Origin: Pirellulales bacterium
GTDB lineage: Bacteria > Planctomycetota > Planctomycetia > Pirellulales > PALSA-1355
Length of the DNA: 64,000 nt
Direction of reading: 5' to 3'
NCBI GenBank assembly: GCA_963733035.1
Contig: CAVTBU010000005.1
Span: forward strand, 2,080,001-2,144,000
Below are positions 1-64,000 of the stretch, piece by piece. The position numbers were made by a program, and so were the translations under genes. How positions within the stretch are numbered: the stretch's first letter is position 1; each line of letters begins with the position of its first letter. The notes beneath the pieces are model-generated. The model was not told the origin of the DNA and did no database searches. It saw nothing but the letters and a program-made list of their open reading frames with translations.

Positions 1-52
1 CGTACGTACCTAAAAATTTCGGCAAAGATCGAAGGCCGCGGTTCACGGACGA

Positions 53-520
53 CTATTCACCGCCCTGAACCACTCCCAACAGACTTAGCAACTGCCGCCA
101 AAACACGTCGTATCCAAATAAGACCAGCGCCAGAAACAGGATCAACAAGATCACGACCAGCGAACTGCGAATCAACTCCGCTCTCGTGGGCCAGGAAACC
201 TTGTTCATTTCCGCTTCAACAGCGATCAGGAAATCCGCAAAGCTTGGAATATTGACCAACCGAAACGCAATCCAAATTCCTACCAGGGCCAACAGTCCAG
301 GAAGCCCAAACCGCATCACGTGCTCGCTGTTGTCGCCCAAAAAAGGGACGCGCCATCCGATTGCGGCCACGCTTAACCGCCAAGCCCCCAGCAGCACGCC
401 CAAAGCCAGTACGGCAAACGTAACCTGCCGGGCCACGCGACCCTGGCTGCGTTTGTAAATGCCGAGCTGGAACAGTTCTCGAAAAAACAGGCCCAGCGGG
501 GCGTTCTTTTCCTTCGCCAT
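53..520 (-). CDS. secE: preprotein translocase subunit SecE
   Basis: DFLIAVEAEMNKVSWPTRAEL motif, TM segments, position downstream of tuf and tRNA-Trp. Confidence 0.95.
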   Translation of the reverse strand: MAKEKNAPLGLFFRELFQLGIYKRSQGRVARQVTFAVLALGVLLGAWRLSVAAIGWRVPFLGDNSEHVMRFGLPGLLALVGIWIAFRLVNIPSFADFLIAVEAEMNKVSWPTRAELIRSSLVVILLILFLALVLFGYDVFWRQLLSLLGVVQGGE

Positions 521-682
521 GACGTTGCTCGTGCGTGGTCGGCTCGATATCGATTAGCGCCGGACGTCTTGCCCGATGCTCCGGTTGGAATCGCGAATCA
601 CACAAACCCGAAAACTAAACGACGAAGCAAGCCACGGCCGGTGCGATTCCACCCGGCCGAGCACACCTCACGCTTTATGAAC

Positions 683-758
683 TGGCAGGGGCGGCGGGAA
701 TCGAACTCGCAACCTCTGGTTTTGGAGACCAGCGCTCTGCCAATTGAGCTACACCCCT
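683..758 (-). tRNA. tRNA-Trp (CCA)
   Basis: Cloverleaf on minus strand, anticodon CCA, encoded 3' CCA, canonical tuf-trpT-secE position. Confidence 0.97.
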
Positions 759-821
759 GCAAAGCGGACCGTCGCGAGCGGCTGCTTTAGCCACCGCCAC
801 GGTAACCGACCTTGTTCGCTA

Positions 822-2021
822 CTACGCAATGATCTTCGTGACCACGCCGGAGCCCACCGTGCGGCCGCCTTCGCGAATTGCGAAACGCACACCGTCATCC
901 ATGGCAATCGGCGTAATCAACTCCACACTCAGCTTGGCATTGTCACCCGGCATGCACATTTCAGCATCGCCGACCAGGTTGGCCGAGCCGGTCACGTCGG
1001 TCGTGCGGAAGTAAAACTGCGGACGGTAACCGCTAAAGAACGGCGTATGGCGCCCGCCTTCCTCCTTCGACAACACGTAGACCTCGGCCTCGAACTTGGT
1101 GTGCGGCGTGATCGAACCTGGCTTGGCCAACACCTGACCGCGCTCGATTTCCTCACGCTTGATACCACGCAAGAGCACGCCAACGTTGTCGCCAGCCTGC
1201 CCCTGATCGAGTGTCTTATTGAACATCTCGACACCGGTGCAGGTCGTCTTACGTGACTTGTCGCTCAGACCGATCACCTCAACCTCGTCGCCGACCTTGC
1301 AGATGCCGCGCTCAATACGGCCGGTGGCCACGGTACCGCGGCCTTCGATCGAAAACACGTCCTCGATCGCCATCAGGAACGGCTTGTCGACTTCGCGCTG
1401 CGGCTCCGGAATATAGCTGTCGATCGCATCCAGCAACTCCTGGATGCACTTGGTCTTTTCCGGATCGGTCGGGTTGTCATAAGCGAGCTTGCCGGCACCT
1501 CGGATGATCGGAATCTCGTCGCCCGGGAAGCCATACTTCGTGAGCAGCTCACGCAGCTCAAGCTCCACCAACTCGAGCAATTCCGGATCGTCGACCAGAT
1601 CGACCTTGTTCAGGAACACGACCAAAGCCGGCACGCCCACCTGGCGGGCCAACAGGATGTGCTCGCGGGTTTGTGGCATCGGGCCGTCGACGGCCGACAC
1701 GACCAGGATCGCGCCGTCCATCTGGGCCGCACCGGTGATCATGTTCTTGATGAAGTCGGCGTGACCAGGGCAGTCGATGTGGGCGTAATGGCGATTCTCG
1801 CTTTCGTACTCGACGTGACTGACGGCGATCGTCACCGTCTTCGTCTCATCGCGAACGGTACCGCCCTTGGCGATATCCGCGTACGACTTAAAGTTCGCCA
1901 AACCCTTGGCCGACTGCACTGCCAGAAGGGCACCGGTCAATGTGGTTTTACCGTGATCAATGTGACCGATCGTGCCCACATTGACGTGTGGCTTCTTCCG
2001 TTCAAATGTGTCCTTGGCCAT
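822..2021 (-). CDS. tuf: elongation factor Tu
   Basis: [21 protein letters not shown] and GGRHTPFF motifs. Confidence 0.99.
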
Positions 2022-2090
2022 TCTTTCTCCCTGATCTTTCTACGACAGATGTGTTTGTGAACTGGGTTATCTTGCAAATCCAAATATCAA

Positions 2091-2163
<73 letters not shown>

Positions 2164-2254
2164 CCGAGTTCATCCCTGCATTTCATTCATCCTGCGTACC
2201 CGCCCGATTGCTGCTGTCGTCCGGGCCAAAGGCATTTCAATTCATGTCAAACTA

Positions 2255-2325
2255 AGCGGGTGAAGGGAATCGAACCCTCGTCTTTAGCTTGGAAGGCTAT
2301 GGCTCTACCATTGAGCTACACCCGC
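2255..2325 (-). tRNA. tRNA-Gly (TCC)
   Basis: GCGGGTG acceptor stem, anticodon TCC, GTTCGA T-loop. Confidence 0.96.
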
Positions 2326-2504
2326 GTGTCACAGCACCCTGGCAAGCACTTCGATGTCAACCACGCTCCGCTCGGCCCGCCACTGAACCGTGCTACGTTT
2401 CCTCTCCCGAGACCCAAGCCCCCCTACCTACAACCAACCCGACCTACCAGCGAACTCATTCTGAGAACCACGTCCAAGGCAGGCGAATATCAACGCAAAA
2501 CTAG

Positions 2505-2586
2505 TGGGGGGTACAGGATTCGAACCTGTGAAGGCAGTGCCATCAGATTTACAGTCTGACCCCTTTGACCGCTCGGGAAACCCCCC
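2505..2586 (-). tRNA. tRNA-Tyr (GTA)
   Basis: Anticodon loop CTGTAAA, long variable arm, GTTCGAATC. Confidence 0.96.
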
Positions 2587-2684
2587 GCTCACTCCTGGCC
2601 CGACAACCGTGTCCCACTGGGACGGGCGTGTTCCCGGAAATCCGATCCTCAGCCGATGACCGCCTTCCCCTCCGCCGCTCTGAG

Positions 2685-2757
2685 AGCTAGCGGAGGGACT
2701 TGAACCCACAACCTGCTGATTACAAATCAGCTGCTCTGCCAATTGAGCTACGCTAGC
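2685..2757 (-). tRNA. tRNA-Thr (TGT)
   Basis: GCTAGCG acceptor stem, anticodon loop TTTGTAA; first gene of the Thr-Tyr-Gly-Thr-tuf cluster. Confidence 0.96.
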
Positions 2758-2781
2758 GCGTTCCCCCTACGAAAACCACTA

Positions 2782-2809
2782 AATATAACGAACTTATCCA
2801 CCCGTGCAA
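2782..2809 (-). promoter_or_regulatory. putative sigma-70 promoter of the tRNA-tuf operon
   Basis: TTGCAC-N16-TATATT on minus strand just upstream of the first tRNA. Confidence 0.55.
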
Positions 2810-3227
2810 TACGGGGCGTCCGGGGCAATTTCGGCGATCTCCGTCCACCAACGACAAAAGCCACCAAACGCCCGATAAGCGGAAAATCAAAGTGCTGACC
2901 GCCCGCTAAAAATTCTCCGTTTACACGATTCGTGCCCCAGCCGAGAAGAGAACGACGCAGTGCGCGCAAGCCCCATCGACTGGCAACAATCAAGGAACAT
3001 GCCGGGCGACAAAGATGGCTCCACGAGGAGATCTGCTTTACTCCGCTAAATCGTGCAGCCGCTCGCCGGCCTCCTTTTGGCTCGATCCCCTGGCTCGGGG
3101 CACCAACGAAAGCATCCCCGAGGGCTCCAGGCGAGCTCTCGGGGGTGCTGTGCGAAACCTAATCACAAACAAGATGCTACGGCACGAGTAATTTCCCGTC
3201 TAGGGGGGACCCCCGACAGACGGATAC

Positions 3228-4898
3228 TCATGCAGGGCCGGGAACGTCGATTTTCTCTTCCTGAGCCGCGACTCGAAGCTTGTTGAGAGCTCGAGCCTCG
3301 ATCTGACGAACCCGCTCCTTGGTAACACCCATTTCGGCGCCAACTTCTTTCAAAGTCTGGGGTTCGTGACCATGATCGAGGCCAAAGCGGCTGATGATGA
3401 TTTTCTGTTCTCGCTCATCAAGCCGCTCCAGGATTTTGCCGATCTGAGACTCTCTTTGAGCCTGGGCACTCTCCTGCTCGTACTGGTCGGTACGCCGCTC
3501 TTCGGTGCTAGCAAACATCTCCGAGTGACTTGTGCGGAACCGATCACGGTGACGATGTTCATCCGGAATCGTCCGGGCGAAGTTCTTCATGATCGCCCAA
3601 CTGGCATACGTGCTGAACTTGTTGCCGCGGGCGAAGTCAAACTTCTCCACAGCCCGAATCAATGACATGTTGCCGTCGCTGACCAACTCGAAAAAGTTAT
3701 CGGCTTGACCAACGTGCCGCTTGGCGATCGAAACCACCAGACGCAGGTTCGCTCGCACGATCTGATTCTTGAGCGCGACGATCTGGTCATAGAGCTTCTC
3801 GATCTGGTCCATGAGGCTGCTCTTGGCCTTGTTGACGTCGAGCTGATCGCGAAGCTTCGAGGCCTTGTACTTCAGGTAGTTGAACTTACGGAACAAATGT
3901 GCTTCCTGCTCGCGCGTTAGCAACGGAACCTCGTACAGACTAGCCAAATACGGCGGCAATCCACTGGGCAAACGCGTCTTTTTGGTCGGCGTCGGATTTT
4001 CAGGCATCGGCGCCGTGATCGTCTTTTCCGCCGTGGACCGGCCGAAGTACGGGTTCGGAATATAGTCGATCGGCAATTCCAAGATCCGCTGAGCCCGCAT
4101 CTCGTTGATCACGCGGTAGACGCTGGTCTTGGTGCGGTGATAGCGCTTGGCCAGCGTTTCCACGGGGGCGCCGCGACGATATTGCTGGAAAATCCGCCGC
4201 TTGTCGTCGTCTCCCAACGGGCCGGTGTGGTCCGGAAAAATGGCCAGGTCCGGATGTTCCTGATCGAACTGCTTCAAGGTGTATCGCACGGTTTCCACGC
4301 TTCTTCCCATCCTTTTCGCCACGCGCTTGGTGACTTCAGCCAGATTGCCACCGGCACGCGCCAGGCGTCGCGCACGCTCTACCATGTCACTACGCTCGTC
4401 GAGCGTTAGCTGGCTGAACCGAGCCCCGCGCCGAACTCGCTCCTCGTTCTTTGAGACGAAGTTCTCGACCGAACTCTTCAAAAAACCGACTCGTTTTCGG
4501 CCGTCGAAGACAAACCGCCGGCTGACCAGTCCCTGCTGCCGCCAACGCGAGATGGTCTTGGTCGAAACCTTGAACATCTTGCTCAACTCTTCGACCGTCA
4601 GCACGCGCTCGCCGGCACCGCTGGCCGGAACGTCGGCTGCGTCTGACAGATCCTCGACAAACAAGCGCAGATCATGCCCGGCGTCTCGACCCGACAATTT
4701 CAGATTCGGAAACGACTCGGGCCGGTAATCGGTGATCCGGAAACACAGATACTCGTAGGTGTACGTCCGCGACGCATCGAGTTCGGCAATTAGCTTCTCG
4801 GCCCGGTTGACCTGTTCGATCTTCTTCTCCCGGGGAGCAAAACGGACTTGCTGATCTCGCAGCTGGCGGATGATCGCGTTGTGGTAATCAGAATGCAT
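3228..4898 (-). CDS. sigma-70 family RNA polymerase sigma factor with long N-terminal HTH-containing extension
   Basis: Region 1.2 (YLASLYEVPLLTREQE), region 2 (ANLRLVVSIAK...KFSTYASWAI), region 4 (TLKEVGAEMGVTKERVRQIE); start taken at ATG 4898 (MHSDY). Confidence 0.92.
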   Translation of the reverse strand: MHSDYHNAIIRQLRDQQVRFAPREKKIEQVNRAEKLIAELDASRTYTYEYLCFRITDYRPESFPNLKLSGRDAGHDLRLFVEDLSDAADVPASGAGERVLTVEELSKMFKVSTKTISRWRQQGLVSRRFVFDGRKRVGFLKSSVENFVSKNEERVRRGARFSQLTLDERSDMVERARRLARAGGNLAEVTKRVAKRMGRSVETVRYTLKQFDQEHPDLAIFPDHTGPLGDDDKRRIFQQYRRGAPVETLAKRYHRTKTSVYRVINEMRAQRILELPIDYIPNPYFGRSTAEKTITAPMPENPTPTKKTRLPSGLPPYLASLYEVPLLTREQEAHLFRKFNYLKYKASKLRDQLDVNKAKSSLMDQIEKLYDQIVALKNQIVRANLRLVVSIAKRHVGQADNFFELVSDGNMSLIRAVEKFDFARGNKFSTYASWAIMKNFARTIPDEHRHRDRFRTSHSEMFASTEERRTDQYEQESAQAQRESQIGKILERLDEREQKIIISRFGLDHGHEPQTLKEVGAEMGVTKERVRQIEARALNKLRVAAQEEKIDVPGPA

Positions 4899-5541
4899 GA
4901 CGTGAACCTCTTCGCAGGTTTCGGCGGTGTTCCTTGCGTCTCCAGCGCCCTCTCCGAAACCGACCTCCTGGGGTTGCACGCTCCATCAATGGAACGTGAC
5001 TTTTCCGACGAACGGAATCTCTGCTTCTGCCCCTTGCCGGGCCAGCGACTCACGCATATGAGGCTCCGGCCCCGTTATGTATTCGCTGCCCAAGGTGTTT
5101 GGTTGTCCGAAATCCTCAGGTGTCGAACCGGAACACGGCAATTCGGTGACAAGCCGGGTTTTGCCGGGTATGTGATTGGCGTTCTTACAACCGGCCAGAC
5201 CTGAAATGCATTATTCTCTACGTATAAAAGTCACCACGGATCGTGGGAAGTTCGCGCTACGCTGCTATTTCCGCAGTTTTGCTGGATTTTTCACCCCTTT
5301 CGGTCGCACCCTTGTCCTTATAACAAATATGGCTGATTTCAGCCCACTTGGGTTCGCTAGCAGCCAAATACTTTGCGGCAACTAGCAATACCGGAAATTC
5401 CGTGGTTTTCCCAGCTTCCCATCGCCGAAACTGGTCAACTGCCGGGCTTTTGCGGGTCGATGTATCCTGTTGACTCCCTTGCGTGTTCTGCGTAAGGAGT
5501 ATTGCAAACCTTGTGCCGCATCTCTTCTCGGGGGCCCTGGA

Positions 5542-6918
5542 ATGGATTCCAGCCGCACTGTCCGCGTCGCTACCTATTTTCTGCTTCTTTTTTTAGCCGC
5601 GGCCGCGCGCGTCGGTGCTGCGCAAAGTGGCGAGAAGCACATGCTTGCGGCAGACCACCAGCCAGGCGAACTGACCCGCGTGCAGATTGCCCTGCAAGTG
5701 GGCGGCGACTTGAAACTGGTCAGCGACGCCGGCAAAGCCAGCGATCTGCCCATGAGCGTCGTAGCCAACCTGGCCTACGACGAATCGCTATTGGTCGTCG
5801 ACCCGGCCGGCAAGCCGACCCGTAGCGCCCGCTACTACGACGACGTGCGGGCGGTCATCAAGATTGACAAGGGGGGCGAAAAGCCGTCGCTCGACACCTC
5901 GCGGCGGTTGATCGTCGCCGAGCGGCCAGAGGGCTCCGCTTGTCAGCTATTTTGTCCCGCTGAGCCATTGAAGCGCGAAGAGCTCGATTTGATTGATGTG
6001 CCTGGCGGCAGCCTGATTCTCGATGACCTGCTGCCGGCCGATCCGGTAGCTCTCGGCGAATCCTGGAAACTCACTGACACGACGCTGGCCGCCCTCCTGT
6101 GCCTCGATGCCGTCGGTTGGAGTGACGCCAGCGCGGTGCTCGGCGAAATAAAGGACGGTCTGGCCGACATCGCGGCCGCCGGCACCCTGAACGGCGCAGT
6201 TGGCGGCATCGCGACCGAGATTGAGGTAAAGATCAAGCTGAAGTTCGACGTTCAAGCCCGGCACATCACGCAGTTTGCAATGCTCGTAAAGGAAAAGCGG
6301 GCCGTGGGGCACATTGGTCCCGGGCTTGATACGGTAGCGAAATTGATTGTCAACCTGACGCCCATCGAGCATTCAATGCATCTCACGGCGCAGGTACTGG
6401 AAACGATTCCCTTACAGACGGCTCCCGAGCAGCTAGCCCTGGGCTATACGCCCAAAGGGGGCCAATTTCGCTTCCAGTACGACCGACGTTGGTACGTCAC
6501 CGAGGATGATCCCAAACTGGCGGTTCTGCGAATGCTGGATCGTGGCGAACTGATCGCGCAGTGCAATATCTCGGCCCTGCCGAAACTCGAGAAACCCGTT
6601 ACTCTGGCCGCGTTCCAACGCGATGTCGAACGCTCGCTCGGCAAGAACTTCGGTCAATTTGTCGGTGCCAGCCAGGAAGTAAACCAGGCCGGCTATGCCG
6701 TGTTCCGCGTGGCGGTTCACGGTGAGGTGGGCGGCCTGCCGATCGAGTGGATCTACTACCTGGTCCAGGACCGGGGCGGCCACCGCGTCTCGTTGGCATT
6801 CACGCTCGAACAGAGCCTTGCCGAACGCTTCGACGCGACGGACCAAGCCATCGTGGCGGCCATGATGCTCACCGAGCCGCCGACGCCCACGGCAGCCAAG
6901 CCGGTGGAAACCAAGTAG
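5542..6918 (+). CDS. secreted hypothetical protein
   Basis: Long ORF with signal-peptide-like N-terminus; no family recognised. Confidence 0.8.
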   Translation: MDSSRTVRVATYFLLLFLAAAARVGAAQSGEKHMLAADHQPGELTRVQIALQVGGDLKLVSDAGKASDLPMSVVANLAYDESLLVVDPAGKPTRSARYYDDVRAVIKIDKGGEKPSLDTSRRLIVAERPEGSACQLFCPAEPLKREELDLIDVPGGSLILDDLLPADPVALGESWKLTDTTLAALLCLDAVGWSDASAVLGEIKDGLADIAAAGTLNGAVGGIATEIEVKIKLKFDVQARHITQFAMLVKEKRAVGHIGPGLDTVAKLIVNLTPIEHSMHLTAQVLETIPLQTAPEQLALGYTPKGGQFRFQYDRRWYVTEDDPKLAVLRMLDRGELIAQCNISALPKLEKPVTLAAFQRDVERSLGKNFGQFVGASQEVNQAGYAVFRVAVHGEVGGLPIEWIYYLVQDRGGHRVSLAFTLEQSLAERFDATDQAIVAAMMLTEPPTPTAAKPVETK

Positions 6919-6953
6919 CTCGTTTCGCCGCGGCGGTCGTTATAATTGCCGCC

Positions 6954-7226
6954 ATGAGCCAGGCATCCTCGAAATTCCGTTGGTGGCTGCTGCTGATCTA
7001 TATGGTTGGCGGATCCACGCTCTGGTCGCTGTATATCGCGTACCTTTCGATATTCCCGCCGAATCGCGAAGCGCTCGGAGACGAGACCTACACCTCTGCG
7101 TGGCGATGGATCGTTGTCGGAGGCGCCGCGCAAGGGGCGACGATCTATTTCATGACGCTCTATCTGCCGCGCATTGCTGCGTGGTGGAGGCGCAGAATAA
7201 TGGTCGACTCGTCGAGTAAAAAATAG
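6954..7226 (+). CDS. small two-TM membrane protein
   Basis: ATG 7 nt after TATAAT; two hydrophobic segments; fills the gap between flanking genes. Confidence 0.65.
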   Translation: MSQASSKFRWWLLLIYMVGGSTLWSLYIAYLSIFPPNREALGDETYTSAWRWIVVGGAAQGATIYFMTLYLPRIAAWWRRRIMVDSSSKK

Positions 7227-7260
7227 GAGTGCCGCTCGGTACGCGGCAAACCACTCGACC

Positions 7261-8043
7261 ATGATTCGCCGCGAAATTGCCGCTCGCGAAGGAGTGCCCG
7301 CCGCCTGGGTCATCATCTCGCAGATCGATCACGCCCGCCTGGCTGCCAAGCTGTCGAAACATTGGGGTGGCGGGCCGTTTGCCGCGATTGAACCGCGCGA
7401 GCCATTGCAATGGGCCATCGAGCATCACGACGACGGCTGGCGCGATTGGGACAGGCACCCCGGTGTCGACGCGTCAACCGGGGTGCCTCGCCAGTTCACC
7501 GAGATGGAACCTGCCGAAACGCTCGCAATTTGGACCCAATCAATCGACGCCGCCGCTGCGCAAGGATTACTGGAAGGTTACCTCGTAGCCGGACACTTCT
7601 GCCGCCTGGGGCGTCGCGCAACGGCCGGCAAAGACCATGATGCCAGCTGGCAGCCCTTCATCCAGTTTCTCGACCACTACGAACGGAACTCGCAAGAATG
7701 GCTTGCCCAATGGCAATCACAATCGCCAGAGTTCAATACTCCCCAACGCGCCGCGAAATCGCTCGATCAATTGCAATTCTTTGACACCTTCAGCCTCTGG
7801 TTCTGCTGTTCCGAATCCACGGATCGCGAAGTCGTTGATACCCCCTCCGGCACGGATCTAACGATCGACCCGCGCAGCGGTTCGCAAATCCGCCTCAGTC
7901 CCTGGCCGCTGTCGGTCGAAACCCTGGAATTGGAAGTCACCGGCCGACTGATCCCGGCCGACCGCTATACGAAGGCTGACGACTTGGCCGCCGCGCGGTC
8001 GCAGGCGATCACGCTCCGCTGGAAGCTAATGCCCCGGTCCTAG
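7261..8043 (+). CDS. DUF3891 family protein
   Basis: MIRRE...ISQIDHARLAAKLSKHWG and AIEHHDDGW motifs. Confidence 0.8.
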   Translation: MIRREIAAREGVPAAWVIISQIDHARLAAKLSKHWGGGPFAAIEPREPLQWAIEHHDDGWRDWDRHPGVDASTGVPRQFTEMEPAETLAIWTQSIDAAAAQGLLEGYLVAGHFCRLGRRATAGKDHDASWQPFIQFLDHYERNSQEWLAQWQSQSPEFNTPQRAAKSLDQLQFFDTFSLWFCCSESTDREVVDTPSGTDLTIDPRSGSQIRLSPWPLSVETLELEVTGRLIPADRYTKADDLAAARSQAITLRWKLMPRS

Positions 8044-8082
8044 AACATTGCGGAAATCCTCCTTAGAAGACGATGGCTCAAG

Positions 8083-8493
8083 ATGAACTTCACCGAAAAG
8101 ATACCTGCCGACCTCGAAGGCCGGGAAACGGTGGTCGTGACGCGTGAAATCACCGTGGCACACTTCCATCCCGAGATGCCCGAGGTTTATGGCACGCCGT
8201 TCATGATCTACCTGATGGAAGTGGCCGCCACCAACGCCATCCAACCATTCTTACCCGAGGGCTATACGTCGGTGGGCACCGTGGTCCACGTGCGGCATCT
8301 GGCCGCCACGCCAATTGGACGTACTGTGACTGCCAAAGCCAAGGTCGAATCGATGACCGATCGCACGGTCACCTTCAGCGTCGAAAGCCACGACGGTCAC
8401 GAACTGATTGGCTCCGGAACCCACACCCGAGCCGTCATCGATCTGGCTCGCTTCAATCGGCAGCTCGAATTCAAGCGTAACGGCGGAGCATAG
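8083..8493 (+). CDS. hotdog-fold thioesterase (fluoroacetyl-CoA thioesterase FlK-like)
   Basis: VYGTPFMIYLME, SVGTVVHVRHLAATPIG, IGSGTHTRAV. Confidence 0.9.
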   Translation: MNFTEKIPADLEGRETVVVTREITVAHFHPEMPEVYGTPFMIYLMEVAATNAIQPFLPEGYTSVGTVVHVRHLAATPIGRTVTAKAKVESMTDRTVTFSVESHDGHELIGSGTHTRAVIDLARFNRQLEFKRNGGA

Positions 8494-8541
8494 GCGAGAG
8501 GGGACGAATTCCAGACCCGTCGCGCCGCCGGCACCCAGCAA

Positions 8542-9222
8542 CTATTTCTGAGTCCGTAGCGGCTGACTCGCAAGCTGTGCGGGTGCGTCGATCCAGGAGG
8601 CCGATTCGTCCGTTGCTTTGGCGATCTGAGTCGGCACCGAACCGGTCTCGACGGGGCCGGCTCCCATCAATTTCCAGCTCTTGAAATCGCTGCGTGCCAG
8701 CACGGCGTGGCCCCCCAGCACGGGCCTCCGCGTCTTCACGTCGAAGGCCACGATCTTGAGTTTGGCCGTGCCGTTGGCGCGAGTCCGCGATATCAAAGTC
8801 ACCTGCGGGATCGAAATCGGCGATGGCGGTGGTAGCGGAATCTCCGATACGCCGACAAACTTCTCCTGCCGGTCGGTTCCGACGGCGCCGCTGGTGACAT
8901 GCATCACGACATCGGCATCCTCAGGCTTGTCAACGAGCGTCGAACCGTTTCTGAGGATGCGTTCTTCGAGAGATACGATCACGTAGTTCTTGTCCACGCA
9001 GTCAAGATACTTCTCTTCCAGGTAGACCTTGGCACCGCGGATCGGTGCGAAGTCGACCTTGTCGAGTGCTTGATCAACGGCACTGGAAACCAACAGCTGT
9101 TCGATGCCAGTCCGGGCCGTGTCCGACTCCTTCGTGGTCGCGCAACCAGCCAAGAGCACGAGGACGCACCCCCAAGTCATCCAGCAACCACGGCATCCCG
9201 CAATATTTGTGGACTGCATCAT
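8542..9222 (-). CDS. lipoprotein, DUF6655/MafA-like
   Basis: Lipobox LLAGC followed by TARTGIEQLLVSSAVDQA. Confidence 0.7.
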   Translation of the reverse strand: MMQSTNIAGCRGCWMTWGCVLVLLAGCATTKESDTARTGIEQLLVSSAVDQALDKVDFAPIRGAKVYLEEKYLDCVDKNYVIVSLEERILRNGSTLVDKPEDADVVMHVTSGAVGTDRQEKFVGVSEIPLPPPSPISIPQVTLISRTRANGTAKLKIVAFDVKTRRPVLGGHAVLARSDFKSWKLMGAGPVETGSVPTQIAKATDESASWIDAPAQLASQPLRTQK

Positions 9223-9530
9223 GAACGCCCATCCCCGGGGAACGGAAATTTCTAACGGTATCCTCCTATCGACCGTTCCGATTGCATAAGTTGAATGGGA
9301 TACGCGGACGGCGAGGATCCCTAAGCACGGATCGCCGCCGTCAGGCCCACAAATCGCTTTCCCAATCCAGGCAGTTTACCCGTCCTTAAAGTTTGACCCT
9401 TCCACCTAAACCTATCTATACTGGATAGTTCCGAGCGGGCCGCCGGGGTCTTGATGGCGGCGGGCATCGCCTCGCATGACGCCCCTTTGCTTGTAACTTC
9501 ACATCGGAACACGTAAACGAGACGCATTGC

Positions 9531-10448
9531 ATGCGCCATCTGCTCACTTCGACGACGTTCTGCTGGACTTTGCTGACCGCCTTCGCCGTGGGCGCCTCGC
9601 TAACGCGCACTGCGGAACCTTCGGCTCCTTATCGTGCCCTGGCACCGGGCGTGGAAATCACCATTCCGCCTAACCCGCAGGAAAAGGAAACGGTATCCAA
9701 GGCCGACATCATTGAAATCCTGCATGGCATCCCGGGACTGGAGTGGACGCCCAACTTCGCGCCCGAGACGCAGACGCTCAAGCAAATGGCCACGGGCACG
9801 GAGTTTCGCCGCGAAATCTGGTGCCTGGAGTTCACGTTCAAGCCGGTTCGAATGATCTGGGTCGACGTGCCGCAAGCCAGCGGCAAAATGCAGCGGAAAC
9901 TGATCTGGTACCTGGTTTATCACGTGCGCAACATGGGCGGCGCGCTCAGGCCGACAAAGAAAGACGACGGCTCGGTGGTCGTCGAGTCGACCGACCGAGA
10001 GATCCGCTTTTTCCCGCAGTTCGTGCTTGAATCGCACGAATACAAGAAGGCGTATCTAGACCGTCTCATTCCGACTGCCGTGTTGGCCATTCAGCAGAAG
10101 GAAGATCCGAATCGCAAGCTACTCAACAGCGTGGAAATCGGTAGTCAACTCGTGCCGATCTCGACCGATTTGGTCGACAAGAGTTTGTGGGGTGTCGCCA
10201 CCTGGGAAAGCGTCGACCCCCGAGTTGACTATTTCTCGGTCTACGTTGAAGGGCTCACGAATGCCTATCGCTGGATTGATCCACAGGGCGTCTTCAAAGC
10301 GGGAGATGCCCCGACCACGGGCCGCGTGCTGCTGCAAAAGAATCTGATGCTCAATTTCTGGCGGCCTGGCGACGAACGGCTGGAAGACAAGCAGACCATC
10401 TACTACGGCATTCCTGGCAAGGTTGACTATAGTTGGGTCTATCGGTAG
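9531..10448 (+). CDS. secreted hypothetical protein
   Basis: Signal peptide, long ORF upstream of rpmA. Confidence 0.8.
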   Translation: MRHLLTSTTFCWTLLTAFAVGASLTRTAEPSAPYRALAPGVEITIPPNPQEKETVSKADIIEILHGIPGLEWTPNFAPETQTLKQMATGTEFRREIWCLEFTFKPVRMIWVDVPQASGKMQRKLIWYLVYHVRNMGGALRPTKKDDGSVVVESTDREIRFFPQFVLESHEYKKAYLDRLIPTAVLAIQQKEDPNRKLLNSVEIGSQLVPISTDLVDKSLWGVATWESVDPRVDYFSVYVEGLTNAYRWIDPQGVFKAGDAPTTGRVLLQKNLMLNFWRPGDERLEDKQTIYYGIPGKVDYSWVYR

Positions 10449-10550
10449 ATTGGTGGATTCGGTACCGGCACAAATTGCAAGTTTTTTCGCGAAGGGTCAT
10501 GCCCGCGCCGCCCCGAACCGGGGCAGCCGACGCGGCGGAGAAGGTCAGCC

Positions 10551-10799
10551 ATGGCACATAAGAAGGGACAAGGTTCCAGCCGAAACGGTCGCGATTCGAA
10601 TGCTCAGCGCCGCGGCGTCAAGCGCTATGCCGGCCAACAGGTCCGCGCCGGCAATATTCTGGTTCGCCAGGTTGGCACGAAGTTCCTGGCCGGGCGCAAT
10701 GTGGGTCAGGGAACCGACTACACACTGTTTGCCTTAACCGACGGCGTCGTCGAGTTCGACCAGAAAGGTCGCCGCGTCAACGTGGTCGGCGCTGCCTAA
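10551..10799 (+). CDS. rpmA: 50S ribosomal protein L27
   Basis: [16 protein letters not shown]. Confidence 0.99.
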
Positions 10800-10855
10800 C
10801 TGTCGGTCGCCATCACACCGGTTCAGGGATGCCGGGCGGACACACCCAAGTCACC

Positions 10856-10885
10856 AAGCCCAGGGCACGCTTCACCCTGGGCTTT
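10856..10885 (+). terminator. hairpin between rpmA and obgE (weak terminator or processing stem)
   Basis: AAGCCCAGGG-N9-CCCTGGGCTT, short U-tract. Confidence 0.45.
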
Positions 10886-10930
10886 GCTGTTGCGCTCCAG
10901 TCGCCGCTTCGCATCGCTCAGAAAGTCGCC

Positions 10931-11927
10931 ATGTTTGTCGATTCCGTCAGCATTCACATCGAGGCCGGACGCGGCGGTGACGGTTGCCTCAGTTTTCGCC
11001 GCGAAAAGTTCGTGCCGCGCGGCGGCCCCGACGGCGGCGATGGCGGCAGGGGCGGAGACGTGATCATTGTGGCGACCGCGGGTGTCGACAGCTTGGCGGG
11101 ACTCTCTGGACGCCGTCACTGGAAAGCCGAGCCGGGCGAACGGGGCGGCAGTTCCGCCTGCCACGGTCGCAACGGACACGATCTCATTATCCAGGTACCG
11201 CCCGGCACACTCGTCATTGACGCCGACCGAGGACACGTGATCAAGGACCTCGCGCGAAGCGGATAGCGTGGTGGCGGCCCGCGGCGGCAAGGGGGGCAAA
11301 GGCAACTTGCGATTCAAAAGCGCGACCAACCGGGCCCCTCGCCAATTTACGCATGGCGGCGAACCAGAAGCTCGGCTCATCTCGCTCGAACTTAAGGTCA
11401 TTGCCGATGTTGGGCTGGTCGGCAAGCCCAACGCGGGCAAGAGCACGCTACTCAGCCGCCTTTCGCGAGCACGACCCGAGATCGCAGCCTATCCATTTAC
11501 AACCAAACACCCAAACCTCGGCATCGTGCCGCTCGGCCCGGATCGATCGTTCGTGCTGGCCGATATACCGGGTTTGATCGAGGGCGCCCACACCGGCGCG
11601 GGCTTGGGGCATGAGTTTCTCAAGCACATCCAGCGGGCCGGCATCTTGGTGCACTTGGTCGAACCCATGCCAGCCGATGGCAGCGATCCCCTTGAGAACT
11701 ATCGTGTCGTGCATGGGGAACTTGAGCAGTATGATGAATCCTTGGCCCAGCGACCGGAGATTGTCGTCGTGAGCAAGGCCGAATTGCCCGGGTCGGCGGA
11801 GGTCCGCGAAACTCTGGCAAGACAGCTTGGCCGTGAGGTGCTGGCTATTTCCGCCGTTACGGGCCAAGGGCTGGATCGATTGCTACACGCACTGACCCGC
11901 GAACTCGACGCCCGCACGGAGGGCTGA
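10931..11927 (+). CDS. obgE: GTPase ObgE (apparent frameshift near 11260)
   Basis: MFVD...[10 protein letters not shown] in one frame; [28 protein letters not shown] and YPFTT in another. Confidence 0.95.
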
Positions 11928-11930
11928 GCG

Positions 11931-12719
11931 ATGCCATTTGAGCCGATGTTTCCGCTGGTGGCCGTTGACGTCGGCAATACGCGATTGAAGCTCGGCGTAT
12001 TCTCCACGCCCCTGGCCGAGCCGTTGCCGCATCCGCAAGGGACACTGTCGATGGCGAGGGATTGGTCCGCTGCGGACCTCGACTCTTTTCTGCCGGAATC
12101 GCCCGCCGAGTACACATGGGCCATCGCCAGCGTCAACCGCCCCGCTTGCATTCATCTAGTCGCCTGGCTCACCGAACGTCGAGTTCCTCGGATCTGGCAA
12201 ATGGAACACACGGACTTGCCCGTTTCGGCCGACGTGGAGCGACCGGATCACGTCGGTATGGATCGCCTCGCCAACGTGGTCGCCGTGAACCGGCTTCGGG
12301 CCAGCAACGAGCCGGCCATCATTATCGACATGGGAACCGCGCTCACGGTCGACCTGGTCTCACGTACCGGTGCGTTCGCCGGCGGAGCAATTCTTCCAGG
12401 CATCTCCATGAGCGCCCGTGCGCTGCACGAGTTCACCGACTTGTTGCCGCTGGTAGAGGTCGTCGAGTCGCCCCCGGCGCTGGGCAGATCGACACACGAT
12501 GCGATGTGTTCTGGGCTCTACTGGGGTGCCGTCGGAGCCGTGCAAAAACTGGTCGGTCAATTGACGACCAACTCGACCGAGGCGGAAATCTTTCTGACTG
12601 GCGGTGCGGGGCCGCTGTTCGCCAGTGTGCTGGCCGACGAAAGCAGCCGGCCACCTCAGTTCGTGCCCCACCTTACATTGGCCGGCATCGCCATCGCCGC
12701 GCTCGAGAGGTCGCGGTAG
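11931..12719 (+). CDS. coaX: type III pantothenate kinase
   Basis: VDVGNTRLK, VGMDRL, IIDMGTALTVD, GGAILPG. Confidence 0.93.
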   Translation: MPFEPMFPLVAVDVGNTRLKLGVFSTPLAEPLPHPQGTLSMARDWSAADLDSFLPESPAEYTWAIASVNRPACIHLVAWLTERRVPRIWQMEHTDLPVSADVERPDHVGMDRLANVVAVNRLRASNEPAIIIDMGTALTVDLVSRTGAFAGGAILPGISMSARALHEFTDLLPLVEVVESPPALGRSTHDAMCSGLYWGAVGAVQKLVGQLTTNSTEAEIFLTGGAGPLFASVLADESSRPPQFVPHLTLAGIAIAALERSR

Positions 12720-12721
12720 CT

Positions 12722-13861
12722 ATGCCCGCGGGCACGCGAGTCGTGTTGCTTACGCCCCCCGGCCGTGCGGCAGTGGCCAGTTTGTTGGTCGAAGGCCCCG
12801 CCGCCATATCAACCGTCTCCAACTTGTTTCAGCCCGCCGGTAGGCGTTTGTTGGCGGAGCAACCTTGCGGGCGAATCGCCTTCGGCCGCTGGCCTTCCAG
12901 CGCGGCCAGCGAGGAAGTCGTCGTTTGCCGCCGGTCTGATACGCAGATCGAGATCCATTGCCACGGGGGGCGTGCCGCAGTCCGCGCGATCATTTCGACC
13001 CTGACCGAGCTAGGCCTTGAAGAGATCCCATGGACCGGGTGGATCCGGCAGCAATCGGTCGATCCGCTCGTCGCCGATGCTCGTATCGCGCTGGCCAGCG
13101 CGACGACCGAGCGCACGGCTCTGCTGCTGTGGCGGCAACACGAGGGTGCTCTTCGTCAGGCAATCGAGACCGTCTTGGCACAGATTGCCTCTGACGATCT
13201 CGCGGCGGCACGACGCAGCATCGACGAACTGCTCGGCTGGTCCAAACTCGGCATGCACTTGACCGTCCCCTGGCGAGTCGTCCTGGTCGGACGGCCAAAC
13301 GTCGGAAAGAGCAGCTTGATCAACGCGCTGTTGGGCTATCGCCGGGCTATCGTTCACTCGACAGCGGGCACAACGCGCGACGTCGTGACCGGTTCGACAG
13401 CCATCGCAGGGTGGCCCATCGAACTGTCGGATACGGCCGGAATGCGAACAGGCGACGAAGAACTTGAAAAAGCAGGCATCGAGCTGGGCCACCGACACGC
13501 CGCCGAGGCCGATCTGGTGCTCCTGGTCTTCGATCGGAGTAAGCCCTGGACGGCGGACGATGAAACCTTCGCCGCGCAGTGGCCTCGCTCAGTTCGGGTC
13601 GTCAACAAGTGCGACCTACCCCCCGGCGAAAACTGGCTCCAGCACGATGGAATTCACGTAAGTGCCCTGAACGGTCTGGGCTTGAACGAGCTAACCGCGG
13701 AGATTGCGCAACACCTGGTGCCAACAGAGCCCTCGCCCGATCAGGCATTGCCGTTCTTGCCAACCCATGTTGCGGCGCTCGCGGCGGCTGCCGAAGCACT
13801 CGCGCGCCACGACCCTCGCGCCGGCACGTTGGCGCTTCGCAGTTTGCTGGTCGCTAGCTGA
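12722..13861 (+). CDS. mnmE: tRNA modification GTPase MnmE/TrmE-like
   Basis: LTPPGRAAVA, EIHCHGG, GRPNVGKSSL, GTTRD, DTAG, NKCD; shorter than typical MnmE. Confidence 0.85.
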   Translation: MPAGTRVVLLTPPGRAAVASLLVEGPAAISTVSNLFQPAGRRLLAEQPCGRIAFGRWPSSAASEEVVVCRRSDTQIEIHCHGGRAAVRAIISTLTELGLEEIPWTGWIRQQSVDPLVADARIALASATTERTALLLWRQHEGALRQAIETVLAQIASDDLAAARRSIDELLGWSKLGMHLTVPWRVVLVGRPNVGKSSLINALLGYRRAIVHSTAGTTRDVVTGSTAIAGWPIELSDTAGMRTGDEELEKAGIELGHRHAAEADLVLLVFDRSKPWTADDETFAAQWPRSVRVVNKCDLPPGENWLQHDGIHVSALNGLGLNELTAEIAQHLVPTEPSPDQALPFLPTHVAALAAAAEALARHDPRAGTLALRSLLVAS

Positions 13862-14046
13862 TAGCATTATAAGCGGCGGAAGTGCGCATTCGACTGTCTT
13901 GATCTGGACGCAAGTTCCCGACCGGGTCATACTTTGCAGCCAATTTAGTCGTTCGGCCGAGGGATGCGGCGGTTGCCTCGCGCATGTGAACTCGTGTCCG
14001 CGTAATTCGCCGAACGCAATGATGCCGGTTCAGGGAGGAACCCGTC

Positions 14047-16179
14047 ATGCGGTGGAATTTTTCTCACTTGCTCATGCCCGCGGCGATCTTCGTCGTGCTC
14101 AGTTGGCCATTGCTCACGTCCGAAACGGCCTTCTCGATGCCCGAGGCCGAAGATCCTTATGCGGAAACTCCGTCAAGCGACGGCGAACCCATCGAGACTA
14201 CTGCGGACGACGCAAACGAGCCGACGACGTCGAGTGACGAGCCCGCCGAGGCGCCGCAAGTTATCGTCCGCGACAACGCCAAGGAGAGGACGGCGAAGGA
14301 TTCGGCCGTCAAACCCCGACCGGCCTCCGTATTGCCGGCTACCAAACCAGCCAACGAGACTCACGACCCGTATGCGGAAAAGCCCGCTCCATCGTCTAAG
14401 CCGCTCGAAGGAGACACCGCACCAGGGGCACTACCGCCATCGCCCAAAGTTGCCGAGCTAGTTCCCGTCGAGCCTCGCGGACCGATGCCGCAGCGCGTCG
14501 CACTCGATCCGGCCACCCTCGACGGAGTGCATCCCGGTAGTACCACGCAAGATGAACTGCACGAGAAATGGGGCCAGCCCGAACTTTCACAACGTGTCGC
14601 CGGTGGCGCGCGCGAAACGTATCGCCTGGACAAACTCGGACGCGTACGTGCGACGATCTTTGAAGCGGTGGTCAGTTCTCTGACCGTCCATATCGAACAG
14701 CCGGCTCCGCTGGCATCGGTCGCACAGCGGCTGGCACTCGGGGACGTCGAGCCGGTCGACGTCTACGACGAACATGGGGATCTGCTTGGCGCGGCGTTTC
14801 CAGAGCGCGGAGTGTTGTTGGGCTATTTGCCGCGCTCGCAACCGCCCAGGGTTTTCCAGATTTTGATCGAATCGATCGACGCTCAGCCCTTTTTGGCCCG
14901 GGCGGAAGTCCGGCTGCGCGGCCGCTACGCCGAGAGTATGGCCGACGTGGAACAAGCGTTAACCCTGGCCCCGGACAATCCGCAGGCGCACCACTTGCGC
15001 GGCGAACTGCTGCTCAAGCAAGGCGAACTGAACAAGGCGCTGCAAAGCGCGGAGCGGGCCGCCGAACTCGAACCGCAAACGGCCTCGCATCGTCTGCTGC
15101 TCGCACGCATTCTGGCGGCGGCCGGCGACTATCCGCAAGCAATCAACCGCCTGCGCGATTTGCTCGGCGAGCCGGATCTCAACGACCTGGACGCCGCCCG
15201 CGCGTCGTGCCTGTGGGGAGACTACCTGGCACACTCGCATCTGAACGACTGCGCCACCGCGATCACGTATCACCAACAGGCGATCCAACTGGCCGAACCG
15301 CTGTTGGGCGATCCAGAGCGTAGCATGCGTCGCGCTGCCAAGGAACTTCTGCTCGACGCGCACTTGGGCGTGGCGTACGACATTGGCAGAGGCCACTGGC
15401 AACAAAAGACCACGGCCGTGGCCAAGTGGGTGGATCGCGCCGCCGTCTTTGCCGACGACTTGATGCGCAGCGAACACGCAGGCGCGGAAATGCGACTGCG
15501 GGTGTACCTCGGCGCGCTGGACGCCATTGGCGGCATCGTCGAACCGCCGGACGTCAGTAAATGGGTTGCCAGCACGCGACAGCTTGGCCAGAAACTCTAC
15601 GAGGCCGCGAAAGACTCGACCTATCGCGCGGAACTCGCCTGGCAGTTGGGTCGGGCGCTGAGCGAAGTCGTGGAAATTGAAATTGCCCGCGGCCAAAGTG
15701 ACGAGGCGTTCAACTCTGGGGCGCTCGCACGCTCGCTCTTCGACGAAGCACAGCCCGTGGCCGAAAAGTTGCCCATGTACAACTACGAACGAGGCACGCT
15801 CTACTATCGCCTGGGTGTGGCGTATGCCACCGAGCGCAAGGATCATGCGCAGGCCGTGGTATGGTTCGACCGGGCGGCCCCTCTGCTGGAGAGCCCCGTG
15901 CCGGCTGCCGCCATCAACGCGGGTACGCACGGCGAGGCGTTTGTAAGCATGGCCGTTTCCTATTGGGATCAACAAAATCGCCACGAAGCCTTGCGACTCA
16001 CAAACCAGGGACTCAAGTTGATGGAACAGGCGGTCGAGGAAGGATCGCTCGAGGCCGCTTCACTGGCCGTCCCGTACAACAACCTGGCTGCCATGCACGA
16101 AGAACTCGGCGACCCGGAACAGGCCAAATGGTGCGCGGACCTCGCAACTCGCTATGAAGCGGCGGCAAACACGAAGTGA
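14047..16179 (+). CDS. secreted tetratricopeptide repeat protein
   Basis: Signal peptide, acidic/Pro-rich linker, TPR-like repeats (ALTLAPDNPQAHHLRGELL; YNNLAAMHEELGD). Confidence 0.85.
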   Translation: MRWNFSHLLMPAAIFVVLSWPLLTSETAFSMPEAEDPYAETPSSDGEPIETTADDANEPTTSSDEPAEAPQVIVRDNAKERTAKDSAVKPRPASVLPATKPANETHDPYAEKPAPSSKPLEGDTAPGALPPSPKVAELVPVEPRGPMPQRVALDPATLDGVHPGSTTQDELHEKWGQPELSQRVAGGARETYRLDKLGRVRATIFEAVVSSLTVHIEQPAPLASVAQRLALGDVEPVDVYDEHGDLLGAAFPERGVLLGYLPRSQPPRVFQILIESIDAQPFLARAEVRLRGRYAESMADVEQALTLAPDNPQAHHLRGELLLKQGELNKALQSAERAAELEPQTASHRLLLARILAAAGDYPQAINRLRDLLGEPDLNDLDAARASCLWGDYLAHSHLNDCATAITYHQQAIQLAEPLLGDPERSMRRAAKELLLDAHLGVAYDIGRGHWQQKTTAVAKWVDRAAVFADDLMRSEHAGAEMRLRVYLGALDAIGGIVEPPDVSKWVASTRQLGQKLYEAAKDSTYRAELAWQLGRALSEVVEIEIARGQSDEAFNSGALARSLFDEAQPVAEKLPMYNYERGTLYYRLGVAYATERKDHAQAVVWFDRAAPLLESPVPAAAINAGTHGEAFVSMAVSYWDQQNRHEALRLTNQGLKLMEQAVEEGSLEAASLAVPYNNLAAMHEELGDPEQAKWCADLATRYEAAANTK

Positions 16180-16293
16180 TCGTAAGCCGCCGCCTCGCAC
16201 GTATTTGAGGGTTCCGGGTTCCCGCCGTACGGTCACCAGCCTAGAATTCGGTGGACTATCTACCACCGAGTTGCTGAATCCCGGAGACCGAAC

Positions 16294-16752
16294 GTGCTTG
16301 GACGATTGCTGTTGCTGTTGATCCTGCTGCCGGCCATCGAAGTCGCCATCTTGGTTTGGCTGGCGATGAAGACCTCGTTGCTTACGGTAGTCGGTCTGCT
16401 CGTAGTGGCCGGTGTCGTCGGCACGTTCTTGGCGCGCCAGCAAGGCGTACGGGCATTGGGTCGACTATCCGATGAAGTGCGGCGCGGCAAGATGCCCGGC
16501 GACGCGCTGCTGGACGCGGTGCTAGTTTCCGGAGCTGCTTTACTGCTGATTCTTCCGGGCCTGCTTAGCGACGCGCTCGCGATTCTGCTCCTCTTTCCGC
16601 CGACTCGCAGCCTCTTCAAGACAGCCGCGCGGCGCAGTCTGCAAGGCCGCGTCGTGACGACCCAATTCTACGGCTATCAAAGTCCTGGCGGACGCGACGA
16701 GATCATCGACGTCCAGGTGCTCGACAGCCCGCCGCCGAAGCTTGGCGGTTAG
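16294..16752 (+). CDS. fxsA: FxsA family membrane protein
   Basis: LPAIEVAIL, ARQQG, LLILPGLLSD. Confidence 0.9.
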   Translation: MLGRLLLLLILLPAIEVAILVWLAMKTSLLTVVGLLVVAGVVGTFLARQQGVRALGRLSDEVRRGKMPGDALLDAVLVSGAALLLILPGLLSDALAILLLFPPTRSLFKTAARRSLQGRVVTTQFYGYQSPGGRDEIIDVQVLDSPPPKLGG

Positions 16753-16775
16753 GTGGGCTCAGCGCAAACCGCCCA

Positions 16776-17696
16776 TTAGACCGGCAGCGGTTCGACGTCG
16801 ACCGAGACGTTCATGGCATGTTCTCCCCCGCCGATGAAGACACCTTTAATGGGACAAACGTCGCTGTAGTCGCGACCCCAGGCGACCGTGATGTGTTCGA
16901 GCGACGGCACGACATTGTTTGTCGGATCGAAATCGACCCAGCCGAACCGCGGACACCAGGCCGACACCCAGGCGTGCGAGGCGTCCGCGCCAATCAGACG
17001 CGGCTGTCCGGGCGGGGGAGTCGTCAGCAAGTAACCACTGACGTAACGCGCTGGTAGTCCGAGAGATCGAAAGCAGCCGATTTGCAAGTGGGCAAAATCC
17101 TGGCACACACCGCGCCGCATTTCGAGCACCGTCTCCAGCGGCGTGGCGACGTTGGTGGCGGTCGGATCGTACGAAAAATCGCCGTGGATCCGAGCCATCA
17201 ACTCAAGCGACGCATCGAGCCACGGCCGCCCAGGCGTGAACGAAAGCTTCGCAAAATCGGCCAGCGACAAAAGTGCTGTCACGTGCGGCGAATCATAGAT
17301 GAATTGGCGCACCTCCAAATCGTCGCGCACCGGACCACGTTGCAGACCGGCAATTTCCTCCCACGCGGTTGTCTTATCGGGCGGCAAATACTCCGCAGTA
17401 TGCAGCTCGACTTCACTGTGCGCGGCCACTGACAATTCGTGATGGCGATCTTGAATCGTAAAGAATTGAATCGGGTTGCCAAAGTAGTCGCGGGATTCGT
17501 CGATCTTGTGCGGCAGGGGATTGATTTCCAACCGGTGCGAGCGACACGTTTGCCGGGCGGTGTCGCGCGGCTTGACGTGCAGTTCGTTCTGGCATAGCGG
17601 CACCCCCTCGCTGTAGAGGTAGCGCGTGGCATGCGAGACGCGGTAGCGCGTTCGCGTCGCGCCATTTGACGAACCGAGTTTTGCGCCTGGAGTCAT
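16776..17696 (-). CDS. transglutaminase family protein
   Basis: GVCQDFAH, ARYVSGYL, ASHAWV, GWVDFDPTN, AWGRDYSDV. Confidence 0.95.
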   Translation of the reverse strand: MTPGAKLGSSNGATRTRYRVSHATRYLYSEGVPLCQNELHVKPRDTARQTCRSHRLEINPLPHKIDESRDYFGNPIQFFTIQDRHHELSVAAHSEVELHTAEYLPPDKTTAWEEIAGLQRGPVRDDLEVRQFIYDSPHVTALLSLADFAKLSFTPGRPWLDASLELMARIHGDFSYDPTATNVATPLETVLEMRRGVCQDFAHLQIGCFRSLGLPARYVSGYLLTTPPPGQPRLIGADASHAWVSAWCPRFGWVDFDPTNNVVPSLEHITVAWGRDYSDVCPIKGVFIGGGEHAMNVSVDVEPLPV

Positions 17697-17699
17697 GAT

Positions 17700-20252
17700 C
17701 TATCCGCGTCCGATTTCCGCCAATTGGTGCGCCGGTCCAGCATGGACCAGATACTTGTGCGAAATAGCGCTGGCCAGATCGCGAAGCTTGCCCGCGGAAT
17801 CTTCCAGCATCCTGTCTAGCTTGCCGCGCTGTCCCCGTTCGTCGGGATCGGCCAATGCGTGTACGTCGGCCAAGCGCACGGTCGACACGACCGAAAGGAC
17901 GAGCCGTTGCTCGTCGCTCAGCAGCGGATCGCCCACGGCGCGCGGCAACCGCTCCACGTGGTGGGCCAGGGCTGCAAGTTGATAAGCGATGGCCCGAGGG
18001 TTCGTCTCGTCGGTGATCAGCAGATCCAACAACGGCGCCAATTGCAGGTTGGTGGCGTAGCGGTTGCGATAGGTCATCGAGCTATCAGCGATCTCAAGAA
18101 GCGCTTCGAGCACCGCGTGTTCGCCGCCGGACGCCGTGGACAAGGTGCCTCGCAGTAGCGAAATCATCGCCAGCGCGCGCTCGATCCGGCGGCCCAAATC
18201 GAGAAACTGCCAGCCGGGCCCGCGGGTCATGTTTTCGGTCGCCACGCCGGCAAATGCCGAAAAATTGAAGATCATCTGGTTGAGCATTGCCAACACGTCG
18301 GCGGCTGCAACGTTTCCGCGCGGAAATGACGGCCGGAAGTCGTCGTCCACTCGCTTGAGAATTCGCCACGAGTCGACCGATATCCGATCTCGCACAACCT
18401 TGGCCACGCGGGCCAGTTCCGCAAGAATTGATTGTAGGCTTCCGGGCTGATGCTCGTCGTAGAGAAACTCCATCACGAGCAGCTCCATCGTCGAGACTGT
18501 GCCCGGACTGGAGATTTCGTCAGGCGCGGGAGACAACGGCCCGCAGAGCGCACGGTAGAGCAGGGCAAGTTCCCCCAGGCTACCGGGAGCCGTCTCGCTG
18601 ATTAATCGCGTGAAAATGCTGCGGAGCAACCGCGCCGATCCTTCGGCCCGTTCGACATGCCGGCCGAGCCAGAACAGATTGTCGGCGACGCGGCTCGGCA
18701 GATCGATGCCACTACGACGCGGTTCGACCGGCGTTCCCGGCGCTTGCAGCAGGCTGACTGGCGCCACCGGACCGTCGGCAAGCACCCACACGTCCTTGCT
18801 GCCATGGCCGACGAACAAAGAGTCACCTAGCGTGGCGGGGGACGTGCTGACGTGGGCGAGCGCACCGGGCATTACGTGGTACCCTCCTTCACCGGCAACG
18901 AGAAACGTTCGCAGCGCAATGTGTCCGGGTTTTAGCGACTCATCGTTCCAGACAGGGGCCGTTGACCGCACGACAAGCTCCTGGGCCACGAACTTCGCCG
19001 GCGAGGCCTGGATCTCAGCCGCCAGCCTTTGGCGCATGGCCGGTTCGAGCGACGCCGCGTGCACCGGCTTGCGGCCAGGATGCGGCACGGTTGGACCAAT
19101 CACCAGCCGTTCAAGATTCTCCAGCACGAATTCGCGAGAATCCTCGTCGCCGCACCACCAGGTGCGCACCGACGGAATTTGCAGCTCCTCACCCACGAGA
19201 CGCCGGCAAAGCTCTGGCAGAAAGGCCATCAGGGCGGGTGTTTCCACCAACCCACTTCCCAACGAATTCGCGACAAGAACTTGACCCGACCTCGTGGCGT
19301 TCACAAGACCTGGCACGCCCACGCTCGAATGTCCGTCGAGTTCGAGCGGATCGCAATCCTGATCCATCACGCGACGCAACACGGCGTCGACGCCAACCAG
19401 GCCACCCAGCGTCTTTAGGAACACACGGTTGTCGCGCACCGTCAGATCCTCGCCCTCTACGAGCGTGTAGCCAAGATATCTCGCGAGATACGAGTCCTCG
19501 AAATACGTCGGGCTACTGGGCCCGGGGCTGAGCAACACGATATGCGGCGATTGGCCGCGGCTTGCGGCCAGACTTCCCAGCCGCTGGCGAAGCTTGATGA
19601 AGAAGCCCGCCAACCGCTCAACCTGGCAATGGTGGAAGATGTGCGGCACCATCCGCGAAATGACGATCCGATTCTCCACCGCATAGCCTGGCCCGACGGC
19701 CGCCTGCGTGCGATCGGCCACGACCCACCACGTGCCATCCGGCGATCGTGCCAAATGTGCCGTGTAAAGGTGCAAGTGGCAGTCCTCAGGTACGCGGATA
19801 TCATGACACGGCCGGAGGAAGTCTGGATTGGCAAACACGAGCTCCGGCGGCACCAGACCTTCGCGTACTAGCTGCCGGGGCCCGTAAAAATCGGCCAGGA
19901 TCGCGTTGAGCAACCGCGCCCGCTGGGTCAGCCCTGCGGACAGGACGGTCCACTCGGCATGGCGCATGACGAGCGGCAGAGCGTCGAGTTCCCAGCGTCG
20001 ATCGCGCCCCTGCGGATCACCGTGCACGTTGTACGTGATGCCGTTCTCATGAATCAAACGTTTGGCATGTTGCCAGCGGCGTTCGAGTTCGCCGCGCCCG
20101 AGCGCGTTGAGCAATTGAAAGAATTCCTGCCACTGCGGACGGAGCGTACCGCCGGAGTCGACCAATTCGTCATACACGCCTGGCAGCGGTTGATAGCCGG
20201 CGAGGAGGCTCTCGGCGGCGGGCTTTGCACGGGAAGCTTGCGAGGGGTTCAT
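17700..20252 (-). CDS. circularly permuted type 2 ATP-grasp protein fused to an alpha-E domain
   Basis: YDEL start, GYAVENR, GSKDVWV, then SRVADNLFWLGRHVERAE and LGRRIERA; start at ATG 20252. Confidence 0.93.
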   Translation of the reverse strand: MNPSQASRAKPAAESLLAGYQPLPGVYDELVDSGGTLRPQWQEFFQLLNALGRGELERRWQHAKRLIHENGITYNVHGDPQGRDRRWELDALPLVMRHAEWTVLSAGLTQRARLLNAILADFYGPRQLVREGLVPPELVFANPDFLRPCHDIRVPEDCHLHLYTAHLARSPDGTWWVVADRTQAAVGPGYAVENRIVISRMVPHIFHHCQVERLAGFFIKLRQRLGSLAASRGQSPHIVLLSPGPSSPTYFEDSYLARYLGYTLVEGEDLTVRDNRVFLKTLGGLVGVDAVLRRVMDQDCDPLELDGHSSVGVPGLVNATRSGQVLVANSLGSGLVETPALMAFLPELCRRLVGEELQIPSVRTWWCGDEDSREFVLENLERLVIGPTVPHPGRKPVHAASLEPAMRQRLAAEIQASPAKFVAQELVVRSTAPVWNDESLKPGHIALRTFLVAGEGGYHVMPGALAHVSTSPATLGDSLFVGHGSKDVWVLADGPVAPVSLLQAPGTPVEPRRSGIDLPSRVADNLFWLGRHVERAEGSARLLRSIFTRLISETAPGSLGELALLYRALCGPLSPAPDEISSPGTVSTMELLVMEFLYDEHQPGSLQSILAELARVAKVVRDRISVDSWRILKRVDDDFRPSFPRGNVAAADVLAMLNQMIFNFSAFAGVATENMTRGPGWQFLDLGRRIERALAMISLLRGTLSTASGGEHAVLEALLEIADSSMTYRNRYATNLQLAPLLDLLITDETNPRAIAYQLAALAHHVERLPRAVGDPLLSDEQRLVLSVVSTVRLADVHALADPDERGQRGKLDRMLEDSAGKLRDLASAISHKYLVHAGPAHQLAEIGRG

Positions 20253-20510
20253 CCGCGCCGTTCGTCGCTGGTTTTCAAGAGATTCGCCGTTGTTCGTTCG
20301 TCGAGAATCAAAGCCACAAGTGGCCTGACCCCCTATTATCGCAGATACCCGCCCACACGGAAGGTCATACCCGACGGCCAGCAAACCCACCCGCGCTCAA
20401 CAACGTCGTTCCGTTGGAGTTGTGCGAACAACCCGCGCCACCGACAATCGCGTCGCAATCGAACGTCGGGATCGGCAGCATCCCTTCGCTCCGCCCCTGT
20501 CTTTTTCCGG

Positions 20511-21497
20511 TTACTGTTGAAACGCACGTTGTGCGTGCCCTACCGGGCGCATGGCGAAAAACGTCTCATGGATTGCTTCGCCCACTTGGTTCAAATGCAC
20601 CTGGAACGTATCGATGAATTCATGCAAACCCTGCTCGATGATTTCGCTGATCTGAGTGTAGTCGAGTTGCGAGCGCAGTCGACCCAGTCGCTTCTCGGGG
20701 ATGGTGTGGAAATGTCCGCGCTGGCCGCCCGTGATTGACAAGAGCGACTCCTCGGCCTTGATCAGGCAGAAATGAATCGCGCGGGGGAACTCGCGGTCGA
20801 GAATCAGAAAATCCGCAACCTGAACTGGAAGGATTCGCCCAAATCGTTTGCGGTACATTTCCAGCGCGCTGGCGCTTTCCAGCAGCGCCGACCACTGCAC
20901 CGTGTCGAGCGGAGTGCCCACGTCGGCGGCGGCGGGCAGGAGCACGTAATATTTCACGTCCAGAATGCGGGACGTCTTGTCGGCCCGTTCCAACAGCCGG
21001 CCCATGCGGGCGAAGTGCCAAGCCTCGCCGTGCGACATCGTGGCCACGGTAATTCCCTCCAACAAGTGGCTGGCGAGTTTTACCTCGTTGAAGAACTCGT
21101 AGGCCGAATCCCAAATGTTGGGGTTGGACTTTGCCGAACGCACCATCAGAAAGAATTTATTGAGCTCCTCCCACATCGAGGAACTGATCATTTCGCGCAC
21201 CGTGCGGGCGTTCTCGCGTGCCATCCGCAAGCAGGACAGTATCGAATTCGGGTTGCGCTGGTCAAAGGTCAGAAACTCAATCGCCTTGTGGCGGTCAGGC
21301 TCGCCATAGAGTTCGCGAAACAGCTCGTCGTCGCCGGTCGTTACGACCAGCGGCGCCCACTGATCGGCCGGGTGGATCTCCTCGGCGCCGACGTCCATGG
21401 CCAACTGCAGGTTGACATCGATGAACCGCGCCACGTTCTCGGCGCGCTCAATGTACCGGCTCATCCAAAAGATCGAATCCGCCACACGACTCAGCAT
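20511..21497 (-). CDS. alpha-E domain protein (DUF403)
   Basis: MLSRVADSIFWMSRYIERAEN, GRLLERADKTSRILDVKY. Confidence 0.95.
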   Translation of the reverse strand: MLSRVADSIFWMSRYIERAENVARFIDVNLQLAMDVGAEEIHPADQWAPLVVTTGDDELFRELYGEPDRHKAIEFLTFDQRNPNSILSCLRMARENARTVREMISSSMWEELNKFFLMVRSAKSNPNIWDSAYEFFNEVKLASHLLEGITVATMSHGEAWHFARMGRLLERADKTSRILDVKYYVLLPAAADVGTPLDTVQWSALLESASALEMYRKRFGRILPVQVADFLILDREFPRAIHFCLIKAEESLLSITGGQRGHFHTIPEKRLGRLRSQLDYTQISEIIEQGLHEFIDTFQVHLNQVGEAIHETFFAMRPVGHAQRAFQQ

Positions 21498-21512
21498 GGG
21501 CCAAGCACCGCC

Positions 21513-22961
21513 TTATTTGAGACAGCCGTTTTTCAAGACCCACGTATCCTTGCTACCGCCACCCTGCGACGAGTTCACCACCAGCGAGCCCTTCTTCAGC
21601 GCGACGCGCGTCAGTCCGCCAGGTAGCACGTAGATATCCTTGCCATAGAGGATATAAGGCCGCAAATCGACATGCCGACCTTCGAGCTTGTCTTCCACAA
21701 CCGTGGGCACCTGCGACAGCGACAGCATCGGCTGAGCCACATAGTTTCGCGGGTTGGCACGGATCAGCTCGCGGTACTTGTCGTGTTCCTCTCGAGAGGC
21801 CTTGGGGCCGAGCAAGATGCCATAGCCGCCCGACTCATTCGCCGGCTTGACGACAAGTTTGTCGATGTTGATCAGCACGTGCTCGCATTGTTGCGGATCG
21901 CCGCATACGAATGTCGGCACATTGGGCAACAGAATGTCTTCACCCAAGTAGTACTTGATCATGTCGGGCACATAGGCATACACGGCTTTGTCGTCGGCAA
22001 TGCCAGTGCCGGGGGCATTCGCCAGTGCTACGCGCCCCGATCGATACACGTCGATCAACCCTGGCACACCTAGCGTCGAATCGGCGCGGAACGTTAGCGG
22101 GTCGAGAAAATCGTCATCGAGTCGACGATAAATCACGTCCACGCGCTCGAAACCACTCGTGGTGCGCATGTAGACATAGCCGTCAATCACCACCAGGTCC
22201 GAACCCTGCACCAGTTCGACGCCCATTTGCTGGGCCAGGAAGCAATGCTCGAAGTAAGCCGAGTTGTAGATGCCCGGCGTCATCACCACGACGTTCGGAT
22301 CGCCGACCGACGGCGGCGCAATGTACTGCAACATGCGCAGCAGTTGTTCTGGATAATCCTCGACGGGTTGAATCGACAGCCCTTCGAAGATCTGCGGAAA
22401 CGTCCGCTTCATCACTTCGCGATTTTCGAGCACATACGACACGCCCGACGGACAGCGGAGGTTGTCTTCAAGCACATAGAATTGCCCATCGCCGTCACGC
22501 ACGAGGTCCGTACCCGTGATGTGGCACCAAATACCGTGCGGCGGGTCGAGTCCGGCGCAGCGCGAGAGCAAATTCTTCCCGGAGTCGATCAACCAGTCGG
22601 GAACAACCCCTTCCTTGATGATCCGCCGCTCATGGTAAATGTCGTCGATGAACAGATTGAGCGCCTGGATGCGCTGTTTCAAGCCACGTTCGACGTGGTG
22701 CCACTCTCGCGAGGAAATGATGCGCGGCACGATGTCAAACGGCCACACCTTCTCCGTACCGGCCTCGTGACCGTAGACGTTGAACGTGATGCCCATATTT
22801 AGCAGGGCCAGATCGGCGGCCTTCTGCCGCCGCTCGAGTTCGCCGTCCGACAGCGCGCTTAGACGCTGCGTGAGCATCTGCGCGAGCGGCCGAGGGTGGC
22901 CGTCGGACTCGAACATCTCGTCGTAGAATCCGCCGGTTTGATAGGCGTCGAACTTGACCAT
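21513..22961 (-). CDS. circularly permuted type 2 ATP-grasp protein
   Basis: [41 protein letters not shown]. Confidence 0.96.
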
Positions 22962-23386
22962 CGTACGCCTCCTAAAGATTCATCTCTTGCGCGGCCGCGC
23001 TTCCCTCTGATCGAATAGACGATCGTGCCGGCCGGTGCCCAGCAACAGGGCAGGGGCCGTCGAACGAATAGGCAATTCAACCGCAAAACGCCTGCTTATC
23101 TTAAGTTTCGTGTATCAGACGCAAACCACATGCCTAACGCAAGGCCCAACGTCCTGGCGTGCCGGCAGTTTGCTGCGGTTGCGAAAATCGTCCCGGCTCC
23201 GGTGCTCGAGGTTGTAGCGATCCGAGAAGCGACTCGACCAGCCACAAACGCACAGCCAAATAGTTGACTGAACAACCCGAATCATTCAACCGGAGCCCGC
23301 CCGTGGAGATTCGGCGCACGGTGAACGTCGAGTTCGCAACCCCAAAACAGGGACTTGTCGCGAAGCCACGCCGTCTGAGCGACGGA

Positions 23387-23797
23387 CTAGAGTGCGTAGC
23401 GACGACGGAAAAAGATGAGGAAATACACCAGCGCACCGACGGCCAAGGCAATCGCCGATGGCTCGGGGACCACGCTGATCATCCCTGGAGGGGCAGTTGC
23501 ACCGTGGCTCGACTTGGCGGCAAGCCCATCGTCGTCGATTCCAACGTGCGACGGTTCAGCCAATGTCACTGGCCATGAGTCTTCGGAGAGCGTGCCTGGC
23601 GTAACAGCCGGCCGATCACCTGTTGACACGGAAACTTCCGCGTCGCTGGTTCCGGTCTGCGGCTCGGCCGTGGTGCTGATCGTCACGGGCTTACCTGCCA
23701 ACAGGTCGTCCACCTGATCCGCATAACTGAAAGTGTCGCCAGCGTTTAGCGCTAAGAGAAGAGTGCCGATCACAATAGCGGTCCGGGTGGTCTTCAT
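23387..23797 (-). CDS. small PEP-CTERM protein
   Basis: Signal peptide; C-terminal VVPEPSAIALAVGALVYFLIFFRRR. Confidence 0.85.
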   Translation of the reverse strand: MKTTRTAIVIGTLLLALNAGDTFSYADQVDDLLAGKPVTISTTAEPQTGTSDAEVSVSTGDRPAVTPGTLSEDSWPVTLAEPSHVGIDDDGLAAKSSHGATAPPGMISVVPEPSAIALAVGALVYFLIFFRRRYAL

Positions 23798-24176
23798 CAG
23801 CGACCCTTCCACGTGCTTTGGCTCTTGCATCGATAGATTTCCGGTCTCGGCGATTCATCCAAAATGCCATAACTTGATGGCACACCGCCGAAATCAACCA
23901 TGTGACACATTATGTCAACGATAAAACGGACTGCAACCAGAAAATTCCCGAACTTAAGGATTTTTAGCGCAAATACGCCAATCACCGTCCGGTATTACGC
24001 TCCACGGCAAATATGTGGAGCGAATGCCAAGATTCAGCGGCCGCGAGTTCCTTCCAGTGGTTCTTTAACAGATCATCCCCGCAGTCCGAAACCACCCCGT
24101 CGAAAATCCGGGCTCCCCCTCCAGGCTGCCAGCATTCCGCGGTTGCACGGATCGTCGCCCCGAGGCGCTTTCCCAG

Positions 24177-25664
24177 TCAATTCCCTTCGCGCGCCGAGCG
24201 CTTCATGAGTTCAATATTTCGCTCGGTGTCACTTGGCCCCTTGGCCGACTTCCGCCGCCCCCCCAGGTACACGGCCATGTCGCTGTCGTACATCGCCTCC
24301 GGTTCGGGCTGGCGTCCGAAGTCACCGGTGGACGTCTCCCAAGCCGCAAGACGCTCGCGAAGTTGCCCAAGCACCGCCGAATAATCCGGATTGTCGGCCA
24401 GGTTCGTCAACTCATGCGGATCCGCTTCGAGGTCGTACAACTCCTCGGCCGGACGCGTGGGAGCAAACAGCAGCTTCTCTTGAAGTTGATTGAGTTGACC
24501 GTCTGCGTGCAGCTCGCGCAGCCGCTGAATGATCGCTTTGCCGTCCTTGTATGCGTTTGGCTGCAAGTGTGGTCGTTGGTTCAGATAGTTGCGGATGTAC
24601 TTAAACTGCTCGGTGCGCACGGCACGAATGTGCTCCACCGTCTCATCGCAACGGTCGCGAGCGGAGAATACCGCGTCGCGCGGCCGATAGTCCGTCGCCA
24701 ACAGATCGCGGCCTTGCATCCACTTGGGCACGTCGATGCCGGCGAGCGCCAATGATGTCGCGGTCATATCAATGTGCTCGATCAGATCGTCGCGAACGGC
24801 ACCGGCCGGGATACCCGGCCCACGAATCACAAACGGCACGTGAATTCCTTCGTCGTACAGGAACTGTTTTCCGCGGGCATGGCTGATACCGTGATCGGTC
24901 ATGAAAAACACGACCGTCTCGTCGAGGATTCCTTCGTTTTCGAGCCGCATCATGACGTCGCCAACTTCCTTGTCGGTGTAACGCACGGAGTCGAGATAAC
25001 GAGCCCAATCTTCCACGAGCACAGGGTCGCGCGGATAGTATGGCGGCAAAACGACCACCTCGGGTGACACGTTGCTGCCTAGTTCGCGAAACACCCGCTT
25101 CGCCCAGGCGTCGTATTGCTGGGGATGAGCGCCGCGGTACTTGCCGCCATGCAGCTCAACTTGCATGAAGAACGGTTGGCCTGGCTGGCGGCCTGCCCAG
25201 TCGCCTGCATCGTAAATCGCCGGATCCCACTCGAAGTTGTAGTCGGTTTTGCCCAGCCGCCCGGATTTAACTCCTGGCCCACCGATGCATGTGTAGTATC
25301 CCGCCCGCTTGAACAGCGCCGGCACCGGTTCCACGCCGTCTGGCAAATGAATCTTGAGTTCACCGCGTCCGCTACGGTGATGATGCGCACCGATGGTGGT
25401 TTGGTAGCAACCGGTGATCAATGCGGAGCGGCACGGCGAACATACGGGAGCTGTGACAAACGCCCTGGTAAACCTCGTACCCTCTCGTGCCAAGCGATCG
25501 ACGTAAGGCGTCTTGATGGCCGTCTCGCCATAGCAGGAAAAGTTCGCCGACATGTCGTCGACGAAAATCCAGACAATGTTGGGCCGCGCCGCCGGAGCGG
25601 AATGAACTGGCACAACGTTCAACGTAACGACCAGCAGGAGAGACAAACGGAGTCTTCGGAGCAT
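24177..25664 (-). CDS. sulfatase (formylglycine-dependent)
   Basis: RPNIVWIFVDD, CSPCR, DHG, ELYDLEADPHELTNLA; signal peptide. Confidence 0.95.
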   Translation of the reverse strand: MLRRLRLSLLLVVTLNVVPVHSAPAARPNIVWIFVDDMSANFSCYGETAIKTPYVDRLAREGTRFTRAFVTAPVCSPCRSALITGCYQTTIGAHHHRSGRGELKIHLPDGVEPVPALFKRAGYYTCIGGPGVKSGRLGKTDYNFEWDPAIYDAGDWAGRQPGQPFFMQVELHGGKYRGAHPQQYDAWAKRVFRELGSNVSPEVVVLPPYYPRDPVLVEDWARYLDSVRYTDKEVGDVMMRLENEGILDETVVFFMTDHGISHARGKQFLYDEGIHVPFVIRGPGIPAGAVRDDLIEHIDMTATSLALAGIDVPKWMQGRDLLATDYRPRDAVFSARDRCDETVEHIRAVRTEQFKYIRNYLNQRPHLQPNAYKDGKAIIQRLRELHADGQLNQLQEKLLFAPTRPAEELYDLEADPHELTNLADNPDYSAVLGQLRERLAAWETSTGDFGRQPEPEAMYDSDMAVYLGGRRKSAKGPSDTERNIELMKRSAREGN

Positions 25665-25863
25665 CGACGGAAACCTCCAGTGCAATGGTTGGCACGCGGG
25701 CTGGCTACCAGCCTAATAGAGCGCACTGGCCGGCTCAAATCGCAACCCCCGGACAGCCCGTTCCTGCTCGGCGCCGTCCCGTGGTGCGCCCACTTCCTTT
25801 TGCGACGTCGCTCGCATGCCGGCCGGGGTTGGAGCGTCAATTGACGGACGGAAATCAAAGATG

Positions 25864-25902
25864 TTGACACGACGTGTTATTTCGACAATACTGTCGAAAT
25901 AA
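25864..25902 (+). promoter_or_regulatory. promoter with overlapping palindromic operator (probable TetR site)
   Basis: TTGACA at 25864, AATACT 17 nt later; perfect inverted repeat TTATTTCGACA-ATAC-TGTCGAAATAA at 25877-25902. Confidence 0.8.
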
Positions 25903-25919
25903 GGTTGAGGGACTTCGAT

Positions 25920-26501
25920 ATGCCGAAACTCGTCGACCACGACAGCCTGCGGCGTCAAATTCGTGCGGCCGCGACAGAGGTATTTGCCGCGCGCGGCGTC
26001 AAAGGCACTGGCCTGGCTCACGTTGCCGACGCGATGGGCATTGGCCGCTCAAGTCTCTACCACTACTACTCCGACAAGGCCACGCTGATTGCGGATATCG
26101 CCAGTGATCTGCTTGCGCGGGAAGCCAAGATGTTCCGCGAAGCCTTGGAGGATGACCGACCCGTTGAACAGAGACTAAACACGTTAATCCGCCAGCTCAC
26201 AAGCGTACTGGACGAGTGGGCCGCGGTCGGACCGGCAGTGCTCGATCTGCGCTCGGTAACGAGTCCTCAGTTCCGGAAGTTTTACCGTCGGATCCGTCAG
26301 GACCTGGCCGCGCTTATTGCCGAAGGGCAGCGGGCTGGCCAGTTTGGAACGCAACTCAGCGCGGACCACGCCTCGAGCCTTGTCATTGCAATCGTCGACG
26401 GATTGCTACTGCAGTACATGGCCGATGCGCGGGCGATTCCTCGCGGTCGACAACTTGAGCGTCTTTTGGCATGGTCCATTTGGAGACTCCTTCAGCCATG
26501 A
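25920..26501 (+). CDS. TetR/AcrR family transcriptional regulator
   Basis: AATEVFAARGVKGTGLAHVADAMGIGRSSLYHYYSDK; GAGG SD upstream. Confidence 0.95.
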   Translation: MPKLVDHDSLRRQIRAAATEVFAARGVKGTGLAHVADAMGIGRSSLYHYYSDKATLIADIASDLLAREAKMFREALEDDRPVEQRLNTLIRQLTSVLDEWAAVGPAVLDLRSVTSPQFRKFYRRIRQDLAALIAEGQRAGQFGTQLSADHASSLVIAIVDGLLLQYMADARAIPRGRQLERLLAWSIWRLLQP

Positions 26502-27147
26502 GCACACTTGCGCTAATGCGATGGCTTGAGTCGGCTCCCGATCGCTACGACTGGGGAATGATTGCACTGACGCTTGGACGGGTGCGCGAGCTTCATCGGG
26601 CCATCGCCACCGCGGCGGTGCGCTCGGCCGGCACCAGGGTGCTCGAAATCGGCTGCGGAACGGGAACGGTTACGTGGTTGATGGCCGAATTGGGCGCGAT
26701 TGTAACCGGCGTCGACCAGAATCCGCAAATGCTTGAAATCGCCCGTCAGCGACTGACGAAGTATGCCGGGATTGAATTCGTCGAACAGACCGCCGCGGAA
26801 ATCGACTCATTTGGCGACGGCGCCTTCGACGCGGTCGTGGCAAGCCTGTCGCTGTCAGAAATGTCGAGCGATGAGCGAATCTATGTGTTCCAGCAGGCCA
26901 GAAAGCTGCTCGCCGACAATGGAGTTTTGGTGGTCGGCGACGAAGTGATTGCCCGGCCCTATTGGGCCCGAGTGTTGCAATTTGTCCTGCGACTGCCTCA
27001 AGCGCTAATGGGCTGGATTCTGGTTGGCAGCGTCTCGCGCCCATCCGCGATCTGCCCGGCGAATTACATCGCGCTGGCTTCGAAGTACGGCAAGAACGGT
27101 TCTTCCTAATGCGAACATTGACGGTAGTCGTTGCCGAGCCCGAATGA
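26498..27147 (+). CDS. cpaM: class I SAM-dependent methyltransferase, corrinoid-protein-associated (CpaM-like); apparent frameshift near 27040
   Basis: LESAPDRYD N-terminus, VLEIGCGTG, GVDQNPQML, FDAVVASLSLSE; ATGA overlaps with both neighbours once the frameshift is repaired; family name recalled, not searched. Confidence 0.75.
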
Positions 27148-28271
27148 TGCGTACACTTCCCAAACGCTTCGTGCATCTATTGCTGGATGTTCTTCAGACC
27201 ATCTTCCGCATGCTTCCGTGGCCCACGCAGACCGGGTTGCGAATCATCGGAAACCCAGGACCCACGAGTCCCGTGTTGATCACGGGGAACTACGATTTGA
27301 CCGTGCGTCGCCTGTTGCGCGCCATGCGGGGATACGACGCCTGGCTGATCGTCGCGCCGTCGCAGGGCGTCAACGTCTGGTGTGCCGCGGCGGGCGGACA
27401 TTTCGGAACGCATCAGGTCGTCACCGCAATCAAGACCTCGGGCATCGAACAGCGCGTTCAGCACCGCCATGCGATTCTGCCGCAATTGGCCGGCACGGGC
27501 GTTGTCGCGCAAGATGTCGCTCGCCGCGTCGGCTGGCGCGTGGCATTTGGTCCCGTTTACGCGAAGGATTTGCCGGCCTTTCTCAACGCCGGACAGCAAG
27601 CCACCGCCGCGATGCGCCGCGCCCATTTCACGCCGCGCGAGCGGCTGGAAATGATGATCGCCTGGGCGGCACCGACCAGCCTCGTGTTGGCCATTGGTTT
27701 TGGCCTCCTTGCGAGGGAGTGGCTCTTACCGGTGCTGGTTCTCACCTGGATCTTGGCCGCGACCGTTTACCTATTTGTATTCGAGTGGATCCCCGGCCCT
27801 CGCAAAGTCGTGCTGGCCGCAATTTCGACGGGCCTGGCCTCCGCCTACGTTTTCACCACTGGCGGGAGCACCCTGACAACCGTCGCTGCCGGAGTCATCG
27901 CGTTCGGCCTCGCGTGGCTGCTGTCCTTCGATTACACCGGCTCGACACCCGATCACGCGGTCGATCATTTTGACGAATCGGACTTTCACATCGCGCTGGA
28001 CAAGGACCGCTGCACCGGTGCGTTCGTGTGCTTGAAAGTCTGCCCCGAGGGCGTGTTCGAACCAGCAGCCAAGGCGAAGAAGATCGACCTCGTGCATGGC
28101 GAACAATGCGTGCGCTGCGCGGCCTGCATTGTCCAGTGTCCAAGAGATGCGCTTTTTCTAGAAGACCATCAAGGCCGCCGTATCACGCCTGACGTCATTC
28201 GTCAATTCAAGCTCAATCTGCTCGGCCGTCGCGCGACTGTGGCGGCCGGCTCGAATACGTCACGCGAATAA
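27144..28271 (+). CDS. HgcAB-like fusion: corrinoid-binding (CdhD/HgcA-type) domain, ~4 TM helices, C-terminal ferredoxin
   Basis: GNPGPTSPVLITGNYDLT, GVNVWCAAAGG, ILPQLAGTGV, FGPVYAKDLPAFL; CTGAFVCLKVCP and CVRCAACIVQCP. Confidence 0.92.
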   Translation: MMRTLPKRFVHLLLDVLQTIFRMLPWPTQTGLRIIGNPGPTSPVLITGNYDLTVRRLLRAMRGYDAWLIVAPSQGVNVWCAAAGGHFGTHQVVTAIKTSGIEQRVQHRHAILPQLAGTGVVAQDVARRVGWRVAFGPVYAKDLPAFLNAGQQATAAMRRAHFTPRERLEMMIAWAAPTSLVLAIGFGLLAREWLLPVLVLTWILAATVYLFVFEWIPGPRKVVLAAISTGLASAYVFTTGGSTLTTVAAGVIAFGLAWLLSFDYTGSTPDHAVDHFDESDFHIALDKDRCTGAFVCLKVCPEGVFEPAAKAKKIDLVHGEQCVRCAACIVQCPRDALFLEDHQGRRITPDVIRQFKLNLLGRRATVAAGSNTSRE

Positions 28272-28327
28272 GTCGCGTGGCCGAGTGAATTCCGTGACTC
28301 GTGGCACCGCTCCAACTGGGCACTCCG

Positions 28328-29323
28328 TCACTTCGACGCGGCCTTTTCCGACGGGTACTTTTCGTCAAAACGTTTCATGATTTCCTTCCAGTTGGTGAAC
28401 AGCACTCCCTCGCGTTCGAAGAAAGCCAGCACGTCCGGGTCGTCGAACATCTGGGCTTCCCAGCTTCGTTGTCGCCAGCTGCCAGTAATGTGCTTGAGAC
28501 CCTCGGTCAGCGTGGAGGGATGAAAGATAATCTCGTTCAACCCCGGCGAAAGCGAACGCATGAGTTCGTAAAACTTCTGTTTCTTGTCTTCGTAATTTTC
28601 TCCGTCGAGCGTGGAGTTGAAGTCGTCGAGCTTCGGCAGCTTATAGTTCTGCATCAACTCCAGGCCTTGTTTCGTGATCGGGTAGCCCTTCTTGCGAAAC
28701 TTTTCAATCACAGCGGGCGTCGGCTCCACGACCATCGCGGGAATGTGGTACTCCTCCGCCACGGTCATGTAGGCCTTCGTATAGTCAGGACGCGCGTAGA
28801 GCGTGCCCATGTGGGTGTCGATATGGCTGGGGCGAATACCGCGCGAAATGGCTCGTTCGACCTGAGCACGGATTTCCGTTTCGATCTCCTCGGCCGAGGC
28901 ATGCGTGGCTGTGTCGATCACGTCGCGACGGAGATAGCCGTCTTCGTCGACCATGCCGGGTACCTTGTCCTTGCCGGCCACGGGCGGCCAGCGGTACCAC
29001 TTCCATTCGCTGTTCATCGCCAAGTGCAGCCCCATGTCGTGCTGCGGATTCTCCTTGTACCAATTGGCGATTTCGTTGAACCAAGGGCAGGGGACCATCA
29101 TTGCGGCCGATTGAATCCGCCCGTTCGACAGGTAGTTCTTGGCCGCGTCGTTCGCCTCGTAGCACATGCCAATGTCGTCGGCATGCAGGATCAGAACGAT
29201 CTTGCCCGAGGGATAGCCGAGTTTTTCGGCCCAGGTTTCGGCACGCGCCGAGAGCGACGCGGCGAGAGTAACGAATCCAAACAAAACGGCGAAGCGAAAC
29301 CAGGACGAAGTTGAGCGATGCAT
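28328..29323 (-). CDS. secreted ChbG/YdjC-family carbohydrate deacetylase
   Basis: ILHADDIGM, MGLHL, PSHIDTHMG, EIIFHP; signal peptide. Confidence 0.88.
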   Translation of the reverse strand: MHRSTSSWFRFAVLFGFVTLAASLSARAETWAEKLGYPSGKIVLILHADDIGMCYEANDAAKNYLSNGRIQSAAMMVPCPWFNEIANWYKENPQHDMGLHLAMNSEWKWYRWPPVAGKDKVPGMVDEDGYLRRDVIDTATHASAEEIETEIRAQVERAISRGIRPSHIDTHMGTLYARPDYTKAYMTVAEEYHIPAMVVEPTPAVIEKFRKKGYPITKQGLELMQNYKLPKLDDFNSTLDGENYEDKKQKFYELMRSLSPGLNEIIFHPSTLTEGLKHITGSWRQRSWEAQMFDDPDVLAFFEREGVLFTNWKEIMKRFDEKYPSEKAASK

Positions 29324-29497
29324 GACTTGGAAGATCCCGGGGAGAGCGGACGATGATGGTTGGCCACCGCACGCGGGCGGCGAGTTCGATTGTGGATGCC
29401 GGTCGCGCGGGCGTCAAGCAATAGCGAGTCCCCTTGCGCGATGGCTGGCCGCCGTCCGGTCAGGCTGCGAAAAGATCGCTTCGCAATCAGAGTTTGA

Positions 29498-30580
29498 CTA
29501 CGGCCTACCCCCTGTGATTGCCGATTCGTCGAACGTAGCCACGTTAATCTGGCTCCGCGCGTGCGATGTGTACACCAGGCGAATCTTGCCGTCCTTGCCC
29601 TGAATGGCATACGGATAGGCATAGTCAAAGTCACCGGTCGCGATATTCCGGCGGTGTGGCCAGGTCTTGCCGCCGTCGGTCGAAATGGCGGCGGTCAAGG
29701 GCGTCCTGTTGACTGGGCTGTCGTTGTACACGAGCAGCAAATGTCCATTCTTCAGCTTCAGCAGGTCGACGGCGGCGTTTGGATTGGGAAACTCAGTGTC
29801 GGTTCCTTCGCTCCAAGTTTGCCCGCCATCGTGCGACTCAGCCCGGACGATGAATCCCTCGGTCCCCGGGCCATAACCGCCCCCACGGCGACAATAGGCT
29901 AGCAGGTCGTTCTCGGTCAATTGAACCACCGACGGCTGAATATTGCCGCGCTTCGAGCGAATCGGCTCCGAGCGGTTCCATCGCTTGGTCTTCGGATTGA
30001 ATCGCAAGAACAGCGACACGCTGTCCGAACCCACCAGTTCGGTATCGTGCCCGGTTTCACGATAGACCGGTAGCAGATACTCGCCGCTCTCGAGCAACAG
30101 AGGTCGGCTGCGAACCATCATGCCTTCTTCGAGGGCCACCAAAAAGGAATCGCTCCAGGTATGTCCGCGATCATGCGAAAGCTTGGCAGCGATTCGCGAC
30201 GTGCTCCAGGTATCGCCGAACCGCACGACGTAAAACAACCACACGACGCCGTCGGGGGCTTGCCACACCACGGCGTTGCCGTCGGAATAGAAGGGCGTGT
30301 CGGCAATGACCTCGGGCTCAGACCATTTGGATTCGCCCACCTTCTTGCGCATGCCGTAGTCGGCGGTCACGTCGGCATACTCGCCGTCGCCACCGTAATA
30401 CGCGATGTATAAGTCGCCGTTGTCGAACTCTTCGATTGTCGCCGGATGCTTATACTTGCCGGGATATTCGGGGCCAATCACTCGCTCGAATTGAATATCA
30501 TCGGCCGCTTCGGCAAGCGGCGCCGCTACCAGGCTAGCGGCGAGGGACAGAAACAGAACGGGTAGAACAGGGAACTTCAT
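29498..30580 (-). CDS. secreted BNR-repeat sialidase-like glycoside hydrolase
   Basis: Asp-boxes SHDRGHTW, SHDGGQTW, STDGGKTW; YAYP near the C-terminus. Confidence 0.88.
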   Translation of the reverse strand: MKFPVLPVLFLSLAASLVAAPLAEAADDIQFERVIGPEYPGKYKHPATIEEFDNGDLYIAYYGGDGEYADVTADYGMRKKVGESKWSEPEVIADTPFYSDGNAVVWQAPDGVVWLFYVVRFGDTWSTSRIAAKLSHDRGHTWSDSFLVALEEGMMVRSRPLLLESGEYLLPVYRETGHDTELVGSDSVSLFLRFNPKTKRWNRSEPIRSKRGNIQPSVVQLTENDLLAYCRRGGGYGPGTEGFIVRAESHDGGQTWSEGTDTEFPNPNAAVDLLKLKNGHLLLVYNDSPVNRTPLTAAISTDGGKTWPHRRNIATGDFDYAYPYAIQGKDGKIRLVYTSHARSQINVATFDESAITGGRP

Positions 30581-30638
30581 CGGTGCAACTCAGCGGTGGG
30601 GCTCGATTGAGGTTTGGCGGTGGCTGTTCAGTATACCC

Positions 30639-31655
30639 TCAATCGTCGTACAGCATCACCATTGTCCGTCCATCGGATGTAACGTAGCCTCGGAACAAGC
30701 CGGGCGTATTGAACGGGGCCGTGAATTGACCATCCGCGCCGAGGGCGATCACACCCCCTTCGCCGCCGGCCGGTTTGAGCTTCTTTTGGATCACTTCGGC
30801 GGCCGCCGCTTCGATCGACATTCCCCTGTATTTCATCAGCGCGGCGATGTCGTGGCAGGCGGCGTAGCGAATGAAGTATTCGCCCTCGCCGGTCCCGGAC
30901 ACCGCACACACGCCATTCTCGGCATAGGTGCCGGCACCGACGATCGGTGAGTCGCCGATGCGGCCGTACATCTTGTTGTTGCGGCCACCGGTCGAGGTGG
31001 CGGCCGCCAAATTGCCTGCCGTGTCGCGGGCAACGGCTCCGACAGTTCCCCAGGGTTCTTTCTCCGTCAGCTCGGTACTCGCTTGCCGCTTGGCCTCCTC
31101 GGCTTCACGCTGCCAAACTTTTTGAATTTGCCGCCAGCGTCGTTCGGTCCAGAAGTAGGCCGGATCGACGGTTTCCAAGCCCACCTTGGCGGCGAACACT
31201 TCGGCGCCCCGTCCGGCAAGAATCACGTGCTTCGTCTTCTCCATCACGGCGCGGGCCGCGGTGACCGGATTCTTGATGACCGTGACACTGGCAACGGCTC
31301 CTGCCTGCAGGTTGCGGCCGTCCATGATCGAGGCGTCCATCTCGTTCTGGCCTTCGTGCGTGAACACCGCGCCTTTGCCAGCATTAAAGTGGGGCGAGTC
31401 TTCCAATACCCGCACCGCCGCCTCGACGGCGTCGAGTGCCGTGCCGCCAGATCGCTTGAGCACCGCTTGGCCGGTTTCCAGAGCCCGTTGCATGTCGGCT
31501 CGCACCAACTTTTCGAGCTCTGGCGAGAGCTCCGCCCGGGCGCCAGCCGCGCCGCCATGTATCGCCAGCACAACATTCGGCACGGGCGAGTCGGCCGAAA
31601 CGACCGAAGCCACGACGGCCACCATGAGAAGCGAGAATAACAGACTTTGCAGCAT
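30639..31655 (-). CDS. iaaA: isoaspartyl peptidase/L-asparaginase (Ntn hydrolase), with signal peptide
   Basis: LAIHGGA, FNAGKG, GTVGAVA, ATSTGG, GRIGDSP, VSGTGEGE. Confidence 0.93.
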   Translation of the reverse strand: MLQSLLFSLLMVAVVASVVSADSPVPNVVLAIHGGAAGARAELSPELEKLVRADMQRALETGQAVLKRSGGTALDAVEAAVRVLEDSPHFNAGKGAVFTHEGQNEMDASIMDGRNLQAGAVASVTVIKNPVTAARAVMEKTKHVILAGRGAEVFAAKVGLETVDPAYFWTERRWRQIQKVWQREAEEAKRQASTELTEKEPWGTVGAVARDTAGNLAAATSTGGRNNKMYGRIGDSPIVGAGTYAENGVCAVSGTGEGEYFIRYAACHDIAALMKYRGMSIEAAAAEVIQKKLKPAGGEGGVIALGADGQFTAPFNTPGLFRGYVTSDGRTMVMLYDD

Positions 31656-31835
31656 GAGCACGGCCCTCAAAACTTGAAGAAGCCAACGGGGCGGAACGGC
31701 AAAATGCCGCGATTCAGGATATGCGGGGACAACGTCGCGATCAAACTGGAGTTCGCCCCGTTTACAGCGCGCGCTAAGTTTCCGATGATGCAGATCGTAC
31801 TTGCCTCTCCAGCACCTGTGTCACCCGGCATTTCC

Positions 31836-33096
31836 ATGTCTGATTCTGTCGAATCCTCCCCCGTGGCCGAACCATGCGAGGCTGCGCCGCGTGAAACCGC
31901 TGTCGGCTTTGCCACCTCGCAGGTCACTCTCAAGCCGCGCAAGGCACGACCGTTTTATGGCCGGCACCCGTGGGTGCTCGATTCGGCGGTGGCGCGTGTC
32001 GCAGGCGACGCTGCTGACGGCGATGTTGTCGATCTGATCAGCGATGCTGGCAAATTCGTGGCCCGCGGGATTTTCAACAGCCGCAGCCGAATTCGCGTGC
32101 GACTCTACACTTGGGACATCAATCAGCCACTCGCCGAAGCGTTCTGGCGGAGCAAGCTGGAAACGGCTCTCGCACTGCGGCACTCGCTAGGACTCGATGC
32201 CCGCGACGGTGCCGCCCGACTTGTCTTTAGCGAGGCGGACGGGCTGAGCGGACTGGTCGTCGATCGCTACGCCGACTGGCTGGCCGTGCAAGTGACCGGT
32301 TTGGGGATCGCACGGCGGCTTGAGGAAATCGTGGGCCAACTGCGGGAACTCATCCAGCCGCGCGGTATTTTCATCCGCACCGAAAAGGGCGTCGCCAGCG
32401 CGGAGGGGATCGAACTGCGCGATGGCTTGTATTGGGGCGACGCGCCGCAAGGCCCGGTGTTCATCACCGAAAACGATTTGAGGTATGGCGTCGATCTGGC
32501 TGAAGGGCAGAAAACGGGCTTCTATGTTGATCAGCGCGATAACCGCCTGGCGGCGGCGCGCTACTTTCGCAATCGGCGCGTCCTCGACATGTTCTGCTAC
32601 AGCGGCGGTTTCAGTCTTAATGCTGCCCGGCATGGCCAGGCTCGGGAAGTGATCGGTTTCGATTCCAGCGCCAAGGCGGTCGCTCTGGCGCAAGCGAATG
32701 CCGAACTGAATCAGGTGACCAACACGCGTTTCGAAGCGTCCGATAGTTTCAAAGCACTGGATGCCTTGCGTGACAACGGCGAGAAGTTCGGAGCCGTGAT
32801 TCTCGACCCGCCCAAATTCGCGCAGTCGCGGCTCAGTTGTCGATGCTCTCCGGGCCTATCACCGCCTCAACCGGCAGGCAGTGGAACTGCTTGAACCAGG
32901 CGGTATCCTCGTCACCTGCAGTTGCTCAGGTCACGTCACTCGCGAGGATTTTTTCTTCATGCTATTGGGGGTTGCCGAGCAGACGGGTCGCGATATCCAA
33001 GTGCTCGAAACGCGCGGCGCTTCGGCCGACCACCCCACGAGCGTGACTTGCCTCGAAAGTGAATATCTGAAATGTTTTATCTGCCGTCTGACGTAA
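31836..33096 (+). CDS. rlmI: RlmI-family 23S rRNA m5C1962 methyltransferase (apparent frameshift near 32830)
   Basis: HPWV PUA domain, SEADGLSGLVVDRY, GQKTGFYVDQRDNR, LDPPKF; TCSCS and ESEYLK in a second frame. Confidence 0.9.
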
Positions 33097-33274
33097 AGCC
33101 CTGCTGAAAGTTCAAAACCTTGCGGCAATAGGTTGCAGGGTGCCCTCCGATTCGATTGAGAACCGCAAATCCACCGAGGCTGGCGCGAACCCTCAGGGCA
33201 GCCCGCGGTGTCGAGCTTGGGATCTCGGCGGGTGCCGCGGGACTAGGGTGGGGAGTTGGCAGTTGGGGCCGCTC

Positions 33275-33304
33275 TTGACCCCGCCTGCGCCGCCTGAATA
33301 CCAT
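33275..33304 (+). promoter_or_regulatory. putative sigma-70 promoter of an intergenic transcript
   Basis: TTGACC-N18-TACCAT. Confidence 0.6.
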
Positions 33305-33413
33305 GAAGCTGTGCCGAGCTAACGTGGTTCGGCGGGACCAACGGCCCGGAGACGCCGCCGGTCAGGGCTGGCGGGAACTTCGGGATGGCCTTGGTTGGAA
33401 AGGAGGTGACCCT

Positions 33414-33446
33414 ATGTCTAGTGGTATACAGAGGTGGCTCGTTTAA
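33414..33446 (+). CDS. putative 10-aa peptide MSSGIQRWLV
   Basis: AAAGGAGGTGA SD immediately upstream of ATG; TAA lies at the tip of a hairpin. Confidence 0.45.
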   Translation: MSSGIQRWLV

Positions 33447-33537
33447 CGAGCAGCCGACGGGCTGCCTGCCTGAGAATCGGAACCTCTCGATTCCAGGGCA
33501 CGTTAGACAGCCACGTTTCTGAGACCTGTTAAGAGTG

Positions 33538-33573
33538 GAGCCGGCCGGAGCCCTTCTTCGGCCGGCTCTTTTT
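33538..33573 (+). terminator. Rho-independent terminator
   Basis: GAGCCGGCCGGAG-CCCTT-CTTCGGCCGGCTC followed by TTTTT. Confidence 0.85.
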
Positions 33574-33798
33574 CTGCGCCCAGCCGCAGACTGTCCCCCG
33601 TCCAAAGGCCCAACACCGGCCACGACCGGAATCCTTGTGATAATTGCGCAATGCGTTATTCCCGGAACCCGCAGTCGCAGTCGCAAAAACGCGATGTAAA
33701 CTCGTTTGAAGAGTGTTGCGGAGGGGAAACCGCAAAGCTAGCATGAATGCTCAATTTGGGATGATAGCGTTCACTTTGACGCCTCGGGAGGGATAGGA

Positions 33799-34830
33799 AT
33801 GCGGGCTGGAAAATCGATTCTCGTATGGGCGGCGGCTCTCATGATGGTCGCCAATCCGGCTTCGGCCTGTCGCTGGCGGTGTCGCACCTATTGCGGCCCG
33901 GTCTATTGCGCGCCGGCGTACTGTGCGCCAAGGTATTGCGGCCCGGTCTATTATGAGCCGACATATTGTGGCAGCGTGCCGGCCGACTGTTCCGCCGGTG
34001 GTGAAAGGACCGGTGGACCGGTCACGACCAATCGCGTGCCGGACCACGCGCCGGCCGAATCACCGACCCCGCAACCGACGATTGAACCAACAACGCCCGC
34101 AGCTCCGACGCAGCCGGCACCAGAGCCGTTTGAAGCACCCGCGTTCGAACCAGCGCCAGCCCCCGAAAAACCGATGCCCGCGGCTCCTGCCGAAGAACGG
34201 CTTGGACTTCCAACCGAACCGGCGCCAGCTGAAAAGGCCCCCGCAGAAGCACCAGCGGCGAAGTCCGAGGTGGAGGACCTGTTTAGCGAGCCAGCAGCGG
34301 AGCCGGCGATGCCGGCCGAAACAAAGCCCGAAGCACCGCCGTCCGACGTTGAAGACCTATTCAAAGACCCGGCCCCCGCTCCGCCGGCCGACAAGCCGAA
34401 AGACGAGGTCGACGATTTGTTCAAGGATCTGGACGACAAGAATGCGGCATCGGGCGAAGCCCACATCCCGGCGCCGGCCACTCCGGAAAACAAGGAAATC
34501 GAAGACCTGTTCAGCGATCCGCAGCCCGAATCGCCAATGAGCGCGGCGGTTGAACCGGCCCCAACGCCGGTCAAAGAAGCACCGACGCCGGTTGCAAACG
34601 TGTCGGAAGTCAAAACCGAGCTTCCGCGCCAAGACGCCGCGACGCGGCTGTGGACCGACAATACAGGCAAGTATCGGGTCCGCGGGCGGCTGGTCGTTGT
34701 AGGACCGACGCACGTGCGAATTCTCAAGGAGAACGGCAAGTTCACGACCGTGCCGTACGGAAGGCTGTCCCAAGCCGACCTGGCCTTCGTGAAGCGGCAC
34801 GCCAACGCCGCCGTTGTCGCCAGCTTCTAA
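33799..34830 (+). CDS. secreted low-complexity protein with C-terminal SHD1 domain
   Basis: Signal peptide, YC[GA]P repeats, Pro/Ala/Glu linker, RLWTDNTGKYRVRGRLV...VPYGRLSQADLAFV. Confidence 0.85.
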   Translation: MRAGKSILVWAAALMMVANPASACRWRCRTYCGPVYCAPAYCAPRYCGPVYYEPTYCGSVPADCSAGGERTGGPVTTNRVPDHAPAESPTPQPTIEPTTPAAPTQPAPEPFEAPAFEPAPAPEKPMPAAPAEERLGLPTEPAPAEKAPAEAPAAKSEVEDLFSEPAAEPAMPAETKPEAPPSDVEDLFKDPAPAPPADKPKDEVDDLFKDLDDKNAASGEAHIPAPATPENKEIEDLFSDPQPESPMSAAVEPAPTPVKEAPTPVANVSEVKTELPRQDAATRLWTDNTGKYRVRGRLVVVGPTHVRILKENGKFTTVPYGRLSQADLAFVKRHANAAVVASF

Positions 34831-34949
34831 CAGTATGCGACAAGACGCTGCCGAGCATCGTCCCGCTGCTTGGCAGGTAGGGCTACAATCACTGCCAGTG
34901 ATCCTGCCGGGTCATTGGCAGTTTTTCTTTGCGCAAGCGAGGACGCACA

Positions 34950-35711
34950 ATGAAATTCGCACCGTTGCTGTTAGCCCTGCTGGCCCTGGGTGCATCAATG
35001 CCGTCGTCGGACGCCGACGAGCCGCGCAAGCTTCTTCTGGTAGGCCAAAGTCCGGACGGGCATCCGGCGGGCACGCACGAATACATGCCCGGCGTCGAGC
35101 GGCTGGCCAAATTGCTCGAACCGAACACCGACTTGAAGATTACCGTCGCCAAGGCCGACGAACCCTGGCCCGACGGACCGCGGCTGATCAGCGAAGCCGA
35201 CGGCATCGTGATCTTCTTGTCCGAAGGCGCCAAGTGGTGTCTGACCGACCCACGGCGCCACGATGCGTTGACGCAACTTGCCGCGCGAGGCGGCGGGTTT
35301 GTCGCCTTGCACTGGGCCATGGGCACGCGCGAAACTAAACCCATCGAGCCATTCCTACAACTCTTTGGCGGTTGCCACGGCGGTCCCGACCGCAAGTACA
35401 TGGTGGTCCGCACGGAATTGCGACCGGCCGAACCGATCCATCCCATCGCAACCGGTCTTCACCCGCTGCAACTGCGTGAAGAGTTCTACTACCGGCTCAA
35501 ATTCGTCGATGCGACCCCGGGCGTCAAGCCGGTCATGCAGGCGATGATCGATGGACAGCCAGAAATCGTCGCCTGGGCGTGGCAACGTCCAGACGGCGGC
35601 AGGTCATTCGGCTACAGCGGCCTGCACTTCGATGACAACTGGCAGCTTCCAGAATACCCGCGGCTGATCAAACAAGCCGTCCTCTGGACAATGAAGTTGC
35701 CCATTGATTGA
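34950..35711 (+). CDS. ThuA-like (class I GATase fold) secreted protein
   Basis: DGHPAGTHEY, GGGFVALHWA, EEFYYRL, GGRSFGYSGLHF. Confidence 0.85.
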   Translation: MKFAPLLLALLALGASMPSSDADEPRKLLLVGQSPDGHPAGTHEYMPGVERLAKLLEPNTDLKITVAKADEPWPDGPRLISEADGIVIFLSEGAKWCLTDPRRHDALTQLAARGGGFVALHWAMGTRETKPIEPFLQLFGGCHGGPDRKYMVVRTELRPAEPIHPIATGLHPLQLREEFYYRLKFVDATPGVKPVMQAMIDGQPEIVAWAWQRPDGGRSFGYSGLHFDDNWQLPEYPRLIKQAVLWTMKLPID

Positions 35712-35791
35712 GCCTCGTCTGGATGCGCAAAAAAAACGTGCAACCAAGGTTCTTTCTCGGCTGCACGCAAGATCAATCGAAAAGAATCTGC

Positions 35792-36496
35792 CTAGCGTTT
35801 GCGGCGCCAACGACAAACGCCCACCAGCGTTAGTCCCAGCGCAGCCAGGCACAACGTACTCGGCTCCGGCGCGGAAATCGTATCGACAACCACCTGAGCA
35901 ACGACGACATCCGGCTGGATGAAGATGTCAAACGTCTCCGAGTACGGATTCGGGAAAAGATTCCACACCTCGGTGCGATGGTAGAGATTGTTCAAGGGGT
36001 CAATCAGCACGTCGTTCGCACTCACGAAACTGCTGCTGACCGTGCCACCCGGAATCGATCCCAGGATGTTCGAGAGGCCCGGCGGCGGCAGCGTGGGATT
36101 TGGCTGGTAGGTAATCTGCACCCACAATTGCTTCCATGGCTCCGTGTCGATCCAATTCGGAATGCTGAACTGGAGAGCACCGCCGGTGTTGCCGATCCAC
36201 GATCCATTGAACACGGGATCCCAGATGATGCCGCCCAAGGGCGTCACGCTGGGTAGACCTCCCCCATCGCCAACGACCGGCGGCGGTAATAGCGCATCGG
36301 GAGGACCACCGTTAGGCGTCAGAAAATCCCACGCGGCAACCGTGGTCAGTGGCTCGCCGCGCCAGGGGGGCGGAACCAAGTCGTCGGCAAATACACGGCC
36401 AGGCGACGTAACGATCGCGATGCACGCGACGGCGGCAAGGGCAAGGTGAGTCAGAGTGGCTAAATGCCGACAGGATGATGCAATAGCGACGTTCAT
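35792..36496 (-). CDS. PEP-CTERM protein
   Basis: Signal peptide; C-terminal APEPSTLCLAALGLTLVGVCRWRRKR. Confidence 0.88.
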   Translation of the reverse strand: MNVAIASSCRHLATLTHLALAAVACIAIVTSPGRVFADDLVPPPWRGEPLTTVAAWDFLTPNGGPPDALLPPPVVGDGGGLPSVTPLGGIIWDPVFNGSWIGNTGGALQFSIPNWIDTEPWKQLWVQITYQPNPTLPPPGLSNILGSIPGGTVSSSFVSANDVLIDPLNNLYHRTEVWNLFPNPYSETFDIFIQPDVVVAQVVVDTISAPEPSTLCLAALGLTLVGVCRWRRKR

Positions 36497-36841
36497 TGTC
36501 TGCGTTCTCCCAAGTAAGCGTGCAGCGAGGCAGGCACAAATTCCTACGCGCGACAGAGAAAAACTTGTGATGATCCAAGCTGAGATTCTTAATCCCCACT
36601 CTTTTGCACCGCAGACCCCTAGGAAGATTTGCGGTCGCATTGTTTCTCTCCAGAATTGCTTGAGATGACGTGGCTAGCGTCCCCTTTTCGACTCGAATGC
36701 GGATCGTGTCCACCCGACGGTTTTGGGCCGGTCGCATGGTAACGAACGAAAATTGTAAATGCAAATTTTATGTTGTTTTTTTGCGCAACACGGCGTCAAA
36801 CAATGGTTGTGCATCGCTCAAAAAGTCGAACCACCAAATGA

Positions 36842-37894
36842 CTATAAAATCTTGTAAGCCATTTTAATATCTATATTTGCACGACGAAGTTGACCGCATG
36901 CCGCGTCGATTTTGTCTCCCTTTCGCTCGCGAACCTGAACGTTCAGGCCTGCAAAACGAAGCACCTCTACAAACCGACTGACATCACCCGGCGAGGGGGT
37001 CTGATATGGGAGTCCGGCCACCGGGTTGTAGGGAATCACGTTGACGAGTGCCGTGCGGCCGCGAATCAAGGCGGCCAACCGCCGAGCGTGATCGGGCTGA
37101 TCATTGCGTCCGGCTAACAGCACGTACTCGAACGTCAATCGCCGGCCTGAAACTTCAAAGTAGCGATCGGCCGCGTCAAGGATGTCCGCCAGCGGGATGT
37201 TCTTGCTCACCTTGACCAGTTCGTGTCGCAATGCATCGTCGGGCGCATGCAGCGACACCGCCAGGTTGTAACGCGATTTTTCATCAGCCAGGCGGTGAAT
37301 CGCCTCCGGCAGCCCGACAGTCGAGATCGTGATCCGCCGGGGACTGATTCCCAGACCGTCAGCGGCGCTGGCCTGCCGAAGTGCCGGAAGCAACTGGTCC
37401 AGATTCGCCAACGGTTCGCCCATTCCCATTACCACGATGTGGCTCAGCCGCTCGTCCGTCGGTAACAAGCGGTCGAGTCGCAGCATCTGCTCGACAATCT
37501 CACCGGCCGTCAAATTGCGGGCGACACCGGCCAGGCCGCTGGCACAAAACACGCAACCCATGGCACAGCCGACCTGCGTGCTGATGCAAATCGTGCGGCG
37601 ACCTGCGTCGCGCAGCAACACGCACTCGATTTGTTGGCCATCGAAAAGTTGCACAAGGAGTTTTTCCGTGCCGTCATCGGTAACTTTGTGCAGGGGCACT
37701 TCGGTCGACCACACACGGAACTCGGCTGCCAGCAACTCTCGCAAAGAAGCGGGCAAATCGGTCATCGCGTCAAAGCTCGCGGCCCGGCCGGCGAATAACC
37801 AGCGGTGGATCTGCGCGTTGCGATATCGAGGCTGACCGTGTGCGGCCAACCAAGCGTCGAGATCTACGGCTGCCAGGTCGAGCAGATGGTTCAT
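36842..37894 (-). CDS. rlmN: 23S rRNA m2A2503/tRNA methyltransferase RlmN
   Basis: CISTQVGCAMGCVFCASG, MGMGEP, AACGQL. Confidence 0.97.
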   Translation of the reverse strand: MNHLLDLAAVDLDAWLAAHGQPRYRNAQIHRWLFAGRAASFDAMTDLPASLRELLAAEFRVWSTEVPLHKVTDDGTEKLLVQLFDGQQIECVLLRDAGRRTICISTQVGCAMGCVFCASGLAGVARNLTAGEIVEQMLRLDRLLPTDERLSHIVVMGMGEPLANLDQLLPALRQASAADGLGISPRRITISTVGLPEAIHRLADEKSRYNLAVSLHAPDDALRHELVKVSKNIPLADILDAADRYFEVSGRRLTFEYVLLAGRNDQPDHARRLAALIRGRTALVNVIPYNPVAGLPYQTPSPGDVSRFVEVLRFAGLNVQVRERKGDKIDAACGQLRRANIDIKMAYKIL

Positions 37895-38116
37895 CGGACA
37901 ATCAGTACCAAAGCGAATCTGACGTTCAAAAACGCATTTCCGGATGGATTATACGCGACCGGTTGCCCAGACTGTACGACGCTCCAGCGGCCACATGCCG
38001 GGGCGATCGTTGGGCGGAGCACAAATTGACAGTTTTCCCCCAGAATCTCACAATGCGCCTCACGACCCGCGGCGGTCGCGTCCGTTTCATTCATCAATGC
38101 GTCGAGGAACAAGAGC

Positions 38117-38791
38117 ATGTCGATGCCCGAACAACCGAATCCGTTCGATAGCCCCGAAACGGTCAGGCCAGGGATGAGCGGCGGCACGAAGGTGCTGCTC
38201 GGCGTGGGCATTGGCTGCGGCGTATTGGCCCTCCTTTGCTGCGGCGGCTTTGCCATCATGGCATTTACGTTCGGCCGCAGTTTTTCGCACGCCGCCAGCG
38301 ACGACCCGGAGACCATCCGCAAGGTCACCGAAAGCATCGTGAGCATTGAGATTCCGCCACCGCTCAAGCCCCAGGTGTCGCTCGATTGGACGATGCCGAT
38401 CGTCAATCGCAAGATGATGACCATGGCGATCTACGGAGACAAGGCGCAACACGAGAACCCTGCAAGCGTCGTGTTCCTCTTCCAAATGGATTCGGGCTTT
38501 GCCAACCGCGACATGCTCAAAGGACAATTCGAGCAGCAACTCCATCAATCGGGAAGGCAAGACTGGGAAGAAGTCGAGTTGGAAAAGTCCGAAGAGATCA
38601 CCATGGAGATCAACGGCAGCGCGGCCGAATTCAAATTCGGGCACGGCAAAGTGCGTGACGATGACCGCGAGGTATGGCAAGCCATCGGTGCATTTGATGG
38701 GAAGGGCGGCCCCGCGATGCTCTTCATGCAGCTCGACTCCGACGACTTCACCGAGGAACAAGCCCGAGCCATCATCCGTTCGATGAAATAG
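38117..38791 (+). CDS. single-pass membrane hypothetical protein
   Basis: GAGGA SD; GIGCGVLALLCCGG TM segment. Confidence 0.8.
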   Translation: MSMPEQPNPFDSPETVRPGMSGGTKVLLGVGIGCGVLALLCCGGFAIMAFTFGRSFSHAASDDPETIRKVTESIVSIEIPPPLKPQVSLDWTMPIVNRKMMTMAIYGDKAQHENPASVVFLFQMDSGFANRDMLKGQFEQQLHQSGRQDWEEVELEKSEEITMEINGSAAEFKFGHGKVRDDDREVWQAIGAFDGKGGPAMLFMQLDSDDFTEEQARAIIRSMK

Positions 38792-38870
38792 CCCCGGCGA
38801 ATCACTGGGAAGTCGAACTCGACCGGTACGGACCGCCGCGAGAACCGGCTGACGTTGTGGGTGAGCTTCG

Positions 38871-39314
38871 CTATCTGCTTTTTGCGCCGTGAATCCGCCG
38901 TTCCAAGTCTCCACTGACAAGCGCGGCTTCCAACGCCTCGACATCGGTATACACGGCGTGGCTGAGAAACTTTACCACCCAGTTGTGCGACATCGGACTG
39001 ATCGTCACCACCACGCGGCCGTGCCGGTGGGCCTCCCACATTTCGATTGCAGTGCCCATCGAGGCCTCGGGCACAAATGCAAGCACGACGTCCACTTCGC
39101 GGCACAACTCGCAGTGATGAAAAAACACCTGGCGGCCCCGTGCGTCGTCGTACGATAGTGAGTCGGCGTGATCTGCCAATGGATCGTGGATTTCCGCTGC
39201 CGGGAAATGCTGTTCGAGCAAGGAGCGCAAGTGTCCACGGTATCCTTGATGATGCAAGGTCGCCGCCAGGTGCGAACCCTGCATGATACCTGCCAAAAAG
39301 AATCGCATTGCCAT
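38871..39314 (-). CDS. nucleoside 2-deoxyribosyltransferase-like protein
   Basis: RFFLAG, DVVLAFVPEASMGTAIEMWEA. Confidence 0.7.
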   Translation of the reverse strand: MAMRFFLAGIMQGSHLAATLHHQGYRGHLRSLLEQHFPAAEIHDPLADHADSLSYDDARGRQVFFHHCELCREVDVVLAFVPEASMGTAIEMWEAHRHGRVVVTISPMSHNWVVKFLSHAVYTDVEALEAALVSGDLERRIHGAKSR

Positions 39315-39508
39315 GTCTCCCTGATCAATGCCCGCCTGCACGGGATGGTCCTGCCCTACGGCGCGTCCATGGACTAGGATAGAGACAGAGCGCCGTCCTC
39401 GACAGGGGGCGTTTGCCGTGGGCGGTAGAGGCCGTGCGCCGGGCCGCTTCGCGGCCTTGGGTCGTTGCAGGTAGTAGAACAGCCCCAGCCAGCGAACACA
39501 GTAAACCG

Positions 39509-40750
39509 ATGACCAAAGCGTCCACGCGCCGCCCGCGCCGAACGAGTTCCGCCGGTCGTCCGGCTTCCGCGTTGCAATTCTCTTTCAACCGCCGGTGCGC
39601 CGTTGACTTGGTAATGGAACTGATGGCCATTCCAGGCACGAGCGGCAGCGAGGGCGCCGTTGCCAGGTACATCACCGGCAAACTGCGCGATTGCGGGGCC
39701 CCACCTTCGACAATTCGTAGTGACAACGCACATAAGAAAACGCCGATCGCGGGTGAGATTGGGAACCTGATTTTTCAGATGCCCGGCACCCTGCGCGGAC
39801 CGCGGCGGCTGCTGATGGCGCACATGGACACGGTGCCGATTTGCGTCGGTTCCAAGCCGAAACGAAGCGGTCGGCTCGTCCGTTCGGCAAATCCGTCGAC
39901 CGGATTGGGTGCCGACGACCGGGCCGGAGTTGCCACCATCCTCTCGGCCGCGCTCGAGATCCTCGAGCAGAAACTGCCGCACCCGCCGCTGACCTTCTTT
40001 TGGCCGATTCAGGAAGAAGTTGGGTTGCAGGGGGCGCGGTGTGCCCAAACATCGCTGCTAGGAAAGCCAAAGCTGGCATTCAATTTCGATGGCGGCGCGG
40101 CAGAAAAGTTGACTGTCGGGGCCACGGGTGGCTACCGGATGCAAATCGAGGTCACCGGTCTGGCCTCGCATGCCGGAGGCGCGCCAGAGAAGGGGATCAG
40201 CGCGATTGCCATTGCCTCGCTGGCCATCGCCCGGCTTGTCGAGGACGGTTGGCACGGGCTGATCGAAAAAGACGGCGGGCAGGGGACTAGCAACGTCGGA
40301 TTCATCCAGGGCGGCCAGGCCACGAACGTCGTTACCGATCGCGTTGTGCTCAAAGCCGAGGCCCGCAGCCACGATCGCGCGTTTCGCCGGCAAATCATCA
40401 AAGCAATCGAAGCAGCCTTTCGTGACGCGGCTAGTCGGGTGCGCAACTCCGCCGGCAAACGCGGCACAGTTCGCTTCGAAGGGCATCTGGACTACGAGGC
40501 ATTTCGACTGGCCAAAGATGAACCTTCATTATTGGCCGCGGAGCAGTCGGTGCGCGCCGCCGGCCTGACGCCGCTGCGGGCGATTAGCAACGGCGGCCTG
40601 GATGCCAACTGGATGACCGCCCACGGTATCCCAACCGTCTCACTCGGTTGCGGCCAAATGAACATTCACACGACCTCCGAGTGCCTTGACCTGGCGGCCT
40701 TCGAGCATGCCTGCCAGATCGCCCTGTGGTTGGCCACCGAAAGCGAGTGA
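39509..40750 (+). CDS. M20 family metallopeptidase (peptidase T-like)
   Basis: AHMDTV, GADDRAG, QEEVG, SHAG, GGLDAN, NIHT. Confidence 0.92.
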   Translation: MTKASTRRPRRTSSAGRPASALQFSFNRRCAVDLVMELMAIPGTSGSEGAVARYITGKLRDCGAPPSTIRSDNAHKKTPIAGEIGNLIFQMPGTLRGPRRLLMAHMDTVPICVGSKPKRSGRLVRSANPSTGLGADDRAGVATILSAALEILEQKLPHPPLTFFWPIQEEVGLQGARCAQTSLLGKPKLAFNFDGGAAEKLTVGATGGYRMQIEVTGLASHAGGAPEKGISAIAIASLAIARLVEDGWHGLIEKDGGQGTSNVGFIQGGQATNVVTDRVVLKAEARSHDRAFRRQIIKAIEAAFRDAASRVRNSAGKRGTVRFEGHLDYEAFRLAKDEPSLLAAEQSVRAAGLTPLRAISNGGLDANWMTAHGIPTVSLGCGQMNIHTTSECLDLAAFEHACQIALWLATESE

Positions 40751-40753
40751 CGC

Positions 40754-41047
40754 GTGCAACTTGACGACGAACTGTGCCTTTGCTTTCACGTCACCAAACG
40801 CAAGGTAGTCAACTACCTGCGTGTGGAGAAACCCAAGCGGCCCGGACAACTTGCCGACTGCTTCGGCGCGGGGACCGGGTGCGGCTGGTGCCGGACGTAC
40901 CTGCGCCGACTATTCGATGAGGCTCAGCGTGGCACGCCGGCCGATGTCGCCGAGCCAACCGCCGCCGAGTATGCCCAAGGTCGCACGAAGTATGTCAAGG
41001 CAGGTCATGGCACGCCGCCGGCCGGCGCCACGCCGATCGACAAGTAG
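40754..41047 (+). CDS. BFD-like [2Fe-2S]-binding protein
   Basis: LCLCFHV ... AGTGCGWC. Confidence 0.88.
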   Translation: MQLDDELCLCFHVTKRKVVNYLRVEKPKRPGQLADCFGAGTGCGWCRTYLRRLFDEAQRGTPADVAEPTAAEYAQGRTKYVKAGHGTPPAGATPIDK

Positions 41048-41246
41048 ACTGCCTGACGAGGGACAAATGGCAACTCGGCGACCCTTACGCGTTGCCCGGG
41101 CAAAAATCGCTCCGCACTACCCACAATCTACCCAGCTAGCCGGCAGCGGTAGAATTTATTATCATAGGGCCCTTCACCGCGTGGTTGGGCCGGCTTCCAT
41201 TGGCCAGTCCCGCGTCGACGATTTCCTTCCTCGAAAGCACACGAAT

Positions 41247-41567
41247 ATGGCCCGTAAAGTCCTTAATCGCAAGGAGTTGCGTGAGGAATCCGACGCTGCG
41301 GAACGCTCCGGCAAGACGAAGAAGAAGGCGGCCGACAAGACCGACGCTGAGGGCAAGAAGAAGCCCGTCAAGCGCAAGAGCCGTGCCAAAACGGCCAAGG
41401 AGGTTCGTCTGAAGGCCTTTTGGGGAGTCTTCAACCAGTCGATGAAACGCGTTGCCCTGTTCGAGTACAGCCAGCGGAAGCAGGCCGAAAAGAAGGCTGC
41501 CGAACTCTCAACCTCGGCCAAGTCGCCACACTTCGTGCAGCCGGTCAAAGAAGTGATTGAAGAGTAG
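41247..41567 (+). CDS. small Lys/Arg-rich hypothetical protein
   Basis: MARKVLNRKELRE...; strongly biased codon usage. Confidence 0.8.
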   Translation: MARKVLNRKELREESDAAERSGKTKKKAADKTDAEGKKKPVKRKSRAKTAKEVRLKAFWGVFNQSMKRVALFEYSQRKQAEKKAAELSTSAKSPHFVQPVKEVIEE

Positions 41568-41848
41568 CCTTCAAGACTTTCACACCACACCGAAGCGTCT
41601 GATTGCTGACAAATTCGTCAGCGACGGACACGAGTTGCATCGACGGCGAACTCAAATCCTCGGTGTTTTTCCGCGAATCCGTCGCAATTGCCCCCTCCTG
41701 CTAGCCAAGAGCGCTTGCCCATGCGCCCGAGCGCGGTTCTTGACTAGAACTGGCGTTGCTTGACTGGCGCGGAGTTGCGCCGAAAATCGTTACGGGCAAT
41801 CGCCTTAGGAATTTTTGCCATTCGAACACGCTCAATTCGCTAGCTGCC

Positions 41849-43423
41849 ATGGAATTTAAGCCCGGCCACACCGTCGGTATCGATCTCGGCACGACTTTCT
41901 CGACGATGGCTCAGCTCGACAGCGAGGGCAATCCCGTGCCGATTGCCAATGAGGACGACGACGTCGAGACGCCCAGTCTGATTCTGTTGGCCGAGAGTGG
42001 ACACGTGGTTGTCGGCCCCAACCGCCAACGGGCGGCGATGGAAGATCCCGACCACGTCGTCGATCGCGTCAAGCGGCACATGGGCGAGGCGGATTTCAAA
42101 CGCACGTTTGACGGCCGCGAAATTACGCCCGAGTTTCTCTCGGCGTTGATTCTCAAAAAGCTTCGCCAGGACGGCGAAAAACGGATTGGCAAGATCGGCA
42201 ATGCGGTCATCACGGTACCCTATTACTTCAATGATGCCCGCCGTAAGGCCACCGAAGACGCGGGCCGCATTGCCGGCTTGAACGTGATCGACATCATCAA
42301 TGAACCCACCGCCGCCACGCTAACCTACGCCTGGACGCGAGGCGAACTCGGTGCCACCGGAGGCGAACAGAAGCCGCACCTGGCGCTTGTCTACGACCTG
42401 GGGGGCGGCACGTTCGATGTGACAGTTGTGCGCTATACGCCAAGCCATTTCCAGGTGCTGGCAACCGATGGCGACGTTCACCTCGGCGGCATTGACTGGA
42501 ACGACCGCATCGTCGACTTCGTCGCGGAGGAATTCAAAAGCAAGCACGGGCTCGATCCACGTGAGTCGCCGAGCACGTTACAGCTGCTGCGTCACGACGC
42601 CGATCAGGCCAAGATTGCGCTCTCAACCGCCCGAGCGGCGACCGTGCCGTGCCGACACGAAGGGAAAAGCAACAACGTTCAGATCTCGCGCGAACAGTTT
42701 GAGGACCTGACTGCCGATCTGATACAGCGCACCGCGGATACCGCGCTGTTGGTCATCGAACAGGCTGGCCTCCAACCCGAACAACTCGACGCGATCGTAC
42801 TGGTGGGCGGTTCGACTCTGATGCCGAAGGTTGTGCAAATGCTCAAAGATCTGACCGGCAAAGAGCCTTTCCAGGGACTGTCTCCGCACACGGCCGTGGC
42901 TCAGGGCGCAGCAATTCACGCGGCCATCCTGGAAGCAAAATTCCGTGGCGAATCGAGCGGCATGGCCGAGCGCATTCGCAAGCTGCTGGCCAACGTCAAG
43001 CAGGAGGATGTCAACTCGCACGGGCTTGGCGTTATGGCTCGTAATCCCAAAACCGGCAAGACAATCAACCACGTGATGATTCCGCGCAACAGCAAGCTGC
43101 CCATCGAAGTGCATCGCACCTTTGCCACCAGCGAACCCAACCAGCAGCGGGTCACGGTCAAGGTAATTGAAGGCGATGCGCCGGACCCGGCGGCTTGTTC
43201 GCTGGTGGGGAATTGCCGTATCACGGGGCTGCCGAAAGAACTGCCCAAGGGCTCGCCGATCGAAGTGACCTATGCTTTCGACGCCTCTGGCCGCGTGCGC
43301 GTACGAGCCAAGGACAAGACTGGCGGCAAGGAAGCCGAAATTGAAATCGAGCGCAAGGGCGGCCTCGACGCCAAGCAGCTGAATACGTTCACGGCCCTGG
43401 CCGACCAATACCAGGTCGACTAA
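41849..43423 (+). CDS. Hsp70 family protein (DnaK paralog without C-terminal lid)
   Basis: GIDLGTT, AVITVPYYF, IINEPTAA, YDLGGGTFD, LVGGST. Confidence 0.95.
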   Translation: MEFKPGHTVGIDLGTTFSTMAQLDSEGNPVPIANEDDDVETPSLILLAESGHVVVGPNRQRAAMEDPDHVVDRVKRHMGEADFKRTFDGREITPEFLSALILKKLRQDGEKRIGKIGNAVITVPYYFNDARRKATEDAGRIAGLNVIDIINEPTAATLTYAWTRGELGATGGEQKPHLALVYDLGGGTFDVTVVRYTPSHFQVLATDGDVHLGGIDWNDRIVDFVAEEFKSKHGLDPRESPSTLQLLRHDADQAKIALSTARAATVPCRHEGKSNNVQISREQFEDLTADLIQRTADTALLVIEQAGLQPEQLDAIVLVGGSTLMPKVVQMLKDLTGKEPFQGLSPHTAVAQGAAIHAAILEAKFRGESSGMAERIRKLLANVKQEDVNSHGLGVMARNPKTGKTINHVMIPRNSKLPIEVHRTFATSEPNQQRVTVKVIEGDAPDPAACSLVGNCRITGLPKELPKGSPIEVTYAFDASGRVRVRAKDKTGGKEAEIEIERKGGLDAKQLNTFTALADQYQVD

Positions 43424-43517
43424 AACAATATTCAATGGGATGCAGACCGGCGGGCGACCAAACGCCTCCGACTCCCCCTCATCGTTCATTGCTCACCCTT
43501 CATCCTTCCGGCATGTC

Positions 43518-44534
43518 ATGACCAAGACGCTCGACGTATATCGCGACTGGCTGAAGATCACCGAAACCGCCCGGCCGCTCAACCACTACCAGTTACTGCG
43601 TCTCAAGCAGTTCGAAGACAACACGGCCAAAGTCCGTGAGCACTATCGGGCCATGAACGCTCACGTCCGTAAATTCGCCGCGGGCGAGTATGCGAAGCAA
43701 TCGCAAGATTTACTGAACGAGTTGGCGAGGGCCATGCTCTGCCTTACCGACAAACAGCGCAAGGCCGAATACGATACGACGCTGGGCCGTAAGAGCGCGG
43801 AAGGCGGTGCCAAGGGGCGCTCCTTTGAGCAGATTCTGCTCGCCAGCAAAATCGTCGATCAAGCCATGCTCGACAAGGCCCGGAACTTTTCCAAGGCCGT
43901 CGGTGTGGACGTTCGCGATGCGCTCGTGCAGCAGAAACTGGCTCGCTACGACGAGGTATTGCCGGCCTACGCCGAATCCATCGGCCTGCCGTATTTGGAT
44001 CTGAAGGACGTGCCGCTAAACGCGCAATTGATCGCCAGCGTGCCGCCGATGATTGCCCGGCAACATTCCTGCGTGCCAGTGTTAATCGACAACAACGAAT
44101 TGCTGATGGCCTCGCCAAACCCATTGGACCCCAACGTCGAAGAGGAATTACGGCTGAGGTTCAGCATGCCCGTGCGCACGGTGCTCTGTACGCCGCGCAA
44201 CGTAAACGACGTGATTGCGAAGTACGTGCCAAAGGACGCCCAAGCGGTCCCGCCCCCCGCGGCGGCAACGGCAACGGCTGCCGCGCCGACGGGAAACGCG
44301 CCGGCCGCCGAGGCTCCTGCTCCAGTTGCTGCCGCCAAACCGACCGGCCCCATGACCGAGGACGAAAAGAAAGAGCGCCAACAGTGGGCGCTTGTCGCAC
44401 TCTTTGGCACGGGCATGGTGCTGACAAATGTCTTGATGTGGGTGGTCGGAATGGGCGGCGTTGTGTCCGTGCTACTGGCCGTCTCCGTCGGCGCTGTCGC
44501 TGGCGGTATCGTTTGGAAAATGAAGTCGCGCTAG
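43518..44534 (+). CDS. membrane protein with J-domain-like N-terminus and GspE-N/MshEN-like domain
   Basis: NHYQLLRL...LTDKQRKAEYD; IGLPYLDL...ARQHSCVPV...LLMASPNPLD; two C-terminal TM helices. Confidence 0.8.
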   Translation: MTKTLDVYRDWLKITETARPLNHYQLLRLKQFEDNTAKVREHYRAMNAHVRKFAAGEYAKQSQDLLNELARAMLCLTDKQRKAEYDTTLGRKSAEGGAKGRSFEQILLASKIVDQAMLDKARNFSKAVGVDVRDALVQQKLARYDEVLPAYAESIGLPYLDLKDVPLNAQLIASVPPMIARQHSCVPVLIDNNELLMASPNPLDPNVEEELRLRFSMPVRTVLCTPRNVNDVIAKYVPKDAQAVPPPAAATATAAAPTGNAPAAEAPAPVAAAKPTGPMTEDEKKERQQWALVALFGTGMVLTNVLMWVVGMGGVVSVLLAVSVGAVAGGIVWKMKSR

Positions 44535-44554
44535 ACAATGAAGTCGCGCTAGAC
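44519..44554 (+). repeat. 18-bp perfect tandem duplication
   Basis: AATGAAGTCGCGCTAGAC twice, spanning the stop codon. Confidence 0.9.
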
Positions 44555-44639
44555 GGTGCCCGGTATCACCTGCGCATGTTCGTTGGATGAACCGGTGGAG
44601 ATCATACCAGGGTTTTGCCGCCCGAATTTGCTGCGTCGC

Positions 44640-45008
44640 TCAACCCAGCACGGATGCAAGTTTCTGGCGCGTCGCCTCGGAGCGCAATTCTGCCTTGCCA
44701 AAGCCAAGCGCGGCGCCGGCAGCCACCGCTTGGGCCTGATACTCCGGATAGTTGCTCACCAACATCACCGCAACGCTTGTCAGTTCCGGATCGGCCTTGA
44801 TCCGGCGGATGATCTCCAGCCCGTCGCTGTAGTCGGCGTCGAGCTTTCGGTTCACCAGTACCAGATCGAATCGGCTTTGCCGCAACAATTCAAGCGTGTC
44901 GGTCAAGTGATGCGCCTGCGACACCTCCGCACCGAGTTCACCCTCGAGGAGATGCTTGATCGCCCAATGATCCGGCCCGCACTGGCCGACGTCGAGTACA
45001 CGTTTCAT
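44640..45008 (-). CDS. atypical single-domain response regulator receiver
   Basis: KRVLDV, FDLVLVN, DGLEIIRRIKADPEL, VMLVS, FGK. Confidence 0.85.
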   Translation of the reverse strand: MKRVLDVGQCGPDHWAIKHLLEGELGAEVSQAHHLTDTLELLRQSRFDLVLVNRKLDADYSDGLEIIRRIKADPELTSVAVMLVSNYPEYQAQAVAAGAALGFGKAELRSEATRQKLASVLG

Positions 45009-45151
45009 GAAAAATCCCCGCGAGATGATTCCGCGGGGAATCCGTGGTTGTCGTCCTTTGATGCGCAAAGTCCCAGGGAGCGCCCTCGGGTCTTTGCAAA
45101 TGGCGTACCTTTTGGCCGGGAGACCTGCGGCGCTCCGTGGCGGTCAAGATG

Positions 45152-47188
45152 CTACGGACTGTCGTTCTCGGCACTTGCATCTTCGTCTTCGCTGGCGATG
45201 GCGAAAATGTGGTCCTTGTTGGCGATGAACAACGTGTTGTTGGCCACCACCGGTGTGCTGTAGACCGAATTCTCCATCGAGTTTTCGGCCAACAGTTCCA
45301 TCTTCTTGGAGAGCTTGAACACGCAGATGTCGCCATCCTCGTCGCCGACGTAAACCTTGCCCTCGACAATCATGGGAGAACCCCAGGCGGCAGCGAGCAT
45401 GTCGTACGTCCAATAGGGCACGCCTGTCTTGGCGTCCAGGCAATGGAATAGCCCGCTAAAATCGGCCACGTACAGCAGATCGTCCTTGATGGCCGCGGTA
45501 CCGCAGGTACGGTGCATGGTTTCCTCGAACTCGACCTTGTCGTTGCCGTTCGAATCGTAGCTGGCATAATGCCACACGGCGGCGGAATTCGGATTCGGGC
45601 GTGCCACGTCGCCATCCTCCGCCACGACGGCTTGCATCCGCTTGGGCGGAATTGGCTTGGTCAGGTCCTTTACGTTGAATGCCAACTGGGGACTCACGTC
45701 ACCCCGCTTGGTCGGATCGATACACCAAAAGTGCCCGACGCCCTCACCATGTTCCGGGTCCTCGCCCACGCCGATATAGACCAGCCCGTTGTAAACCACC
45801 GGAGTTCCGATGATGTGATTACGATCAGCGCGTCCGCCGAGCACGTACTTTGATTCCTTGGGGTTGGCATCGAACCGCCACAACATCACGGCCTTGCCCT
45901 GAGCGGCGCTCTGGTCTGCATCGAAACTGTAGACCCAACCGTCGCCCGCACCGAAGATCACCTGGTTCACACCACCCAGGTTGGCATAGGCCGGCGACGA
46001 CCATTGGCCGTGCAAAACGTTCTCGCCAGGTGTGTTGTCGGACCACAGCACCTTGCCCGTATTCTTATCGAGCGCCACGAAGCTGGGAGCCGCCGGGGCC
46101 GGCAGATTGACGTGCCCTTCGTCGACGCCGTTCGACGTGTTGACGAACAGCGTGTCGCCCGCGGCTGTCACTGAGCAACTGCACATGTTGTGCTGCGAGA
46201 CGCCCAAGTCCAACATCATATTCAGCCGCCAAATCACGTCGGCTTCGTCTTTGTCGTCGATGTTGAGCACCTTGTAGGCCACCAGCCGCGGTCCCTCGAC
46301 ACGAACGTTGACCTCGCGAGGCGCTCCTCCCGCAGGCGTGAACGTGATCTTAAAGGCCTTTCCGTCGGCGGCCACTTTGGCGTCGCTGGGCAGGACCAGA
46401 CCAGCAGCTTCAGACGCGCTCGCCAGATCGGACGAGATCTTTCCGGCCGCCAGGTCCTTCAAAATACCCGCCACTTTATCGGCAGCAGGGTCTTCGGCGC
46501 GGGCTATCTCCAACAGCCGCACGGGCTCATTCGTGACCGGACCATCATCTTCGCCATCGTAGAAGCCCTGCGTATCGAGGCACAGCACTTCGCCACGATT
46601 GCTCACGTACCAGAGTCGCTCGCCCTCGACCAGCGACGAGGCACAAACGCCCTGCAGCGGCCAGTCGTGTACGCGGCCCGTGGGAAGTTTTTCGTTGGAA
46701 TGCTGCCAGAGAAATTTCCCGCTCTTTTCGTCGAAGCAAAGCAATACACCCAAATCAACCGTCGCCGGATAGCGCTTCAGGTAGCCGGCCCCGTTATTGC
46801 TGCCCACGTATACATGGCCATTGGCAACCACCGGATTGCCGTACGACTGCGAACCGAGCGAGGCGGCCCATTTCACGTTCTCGGATTCGTCTTTGTTCCA
46901 CTCGCCCGTCTTCAGGTCGAATGAGCCGATCGTCCATTCGACCGGAATGTTCTTTCCGTCGGGCGAATTGTTGCGTTTGCTCGAGCCGCCCCATTGGCCC
47001 CAGTCGTGCGGGCCAATACCCTGGGGAGGGTTATCGGCCGCGGGCGTCGCTGGCTTGCTGGGAGCCGCCTTGGCCACGACGGCCACTTTTGTGAGACGCG
47101 GCGCGTCCGCATCCGAGGGCGCGACGGTCAATAGCAAGAGCGCCCCGCTTAACAAAGCAACACACAAAGCTGGGAATGCCATTTTCAT
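45152..47188 (-). CDS. PQQ-like (BamB-type) beta-propeller secreted protein
   Basis: DWGQWGG, SYGNPVV, LDKNTGKVLW, WSSP, WGSP repeats. Confidence 0.9.
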   Translation of the reverse strand: MKMAFPALCVALLSGALLLLTVAPSDADAPRLTKVAVVAKAAPSKPATPAADNPPQGIGPHDWGQWGGSSKRNNSPDGKNIPVEWTIGSFDLKTGEWNKDESENVKWAASLGSQSYGNPVVANGHVYVGSNNGAGYLKRYPATVDLGVLLCFDEKSGKFLWQHSNEKLPTGRVHDWPLQGVCASSLVEGERLWYVSNRGEVLCLDTQGFYDGEDDGPVTNEPVRLLEIARAEDPAADKVAGILKDLAAGKISSDLASASEAAGLVLPSDAKVAADGKAFKITFTPAGGAPREVNVRVEGPRLVAYKVLNIDDKDEADVIWRLNMMLDLGVSQHNMCSCSVTAAGDTLFVNTSNGVDEGHVNLPAPAAPSFVALDKNTGKVLWSDNTPGENVLHGQWSSPAYANLGGVNQVIFGAGDGWVYSFDADQSAAQGKAVMLWRFDANPKESKYVLGGRADRNHIIGTPVVYNGLVYIGVGEDPEHGEGVGHFWCIDPTKRGDVSPQLAFNVKDLTKPIPPKRMQAVVAEDGDVARPNPNSAAVWHYASYDSNGNDKVEFEETMHRTCGTAAIKDDLLYVADFSGLFHCLDAKTGVPYWTYDMLAAAWGSPMIVEGKVYVGDEDGDICVFKLSKKMELLAENSMENSVYSTPVVANNTLFIANKDHIFAIASEDEDASAENDSP

Positions 47189-47314
47189 GCCGTTGGTCTC
47201 TCCGACGTATGGAGTTTTCATCCGTGGCGAAATGCAAAGGCATTCCACCGTTCGCTGTGGGTGACTAGCATTTGCATGCAATCGCCCGAAACGAATCTGC
47301 CAGATTCGGGATGG

Positions 47315-49561
47315 TTACTCGGGTTTGTTTTCAGTTACGGAAATGTTGTCGACGAAGATCTCGGCCGTCTGAGCGTTGCCGAATAGTCCTGGGCTGCCCA
47401 CAAGGTTAGGAGCCTCGTCAACGGCTTCAATTGTCCACTGCTTGGGCTCCGGTTCACCGCGCTTCCAGACCTTGCCTTTGAGCACGGCTTTTCCGCCGGA
47501 GGACTCGGCACGGAGTTTCATCGTGTACCACGTATTTCCGTCCCACTTGAAGGGTACGGATTTCGAGAATCGATCGAGTTGCGAGGTCCACGATCGTATC
47601 TGAATCTGCTGGTGGTCGCCCATCAGGTCCATCGTGTAGCGCTGGGCAATCAAGCCGGTGTCCGGCAACTTGCCGTTGGTCGGCACCCCCAACACATCGG
47701 CCTGAATCGTGTAGTCGTGATGCTGATTCTGCCCCATGATCGCCTGACTGCGGGTGCCCTTGGGAATCGTCGTGACCTTGACCATTACGGGATTTCCATC
47801 GACGTCGCGGACAATATTGCGGTAGCGGGCGCCGACCCAGGTGACCGGCACCTCTCCGCTGGCAAAGTCAAACTTCCAGGGGAAATCAGGGACGACGCGA
47901 ACCCGCGATTGTCCCCGGGCCTCGCCAACTTTAGCTGTAACAATCGTGGCCTTGTGTCCGGCGTCGCTGGCAGCCGTGAAGGTGCCGCCGGGCGTCACTT
48001 CTCCAGGACCGACAAGGGTGAAGTCCGCCTTGTCGGCGTCACGTAGAAATTGACCACGCGCGTTGAACAGTTTGATCGCGAACGTCTGCTTGTCGCCCGG
48101 CTTAAGCAGCGCTTCGGCCGGAATCAATTGCACCTGGGCAACTTCGTCCTCCTGGTTGACGGGCGTTTCCCGCGGTGGGGCCGGCCGCTCGGTGGCGTGC
48201 GGCGTGGCGTTCGGCTTGCCGAGGCAATACAGTCGCGACGTGGTCGGCAGGTAGATGCGGCCATGCGAGACGATCGGCGAACCAGCCACTTCGTCTTCGG
48301 CGTCGAGCCGCATTCGATTGATGAGTTTCGCGCCGCTCTTGGTCGGTTCCAAAACGTGCCAGGCGCTTGTCGTGCACGCGTAAATCTTGCCGTCGGCATA
48401 CAGCGGGCTGGATCGCATGATGGTTCCCACCAGCTTGATCGGCCGCTTGGTCACTGCCTCCCCGGTTTGAGCGTCGAGAATGTGGAGCTTGCCGCCGTCG
48501 TCAAACGCATACAACCGGCCGTCGAGCACCAGCGGCGAACTCTTGCCGATCATCCCGGGCGCCCGCCACACTTGACCCGACTTGCTGATGTCACCCGAAC
48601 CCGCGCCGTCAATGCAGACAATCGATCCCATGGACGCCGCGTTGCCGGCATTTTCTTCGGCTTGTGAGGTGTACACCCGGTTGTCGACGACCACCGGCGA
48701 AATGTTCAGACCGCGGAGCGAGAAGTCGAACGTCCAAATCTCTTTGCCAGTGCGCGGTTGCCAGGCGTGCACTCCGCCGTCGCCCGATCCAAACACGATC
48801 GCCGCCTGGCCATCGAGTACGCATACGGCGGGCGTGCTGTAAGTGGTATCTTCCGGCAGCGGACGCGTGCCGTTGATCCACACGAGCGTGCCGTCTTTCT
48901 TGTCGAACGCCAACAGGCGATGCGTGGGCCGCGCGGTGTCGCCCCAGCCAATGATGACCCCGCCGACAATCACCAGGTCTTCAAAAACGATCGGTGTGGT
49001 GAGGCGTCCGCCGTAGGTCGTGAGGATGCCGTACTCTTCATTGAGCGAGCAGTCCCACAGCGTCTTGCCGGATTCTCCGTCGAGACATTTGAGGAAACCG
49101 CAGGCACCGATCGCATAGACGTTGCCCGTCGTCGGGTCGCCCGCGCAGTTGGCCCAACCGATGCGCTCGGCCGGTACATCGCTCAAGAAAACGTTGTCGC
49201 GGCTCTCCCAGATCTTCTTGCCGGTGGCCGCGTCAACGCAAACGACCTTTTCACAATCTCTTGGCGTGCCGGCGTCGCTGCGAACAATCGTGTACAACTT
49301 GCCGTTCATCACGATCGGCGTCGAAATGCCCGCTAGCTCTTCGCTTCGCCACAAAACATTGCCTTCCGTTCCTTGGGCATTCGGATCCCACTCGTCGATC
49401 AGCCCGGTCTCGCGCGAGATGCCGTTGCCTTCGGGACCACGCCATTGCGGCCAATCGAGCGGATCCGCTGCGGCGCCCATGGCCGCGGACATCCGCCCGC
49501 CGCAGGCAACCAATATGATGACAAGTCCAACTAGTAGCGCGAGGGCACCGTGTCGTTTCAT
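47315..49561 (-). CDS. PQQ-like beta-propeller secreted protein with C-terminal beta-sandwich domains
   Basis: DWPQWRGPEGNG, VDAATGKKIW, YSTP, SSPL repeats. Confidence 0.9.
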   Translation of the reverse strand: MKRHGALALLVGLVIILVACGGRMSAAMGAAADPLDWPQWRGPEGNGISRETGLIDEWDPNAQGTEGNVLWRSEELAGISTPIVMNGKLYTIVRSDAGTPRDCEKVVCVDAATGKKIWESRDNVFLSDVPAERIGWANCAGDPTTGNVYAIGACGFLKCLDGESGKTLWDCSLNEEYGILTTYGGRLTTPIVFEDLVIVGGVIIGWGDTARPTHRLLAFDKKDGTLVWINGTRPLPEDTTYSTPAVCVLDGQAAIVFGSGDGGVHAWQPRTGKEIWTFDFSLRGLNISPVVVDNRVYTSQAEENAGNAASMGSIVCIDGAGSGDISKSGQVWRAPGMIGKSSPLVLDGRLYAFDDGGKLHILDAQTGEAVTKRPIKLVGTIMRSSPLYADGKIYACTTSAWHVLEPTKSGAKLINRMRLDAEDEVAGSPIVSHGRIYLPTTSRLYCLGKPNATPHATERPAPPRETPVNQEDEVAQVQLIPAEALLKPGDKQTFAIKLFNARGQFLRDADKADFTLVGPGEVTPGGTFTAASDAGHKATIVTAKVGEARGQSRVRVVPDFPWKFDFASGEVPVTWVGARYRNIVRDVDGNPVMVKVTTIPKGTRSQAIMGQNQHHDYTIQADVLGVPTNGKLPDTGLIAQRYTMDLMGDHQQIQIRSWTSQLDRFSKSVPFKWDGNTWYTMKLRAESSGGKAVLKGKVWKRGEPEPKQWTIEAVDEAPNLVGSPGLFGNAQTAEIFVDNISVTENKPE

Positions 49562-49817
49562 GTTGTGCTCGGGAAAGGAATGTCGCCTGGGCAAGCGATT
49601 CGGGTGGGAACGATTAGATCGGTCTAGTTTAGGATACGATGGCCCCAGCCGGGCGGCAAGTCGCGGAAAAACCGGGATTTCCGAGTCTTGAAACGCTGCC
49701 TCGCCGGGGGCCTGACAAAACAGCAAGGTCTCCGTTCCGCTCGGTGTTTCTCGGTTTGGGCAAAACCAAACTGCGCTCGGGTGAATCCATGAAATACGTG
49801 GATCGGTTGCGTCGGGT

Positions 49818-50186
49818 TCAATCGAACCACTCGTCGGCTGGGTCGAACTTCGGCTGCACAATCACCAGCACACGCATCGATCCCCTTGCGCGGTGTCGCA
49901 CGCCGGGTGGAATCAGGATGCACATCCCGCCTGTGATCGGCACCTGCTGGCCGTCGAGTTCCATGTGCGCGTCCGGCCCACACTCCAATATGTAGTAAAT
50001 CTCCGTCAGCCGTTTGTGGTAGTGCACTCGGGCATCGGCCGAAATGTCAGTGCGATGCACGGTGCCGGGGTAGTCGACCACGTCGGCAAATGCCCGCCTC
50101 GCCTGACCGCAAGGGCACAAGACTGGCGGGATGTCGTCAAAGTCGACGATTTGGGCGCGGCGTGGGGCTAGAGACCGTTGCGTCAT
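49818..50186 (-). CDS. cupin domain protein
   Basis: HYHKRLTEIYYILE, IPPGVRHRA; N-terminal CPCG. Confidence 0.9.
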   Translation of the reverse strand: MTQRSLAPRRAQIVDFDDIPPVLCPCGQARRAFADVVDYPGTVHRTDISADARVHYHKRLTEIYYILECGPDAHMELDGQQVPITGGMCILIPPGVRHRARGSMRVLVIVQPKFDPADEWFD

Positions 50187-50834
50187 GGAGCGAGAACGCC
50201 TGGCGGGGTGGTCTGCGCGGAGGCAATTTTGACGGTTGCGAGTAACGACGGCGAAAAGCGTGTTGGTCGACGCTCGACCAGTCCACATGCAGTTCGGCAA
50301 ATGGTTACGCCGCGAAGTTTCCGCAATCGTTTCATTCACCATACCACAGCTCGCTGGCAGGGGCCAACCGGCCGCCAGCGGCATCCTGCAATCGTCAAGG
50401 TTTGACTGCCTTACGCGCGCGGAAATGTCTACGCAATAGTCGTTGTAAACCACTGTCTGAAAAATACTTCTGGTTACTCAAGCGCCGTTTGCCAGCGAGC
50501 CGATACGGTAGTTGTTACCTGCCGAGGATCGCGTGCCGGAAAAGGCACGTACAAAGGGCGCGTCAGGAAAACCGGATCGGACTTTTCGAGTCAAGGATTG
50601 GCTCGACCGGTCCTGGCGCAATAAACCGTGTGAACTGCTGGTTCCGACCCCACCTAAAACCCTGCCTGACACGATCACCCCAACCGCCCCGCCGAAGGCT
50701 CTCCCTCCTCGAAGCGCCTCGGCTAGGCAGTCGTCCCGCAAGCCCGCGGCAATCCGCCACGGATCGGCGGGGCGTGCAGTGCCAGTCCCCAGGGTGCACG
50801 CTATCCGCAGTTCAAGTAAAGGAGACGTTGCTCG

Positions 50835-51683
50835 ATGAAATGGAACATGGTCTTTGGTGCGCTAGTAGTCAGCGTAGGCCTGTGCAGCCAGAGCTTCGGT
50901 TTCGAGCTCTTGGATCGCATGTTGGGCCTGAACGACTGCGGCTGCAACACCTGTTGCACGTCCTGCGAACCCGCGTGTGGTTGTGACAAGGGTTGCGAAC
51001 CCTCGTGCTGTGCGGCGGCCTGTGAGCCGTCCTGCTGTGCCGCGGCGGCCCCCAGCTGCGGTTGTGCCGCGGCCTGTGAGCCGGCCTGTGGATGCCCGTC
51101 GGCTTGCGACACGTGCTGCGCTAACAAGTGCTGCCACAAGAAGCGTTGCTGCCGTGGCTTGTTCGCTGGTTTGCACGATCACATCTTCGGATGCTGCCAC
51201 AAGAGCTGCTGCAACAGCGGTTGCAACAGCTGTGGCGGTTGTGCGGCTGCTTGCGAACCGGCTTGTGCGGCTCCGGCTGCCTGCGGTTGTGCGGCTGCCT
51301 GCGAACCGGCTTGTGCGGCTCCGGCTGCCTGTGGTTGTGCGGCTGCCTGTGAACCGGCCTGTGGTTGTGCCCCGGCCTGTGGCTCGTGCTGCAAGAAGCA
51401 CTGCCACCACTGTGGTCTGCTCGGCCTCTTCCACTGCCACCGCAAGTGCTGCAAGTCGTCCTGCTGCAACAGCTGTGGCGGATGTGCGGCTGCCTGCGAG
51501 CCGGCTTGTGGTTGCCCGAGCGGTTGTGCGGTTGGCTGTGGCGCCGCCCCCATGGGTGACGCTTCGGCTCCCGCCGACGACGCCGCTCCGATGCCGCCGG
51601 CCCCGACTGCCGACCCCTCGGCTTCGGTGCCCAGCAAGCGTCGCGTGGTTGCCGCTAGCAGCAAGGTCGTTCGCCGCAACTAA
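50835..51683 (+). CDS. secreted cysteine-rich repeat protein
   Basis: AAAGGAG SD, signal peptide, about 60 Cys, CEP[AS]C repeats, terminator directly downstream. Confidence 0.88.
   Translation: MKWNMVFGALVVSVGLCSQSFGFELLDRMLGLNDCGCNTCCTSCEPACGCDKGCEPSCCAAACEPSCCAAAAPSCGCAAACEPACGCPSACDTCCANKCCHKKRCCRGLFAGLHDHIFGCCHKSCCNSGCNSCGGCAAACEPACAAPAACGCAAACEPACAAPAACGCAAACEPACGCAPACGSCCKKHCHHCGLLGLFHCHRKCCKSSCCNSCGGCAAACEPACGCPSGCAVGCGAAPMGDASAPADDAAPMPPAPTADPSASVPSKRRVVAASSKVVRRN
51240..51365 (+). repeat. 48-bp coding tandem repeat (CAAACEPACAAPAACG, two full copies plus a partial)
   Basis: Near-identical nucleotide units within the Cys-rich gene. Confidence 0.85.
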
Positions 51684-51709
51684 GCGTCTGCGACAATCTG
51701 TGTGAAACG

Positions 51710-51747
51710 AAACCTGCCCGGGACGAAAGTTCCGGGCAGGTTTTTTT
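51710..51747 (+). terminator. Rho-independent terminator
   Basis: AAACCTGCCCGGGAC-GAAA-GTTCCGGGCAGG followed by T7. Confidence 0.9.
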
Positions 51748-51844
51748 GTTTTCCAACCGAGCCTTGCGATCAGCGAATCGTTGACGACTTCTTGCCACCT
51801 CTGCGTGGAACCGGTTTGGTTGCCCGGAAAGATTTTTAGACAAA

Positions 51845-52432
51845 TTGCGCCCGAGCGTCGCTCTATTAGGGTGTGTGGCAGACTTACCAGCACCATCCGA
51901 CGACCAGCGGCTATTGCACGGCCTCGCGGCAGGGCAGGAGGAGGCTTTCTCCCAGCTCTACGATCTCTATGCAGCCCGGCTCTACCGCACAGCCGTTGGA
52001 ATCCTGGGCAGAAGCCAAGATGCCGAGGATTGTGTGCAGGAGGTGTTCGCCGCGCTGGTTCGCTCGCGGTCGAAGCTACCTCAAGTTCAAGATCTGGCGG
52101 CCTACCTGTTTGTGGCACTGCGCCGACAAGCCGCGCGACACTCGACGAGCCGGCGCAGACAACCCGCTAGCTTGACGGACGACTATCCCGAGCCGCCCCA
52201 GGCAGCTGTCGATCCACGCAGCGAGGCCTTGGCGGCCGCTCTAAGAGGTCTGACCGTCGAGCAACGTGAAGTGATTGCGTTGAAGATCAACGGAGAACTG
52301 ACGTTTGCCGAAATTGGCCAGGTGTTGAAGGTCAGCCCAAATACCGCGGCTAGTCGCTATCGCTACGCACTTGAGCGGCTGCGCGAGCGACTAAATCCCT
52401 GGATGCAAGGCAAGGATGCGAATGATCGATGA
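51845..52432 (+). CDS. ECF-type RNA polymerase sigma factor
   Basis: AFSQLYDLY, DAEDCVQEVF, QREVIALK, TFAEIGQVL, ASRYRYAL; start uncertain. Confidence 0.9.
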   Translation: MRPSVALLGCVADLPAPSDDQRLLHGLAAGQEEAFSQLYDLYAARLYRTAVGILGRSQDAEDCVQEVFAALVRSRSKLPQVQDLAAYLFVALRRQAARHSTSRRRQPASLTDDYPEPPQAAVDPRSEALAAALRGLTVEQREVIALKINGELTFAEIGQVLKVSPNTAASRYRYALERLRERLNPWMQGKDANDR

Positions 52433-52800
52433 TCCGGAATTACTCTTCCTCGAGCAAGAGCTTCGCGCACTGCAAGTAGAACCGAGCACCGCGTTACGCG
52501 ACCGGGTCCTGGCTACCGTGCGCTGCGAATTCCGCCATGAAGGTGTTAACGGTTGGGCCTGGACGGCGGCCGCAGCGGCGGCACTGGTCTTGCTGTCGGC
52601 CAACGTGTCGTGGCATGTCATACCGATGCCCTCGCCCATTAGCTCGCCGCACGAATCGCGTGCGGAGCTGACGGCCCAACTGCGAGAGCTATTGCCGGAG
52701 CTGTCGCCAGAAGACGCGAGACAACAAGCAGCGTGGATGGAAAACAATACTGGATTACCAAACGGTGATGCCGCTCGTGCGCGGCAATATTCGGCGTGCG
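52422..52800 (+). CDS. putative membrane anti-sigma factor (3' end uncertain; runs in frame into the next gene)
   Basis: Overlaps the sigma stop; LRDRVL helix followed by a WAWTAAAAAALVLL TM segment. Confidence 0.55.
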
Positions 52801-52849
52801 GCATTTCTGAATCGCTGGCAACACAACACAAAACTGCGGACGGACACAC

Positions 52850-54579
52850 GATGGGATATCTATTTCTTGGCATCGAGAATCTTGCCGTCACGCTGCTCTT
52901 TGTCGCAGTAGCAATTACGCTAATTAGCCGGTTGCATCGCCGCTGGTTGCGCATTATTCTGGCCGTTTCCGTCGTGCTCGTGCCGCTGCTCGGGTACGTG
53001 TTGTTAATCACCGTGGATGCCATGTTCGAATTCACGCAGCAGATGCGAACCGGCTGGTTCATTCCGCTAATACTGATGTCACTGCTGTTTCTGTCAGGCG
53101 CAACTTGGCTGGTGGTGCGGGGCTTATGGCCGCGCACGCCGTTGGTTGACTTTGCGGAACAATTACCGCCCGAACCGACGGCTCGTAGCTGGCCGCTTGG
53201 CAAGCTCGTCCTGGCCTTGGTTACGGCCGTGGTTTTGCAGGTGATTGCCTTTTCGAATTTGGATGCGACGGCGCGTCAAAGCCTCGATGTATTGCGCTCG
53301 GAAGCGTATGCCCTTTCGATGTCAGTAGCGCCCGAGCCGATCCCTGATCATGAAAACGCCGCGCTCGACTATCTAAAAGTCCAAGAGGCACTCCAGCGCG
53401 GGAAACCACCGTTTGGCAAGGTGTCGCCTGAGTGGCCGCAAATCTGGTTAGACGCCGAGAAATCATTGCAAGCCAACGAGCAGTCTGAGGACGAGTGAGC
53501 CGGCGACGAAGGCTTTCGATTTCGCCGCTGCGGAACTTGGCCGGTGGTTGGCCACTCGTCAGGGAGAGATGCAGCTGCTGCGCCGGGCCGCCGCCAAGCC
53601 GGGCTGCCGATTCGATCGCAACTATGGACAAATCGACTGGATCGAGATTCTGCCGGAAATCAGGAAATGAGTGACGCGGTACGGCTACTTGGCCGTCGAT
53701 GCCCGATACCGTGCCGCGACCGGGGATCTCGCAGGCGCACTCGCCAACGTGCAGGCCATGTACGGAATTTCACGGCATGTGGCCCGCGAACCGTTTGGCG
53801 TCACGATGCTCGTGGCTGCAGCGTTTGATTCGCTGTCTTTCGACACGCTTCAAGCCATCCTTCGTTCATGCGACACAACGCCTACCGAGTCACTGGCCGC
53901 GGACGTGGTCCAACGTCATTCTTACCGCCGAGACATGGATCGTATTCTGCGTAGCGCGGAGGCTATAACGCTCAATACCGCGATCAACCTCGACACGGTC
54001 GTGCAATCAAACTATGTCGATGGCGGCCTCTACGTAGTCGGTCAGTCGCAACTGAGCTCGCTGTATCGCATTTTTGTACTCCCGTCCGATTTGGAAACCT
54101 TTCGCAGCACCGTGCAACAGCTGTACCGTCTTTCGACGAGTCCGTATGACAATTCCAAGAAACGCCTTATGGAAGTCCGGTCCGCTTTGGGCAGTGATGT
54201 AGCGGGATCCTATATAACTGTAACCGGATCAATCCGCTCGTTATTGGATGAAATACAGCAGACCTACCTGGCCGACGCTCGCAACTACGTAGCGTACACA
54301 GCACTGGCCATGCACCGCTACCGGGCCCTGAACGGGCGGTTTCCAGATGCACTGGACGAGTTGACGCCGGACATCATCCCGATCATTCCCAGCGATCCGT
54401 TTGATGAACAGCGGCCACTCAAGCTGACAAAAACTGATAACGGCTGGGTCGTCTACAGCATTGGCCCCGATCAGCAGGATGGCCACGGCGAACCATGGAG
54501 GGCCGAGAGTAAGCTCGGCGATGTAGGTTTTGAATACGTCGAGAGGAATGGGGCCAAAGATGCAACCGAGACGGAATGA
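52850..54579 (+). pseudogene. multi-TM protein with large helical domain and GspG-like C-terminal motif, broken by several frameshifts at 53.49-53.70 kb
   Basis: Plausible coding sequence continues across frames (ENAALDY...LRRAAAKPGCRF...QEMSDAVRLL/AVDARYRA); C-terminal YRALNGRFPDALDEL...DPF...YSIGPD. May be intact in vivo. Confidence 0.55.
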
Positions 54580-54613
54580 CGTGCACACCACTGAGCCGTC
54601 TTCTTGCCCCCAC

Positions 54614-55769
54614 TCATTTCTTCGACTTTCCAATCATTCCGGCCGTGAAGCTCACCAGATCGCCGCGCTGGCGGCAAACTTGCATCAGCGGTTCGTAGTT
54701 TCCCGATCGCCGGGATAGTTCGAGTAGGTTGGGAGCAAAACCGCTCGTACGCATGCCAGCAGGAATTAACTCGACATCTGGCCGCAACAGCTTCGTCATG
54801 GCGGCCAAGTCGCGCGAGCAGCGCGATGTAAATTTCCGCCGGACCGGTTCCTTGCTCCTGCACGTTGGCCTGACGTGCCTGCTGGGCGAAATACTCTATG
54901 GCCTCTTCCACCCCTTTACCGAGCTGGGCTCCAAAGAAGAGTCCATGCGCGGGATAGACGTCGGCAAATGGAGGCTCGCCCGGGAATTGAAACTGCTTCG
55001 ACAACCGCTGGCCGTACTCCGTCAGATCGTACGCCACCGCGACGTGCGGCGGATCCTCCAGTACGCGGGCAAATCGCACCGTGGCAGCCAGGTGCGTGGT
55101 GTCCGTGTGGTAATTGTTCTCGCCAAACAACCAGTCGCGATCGGCCACGAGCGCGGCCAAGCTGGATTCAGGTGGCTCATTACCTTCCTGCCGAGCGATG
55201 TCGGCTCGCACGTTGGCCACCAGTTCCGCGTGCAAATGTTTGAGCAGGGCCGCGGAGCACGCTTGTTGATCAGCGCGGGGGCGGCCGAGTACGGCACCTT
55301 CGTAGGTAGTGATTGCGTTGCAAGTACCGTAGTTCTTGAGCACCAGGCGGTAGCCGATTGCCGGCGCAACGCCCTCGTGCAGTCCGATCTCGATAAGGTC
55401 CTGCAGGTTCTCTTCGTCGGGCGTTATTTTCTCGATTGCGGCCGCCACCAACTGTTTGTCGCCAACCGGGCGGAGGTACATCCACGCCTCGCGCAAACGC
55501 CCCTCATCCAGCAACAACGTTCCCACCTCGCGGCAACTCGCCAAGTACGCCTCTTCAACTTGCGACCGCAACGGCTCCTCCAGGTCGTCGATCGAGGTCG
55601 CCAGAATGACAGGCAGTCCCAGTCGCTGCCGAGTCTGCATCACTAGCACGTCAAACAGCTCGTGGTACTTCTTTTCGGCCTTCAGTTCGGCGACGAGCTT
55701 TTCGAAAACCGCCTCGAGCCCCTTCTCGTGTAATAGTGCCTGCAATTGATCAAACGTGTTTTCCGACAT
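54614..55769 (-). CDS. hypothetical helical protein (apparent frameshift near 54780)
   Basis: Long ORF from MSENTF; plausible C-terminus in ORF 54614..54808. Confidence 0.8.
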
Positions 55770-55890
55770 GATGGAACCACCAGGGCAGGGAAATCGGGCA
55801 GGATCGGGCTCATTCAAATCCTAACGCGGAAAGACTCCCCGCGAAACCCGCGCGGCGCGGCTGCGACGCCGCGGAAGCGTGAAATCTCAA

Positions 55891-56250
55891 CTAAGATTGA
55901 TCTTCGCGCGACAATTCAACAGAGGGTTGCGAGTTCGAATCCGCCGCCAGCGAAGTCAGTCGAGCGAGTCGCCAGAATCCGTAGGCAAACGTGGCGACGC
56001 AACAAGCTTTTATTGCGAGCAACCAGCGGGGTCTCCACCAGGCACCAGATTGCATTTCGAACAGATCGGAAATGCCAAATGCCAGAAATGCCACGCTCAA
56101 CATGACGAGCACCGCACGTCGCCTCGAACGTGTGAATGCGGACGCTGCTAGTAGCGCGAACGAGACGATTCCCCACAGCACTGCTTCCAACAGATTCCCG
56201 ATCCACGTAAGGTCCACCGCGGGCTCCTCGCAAGTTCCCTCTTGTCCCAT
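55891..56250 (-). CDS. small membrane protein
   Basis: Three hydrophobic segments; GNLLEAVLW, FGISDLFE, GAWWRP; the start may be GTG 56217. Confidence 0.7.
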   Translation of the reverse strand: MGQEGTCEEPAVDLTWIGNLLEAVLWGIVSFALLAASAFTRSRRRAVLVMLSVAFLAFGISDLFEMQSGAWWRPRWLLAIKACCVATFAYGFWRLARLTSLAADSNSQPSVELSREDQS

Positions 56251-56426
56251 CCTACCACGAGGGACGTGAAATGGACGTCGTTTCCGTCGATTCAGTATGC
56301 GACATTACGGTAGTGGGTCAGTGACCATTTACGGCGAACCTGACTCCAAGCGCATCTCGACCAGCTACTCCAAATCGAAAGACGGCGAATAGTAACTTAG
56401 GCCGCGTCCCCGGCTATACTGGCCGT

Positions 56427-56714
56427 ATGAGCGAGCCGGTATTCAAATTCAATCTGCTTACGACGTTTGAGTGCACTGCCTGGGCGGCATTGGGAGTACT
56501 GGCGGCAATTCGCGGATTTGCATCCTTGCCCTCATATCCGGAGCTAAACAACAAAACTTCTGTCGGCCTGTTTCTATTGGCTGGAGCTGCCGTTGGGGCG
56601 GCAATTGGAAGCTTGACCGGAAAGCGATCGCGGTTCGCGATATTCGGCTTGGTGGTTGTGCCGCTAATCGTGCGCCTGATCATCTGTGCGACCATTATCA
56701 ATTCTGCGAATTAG
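56427..56714 (+). CDS. small three-TM membrane protein
   Basis: ATG 6 nt after TATACT; hydrophobic segments; lower GC. Confidence 0.6.
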   Translation: MSEPVFKFNLLTTFECTAWAALGVLAAIRGFASLPSYPELNNKTSVGLFLLAGAAVGAAIGSLTGKRSRFAIFGLVVVPLIVRLIICATIINSAN

Positions 56715-56899
56715 ACTGACCGATTACCCTGCTCTTGGCGGGCCAATTTCAGGCTGACCCACTAGCGACATCACCTTGCGTGCGCTTCCGCACCGGTTAA
56801 ATGATGGTGCGGCGATTGCTGAGACGACCGACGCATTGATTCCGTCGCCGGTGGCATTTCTTCACTGGATCACCACTCGACACGTCGAGGTTAAACACT

Positions 56900-57908
56900 A
56901 TGAAAGCGTACGAAATTCAGGCCTTCGGCTTCGAGAACCTCAAGCTGGTCGAACATCCCGACCCCGAGCCGACGGCCGGTGAAGTGCTGCTCAAGATGCG
57001 GGCCTGGTCGCTCAACTTTCGCGACCTGATGGTCGCCAAGGGACACTACAACCCGCGGCTCAAGATGCCTGCTGTGCCGCTGTCCGATGGCGTCGGCGAG
57101 GTCGTGAAGATTGGCGAGGGGGTGTCGCGGGTCAAGGTGGGCGATCGCGTCGCCGGTTGCTTCATGCCGAAGTGGATCGCCGGAGAGATCGATGAAACGA
57201 AAGCCCGCAGCGCGCTCGGCGGCGGGGGACCCACCGGCATGCTGGCCGAGTACGTCGCCATCAGCGAGGAAGGCGTGGTGCACGTGCCCGAACATCTCTC
57301 GGACGAACAAGCCGCAGCGCCTCCTTGCGCGGCCGTTACCGCCTGGCACGCGCTCGTGCCTGAGGGACACGTCAAGAGCGGCGACACGGTGCTCGTGCAA
57401 GGGACCGGCGGCGTGTCGATGTTCGCCCTGCAGTTCGCCGCGATGCACGGTGCGCGCGTCATCGCCACCAGCAGCAGCGACGAAAAGCTGGCCAAGGCGC
57501 TCACGCTCGGCGCTTCGGATGGCATCAACTACAAGAGCACGCCGGAATGGGACAAACGTACGCTGGAACTGACGGGCTCGCGGGGTGGATTTCGTCGTCG
57601 AGGTCGGCGGCGCCGGCACGCTACCGCAGTCGATGAAGGCCGTTCGCCCCGGCGGTCAAATCAGCCTGATCGGCGTGCTTTCGGGCGGCGGACAGGTCAA
57701 TCCGATGCCTATCTTGATGAAAGGCATCCGCGTACAAGGCATCTTCGTCGGCTCGCGCGACATGTTCGAAGCCATGAACCGCGCGATTGCCCAGCACAAG
57801 ATGCAGCCAATCGTCGACCGCGTATTTCCCTTCGCCGAAGCGGTGGAAGCATTCCGCTACATGGAAAGCGGGGCTCACTTCGGGAAAGTCGCAATCAAGA
57901 TCGGTTGA
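56900..57908 (+). CDS. NAD(P)-dependent medium-chain alcohol dehydrogenase/quinone reductase (apparent frameshift near 57580)
   Basis: [27 protein letters not shown] and HFGKVAI in a second frame. Confidence 0.9.
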
Positions 57909-58003
57909 TCGCAAGAGCCAATGAAAACAACCAGGGCGAGCGAGTCGAGTCATCCTTCGCCCCCTCGTTCGCTGTTCCCGAAGGCCTTCTCTGCCTTCCG
58001 CGG

Positions 58004-60029
58004 TTACGCTTCGCCGGCTTGTTGTTCCCCGCTTTCGCGTTCGGCCGTTTCGGTCGCCGGGCGCTTGCGCTCGGTGGTGGTTCCGGGAACGATCTGCGGG
58101 CTGGGTGAGTTGGCTTCGATGATTCGCTTCAACTCGTCGGAGTCGATCACTTCATTTTCGATCAGCCGCGCACTCGAGCGCTTGCAGCGAGGCTCTGCGC
58201 GTTTCCAAGATGTGACGCACCTTCTCGAACGACTCGTCGATGATGCGTTTGACTTCCTCGTCGATCTCGCGGGCCGTTTGCTCGCTGTGACTGTGCTCGC
58301 GCTGCATGTCGCCGCTGCCCGCTAAAAACGGGCTGCGATTGCTTTCGCGGAAATTCACTCGGCCCAGGCGGCTCATGCCATAGTCCATCACCATGCTGCG
58401 GGCGATGGCGCTGGCACGTTCCAGGTCGTTCTGTGCACCGGTTGAGACATCTTCAAACACCATCTCCTCGGCACAAGTACCGGCCAACAACACTTGAATA
58501 CGGCTTTCCAACTCGCCCTGCGTGAGCAAATAGCGGTCTCCCTCGGGTCGCTGGAGCGTGTAGCCGAGCGCGGCCAACCCACGGGGAATAATGGATACCT
58601 TGTGCACCGGATCGGTATTCGGCAAGCAGTAGGCTACCAGCGCGTGGCCCGATTCGTGATAGGCCACCCGCAGTTTTTCGTCCTCGTGAATGATTCGCTG
58701 CCGCTTTTCCAAACCAGCGGTAACGCGTTCGACGCCTTCGTTGAACTCCTCCATGCCGACGGTCGTCTTGCCCTTGCGGGCCGCCAGCAGCGCTCCTTCG
58801 TTCACCAGGTTGGCCAAATCGGCACCGACGAAGCCGGAAGTGATCGCTGCGACTTCCTTCAGATTCACGCTCTCGTCGAGTTTCACGTTTTGCACGTGGA
58901 CTTTGAGAATTGCCTCTCGGCCGCGGACGTCGGGCCGGTCGACCAGCACGTGGCGATCGAACCGACCAGGCCGCAACAGCGCCGGGTCGAGCGTCTCGGG
59001 CCGATTGCTCGCCGCCAGCACGATCACCCCGCTATTGGAATCGAAGCCATCCATTTCCACGAGCAGGGCGTTGAGTGTCTGCTCACGTTCGTCGTGCCCA
59101 CCCACAATGCTACTGCCGCGCGTTTTGCCGAGCGCGTCGAGTTCGTCGATAAAGATGATGCAGGGGCTCTTGGCCTCGGCCTGCTGAAACATGTCGCGGA
59201 CGCGCGCCGCACCCACACCCACAAACATTTCAACGAAGTCCGAACCCGATAGGCTGAAGAACGGCACGCCTGCCTCGCCGGCGATGGCCTTGGCAAGTAG
59301 CGTTTTTCCCGTACCCGGAGGACCAACCAACAACAATCCTTTCGGGATCCGCCCGCCGAGGATTTGGTACTTCTCGGGCGTACGCAAGAACTCGACAACC
59401 TCGCGCAATTCGTCGACGGCTTCATCGATGCCGGCCACGTCTTCGAACGTCACGCCCAAGTCTTCCTGGGCGTACATCTTGCCGCGGCTGCGACCAAAAG
59501 CCATGGGCGAACCCGCGCCGCCAAGCCGGCGCATGAGATAGAAGAAAAACACAATGCACAGGCCGGTCAGCAGCAGCATCGGCAGATAGGCGCTCCACGG
59601 ACTGGGGCCATCCGAGTTGTCGAAGGGAATGCCCTTGTCGAGCAGAGCCTTCGACAACAGTTCGTCGCTAGGTTTGATATTCGTCGAGAAAGCAACTTGT
59701 TCCGGCTCCTTGGCGTCCGGCTTCTGCAGCATGATCTTGCCGGTGACTTTGAAGCTGCCAATCGTGATGTCCGTAGGTTTCGAAAACCGTAGCACCTGCG
59801 TCTTGTCGCCGCTGTGGCGTTCGACCTCGATATAGCCCTTGCCGTCCTCGTTGTTGACCAGCCGCACCAGGTCGCTGTATTGAAGCGTCTCGCCCGTGGT
59901 GCTAGTGAGGAGCATGACGACGAACGCCGTCAGCAGCCCCAGCGCGATCATGAACCACAGGATGTTGTTGTTGATCGGCGAGGCTTTTTTATCCGGCGGT
60001 CGACGTGAGGGCTCGCGGTCGTTTTTCAT
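58004..60029 (-). CDS. ftsH: ATP-dependent zinc metalloprotease FtsH (apparent frameshift near 58175)
   Basis: Two TM helices, [28 protein letters not shown]; tail RLIENEVID...QAGEA-stop in another frame. Confidence 0.95.
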
Positions 60030-60383
60030 CGCAAGGGGGCTCTCTGTTCTCGAAAAAAGACGGAACAATCCGGGCCAATTCAATTGGCCATCTGACGGGA
60101 CACCGGGTGGCGGTACGGCCACACCAAGGCACGAGACGGGAACACAAGCGGGCGTCTGTTCATAGTATGACTTAACTTTCCAAAATACAACGAGCCCCCC
60201 TCCGGTCGCACCGCAAGAAGCGATTGCAAGGGCGGCCGATATGTAATCGGGTCGAATGCGCCTTCTGGCCGGCTTCGGGTTGTGAATTTGGCGCTTCTGC
60301 CCTTAGAATGGCTCGTTGGCGGCGTTTTTCTGCTGAGCGCGTGGCGCCGCGTCGACCGCCACCTCCCTGCGAAGCGGTATGGT

Positions 60384-61547
60384 ATGGCTCCCTCGGTCGC
60401 CCGGGTGGCGATTTTAGGCTCGACCGGTTCAATCGGCCGCAACACGCTGGAAGTGATCGCCGCCTCGGGCGGCAGCTTACAGGCCGTGGCGCTTTCGGCC
60501 CACTCAAACCTGGAGTTGCTCGTGCAGCAGGCCGCTGCCGTGCGGCCGCGGTGGATCGTGGCTGCCGATGCTGATGCTGCCAGCACGTGCGATTGGTCGG
60601 CACTACCCGAGGGCGTTGACCGGCTCGCCGGCGCCGAGGCCCTGGAAACCGTCGCCCGGCGCCCGGAAGTTGATATCGTGGTGGCTGCCATTGTCGGAAG
60701 TGCCGGGCTACGGGGTACTTGGGCCGCCGTCGAAGCCGGCAAGAGGGTCGCTCTGGCCAACAAGGAAACGATGGTCGTGGCCGGCCCGCTGGTCACCGAA
60801 CTGGCGAACCATAGCGGAGCCAGCATCGTACCGGTCGATAGCGAGCACAGCGCCATTTTCCAGGCGATGCAGGCCGGGCGCCGGGACGAGGTCAAACGGA
60901 TCATCCTCACCGCCAGCGGGGGTCCGTTTCGCAATCACACCGCCGAGCAATTGGCCCAAGTGTGCGTCGAGGATGCTTTGCGCCACCCAACTTGGACCAT
61001 GGGCCCTAAAATTACCATCGACTCGGCCACGATGATGAACAAGGCGCTGGAGATCATCGAGGCCCGATGGCTGTTCGATTTGCGGCCCGATCAAATCGAC
61101 GTGGTCGTGCATCCGCAGTCGATCGTGCACTCGCTCGTGGAATTCGTCGACGGTTCGATCATTGCCCAGCTCGGTTCTCCCGATATGAAGCTGCCGATTC
61201 AGTATGCCCTGACCTACCCACGGCGGACGACCGGCTGCGCCACGCCGCTCGATTTCACCGAACGGATGCGGCTGGATTTCGAACCGCCCGACCTGGACCG
61301 TTTTCCGGCCTTGGAATTGGGCTTGGAGGTGGCCAAAGCGGGTGGGACGGCCGGAGCGGTGTTAAATGCGGCCAACGAAGCCGCGGTGGAACGGTTCCGT
61401 GCCGAAGAGCTACACTTTACCGAGATCGTGCCCAGTTGCCGGGCCGTCCTTGAACAACATCATTTCGACCCCAGTCCGTCGCTCGAACAACTCGAGAAGC
61501 TCGACGTCTGGGCTCGCCAGGAGGTACTTCGTTGGGCTTGTCTTTAA
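60384..61547 (+). CDS. dxr: 1-deoxy-D-xylulose 5-phosphate reductoisomerase
   Basis: ILGSTGSIG, LANKE, PVDSEHSAIFQ, HPTWTMGPKITIDSAT. Confidence 0.98.
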   Translation: MAPSVARVAILGSTGSIGRNTLEVIAASGGSLQAVALSAHSNLELLVQQAAAVRPRWIVAADADAASTCDWSALPEGVDRLAGAEALETVARRPEVDIVVAAIVGSAGLRGTWAAVEAGKRVALANKETMVVAGPLVTELANHSGASIVPVDSEHSAIFQAMQAGRRDEVKRIILTASGGPFRNHTAEQLAQVCVEDALRHPTWTMGPKITIDSATMMNKALEIIEARWLFDLRPDQIDVVVHPQSIVHSLVEFVDGSIIAQLGSPDMKLPIQYALTYPRRTTGCATPLDFTERMRLDFEPPDLDRFPALELGLEVAKAGGTAGAVLNAANEAAVERFRAEELHFTEIVPSCRAVLEQHHFDPSPSLEQLEKLDVWARQEVLRWACL

Positions 61548-63691
61548 TCGCGCTGTCGTCAGCCCTGTTGCCGCTCGCCCTCACGATGGCCGAGTTGCCC
61601 GGCACGATCCTGATCATTCTCGAAGTCGCCTTTGCGCTGGGGGCCGTTATTTTCGTTCACGAGCTGGGGCATTTTGCCGTGGCCAAGTGGTGCGGCGTGA
61701 AGTGCGAGAAGTTTTATCTCGGCTTCGACATCTACGGCCTCAAGCTGTTCAAGTATCAATACGGCGAAACGGAATACGGCATTGGCATCCTGCCGCTCGG
61801 TGGCTACGTAAAGATGCTGGGGCAGGACGACAACCCGTCGCACGCGGCCCAACAACGCGAGCAATCCACCGTCAATCCGGAGTCATCTGACGCCGTGCAG
61901 AAGCGCACCGCCGAGGGAACAACCGTATCGCTCGATCCTCGCAGCTACATGGCCAAGAGCGTGCCGCAACGGATGGCCATCATCTCGGCCGGCGTGATCA
62001 TGAACGTGATCTTCGCGTTCATCTTTGCCGTCGTGGCCTACAGCATGGGGGTGCCCGAAATCGTCTGTGGCATTTCTGGAGTCGTGCCCGGCGAACCGGC
62101 CTGGCGAGCGTCGTTGCAGCCCGGCGATCGTATTCTGGCGATCGAGGGTTATCACGGACCCGTGCGGTTCCGAGATTTGCGTTCCGCCGTGGCGCTGACG
62201 GACGTCACCAAGGGGGTCGATTTCACGATCAAGCGCGAGGGCGTCGAAGAACCCTTCCGCGTGAACCTGAAGCCAGATACCGCCGAAGGACGTTTGGTAC
62301 CAACCGTGGGTGTGCTATCGCCCAGTACGACACAGCTTGAGCGCAACCCGATTGTCGGGGGCGGCACCCCGGCGGCCGAAACGGGCAAGTTCAAAGTCGG
62401 CGACAAGATCACCGCGGTCGATGGCACTCCGGTAAAGACCTATGCGGAACTGCTGGCGCAACTGACCACGCAGGCCGACAAGCCGTTGACATTCACCGTC
62501 GAACGCAAGAACACCGAGCAACCGGATGAATCGGACGCCGTGACGATGCTCAACATCACGGTGCCACCGCGACCCATGCAGACGTTGGGCCTGGCGATGA
62601 CGATCGGTGAAATCACGGCCATTCAAGACAAGTCGCCCGCCGCCGAAGCGGGGCTGCGTCCGGGCGATCTGATCGAAACCGTCGACGGTGAGGCTCCCGG
62701 CGATCCGCTGCAACTGCCGGAGCTGCTGGAAAAACGCGCGGGCGAGAAGGTAATTCTCGGCATTCGCCGCCAAATATCCGAGGGGAAGAAGACCGAGACG
62801 CTCGAAAAGGAACTGACGCTCCGCAAGCGGCCTTGGCCTGAGCGGTCGCTGTTTCCCGGCAGTCCGGCGAGCGTCCCGGCGTTGGGATTGACTTACAAAG
62901 TCTTGGCTCGAATTCAGAAGATCGGACCCGAAGGTCCGGCCGCCAAGGCCAAGGTGACCAAAGACGACGAGCCGGCCGGCGCGCTGGCGGCTGGCGACGA
63001 AATCGTCTCGGCAGACTTCGTGCTCCCCGAGCTGTCGGAAGAGCAAAAAAAAGCACACGAAGAAGATCCGTCCATCGCCTGGCCAAGCGTTGGAGAACCG
63101 ATCAAGTTTTCGGACAAGATGGCCAATTGGCCGATGTTCTTCACCACGTTGCAAATGCTGCCGCCGGACACCAAAGTGACCGTGACGCTGGCCGACGGCC
63201 GCACGGCAACACTTGCTCCGACCCCGGCCGCGGACTGGTACTACTACGACCGTGGCTTTCGTTTTGGAGCCGAGATGGCGGTCGTGAAGGCCGATTCGTT
63301 CCAGGACGCCGTTGTTCTCGGAGGGCGCGAAACGAAAGACGCCCTATTGATGGTCTATCAGTTCCTGCGCCGTATCGGCACGCAGGTTTCGCCGTTCGCG
63401 TTGGGCGGTCCCGTGACGATCGTCAAGGCGGCCGGCGGCGAAGCCAGCGAAGGCATTCCGCGGCTGCTGTTGTTCCTGACGATGCTCAGCGCCAACCTGG
63501 CGGTGATCAACTTCCTGCCGATCCCGCTTCTAGACGGCGGGCACATGGTGTTTCTCATTCTTGAGGGCATCATGCGCCGCCCGGTGAGCGAAAAAGTCGT
63601 GGTCGCATTTCATTACCTTGGCTTCATCTTCATCATCAGCCTGATGATGTTCGTGCTGGGCCTCGACGTGGGCCTGATTCCGCGGTTCTAG
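61532..63691 (+). CDS. rseP: site-2 (M50) RIP metalloprotease RseP with multiple PDZ domains
   Basis: HELGH, PLGGYVKM, NFLPIPLLDGGH; downstream of dxr; start uncertain. Confidence 0.93.
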   Translation: MGLSLIALSSALLPLALTMAELPGTILIILEVAFALGAVIFVHELGHFAVAKWCGVKCEKFYLGFDIYGLKLFKYQYGETEYGIGILPLGGYVKMLGQDDNPSHAAQQREQSTVNPESSDAVQKRTAEGTTVSLDPRSYMAKSVPQRMAIISAGVIMNVIFAFIFAVVAYSMGVPEIVCGISGVVPGEPAWRASLQPGDRILAIEGYHGPVRFRDLRSAVALTDVTKGVDFTIKREGVEEPFRVNLKPDTAEGRLVPTVGVLSPSTTQLERNPIVGGGTPAAETGKFKVGDKITAVDGTPVKTYAELLAQLTTQADKPLTFTVERKNTEQPDESDAVTMLNITVPPRPMQTLGLAMTIGEITAIQDKSPAAEAGLRPGDLIETVDGEAPGDPLQLPELLEKRAGEKVILGIRRQISEGKKTETLEKELTLRKRPWPERSLFPGSPASVPALGLTYKVLARIQKIGPEGPAAKAKVTKDDEPAGALAAGDEIVSADFVLPELSEEQKKAHEEDPSIAWPSVGEPIKFSDKMANWPMFFTTLQMLPPDTKVTVTLADGRTATLAPTPAADWYYYDRGFRFGAEMAVVKADSFQDAVVLGGRETKDALLMVYQFLRRIGTQVSPFALGGPVTIVKAAGGEASEGIPRLLLFLTMLSANLAVINFLPIPLLDGGHMVFLILEGIMRRPVSEKVVVAFHYLGFIFIISLMMFVLGLDVGLIPRF

Positions 63692-63894
63692 AACTACTCA
63701 CAGCGCATAATCGCCGTATAAAGCCCTGGCGATCGACCACCTCCAGGCTTTTGTTTTGCGCAAGGCCCCTCGTTTCTGCTGGCAAACGAGGTGGGTACCC
63801 GGGGCCGGTCAAACCGTTTCCCCTCACTTCCGCCCGTCTATAATGCTCGCGGCGGAAACGCTAAGGCGGGATCAGACCACGTGGAGTACCCAGA

Positions 63895-64000
63895 ATGGCA
63901 ATCGACAGCACAGGTCCGGCCGCCACGCTCGAGTGGCAGGATCGCCTCGACAACATCATGGATATGATGCGCGAAATGAGCCGGCACACAGACCCGCAGG
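63895..64000 (+). CDS. 5' part of a gene cut off by the window edge; possibly a PP2C/SpoIIE-type phosphatase
   Basis: GGAG SD; open frame MAIDSTGPAATLEWQDRLDNIMDMMREMSRHTDPQ; the product is a weak recollection only. Confidence 0.45.
   Translation, partial: MAIDSTGPAATLEWQDRLDNIMDMMREMSRHTDPQ

Follow-up and report, generated by a model that had tools for sequence, protein, structure and literature searches.

A tetR-cpaM operon encoding an HgcAB-like corrinoid fusion protein in a Pirellulales bacterium

The operon and the break in its second gene

The window analysed here, a stretch of 64,000 nucleotides from a Pirellulales genome assembly (GCA_963733035.1, contig CAVTBU010000005.1), contains a three-gene operon in which a gene for a predicted TetR-family repressor is followed by cpaM, which encodes a class I SAM methyltransferase, and by a gene for an HgcAB-like fusion protein. 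The features of the operon, by position in the window, are as follows.

25864–25892, plus strand: sigma-70-like promoter, TTGACA-17-AATACT, with 10/12 matches
25877–25902, no strand: putative operator, a perfect inverted repeat with 11-bp arms and a 4-bp spacer (core TCGACA-N4-TGTCGA), lying over the -10 box
25920–26501, plus strand: tetR, predicted TetR-family repressor of 193 aa with a BetI-type C-terminal domain and no cysteine
26498–27147, plus strand: cpaM, class I SAM methyltransferase, with a frameshift near 27040, the assembled stop at 27109 and the tail frame running to 27147
27144–28271, plus strand: gene for the HgcAB-like fusion, comprising a corrinoid domain, four membrane helices, a ferredoxin and a conserved RFKLNLLGRR tail without Cys

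A sulfatase gene lies on one side of this cassette and a YdjC-like gene on the other, both on the minus strand. An earlier note on this DNA had described the three genes as joined by two ATGA stop/start overlaps. The first, between tetR and the methyltransferase gene at 26498–26501, is as described. The second, at 27144–27147, does not stand as a plain overlap: the ATGA provides the start of the fusion gene, but its TGA ends the methyltransferase in a shifted frame. The two genes overlap there only if the reading crosses a one-base frameshift near 27040, overlooked when the methyltransferase was taken to be one open frame to 27147.

Both the GC content of the cassette and its GC content by codon position are like those of the flanks, so base composition gives no sign of a recent transfer. 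The cassette is accessory: a same-genus genome has, between its sulfatase and YdjC-like genes, an unrelated gene of 1302 aa instead, and the cassette was not found in 32 genomes of the same family. Use of B12 by the host is indicated by two genes with B12-binding domains over cut-off, an adenosyltransferase and a cobalamin riboswitch, and the host genome (92% complete) gave no match to CobS. The genome also contains several heme-copper oxidase genes and has no second CdhD-family (PF03599) gene, which suggests that the host is without a Wood-Ljungdahl corrinoid protein.

As assembled, cpaM ends at a TAA at 27107–27109 and encodes a product of 203 aa. Four homologues of 216 aa match the DNA in two frames, one over residues 1–182 (70–75% identity) and another over residues 181–216 (61–69%) that ends at 27144, before the TGA of the second overlap; the tail of 36 residues is thus as conserved as the remainder of the gene. 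Among four runs, the frameshift site was spanned in one only, and not by a read of the exact strain; the contig concerned belongs to a related strain (34 of 836 letters different, depth 4.7) and carries one extra C at 27039, within a run of C. When genes of this assembly were compared with their orthologues in 400 kb of a genome from the same genus, 22 of 145 changed frame, and a COX1 gene is likewise split. We therefore consider the break in cpaM to be very probably an assembly or sequencing error. Alternatively, the cassette may have lost its function here only recently, a real frameshift having removed the last strands of the fold; this question is separate from the function of the family. 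Such a reading would agree with a break that stands in the assembled sequence, with an accessory cassette that the 32 same-family genomes do without and with the origin of the sole contig over the site in a different strain, but we think it improbable in view of the conserved tail, the placement of the missing base in a C run together with its presence in the related strain, and the other frame changes, that in COX1 included.

The regulator and its putative operator

The product of tetR matches the Pfam models TetR_N and TetR_C_6 above cut-off, and no Cys is conserved across 19 aligned orthologues. The inverted repeat at 25877–25902 is the longest perfect one in the window among repeats whose arms reach 8 bp or more and whose gap is 5 or less. 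Taken alone, the TTGACA-17-AATACT promoter is at chance level (1 found against 0.7 expected in shuffles); a TTGAC hexamer precedes the operator at much the same spacing in a number of orthologous loci, for example L099, L106, L123 and L151.

Allowing at most one mismatch, the core TCGAC-N6-GTCGA occurs within 80 bp of the start in all 19 dereplicated tetR orthologues, as compared with 1 of 28 cpaM loci without tetR (300-bp windows). That conservation of the operator tracks tetR supports the proposal of the earlier note that the operon is self-regulated through a perfect operator, and we conclude that the operon is probably controlled by its own TetR, the binding of TetR to the repeat being a prediction from sequence. 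The exact core has three copies in the 6.6-Mb host genome and only the copy at the operon has AT-rich flanks, so the regulon is probably this operon alone; the operator search of the host genome returned no further members. A tetR orthologue is found only in a close subclade, at 17 of 25 loci with at least 47% identity and at 0 of 17 below that threshold, which was set after viewing the data. The hosts of this subclade are labelled by their sources as Myxococcota, Binatus, Deltaproteobacteria and Planctomycetota. We note that other regulators lie near the cpaM-fusion pair elsewhere, namely a second type of TetR in L142 and PadR in L159 and L164.

The fusion protein and its partner methyltransferase

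The fusion protein scores 391.6 bits against NF043039, the model for HgcAB-like fusion proteins (cut-off 285; profile positions 3–349 of 350), and falls under the cut-offs for HgcA (NF040863; 168.2 bits, cut-off 275) and HgcB (NF040864; 47 bits, cut-off 99). Its CdhD/HgcA-type corrinoid domain occupies residues 24–144, and a match to CFeSP (2h9a) is found by sequence with an E value of 7e-12. An AlphaFold model (pLDDT 84) places membrane helices at residues 163–188, 190–208, 219–237 and 242–260, in agreement with four hydropathy peaks at 170, 193, 221 and 243, and the best fold matches to the model are the HgcAB model 9a0b and CFeSP. The cap helix reads NVWCAAAGG, its Cys being Cys79 when counted from 27147. 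In the ferredoxin domain the first motif is degenerate (CxxAxxCxxxCP) and the second intact (CxxCxxCxxxCP); no Cys follows the second motif, and CVRCAA stands where HgcB has C(M/I)ECGA. These results bear out the earlier description of a corrinoid domain fused to about four transmembrane helices and a ferredoxin, and the profile scores together with the cap helix agree with its assignment as HgcAB-like rather than HgcA.

A homologue search with the fusion identified 2628 proteins among 8000 scored candidates, and conservation was assessed in the best 120. In these the cap helix is NVWCAAAGG (63), NVWCAASGG (52) or a close variant, never with the GK ending of HgcA, and Cys79, Gly83 and Gly84 are invariant in all 120. 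At position two of the first ferredoxin motif 90 have V, 16 have I, 13 have A and 1 has T, but none has Cys, and Cys is likewise missing from the last 25 residues of all 120. Both canonical ferredoxin motifs are kept in 4 of 80 metagenome loci and in two genome loci, on deeper branches. The second-motif cluster lies closest to cobalt in the HgcAB model (PMC7305189), so that, by analogy, the fusion would have an intact cobalt-proximal cluster and a degenerate distal one. No CU or CC pair is present in the frame upstream of the fusion, whose start overlaps the cpaM stop. In a quick tree of 100 corrinoid domains (SH-aLRT; modest support, many open forks) the fusion groups with the HgcAB-like rows and is separate from the 29 rows of hgcA and the 13 of AcsC; one locus labelled HgcAB-like in this tree, L053, passes the HgcA cut-off of NF040863 and so bears the wrong label there.

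The methyltransferase, even as the assembled 203-aa product, scores 222.2 bits against NCBIfam NF043040 (corrinoid protein-associated methyltransferase CpaM; cut-off 180), and by domain profile and fold it is a Rossmann class I SAM enzyme. It has a weak likeness, in profile and in fold, to the UbiE/MenG/Coq5 C-methyltransferases, from which it differs in lying far under their cut-off (TIGR01934; 50 bits against 158), in sharing 13% identity with Coq5 (4obw; TM 0.78) and in lacking neighbours from the quinone pathway, an ABC1 kinase gene at L090 and L106 excepted. Other resemblances by profile or fold are to CmoA, CysG and phospholipid N-methyltransferase, and ESM Atlas searches gave generic methyltransferase and TetR clusters only. 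CpaM does not belong with ArsM (NF008823; 31 bits, cut-off 263). ArsM needs conserved As-binding cysteines, and cysteines of this type were not found in 119 CpaM homologues, among which the only invariant Cys is Cys53, that of the SAM motif.

Pairing of the two genes was assessed in 80 metagenome loci, the best of 536 confirmed, which form 69 clusters at 95% identity, 54 of them with at least 300 bp upstream. Of these dereplicated HgcAB-like loci, 53 of 54 have cpaM directly upstream of the fusion, in one case with 1.2 kb between the two; at L154, the exception, a cyclase gene takes that place, on a short contig. As a negative control we used 39 hgcA-type loci (two checked against NF040863, 23 placed in the tree and the others recognised by cap-helix motif only), none of which has a CpaM orthologue, the best match there (78 bits) being an ArsM. 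A sample of 401 phylum genomes contains three (G000, G306 and G395) that pass the cut-off of NF043039, and these three alone pass that of NF043040. Within the order, NF043039 is passed by 3 of 301 genomes, and cpaM adjoins the fusion in the two others too. The methyltransferase does, then, co-occur with the fusion; the earlier note had named its absence from other genomes as the observation that would count against its proposal. Pairwise distances of CpaM and of the fusion are correlated (Spearman 0.85 over 48 pairs; best of 500 shuffles 0.24), which reflects joint inheritance and not contact, as shared ancestry alone would also give it.

No third conserved neighbour gene was found among 84 loci. 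Of 100 flanking ORFs picked, with one from L045 added and 16 dropped as short, 85 were scanned, and two of these, an ArsR gene and a P-type ATPase, have a possible link to metals. The remainder are mixed and include several lipid and aromatic catabolism genes, which may only reflect the hosts. The ArsR-family gene lies directly before cpaM at the distant locus L045, and the P-type ATPase lies downstream on the other strand at L170. An apparent methyltransferase-corrinoid fusion at L045 proved to be a frameshift artefact.

Since both proteins pass the curated cut-offs of NF043039 and NF043040, their pairing is already catalogued: it has been curated by NCBI, which named the methyltransferase for the association, and the locus shares gene order and domain layout with the ‘fused HgcAB’ of Podar 2015 and Gilmour 2018. 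What distinguishes this copy's subclade from the catalogued pair is a dedicated TetR, a conserved operator and the degenerate first Fe-S motif. Full-text searches of the open literature returned no paper on CpaM, the NF043039 and NF043040 models or the TetR, and the main text of bioRxiv 2022.07.06.499078 makes no mention of the fusion or CpaM.

With HgcA and HgcB the fusion shares a homologous corrinoid domain, the cap-helix Cys (Cys79 being the equivalent of Cys93), a membrane domain and a dicluster-type ferredoxin. It differs from them in being one polypeptide, in having its own methyltransferase, in falling outside the HgcA group in the quick tree, in a cap helix with AGG in place of GK that departs from the HgcA motif N[V/I]WC[A/S][A/G/S]GK, in having four helices where HgcA has five (PMC7305189), and in lacking the N-terminal CU (Cys-Sec) extension reported for most HgcA (bioRxiv 2022.07.06.499078). 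Unlike HgcB, with its two CxxCxxCxxxCP motifs, it is one Cys short in the first cluster motif (CxxAxxC) and has no equivalents of Cys73, Cys94 and Cys95. The large subunit of CFeSP (AcsC/CdhE, PF03599), together with MeTr, shares the cobalamin-binding fold and is also a corrinoid protein paired with a methyltransferase, but is soluble, has no cap-helix Cys and receives its methyl group from methyl-tetrahydrofolate.

A possible methyl relay and its alternatives

We tentatively favour a reading of the operon as an inducible relay of methyl groups, anchored in the membrane and built on SAM and a corrinoid: CpaM would drive methylation of cobalt, and the methyl group would pass on to a non-mercury, probably lipophilic organic acceptor. 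Repression by TetR, exerted from the operator that covers the -10 box, would be lifted when a small organic ligand binds. The fusion, which carries the cap-helix motif, would bind a salvaged cobamide through the cap-helix Cys as HgcA does, and its ferredoxin domain would pass electrons to cobalt, with the degenerate motif that lacks the second Cys probably holding a [3Fe-4S] or site-differentiated cluster. CpaM would bind SAM and drive cobalt methylation, thereby pulling the unfavourable step from Co(II) to Co(I), much as the reactivation domain of methionine synthase exerts an analogous pull; this arrangement would suit an oxygen-using host by offsetting a weaker reductant. The acceptor, which the methyl-cobalt would then methylate at the face of the membrane, would most likely be an organic, lipophilic compound akin to the ligand of TetR.

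Consistent with a relay are the family calls above curated cut-offs, the coupling in 53 of 54 loci, the invariant Cys79, Gly83 and Gly84, the absence of conserved metal-binding Cys in TetR and CpaM, and a host that uses B12, gave no CobS match and has heme-copper oxidases. Also consistent is the chemistry of the related HgcAB, which when purified is methylated by SAM on Co(I) to give a Cys-ligated methyl-cobalt and then methylates mercury, with no partner methyltransferase (PMC11588087). The same finding cuts the other way, however, because if SAM alone suffices a loading enzyme may be unneeded, and CpaM need not be the enzyme that loads cobalt. Further points against a relay are the resemblance of CpaM to ordinary small-molecule methyltransferases by profile and fold, the lack of a third conserved gene that would point to a substrate, the confinement of TetR to a close subclade and the ArsR-family gene upstream in one distant locus.

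A close rival, possible although we doubt it somewhat more, is that the two proteins perform separate steps of one pathway, CpaM methylating a small lipophilic molecule from SAM in the manner of UbiE/MenG while the fusion either methylates itself from SAM or acts as a Co(I) reductant, for instance in halogen removal or epoxide opening. The nearest profiles and folds to CpaM, which are those of small-molecule methyltransferases, favour such a division. TetR and PadR families usually sense organic compounds, and the regulators near the pair (TetR, the second TetR type of L142, and PadR of L159 and L164) belong to these families. Cobalamin, two Fe-S clusters and a membrane anchor are the layout of reductive dehalogenases too, and the fusion would be built alike. 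HgcAB, moreover, works without a partner methyltransferase (PMC11588087). Against this, the characterised members of the corrinoid fold, CFeSP and HgcA, are methyl carriers, the cobalt-ligating Cys is invariant, and direct coupling is the simpler account of a near-obligate partnership with a SAM enzyme. The earlier note had put forward a metal(loid) as one kind of substrate, and a module that methylates or detoxifies As, Sb, Se, Te or the like would suit a sister group of HgcA with the same Cys on the cap helix, as well as the ArsR-family gene before cpaM in L045 and the P-type ATPase downstream, on the other strand, in L170. This reading is weakened to the point of seeming unlikely to us by the lack of Cys residues of the kind expected for metals (none conserved in 19 TetR orthologues, only that of the SAM motif in CpaM, and no HgcB-type tail Cys in 120 of 120 fusions) and by the finding that only 2 of 85 flanking ORFs are possibly metal-related, as against the arsenic genes reported beside true hgcAB (PMC7438021).

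The remaining alternatives are less probable still. In a methyl-scavenging (demethylation) system the corrinoid would take a methyl group from a substrate and CpaM would pass it on. Corrinoid proteins of anaerobes do act as methyl acceptors and the fold is related to that of CFeSP, but MT1/MT2-type methyltransferases are TIM-barrel enzymes and CpaM is instead a Rossmann class I SAM enzyme; in addition, with no second CdhD-family gene the genome has no Wood-Ljungdahl corrinoid protein. Methyl transfer from SAM to Co(I) is strongly downhill, so that CpaM, as a class I SAM enzyme, is unlikely to accept a methyl group from the corrinoid, as the earlier note had allowed, and we regard scavenging as very unlikely. 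A true mercury methylase seems to us more remote again. The cap-helix Cys is retained, and Podar et al. caution that a negative culture test is no proof that the fused protein cannot methylate (PMC4646819). The fusion falls short of the HgcA and HgcB cut-offs, though, and matches neither the C(M/I)ECGA motif nor any of the six cap-helix motifs of high stringency (PMC10087281), and it lacks equivalents of Cys73, Cys94 and Cys95, of which HgcB Cys73 and a tail Cys are required for mercury activity (PMC7305189). Neither of the two cultured organisms with a fused gene made methylmercury (PMC4646819, PMC5893877; also PMC10083202, PMC10087281).

The fused HgcAB-like proteins are the sister group of the mercury methylase, and the question of their function dates from 2015. 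As the gene pair is catalogued already, we do not present the locus as a discovery, nor does it offer a fresh pointer to the substrate. Its contribution is a TetR whose operator is sharply conserved and which is predicted to control this operon alone. As the operator is confined in this way, a ligand screen of the TetR could reveal the class of substrate. The locus also carries a caution for mercury surveys, in that HgcAB-like genes score on HgcA profiles (168 bits here) even in an oxygen-using host and with the mercury residues missing. Finally, we raise a more specific, and rather doubtful, possibility that the pair is an oxygen-tolerant SAM/cobalamin methylase of a new type, bound to the membrane and with no radical-SAM domain, in which a stand-alone class I enzyme would load Cys-ligated cobalt and a three-Cys Fe-S cluster would aid radical or carbanion methylation of a lipophilic organic acceptor. 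If this were true, the pair could show what the hgc lineage first did, and mercury methylation would be a derived use.

Frame breaks elsewhere in the host assembly

We note that a heme-copper oxidase subunit I gene is split between two frames (G000:C5:706000-707339), which would fit a high indel rate of the host assembly. Within the window, an RlmI-like methyltransferase gene with PUA and SAM domains (31647-32894) appears to end early with an odd tail, and this early end is probably another assembly frameshift.

Other features of the window

The divergent sulfatase and tetR genes are separated by a region that includes the short palindrome CGTCAATTGACG (25835-25846; 6-bp arms), located 18 bp 5' of the -35 box; this palindrome may be a chance occurrence. 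Two genes for circularly permuted ATP-grasp proteins cluster at 16779-22979 with alpha-E domains and a transglutaminase-like gene; this is a known module of an ordinary kind.

Genes neighboring the pair in other loci

An adenylate/guanylate cyclase-type gene adjoins or lies close to the pair (cpaM and the HgcAB-like fusion gene) in four of the comparison loci (L135, L143, L154 and L163); those of L135 and L143 carry GAF domains, and three of the four associated fusions contain both canonical Fe-S motifs. In L031 (924-4068), a true hgcA-hgcB pair, whose cap helix reads NVWCAAGEG, has a double-domain ArsM gene directly 5'.

Regulator genes also occur beside the pair. The tetR orthologue of L115 (1138-1713) is placed 3' of the fusion rather than upstream of cpaM, and two distant loci have a gene for a PadR-family regulator after the fusion (L159:1368-1937 and L164:1925-2497). 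In L045 (331-1929; genome G282), where cpaM is frameshifted and the HgcAB-like gene truncated, the two are directly preceded by an ArsR-family gene, the product of which has a tail rich in Cys and His; among the loci seen, this is the only one with a possible metal sensor.

Follow-up and report, generated by a model that had tools for sequence, protein, structure and literature searches.

A candidate structured small mRNA of Planctomycetota with an extended Shine-Dalgarno sequence, resembling alphaproteobacterial rre mRNAs

Results

Locus, promoter and terminator

We analysed a 64,000-nt stretch of DNA from a Pirellulales bacterium (contig CAVTBU010000005.1), hereafter the window, in which a preliminary description had drawn attention to a possible small structured transcript. 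Every sequence feature listed in that description was found at its position. Together with those identified here, the features of the element are laid out as follows:

33275-33304, plus strand: sigma-70-type promoter, with -35 TTGACC (33275-33280), an 18-nt spacer and -10 TACCAT (33299-33304)
33313-33333, plus strand: hairpin H1, 7-bp stem GCCGAGC/GTTCGGC, loop TAACGTG
33336-33396, plus strand: hairpin H2, three segments in the minimum free energy structure
33336-33346 with 33387-33396, plus strand: H2 lower stem
33347-33351 with 33378-33382, plus strand: H2 middle stem
33355-33362 with 33367-33374, plus strand: H2 apical stem
33398-33409, plus strand: extended Shine-Dalgarno sequence GAAAGGAGGTGA, an uninterrupted 12-nt complement of the 16S 3' tail GGATCACCTCCTTTCT
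33414-33446, plus strand: mini-ORF of 10 codons and a stop, ATG TCT AGT GGT ATA CAG AGG TGG CTC GTT TAA (MSSGIQRWLV, then stop)
33431-33437, plus strand: internal Shine-Dalgarno-like GAGGTGG, within the ORF and 9 nt upstream of its stop
33434-33448, plus strand: 5' strand of helix P5 (RNAalifold), spanning the last ORF codons and the stop
33450-33465, plus strand: hairpin P4, GCAGCC-GACG-GGCTGC, nearly invariant, core CCGRCGGG
33467-33500, plus strand: variable hairpin containing GAATCG/CGATTC, of lineage-dependent length and sequence
33501-33514, plus strand: 3' strand of P5, CGTTAGACAGCCAC, holding most of a proposed pseudoknot partner, CACGTTA
33537-33574, plus strand: intrinsic terminator, with a GC-rich stem of 14 bp and then a T run

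Transcription is predicted to start near 33311 on the plus strand. The promoter, TTGACC-N18-TACCAT as first described, is the sole promoter-like site within 32800-34000, where shuffled sequences yield 0.3, and a TTGNYN-N16-19-TANNAT pattern stands 82-108 nt upstream of GGAGG in 30/30 relatives (96-108 nt in 29/30). The strong terminator of the same description, which the site search places at 33537-33569, is likewise the only such site in that interval (shuffles yield 1.2); its terminator-like pattern, CCGG...CCGG...TTT, is kept in 29/30 relatives, and its stem pairs covary in the RNAalifold alignment. The plus strand folds with -132.9 kcal/mol (z = -5.2, equalled by 0/200 shuffles) and the minus strand with z = -2.7. 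By prediction and conservation, the element would therefore be transcribed as a small RNA from its own RpoD-type promoter to its own terminator, as are the rre mRNAs of Alphaproteobacteria (rre, ribosome-regulated expression).

Metatranscriptome libraries from three or more studies contain short contigs that match the element. Contigs of this sort fall short of proving transcription, and either DNA carry-over or read-through may be involved, because the contig of one relative (X3) extends into the promoter region. One 181-nt contig, to be read with the same reserve, is identical to 33372-33552.

A minus-strand gene for a protein of 147 aa (33243-33686) was considered for the same interval and rejected: it matches no Pfam family, and a frame of at least 100 aa is open across the element in only 17/30 relatives.

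Distribution and genomic context

Genome scans took in the order and the phylum, with 151 genomes each. The element is present once in the 6.6-Mb genome of the window and in 75/151 genomes of the order, as a single copy in each, and it is also found in further planctomycete lineages outside the order. Cultured carriers exist; among the matches listed are contigs titled Tundrisphaera lichenicola and Tautonia sociabilis (strong) and Adhaeretor mobilis (weak). Other classes of the phylum gave 21 weak model hits, from which 19 sequences were retrieved. By script, 17/19 carry an extended Shine-Dalgarno sequence followed by an ORF of 9-13 codons; the remaining two, in which an upstream GGAGG had misled the script, show the same layout by eye. 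Several of these hits have GAAAGGAGGTGATCCAG-TG, identical to the 17-nt hallmark of the alphaproteobacterial rreB.

For finer comparison, 94 distinct homologs were gathered or filtered by a pattern requiring GGAGGT, GAGGYGG and CCGRCGGG. The occurrence of these motifs in the set is circular because the collecting pattern demanded them, and counts such as 94/94 overstate independence because the homologs are related.

The genes flanking the element differ outside the family, some being convergent, and within the family the downstream gene (33799-34830, encoding a secreted SHD1-domain protein) stays adjacent. This conserved neighbour, and a layout like that of leader peptides (a small ORF with alternative hairpins and a terminator), would suit a leader or attenuator acting in cis on the downstream gene, in which the mini-ORF encodes the leader peptide. 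We consider such a role highly improbable, since outside the family both flanks differ and the downstream gene often lies on the opposite strand (L021, L024, L027, L028, L030), about 225 nt separate the terminator from the next start, and the consensus fold shows no helix competing with the terminator stem. A trpL-type attenuator was rejected for the same variable, partly convergent neighbours and the same lack of a competing helix in the consensus.

Comparison with known RNA families

The preliminary description had taken the transcript to be stand-alone, unannotated and without an Rfam family, and Rfam 15 bears this out: no family, 6S RNA included, reached its threshold in either of two scans. 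At gathering thresholds the whole window gave five tRNAs at 686-2757 and nothing else, and an E-value scan of 33100-33800 gave sub-threshold, chance-level matches alone. The best of these was RF01867 (CC2171), and membership in this family was rejected on its score of 21.2 bits, the gathering score being 75 (E = 0.027). SRP RNA and tmRNA were also set aside, both being located elsewhere in the genome (tmRNA at C3:1-347), as is the 16S gene. The Rhodopirellula-1 motif differs as well; it is a short AACA...ACGUU-flanked hairpin without Shine-Dalgarno sequence or ORF (Weinberg et al., 2010).

A divergent 6S RNA, or another housekeeping RNA missed by the Rfam models, has two circumstances in its favour: RF00013 detects no 6S RNA in the genome at E <= 1, nor in the region itself, and one report states that 6S RNA was not found in Thermogutta and cites its absence in Pirellula and Rhodopirellula (PMC5673643). 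The fold makes this identity barely credible. In place of an end-closed rod with a central bubble, it has a pair of local hairpins at the 5' end, then a ribosome-binding site and ORF, and a three-way junction; for a missed housekeeping RNA more generally, the presence of SRP RNA, tmRNA and 16S rRNA genes elsewhere speaks against it. No earlier description of the element in planctomycetes was found in the literature searched, which comprised papers readable without a subscription. To our knowledge, very few small RNAs are known in Planctomycetota.

Covariation of the 5' and 3' domains

The two 5' hairpins, first described as a hairpin at 33313-33333 and a long interrupted stem, are backed by covariation. 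The AACGTG of the H1 loop is invariant among the 30 nearest relatives, and each pair of its stem has 1-16 compensatory sequences; in model R2, 6/6 H1 pairs are changed on both sides, with 87% of cells paired. H2, whose 3' end lies 1-2 nt upstream of the Shine-Dalgarno sequence, shows compensatory changes at all 21 pairs of the same model. The two-hairpin arrangement is also seen in most single-sequence folds of relatives. In a model-fitted alignment of 57 relatives, 27/27 model pairs of the 5' domain are compensatory and 74.6% of cells are paired versus 58.2% in shuffles, the pair counts of both covariation alignments (A5 and A6, for the 5' and 3' domains) being biased towards the models because both were fitted to model structures. 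Its covariation score in these 57 relatives is 0.422 versus 0.184 in shuffles, with 0/500 shuffles as high.

The 3' domain is a covarying three-way junction (P5/P4). P5, counted over its helices 1 and 2, has compensatory changes at 11/12 pairs; position 2 of the stop codon (A/G) covaries with the U/C opposite, and the predicted unpaired probability is 0.07 for its 5' strand and 0.01 for its 3' strand. P4 begins 4 nt past the stop codon, with 97.8% of cells paired and 3/6 pairs compensatory. Taken together, P5 and P4 have 92.2% of cells paired versus 84.0% in shuffles, 15/19 pairs compensatory, and a covariation score of 0.305 versus 0.179 (0/500 shuffles), slid controls giving at most 0.05. 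The variable hairpin is missing in many relatives, including the 100-nt forms of contigs labelled Isosphaeraceae and Gemmataceae.

Three smaller hairpins had been proposed in this part of the RNA. GCAGCC/GGCTGC is conserved, as P4; GAATCG/CGATTC varies with lineage; and GCTCGT/ACGAGC gives way to P5. As a native fold, the local GCTCG/CGAGC hairpin was rejected, being broken in 5/30 relatives (L015-L017, L023, L029) and out-competed by the covarying P5; it could be an alternative state formed when P5 is open.

The preliminary description had further proposed a switch whereby TAACGTG, the loop of H1, would pair with the 3' end, at CACGTTA or at a second partner, CCACGTT, in a pseudoknot around the ribosome-binding site. 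Both exact 7-nt complements exist in the window, and the second is matched 7/7 in L001-L004 and L006, the nearest relatives of the window. Over 30 relatives, however, the pairing is complete in only 4/30 for the first partner and 5/30 for the second, with 1-5 of 7 pairs in most, and the comparison lends the switch no support. H1, H2, P5 and P4 covary, but the pairing of loop and 3' end does not, because the H1 loop does not vary and the partners drift without compensation. The CGTTA of the first partner is already a strand of the covarying P5, and in distant homologs, where the loop reads ACGCAG or ACGCGG, no matching change of partner was found. We therefore regard the pseudoknot as very improbable.

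Extended Shine-Dalgarno sequence and mini-ORF

The complement at 33398-33409 is the longest match to the 16S tail in the 6.6-Mb genome, where a 12-mer of this kind occurs elsewhere solely on the antisense strand of the 16S gene itself. GGAGGT is invariant in the alignment and GAAAGGAGGTG nearly so, and the 16S-complementary runs of relatives measure 7-18 nt, mostly 11-12. The predicted unpaired probability of the Shine-Dalgarno sequence is 0.48, versus a mean of 0.28, which makes it a fairly open site by prediction. By the hallmark that Hahn et al. adopted for rre mRNAs, 16-17 nt of perfect 16S complementarity run into the first base of a GTG; the window's copy instead has 12 contiguous nucleotides, a mismatch, and an ATG 4 nt beyond. 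Complementarity of at least 16 nt is found in 3/94 homologs, L068 (16), L072 (16) and L122 (18), and several other-class hits have the full 17-18 nt. The rre hallmark is therefore seen in part of the family, where long runs or GTG occur, and not in the window's copy. The 12-nt complement and the conserved 10-codon ORF behind it were absent from the preliminary description.

The mini-ORF starts 7 nt downstream of GGAGG in the window. A start codon 6-11 nt past GGAGG is present in 94/94 distinct homologs (46 GTG, 38 ATG, 10 TTG), and the ORF measures 10-14 codons in all of them, so that a conserved tiny ORF stands directly behind the extended Shine-Dalgarno sequence, as in rre mRNAs. The stops (40 TGA, 36 TAA, 18 TAG) lie 6-11 nt upstream of the P4 loop and, in all 94, inside helix P5. 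The spacer between Shine-Dalgarno sequence and start varies freely in length, and insertions within the ORF are whole codons (L017, L018). A comparable ORF arrangement was found in 1/33 unrelated pattern hits.

These regularities bear on whether the RNA is purely non-coding, titrating the 16S 3' tail or another factor, with an incidental ORF that is never translated. The Shine-Dalgarno sequence far exceeds the length needed for initiation, the extension of rreB impedes translation (PMC5711450), and structural covariation is strong in all helices. We nevertheless judge this reading quite unlikely, in view of the correctly spaced start and the in-frame stop at a fixed structural position in 94/94 homologs, the survival of the ORF through ATG/GTG/TTG and TAA/TAG/TGA interchange and whole-codon indels, and the rarity of such an ORF among the unrelated hits.

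Within the ORF, the AGG-GG of the internal GAGGTGG is invariant in the alignment; its occurrence in the 94 homologs is not independent evidence because it was part of the collecting pattern. Its GAGG lies 9-10 nt from the stop in 89/94, and the 19 model-only hits from other classes show, by eye, a GGAGG-, GAGG- or AGGGG-like run at the same place. The motif is read in two frames across clades (43 versus 51 of 94), and ribosome engagement is therefore likely to be the selected trait.

The same observation weighs on the possibility that the RNA is a micropeptide gene, whose product is a peptide of 10-14 residues and whose structure only tunes synthesis. Retention of the ORF in 94/94 homologs argues for a peptide, as do the near-constant sequence within the family, MCSGNQRWLV/A, and a Cys followed by (S/N)QR that is common to both classes of peptide. 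Inside their own clades, the RreB and RreR peptides are likewise conserved according to Hahn et al. (PMC5711450). The C-terminal half, however, is dictated by nucleotides conserved in the RNA (GAGGUGGCU and the P5 strand), which are read as QRWLV-stop in one set of clades and as QRGGxx-stop in the other. The N-terminal half varies freely (S/C, G/D/P/R, N/I/Y/F), the window's copy lacks the Cys, and peptides of other classes share little (for example MSHDRRRPLA and MSSDCIGGLRF). A micropeptide gene is on this evidence unlikely, and the peptide is probably not the product.

Discussion

Judging from sequence comparison, we read 33275-33574 on the plus strand as an independent gene encoding a small, structured mRNA, about 265 nt long, in kind a planctomycete counterpart of the alphaproteobacterial rre mRNAs, and place the probability of this reading at roughly 0.6. 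It would be a new RNA family supported by covariation, present in one copy per genome across much of the phylum, and it would carry small mRNAs with extended Shine-Dalgarno sequences beyond Alphaproteobacteria into a new phylum. In kind, the element resembles a variant of rreB and rreR, the closest known systems, by likeness of layout. Where the preliminary description proposed a novel ncRNA or a small-ORF mRNA, the latter is possible and the kind is not wholly novel, its layout matching that of rreB/rreR.

As described, rreB is a 165-nt RNA with an RpoD-like promoter, a 17-nt Shine-Dalgarno sequence and a 14-codon ORF, which co-sediments with 30S subunits and is weakly translated, and whose stability rises on replacement of its start codon (Hahn et al., 2016, RNA Biol 14:1353, PMC5711450). 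The published rre family has been reported from Alphaproteobacteria only, and the string 'Planctomyc' is absent from the paper (PMC5711450). Both groups consist of stand-alone small transcripts, predicted ones in the planctomycetes, that have a promoter of housekeeping type and a terminator. In each, the ribosome-binding site can pair with almost all of the free 16S 3' tail, and a tiny ORF follows directly, of 14-18 codons in rreB/rreR and 10-14 in the planctomycete RNA. They also share a structured remainder, a context conserved within a family only, and one copy per genome, and the planctomycete relatives L122, L222 and L225 have the identical 17-18-nt GAAAGGAGGUGAUCCAG-UG arrangement. In contrast, the planctomycete RNA is longer by about 100 nt and places two covarying 5' hairpins before the Shine-Dalgarno sequence; it also has its own conserved P5/P4 junction and an internal Shine-Dalgarno-like motif before the stop, and the window's copy combines only 12 complementary bases with ATG.

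Homology to the alphaproteobacterial RNAs beyond Shine-Dalgarno sequence and start was not detected with RF01867 (21.2 bits) or model R1, and homology to a CC2171-type alphaproteobacterial RNA was rejected, model R1 aligning only those two parts at 14.7 bits. In the RF01867 consensus, GAAAGGAGGUGAUCC and a GUG come first and a terminator comes last; Shine-Dalgarno sequence, start and terminator align with the element, whereas the middle does not. An alphaproteobacterial CC2171 match (63.9 bits, cut-off 75) holds, when read by hand, a 19-codon ORF from GUG. We infer that RF01867 probably represents the rre RNAs in Rfam. CC2171 itself is a Caulobacter sRNA, and a preprint reports its expression in Methylorubrum, confirmed by Northern blot (bioRxiv 10.1101/2022.01.24.477521).

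As for mechanism, the extended Shine-Dalgarno sequence (12 nt, up to 18 nt in relatives) would dock the 16S 3' tail and position the start codon, which lies 7 nt downstream. To read the mini-ORF, a ribosome would have to melt P5, and it would come to abut P4, and GAGGUGG could then re-pair with the 16S tail at a spacing that would be optimal with the stop codon in the A site. A clue that goes beyond the published rre work is that the same nucleotides are read in two frames while start, length range and stop-in-helix persist; this points to ribosome docking and short, structurally gated translation, and not the peptide, as the property under selection. By analogy with rreB, ribosome engagement would control the conformation and turnover of the RNA itself, which would in that case serve as a reporter or buffer of free 30S subunits or of translation capacity.

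Two further systems offer partial parallels. The tmRNA is a structured small RNA that works through ribosome engagement, unlike an ordinary mRNA, and carries a frame of about 10 codons with its stop in or near a helix. The planctomycete RNA shares such a frame, with the stop in or beside a helix, and would likewise act by engaging ribosomes, but has no tRNA-like domain, and entry would be through a canonical Shine-Dalgarno sequence and start codon. The recoding sites of prfB and dnaX have an internal Shine-Dalgarno-like element upstream, and dnaX also a hairpin downstream, of the decisive codon. The same order of Shine-Dalgarno-like motif, short spacer, decisive codon (here a stop), short spacer and stable hairpin is seen in the element. 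Unlike these sites, it has no conserved slippery sequence or extended frame, and 9-10 nt to the stop fits stabilisation, not frameshifting.

A bolder version of the proposed mechanism, which we put forward only as a doubtful possibility, would make the RNA a two-site ribosome clamp, acting phylum-wide as a sensor or buffer of free ribosomes and belonging with the alphaproteobacterial rre mRNAs to an old, hitherto unrecognised class of ribosome-docking housekeeping mini-mRNAs. In such a clamp, the extended Shine-Dalgarno sequence would hold the 16S tail first and hand it over after 10 codons to GAGGUGG, masked until then in P5 by a CCAC-containing, anti-Shine-Dalgarno-like strand. The terminating ribosome would be parked between the GAGGUGG duplex and P4, with the three-way junction opened.

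A copy of the 16S tail itself, GGATCACC[T], was also considered in the 3' part of the element and is not a feature here, the 5 nt present in the window being at chance level. Runs of at least 8 nt of it occur in 14/94 homologs versus 1.9% of shuffles, all of them in QRGG-type relatives.

A structured small mRNA encoded by a conserved planctomycete gene

The element at window positions 33275-33574 (+) is a real, conserved and independent gene for a structured small mRNA that combines an extended Shine-Dalgarno (SD) sequence with a structurally embedded mini-ORF, and it is present across Planctomycetota. Its features are as follows.

Features of the element (window coordinates)
33275-33304, +, promoter TTGACC-N18-TACCAT
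33313-33333, +, hairpin H1 (RNAalifold; R2 alignment of the 5' domain)
33336-33396, +, hairpin H2 (apex by RNAalifold; R2 alignment of the 5' domain)
33414 (ATG) to 33444-33446 (TAA), +, mini-ORF MSSGIQRWLV plus stop, ATG 7 nt after GGAGG
33434-33448 with 33501-33514, +, long-range helix P5 (RNAalifold; covariation)
33450-33465, +, hairpin P4 (RNAalifold; covariation)
33467-33500, +, variable hairpin
33537-33574 (33537-33569 in the fold), +, terminator, 14-bp stem and T run

Promoter and terminator lie where the preliminary description had placed them, each being the sole such site in 32800-34000. Among 30 near relatives, a promoter of the form TTGNYN-N16-19-TANNAT is found at a constant upstream distance in all 30, and a GC-rich terminator-like pattern follows the element in 29.

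The element is flanked by genes for an RlmI-like PUA/SAM-methyltransferase (Pfam) and a secreted SHD1-domain protein (33799-34830). The element is not a cis-acting leader of the downstream gene: both neighbours are kept only within the window's own family, and in remoter genomes they differ on both sides, with the downstream gene often in convergent orientation. The SHD1 gene (+) is a conserved neighbour only inside the family; its product is signal-peptide-like, rich in Cys and Pro, and carries the SHD1 domain at the C-terminus (Pfam PF03983, E = 2.7e-10). The upstream gene (31647-33096, +) is a single frame in relatives and lies in two frames in the assembly, 31647-32894 and 32881-33096, the second holding the conserved C-terminus ...DHPTSVTCLESEYLKCFICR; this split, near 32830-32890, reflects a frameshift or else an error in the assembly.

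Distribution and expression

The homolog search proposed in the preliminary description was run with BLASTN, which found one copy in the window's genome and matches in 33/61 related genomes, the window's own included. A covariance model made from the core of 30 relatives (R1) identified exactly one copy in 75/151 genomes sampled from the order and weaker single full-length matches in 21/150 other genomes sampled from the phylum. A pattern scan of named genome contigs gave at least 80 loci; among the 80 listed, 43 passed R1, all 43 with Planctomycetota-type titles, and these included Pirellulales, Planctomycetaceae, Gemmataceae and Isosphaeraceae, including Tundrisphaera lichenicola and Tautonia sociabilis. 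The remaining 37 of 80 listed loci were mostly high-GC chance matches in other phyla. For comparative analysis we used 94 homologs with distinct cores, collected with a pattern containing no start or stop codons; 90 were confirmed by BLAST or model, and four Planctomycetota-labelled, sub-threshold loci were added by eye.

Part of the element is present in 24 public sequencing runs (18 recorded as RNA) from 20 studies. Four runs (X1, X2, X3 and X7) were compared, all stored as contigs, which show neither ends nor strand. X1 and X2, which have identical figures and may be a single data set, contain a 181-nt contig that matches 33372-33552 exactly, and X3 and X7 hold relatives' contigs of 207-294 nt covering 33294-33522. 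None of the contigs in these four runs reaches the flanking genes, and one X3 contig extends into the promoter region of a relative. The contigs hint only weakly at a short, abundant transcript.

Extended SD and mini-ORF

In the window's genome the 16S gene has GGATCACCTCCTTT and then CT at its 3' end. The extended SD GAAAGGAGGTGA (33398-33409) is the sole 12-nt complement to this tail in the 6.6-Mb genome besides the 16S antisense strand, and the complementarity reaches 14 nt if one wobble pair is allowed. All 94 homologs have a start codon 6-11 nt past GGAGG (46 GTG, 38 ATG, 10 TTG; 59 at +7), a frame of 10-14 codons and a stop codon 6-11 nt before the P4 loop (40 TGA, 36 TAA, 18 TAG), an arrangement found in 1/33 unrelated loci matching the same pattern. 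Indels within the mini-ORF are whole codons (L017, L018), and the SD-to-start spacer changes by single bases. The base following the stop codon is C in 66/94 homologs; in E. coli, such a context makes for weak termination.

RNA fold and covariation

The RNA between promoter and terminator folds at -132.9 kcal/mol (z = -5.2), with none of 200 shuffles folding as well, in agreement with the structured transcript proposed earlier; the minus strand gives z = -2.7. RNAalifold on 30 full-length relatives recovered H1, the H2 apex, P5, P4 and the terminator. Covariation, also among the checks proposed, was found both in P5/P4 and in the 5' domain. When 96 matches (93 distinct) were aligned by fitting to the model, P5 and P4 had 92.2% paired cells versus 84.0% in shuffles, compensatory changes in 15/19 pairs and a covariation score of 0.305 versus 0.179, which 0/500 shuffles reach, with slid partners at ≤0.05. 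Within P5, covariation extends to the middle base of the stop codon, which is A or G opposite U or C on the other strand. A model of the 5' domain (R2) placed this domain immediately 5' of the core in 57/100 loci; the model-fitted R2 alignment has compensatory changes in 27/27 H1 and H2 pairs, 74.6% versus 58.2% paired cells and a score of 0.422 versus 0.184. Both alignments, being fitted to models, are biased toward the model structures; the controls with slid partners, together with RNAalifold as an independent result, nonetheless argue for a real signal. Predicted unpaired probabilities (SD 0.48; P5 strands 0.07 and 0.01; average 0.28) fit a docking site that is open and a P5 helix that is closed.

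The preliminary description had also proposed a pseudoknot between the H1 loop and the 3' end around a ribosome-binding site. The window does contain perfect complements, CACGTTA (33499-33505) for the loop TAACGTG and CCACGTT (33511-33517) for AACGTGG. We reject this pairing: it is complete in 4/30 relatives for the first partner and 5/30 for the second, with only 1-5 of 7 pairs in most; the loop never changes and hence covaries with neither partner; and CGTTA of the first partner belongs to the 3' strand of the covarying P5. The local GCTCG/CGAGC hairpin, likewise proposed as part of the fold, is broken in five relatives where P5 is kept and is at most an alternative state.

Relation to known RNA families

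A gathering-threshold scan of the window with Rfam 15 gave no family for the element and only five distant tRNAs (genes clustered at 686-2757, -). The best match in a permissive Rfam scan was CC2171 (RF01867), which scored 21.2 bits (cut-off 75) and aligned solely over the SD/start segment and the terminator. The element is not 6S RNA: RF00013 gave no match at E ≤ 1 in the window's 92%-complete genome, and a published remark on related planctomycetes is in line with this result (PMC5673643). The tmRNA gene of the same genome (G000:C3:1-347) abuts a contig end and is cut at model position 10.

A precedent is provided by the alphaproteobacterial extended-SD small mRNAs rreB/rreR. Bradyrhizobium rreB is a 165-nt small mRNA with an RpoD-like promoter, a terminator, a 17-nt complement to the 16S 3' end that continues into its GTG start codon, and an ORF of 14 codons; it co-sediments with 30S subunits and is weakly translated, its stability rises on start-codon replacement, and its function is termed elusive (Hahn et al. 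2016, PMC5711450). That paper places rre analogues with 16-17 nt in four alphaproteobacterial orders only and does not mention planctomycetes. The CC2171 family starts with GAAAGGAGGUGAUCC then GUG, as in rreB, and probably represents RNA of the rre kind.

The planctomycete family has its layout in common with rre, and some members (L122, L222, L225) carry the identical 17-18-nt region then GTG. Unlike rre, it has two covarying hairpins as a 5' domain, a P5/P4 junction of its own and an internal SD-like motif, and neither the Rfam scan nor model comparison detected homology to the alphaproteobacterial RNAs beyond the SD. With 12 nt and ATG, the window's copy falls short of the published rre hallmark, and the element is therefore a planctomycete variant of the rre kind, not a member by homology. 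The preliminary observation was largely correct, with the pseudoknot unsupported. The rre precedent moderates the idea that the RNA is wholly novel.

Peptide and ribosome engagement

Two peptide types occur, one ending in NQRWLV (the window's family and Isosphaeraceae- and Gemmataceae-labelled contigs) and one ending in SQRGGxx (Planctomycetaceae-labelled and other contigs). One conserved stretch of nucleotides, CAG(C)GAGGUGGC, yields both, as its reading frame differs between homologs (43 versus 51); even so, the GAGG-to-stop distance is 9-10 nt in 89/94 homologs. The N-terminal half varies freely, and a Cys present in most homologs is absent from the window's copy. The two frames, the fixed distance and the free N-terminal half point to a constraint on the RNA and on the ORF's presence and position, rather than on the peptide sequence.

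The likeliest mode of action, to which we assign a probability of about 0.6, would be ribosome docking, then a short translation event remodelling the RNA. A ribosome reading the mini-ORF would melt P5, and on terminating would sit between a possible second SD:anti-SD duplex, at the internal SD-like GAGGUGG, and the stable hairpin P4. When the stop codon occupies the A site, GAGGUGG lies 6-7 nt from the P-site codon, the most favourable spacing for such a duplex, and P4 starts 4 nt past the stop.

Many QRGG-type homologs (for example L075, L076, L078, L115, L141, L155 and L156) carry a nested hairpin 23-47 nt after P4, absent from the window's copy, whose 5' arm and loop, GGATCACC(T), duplicate the 16S 3' tail and could pair with the RNA's own SD. 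Tail-copy runs of at least 8 nt occur in 14/94 homologs versus 1.9% of shuffles.
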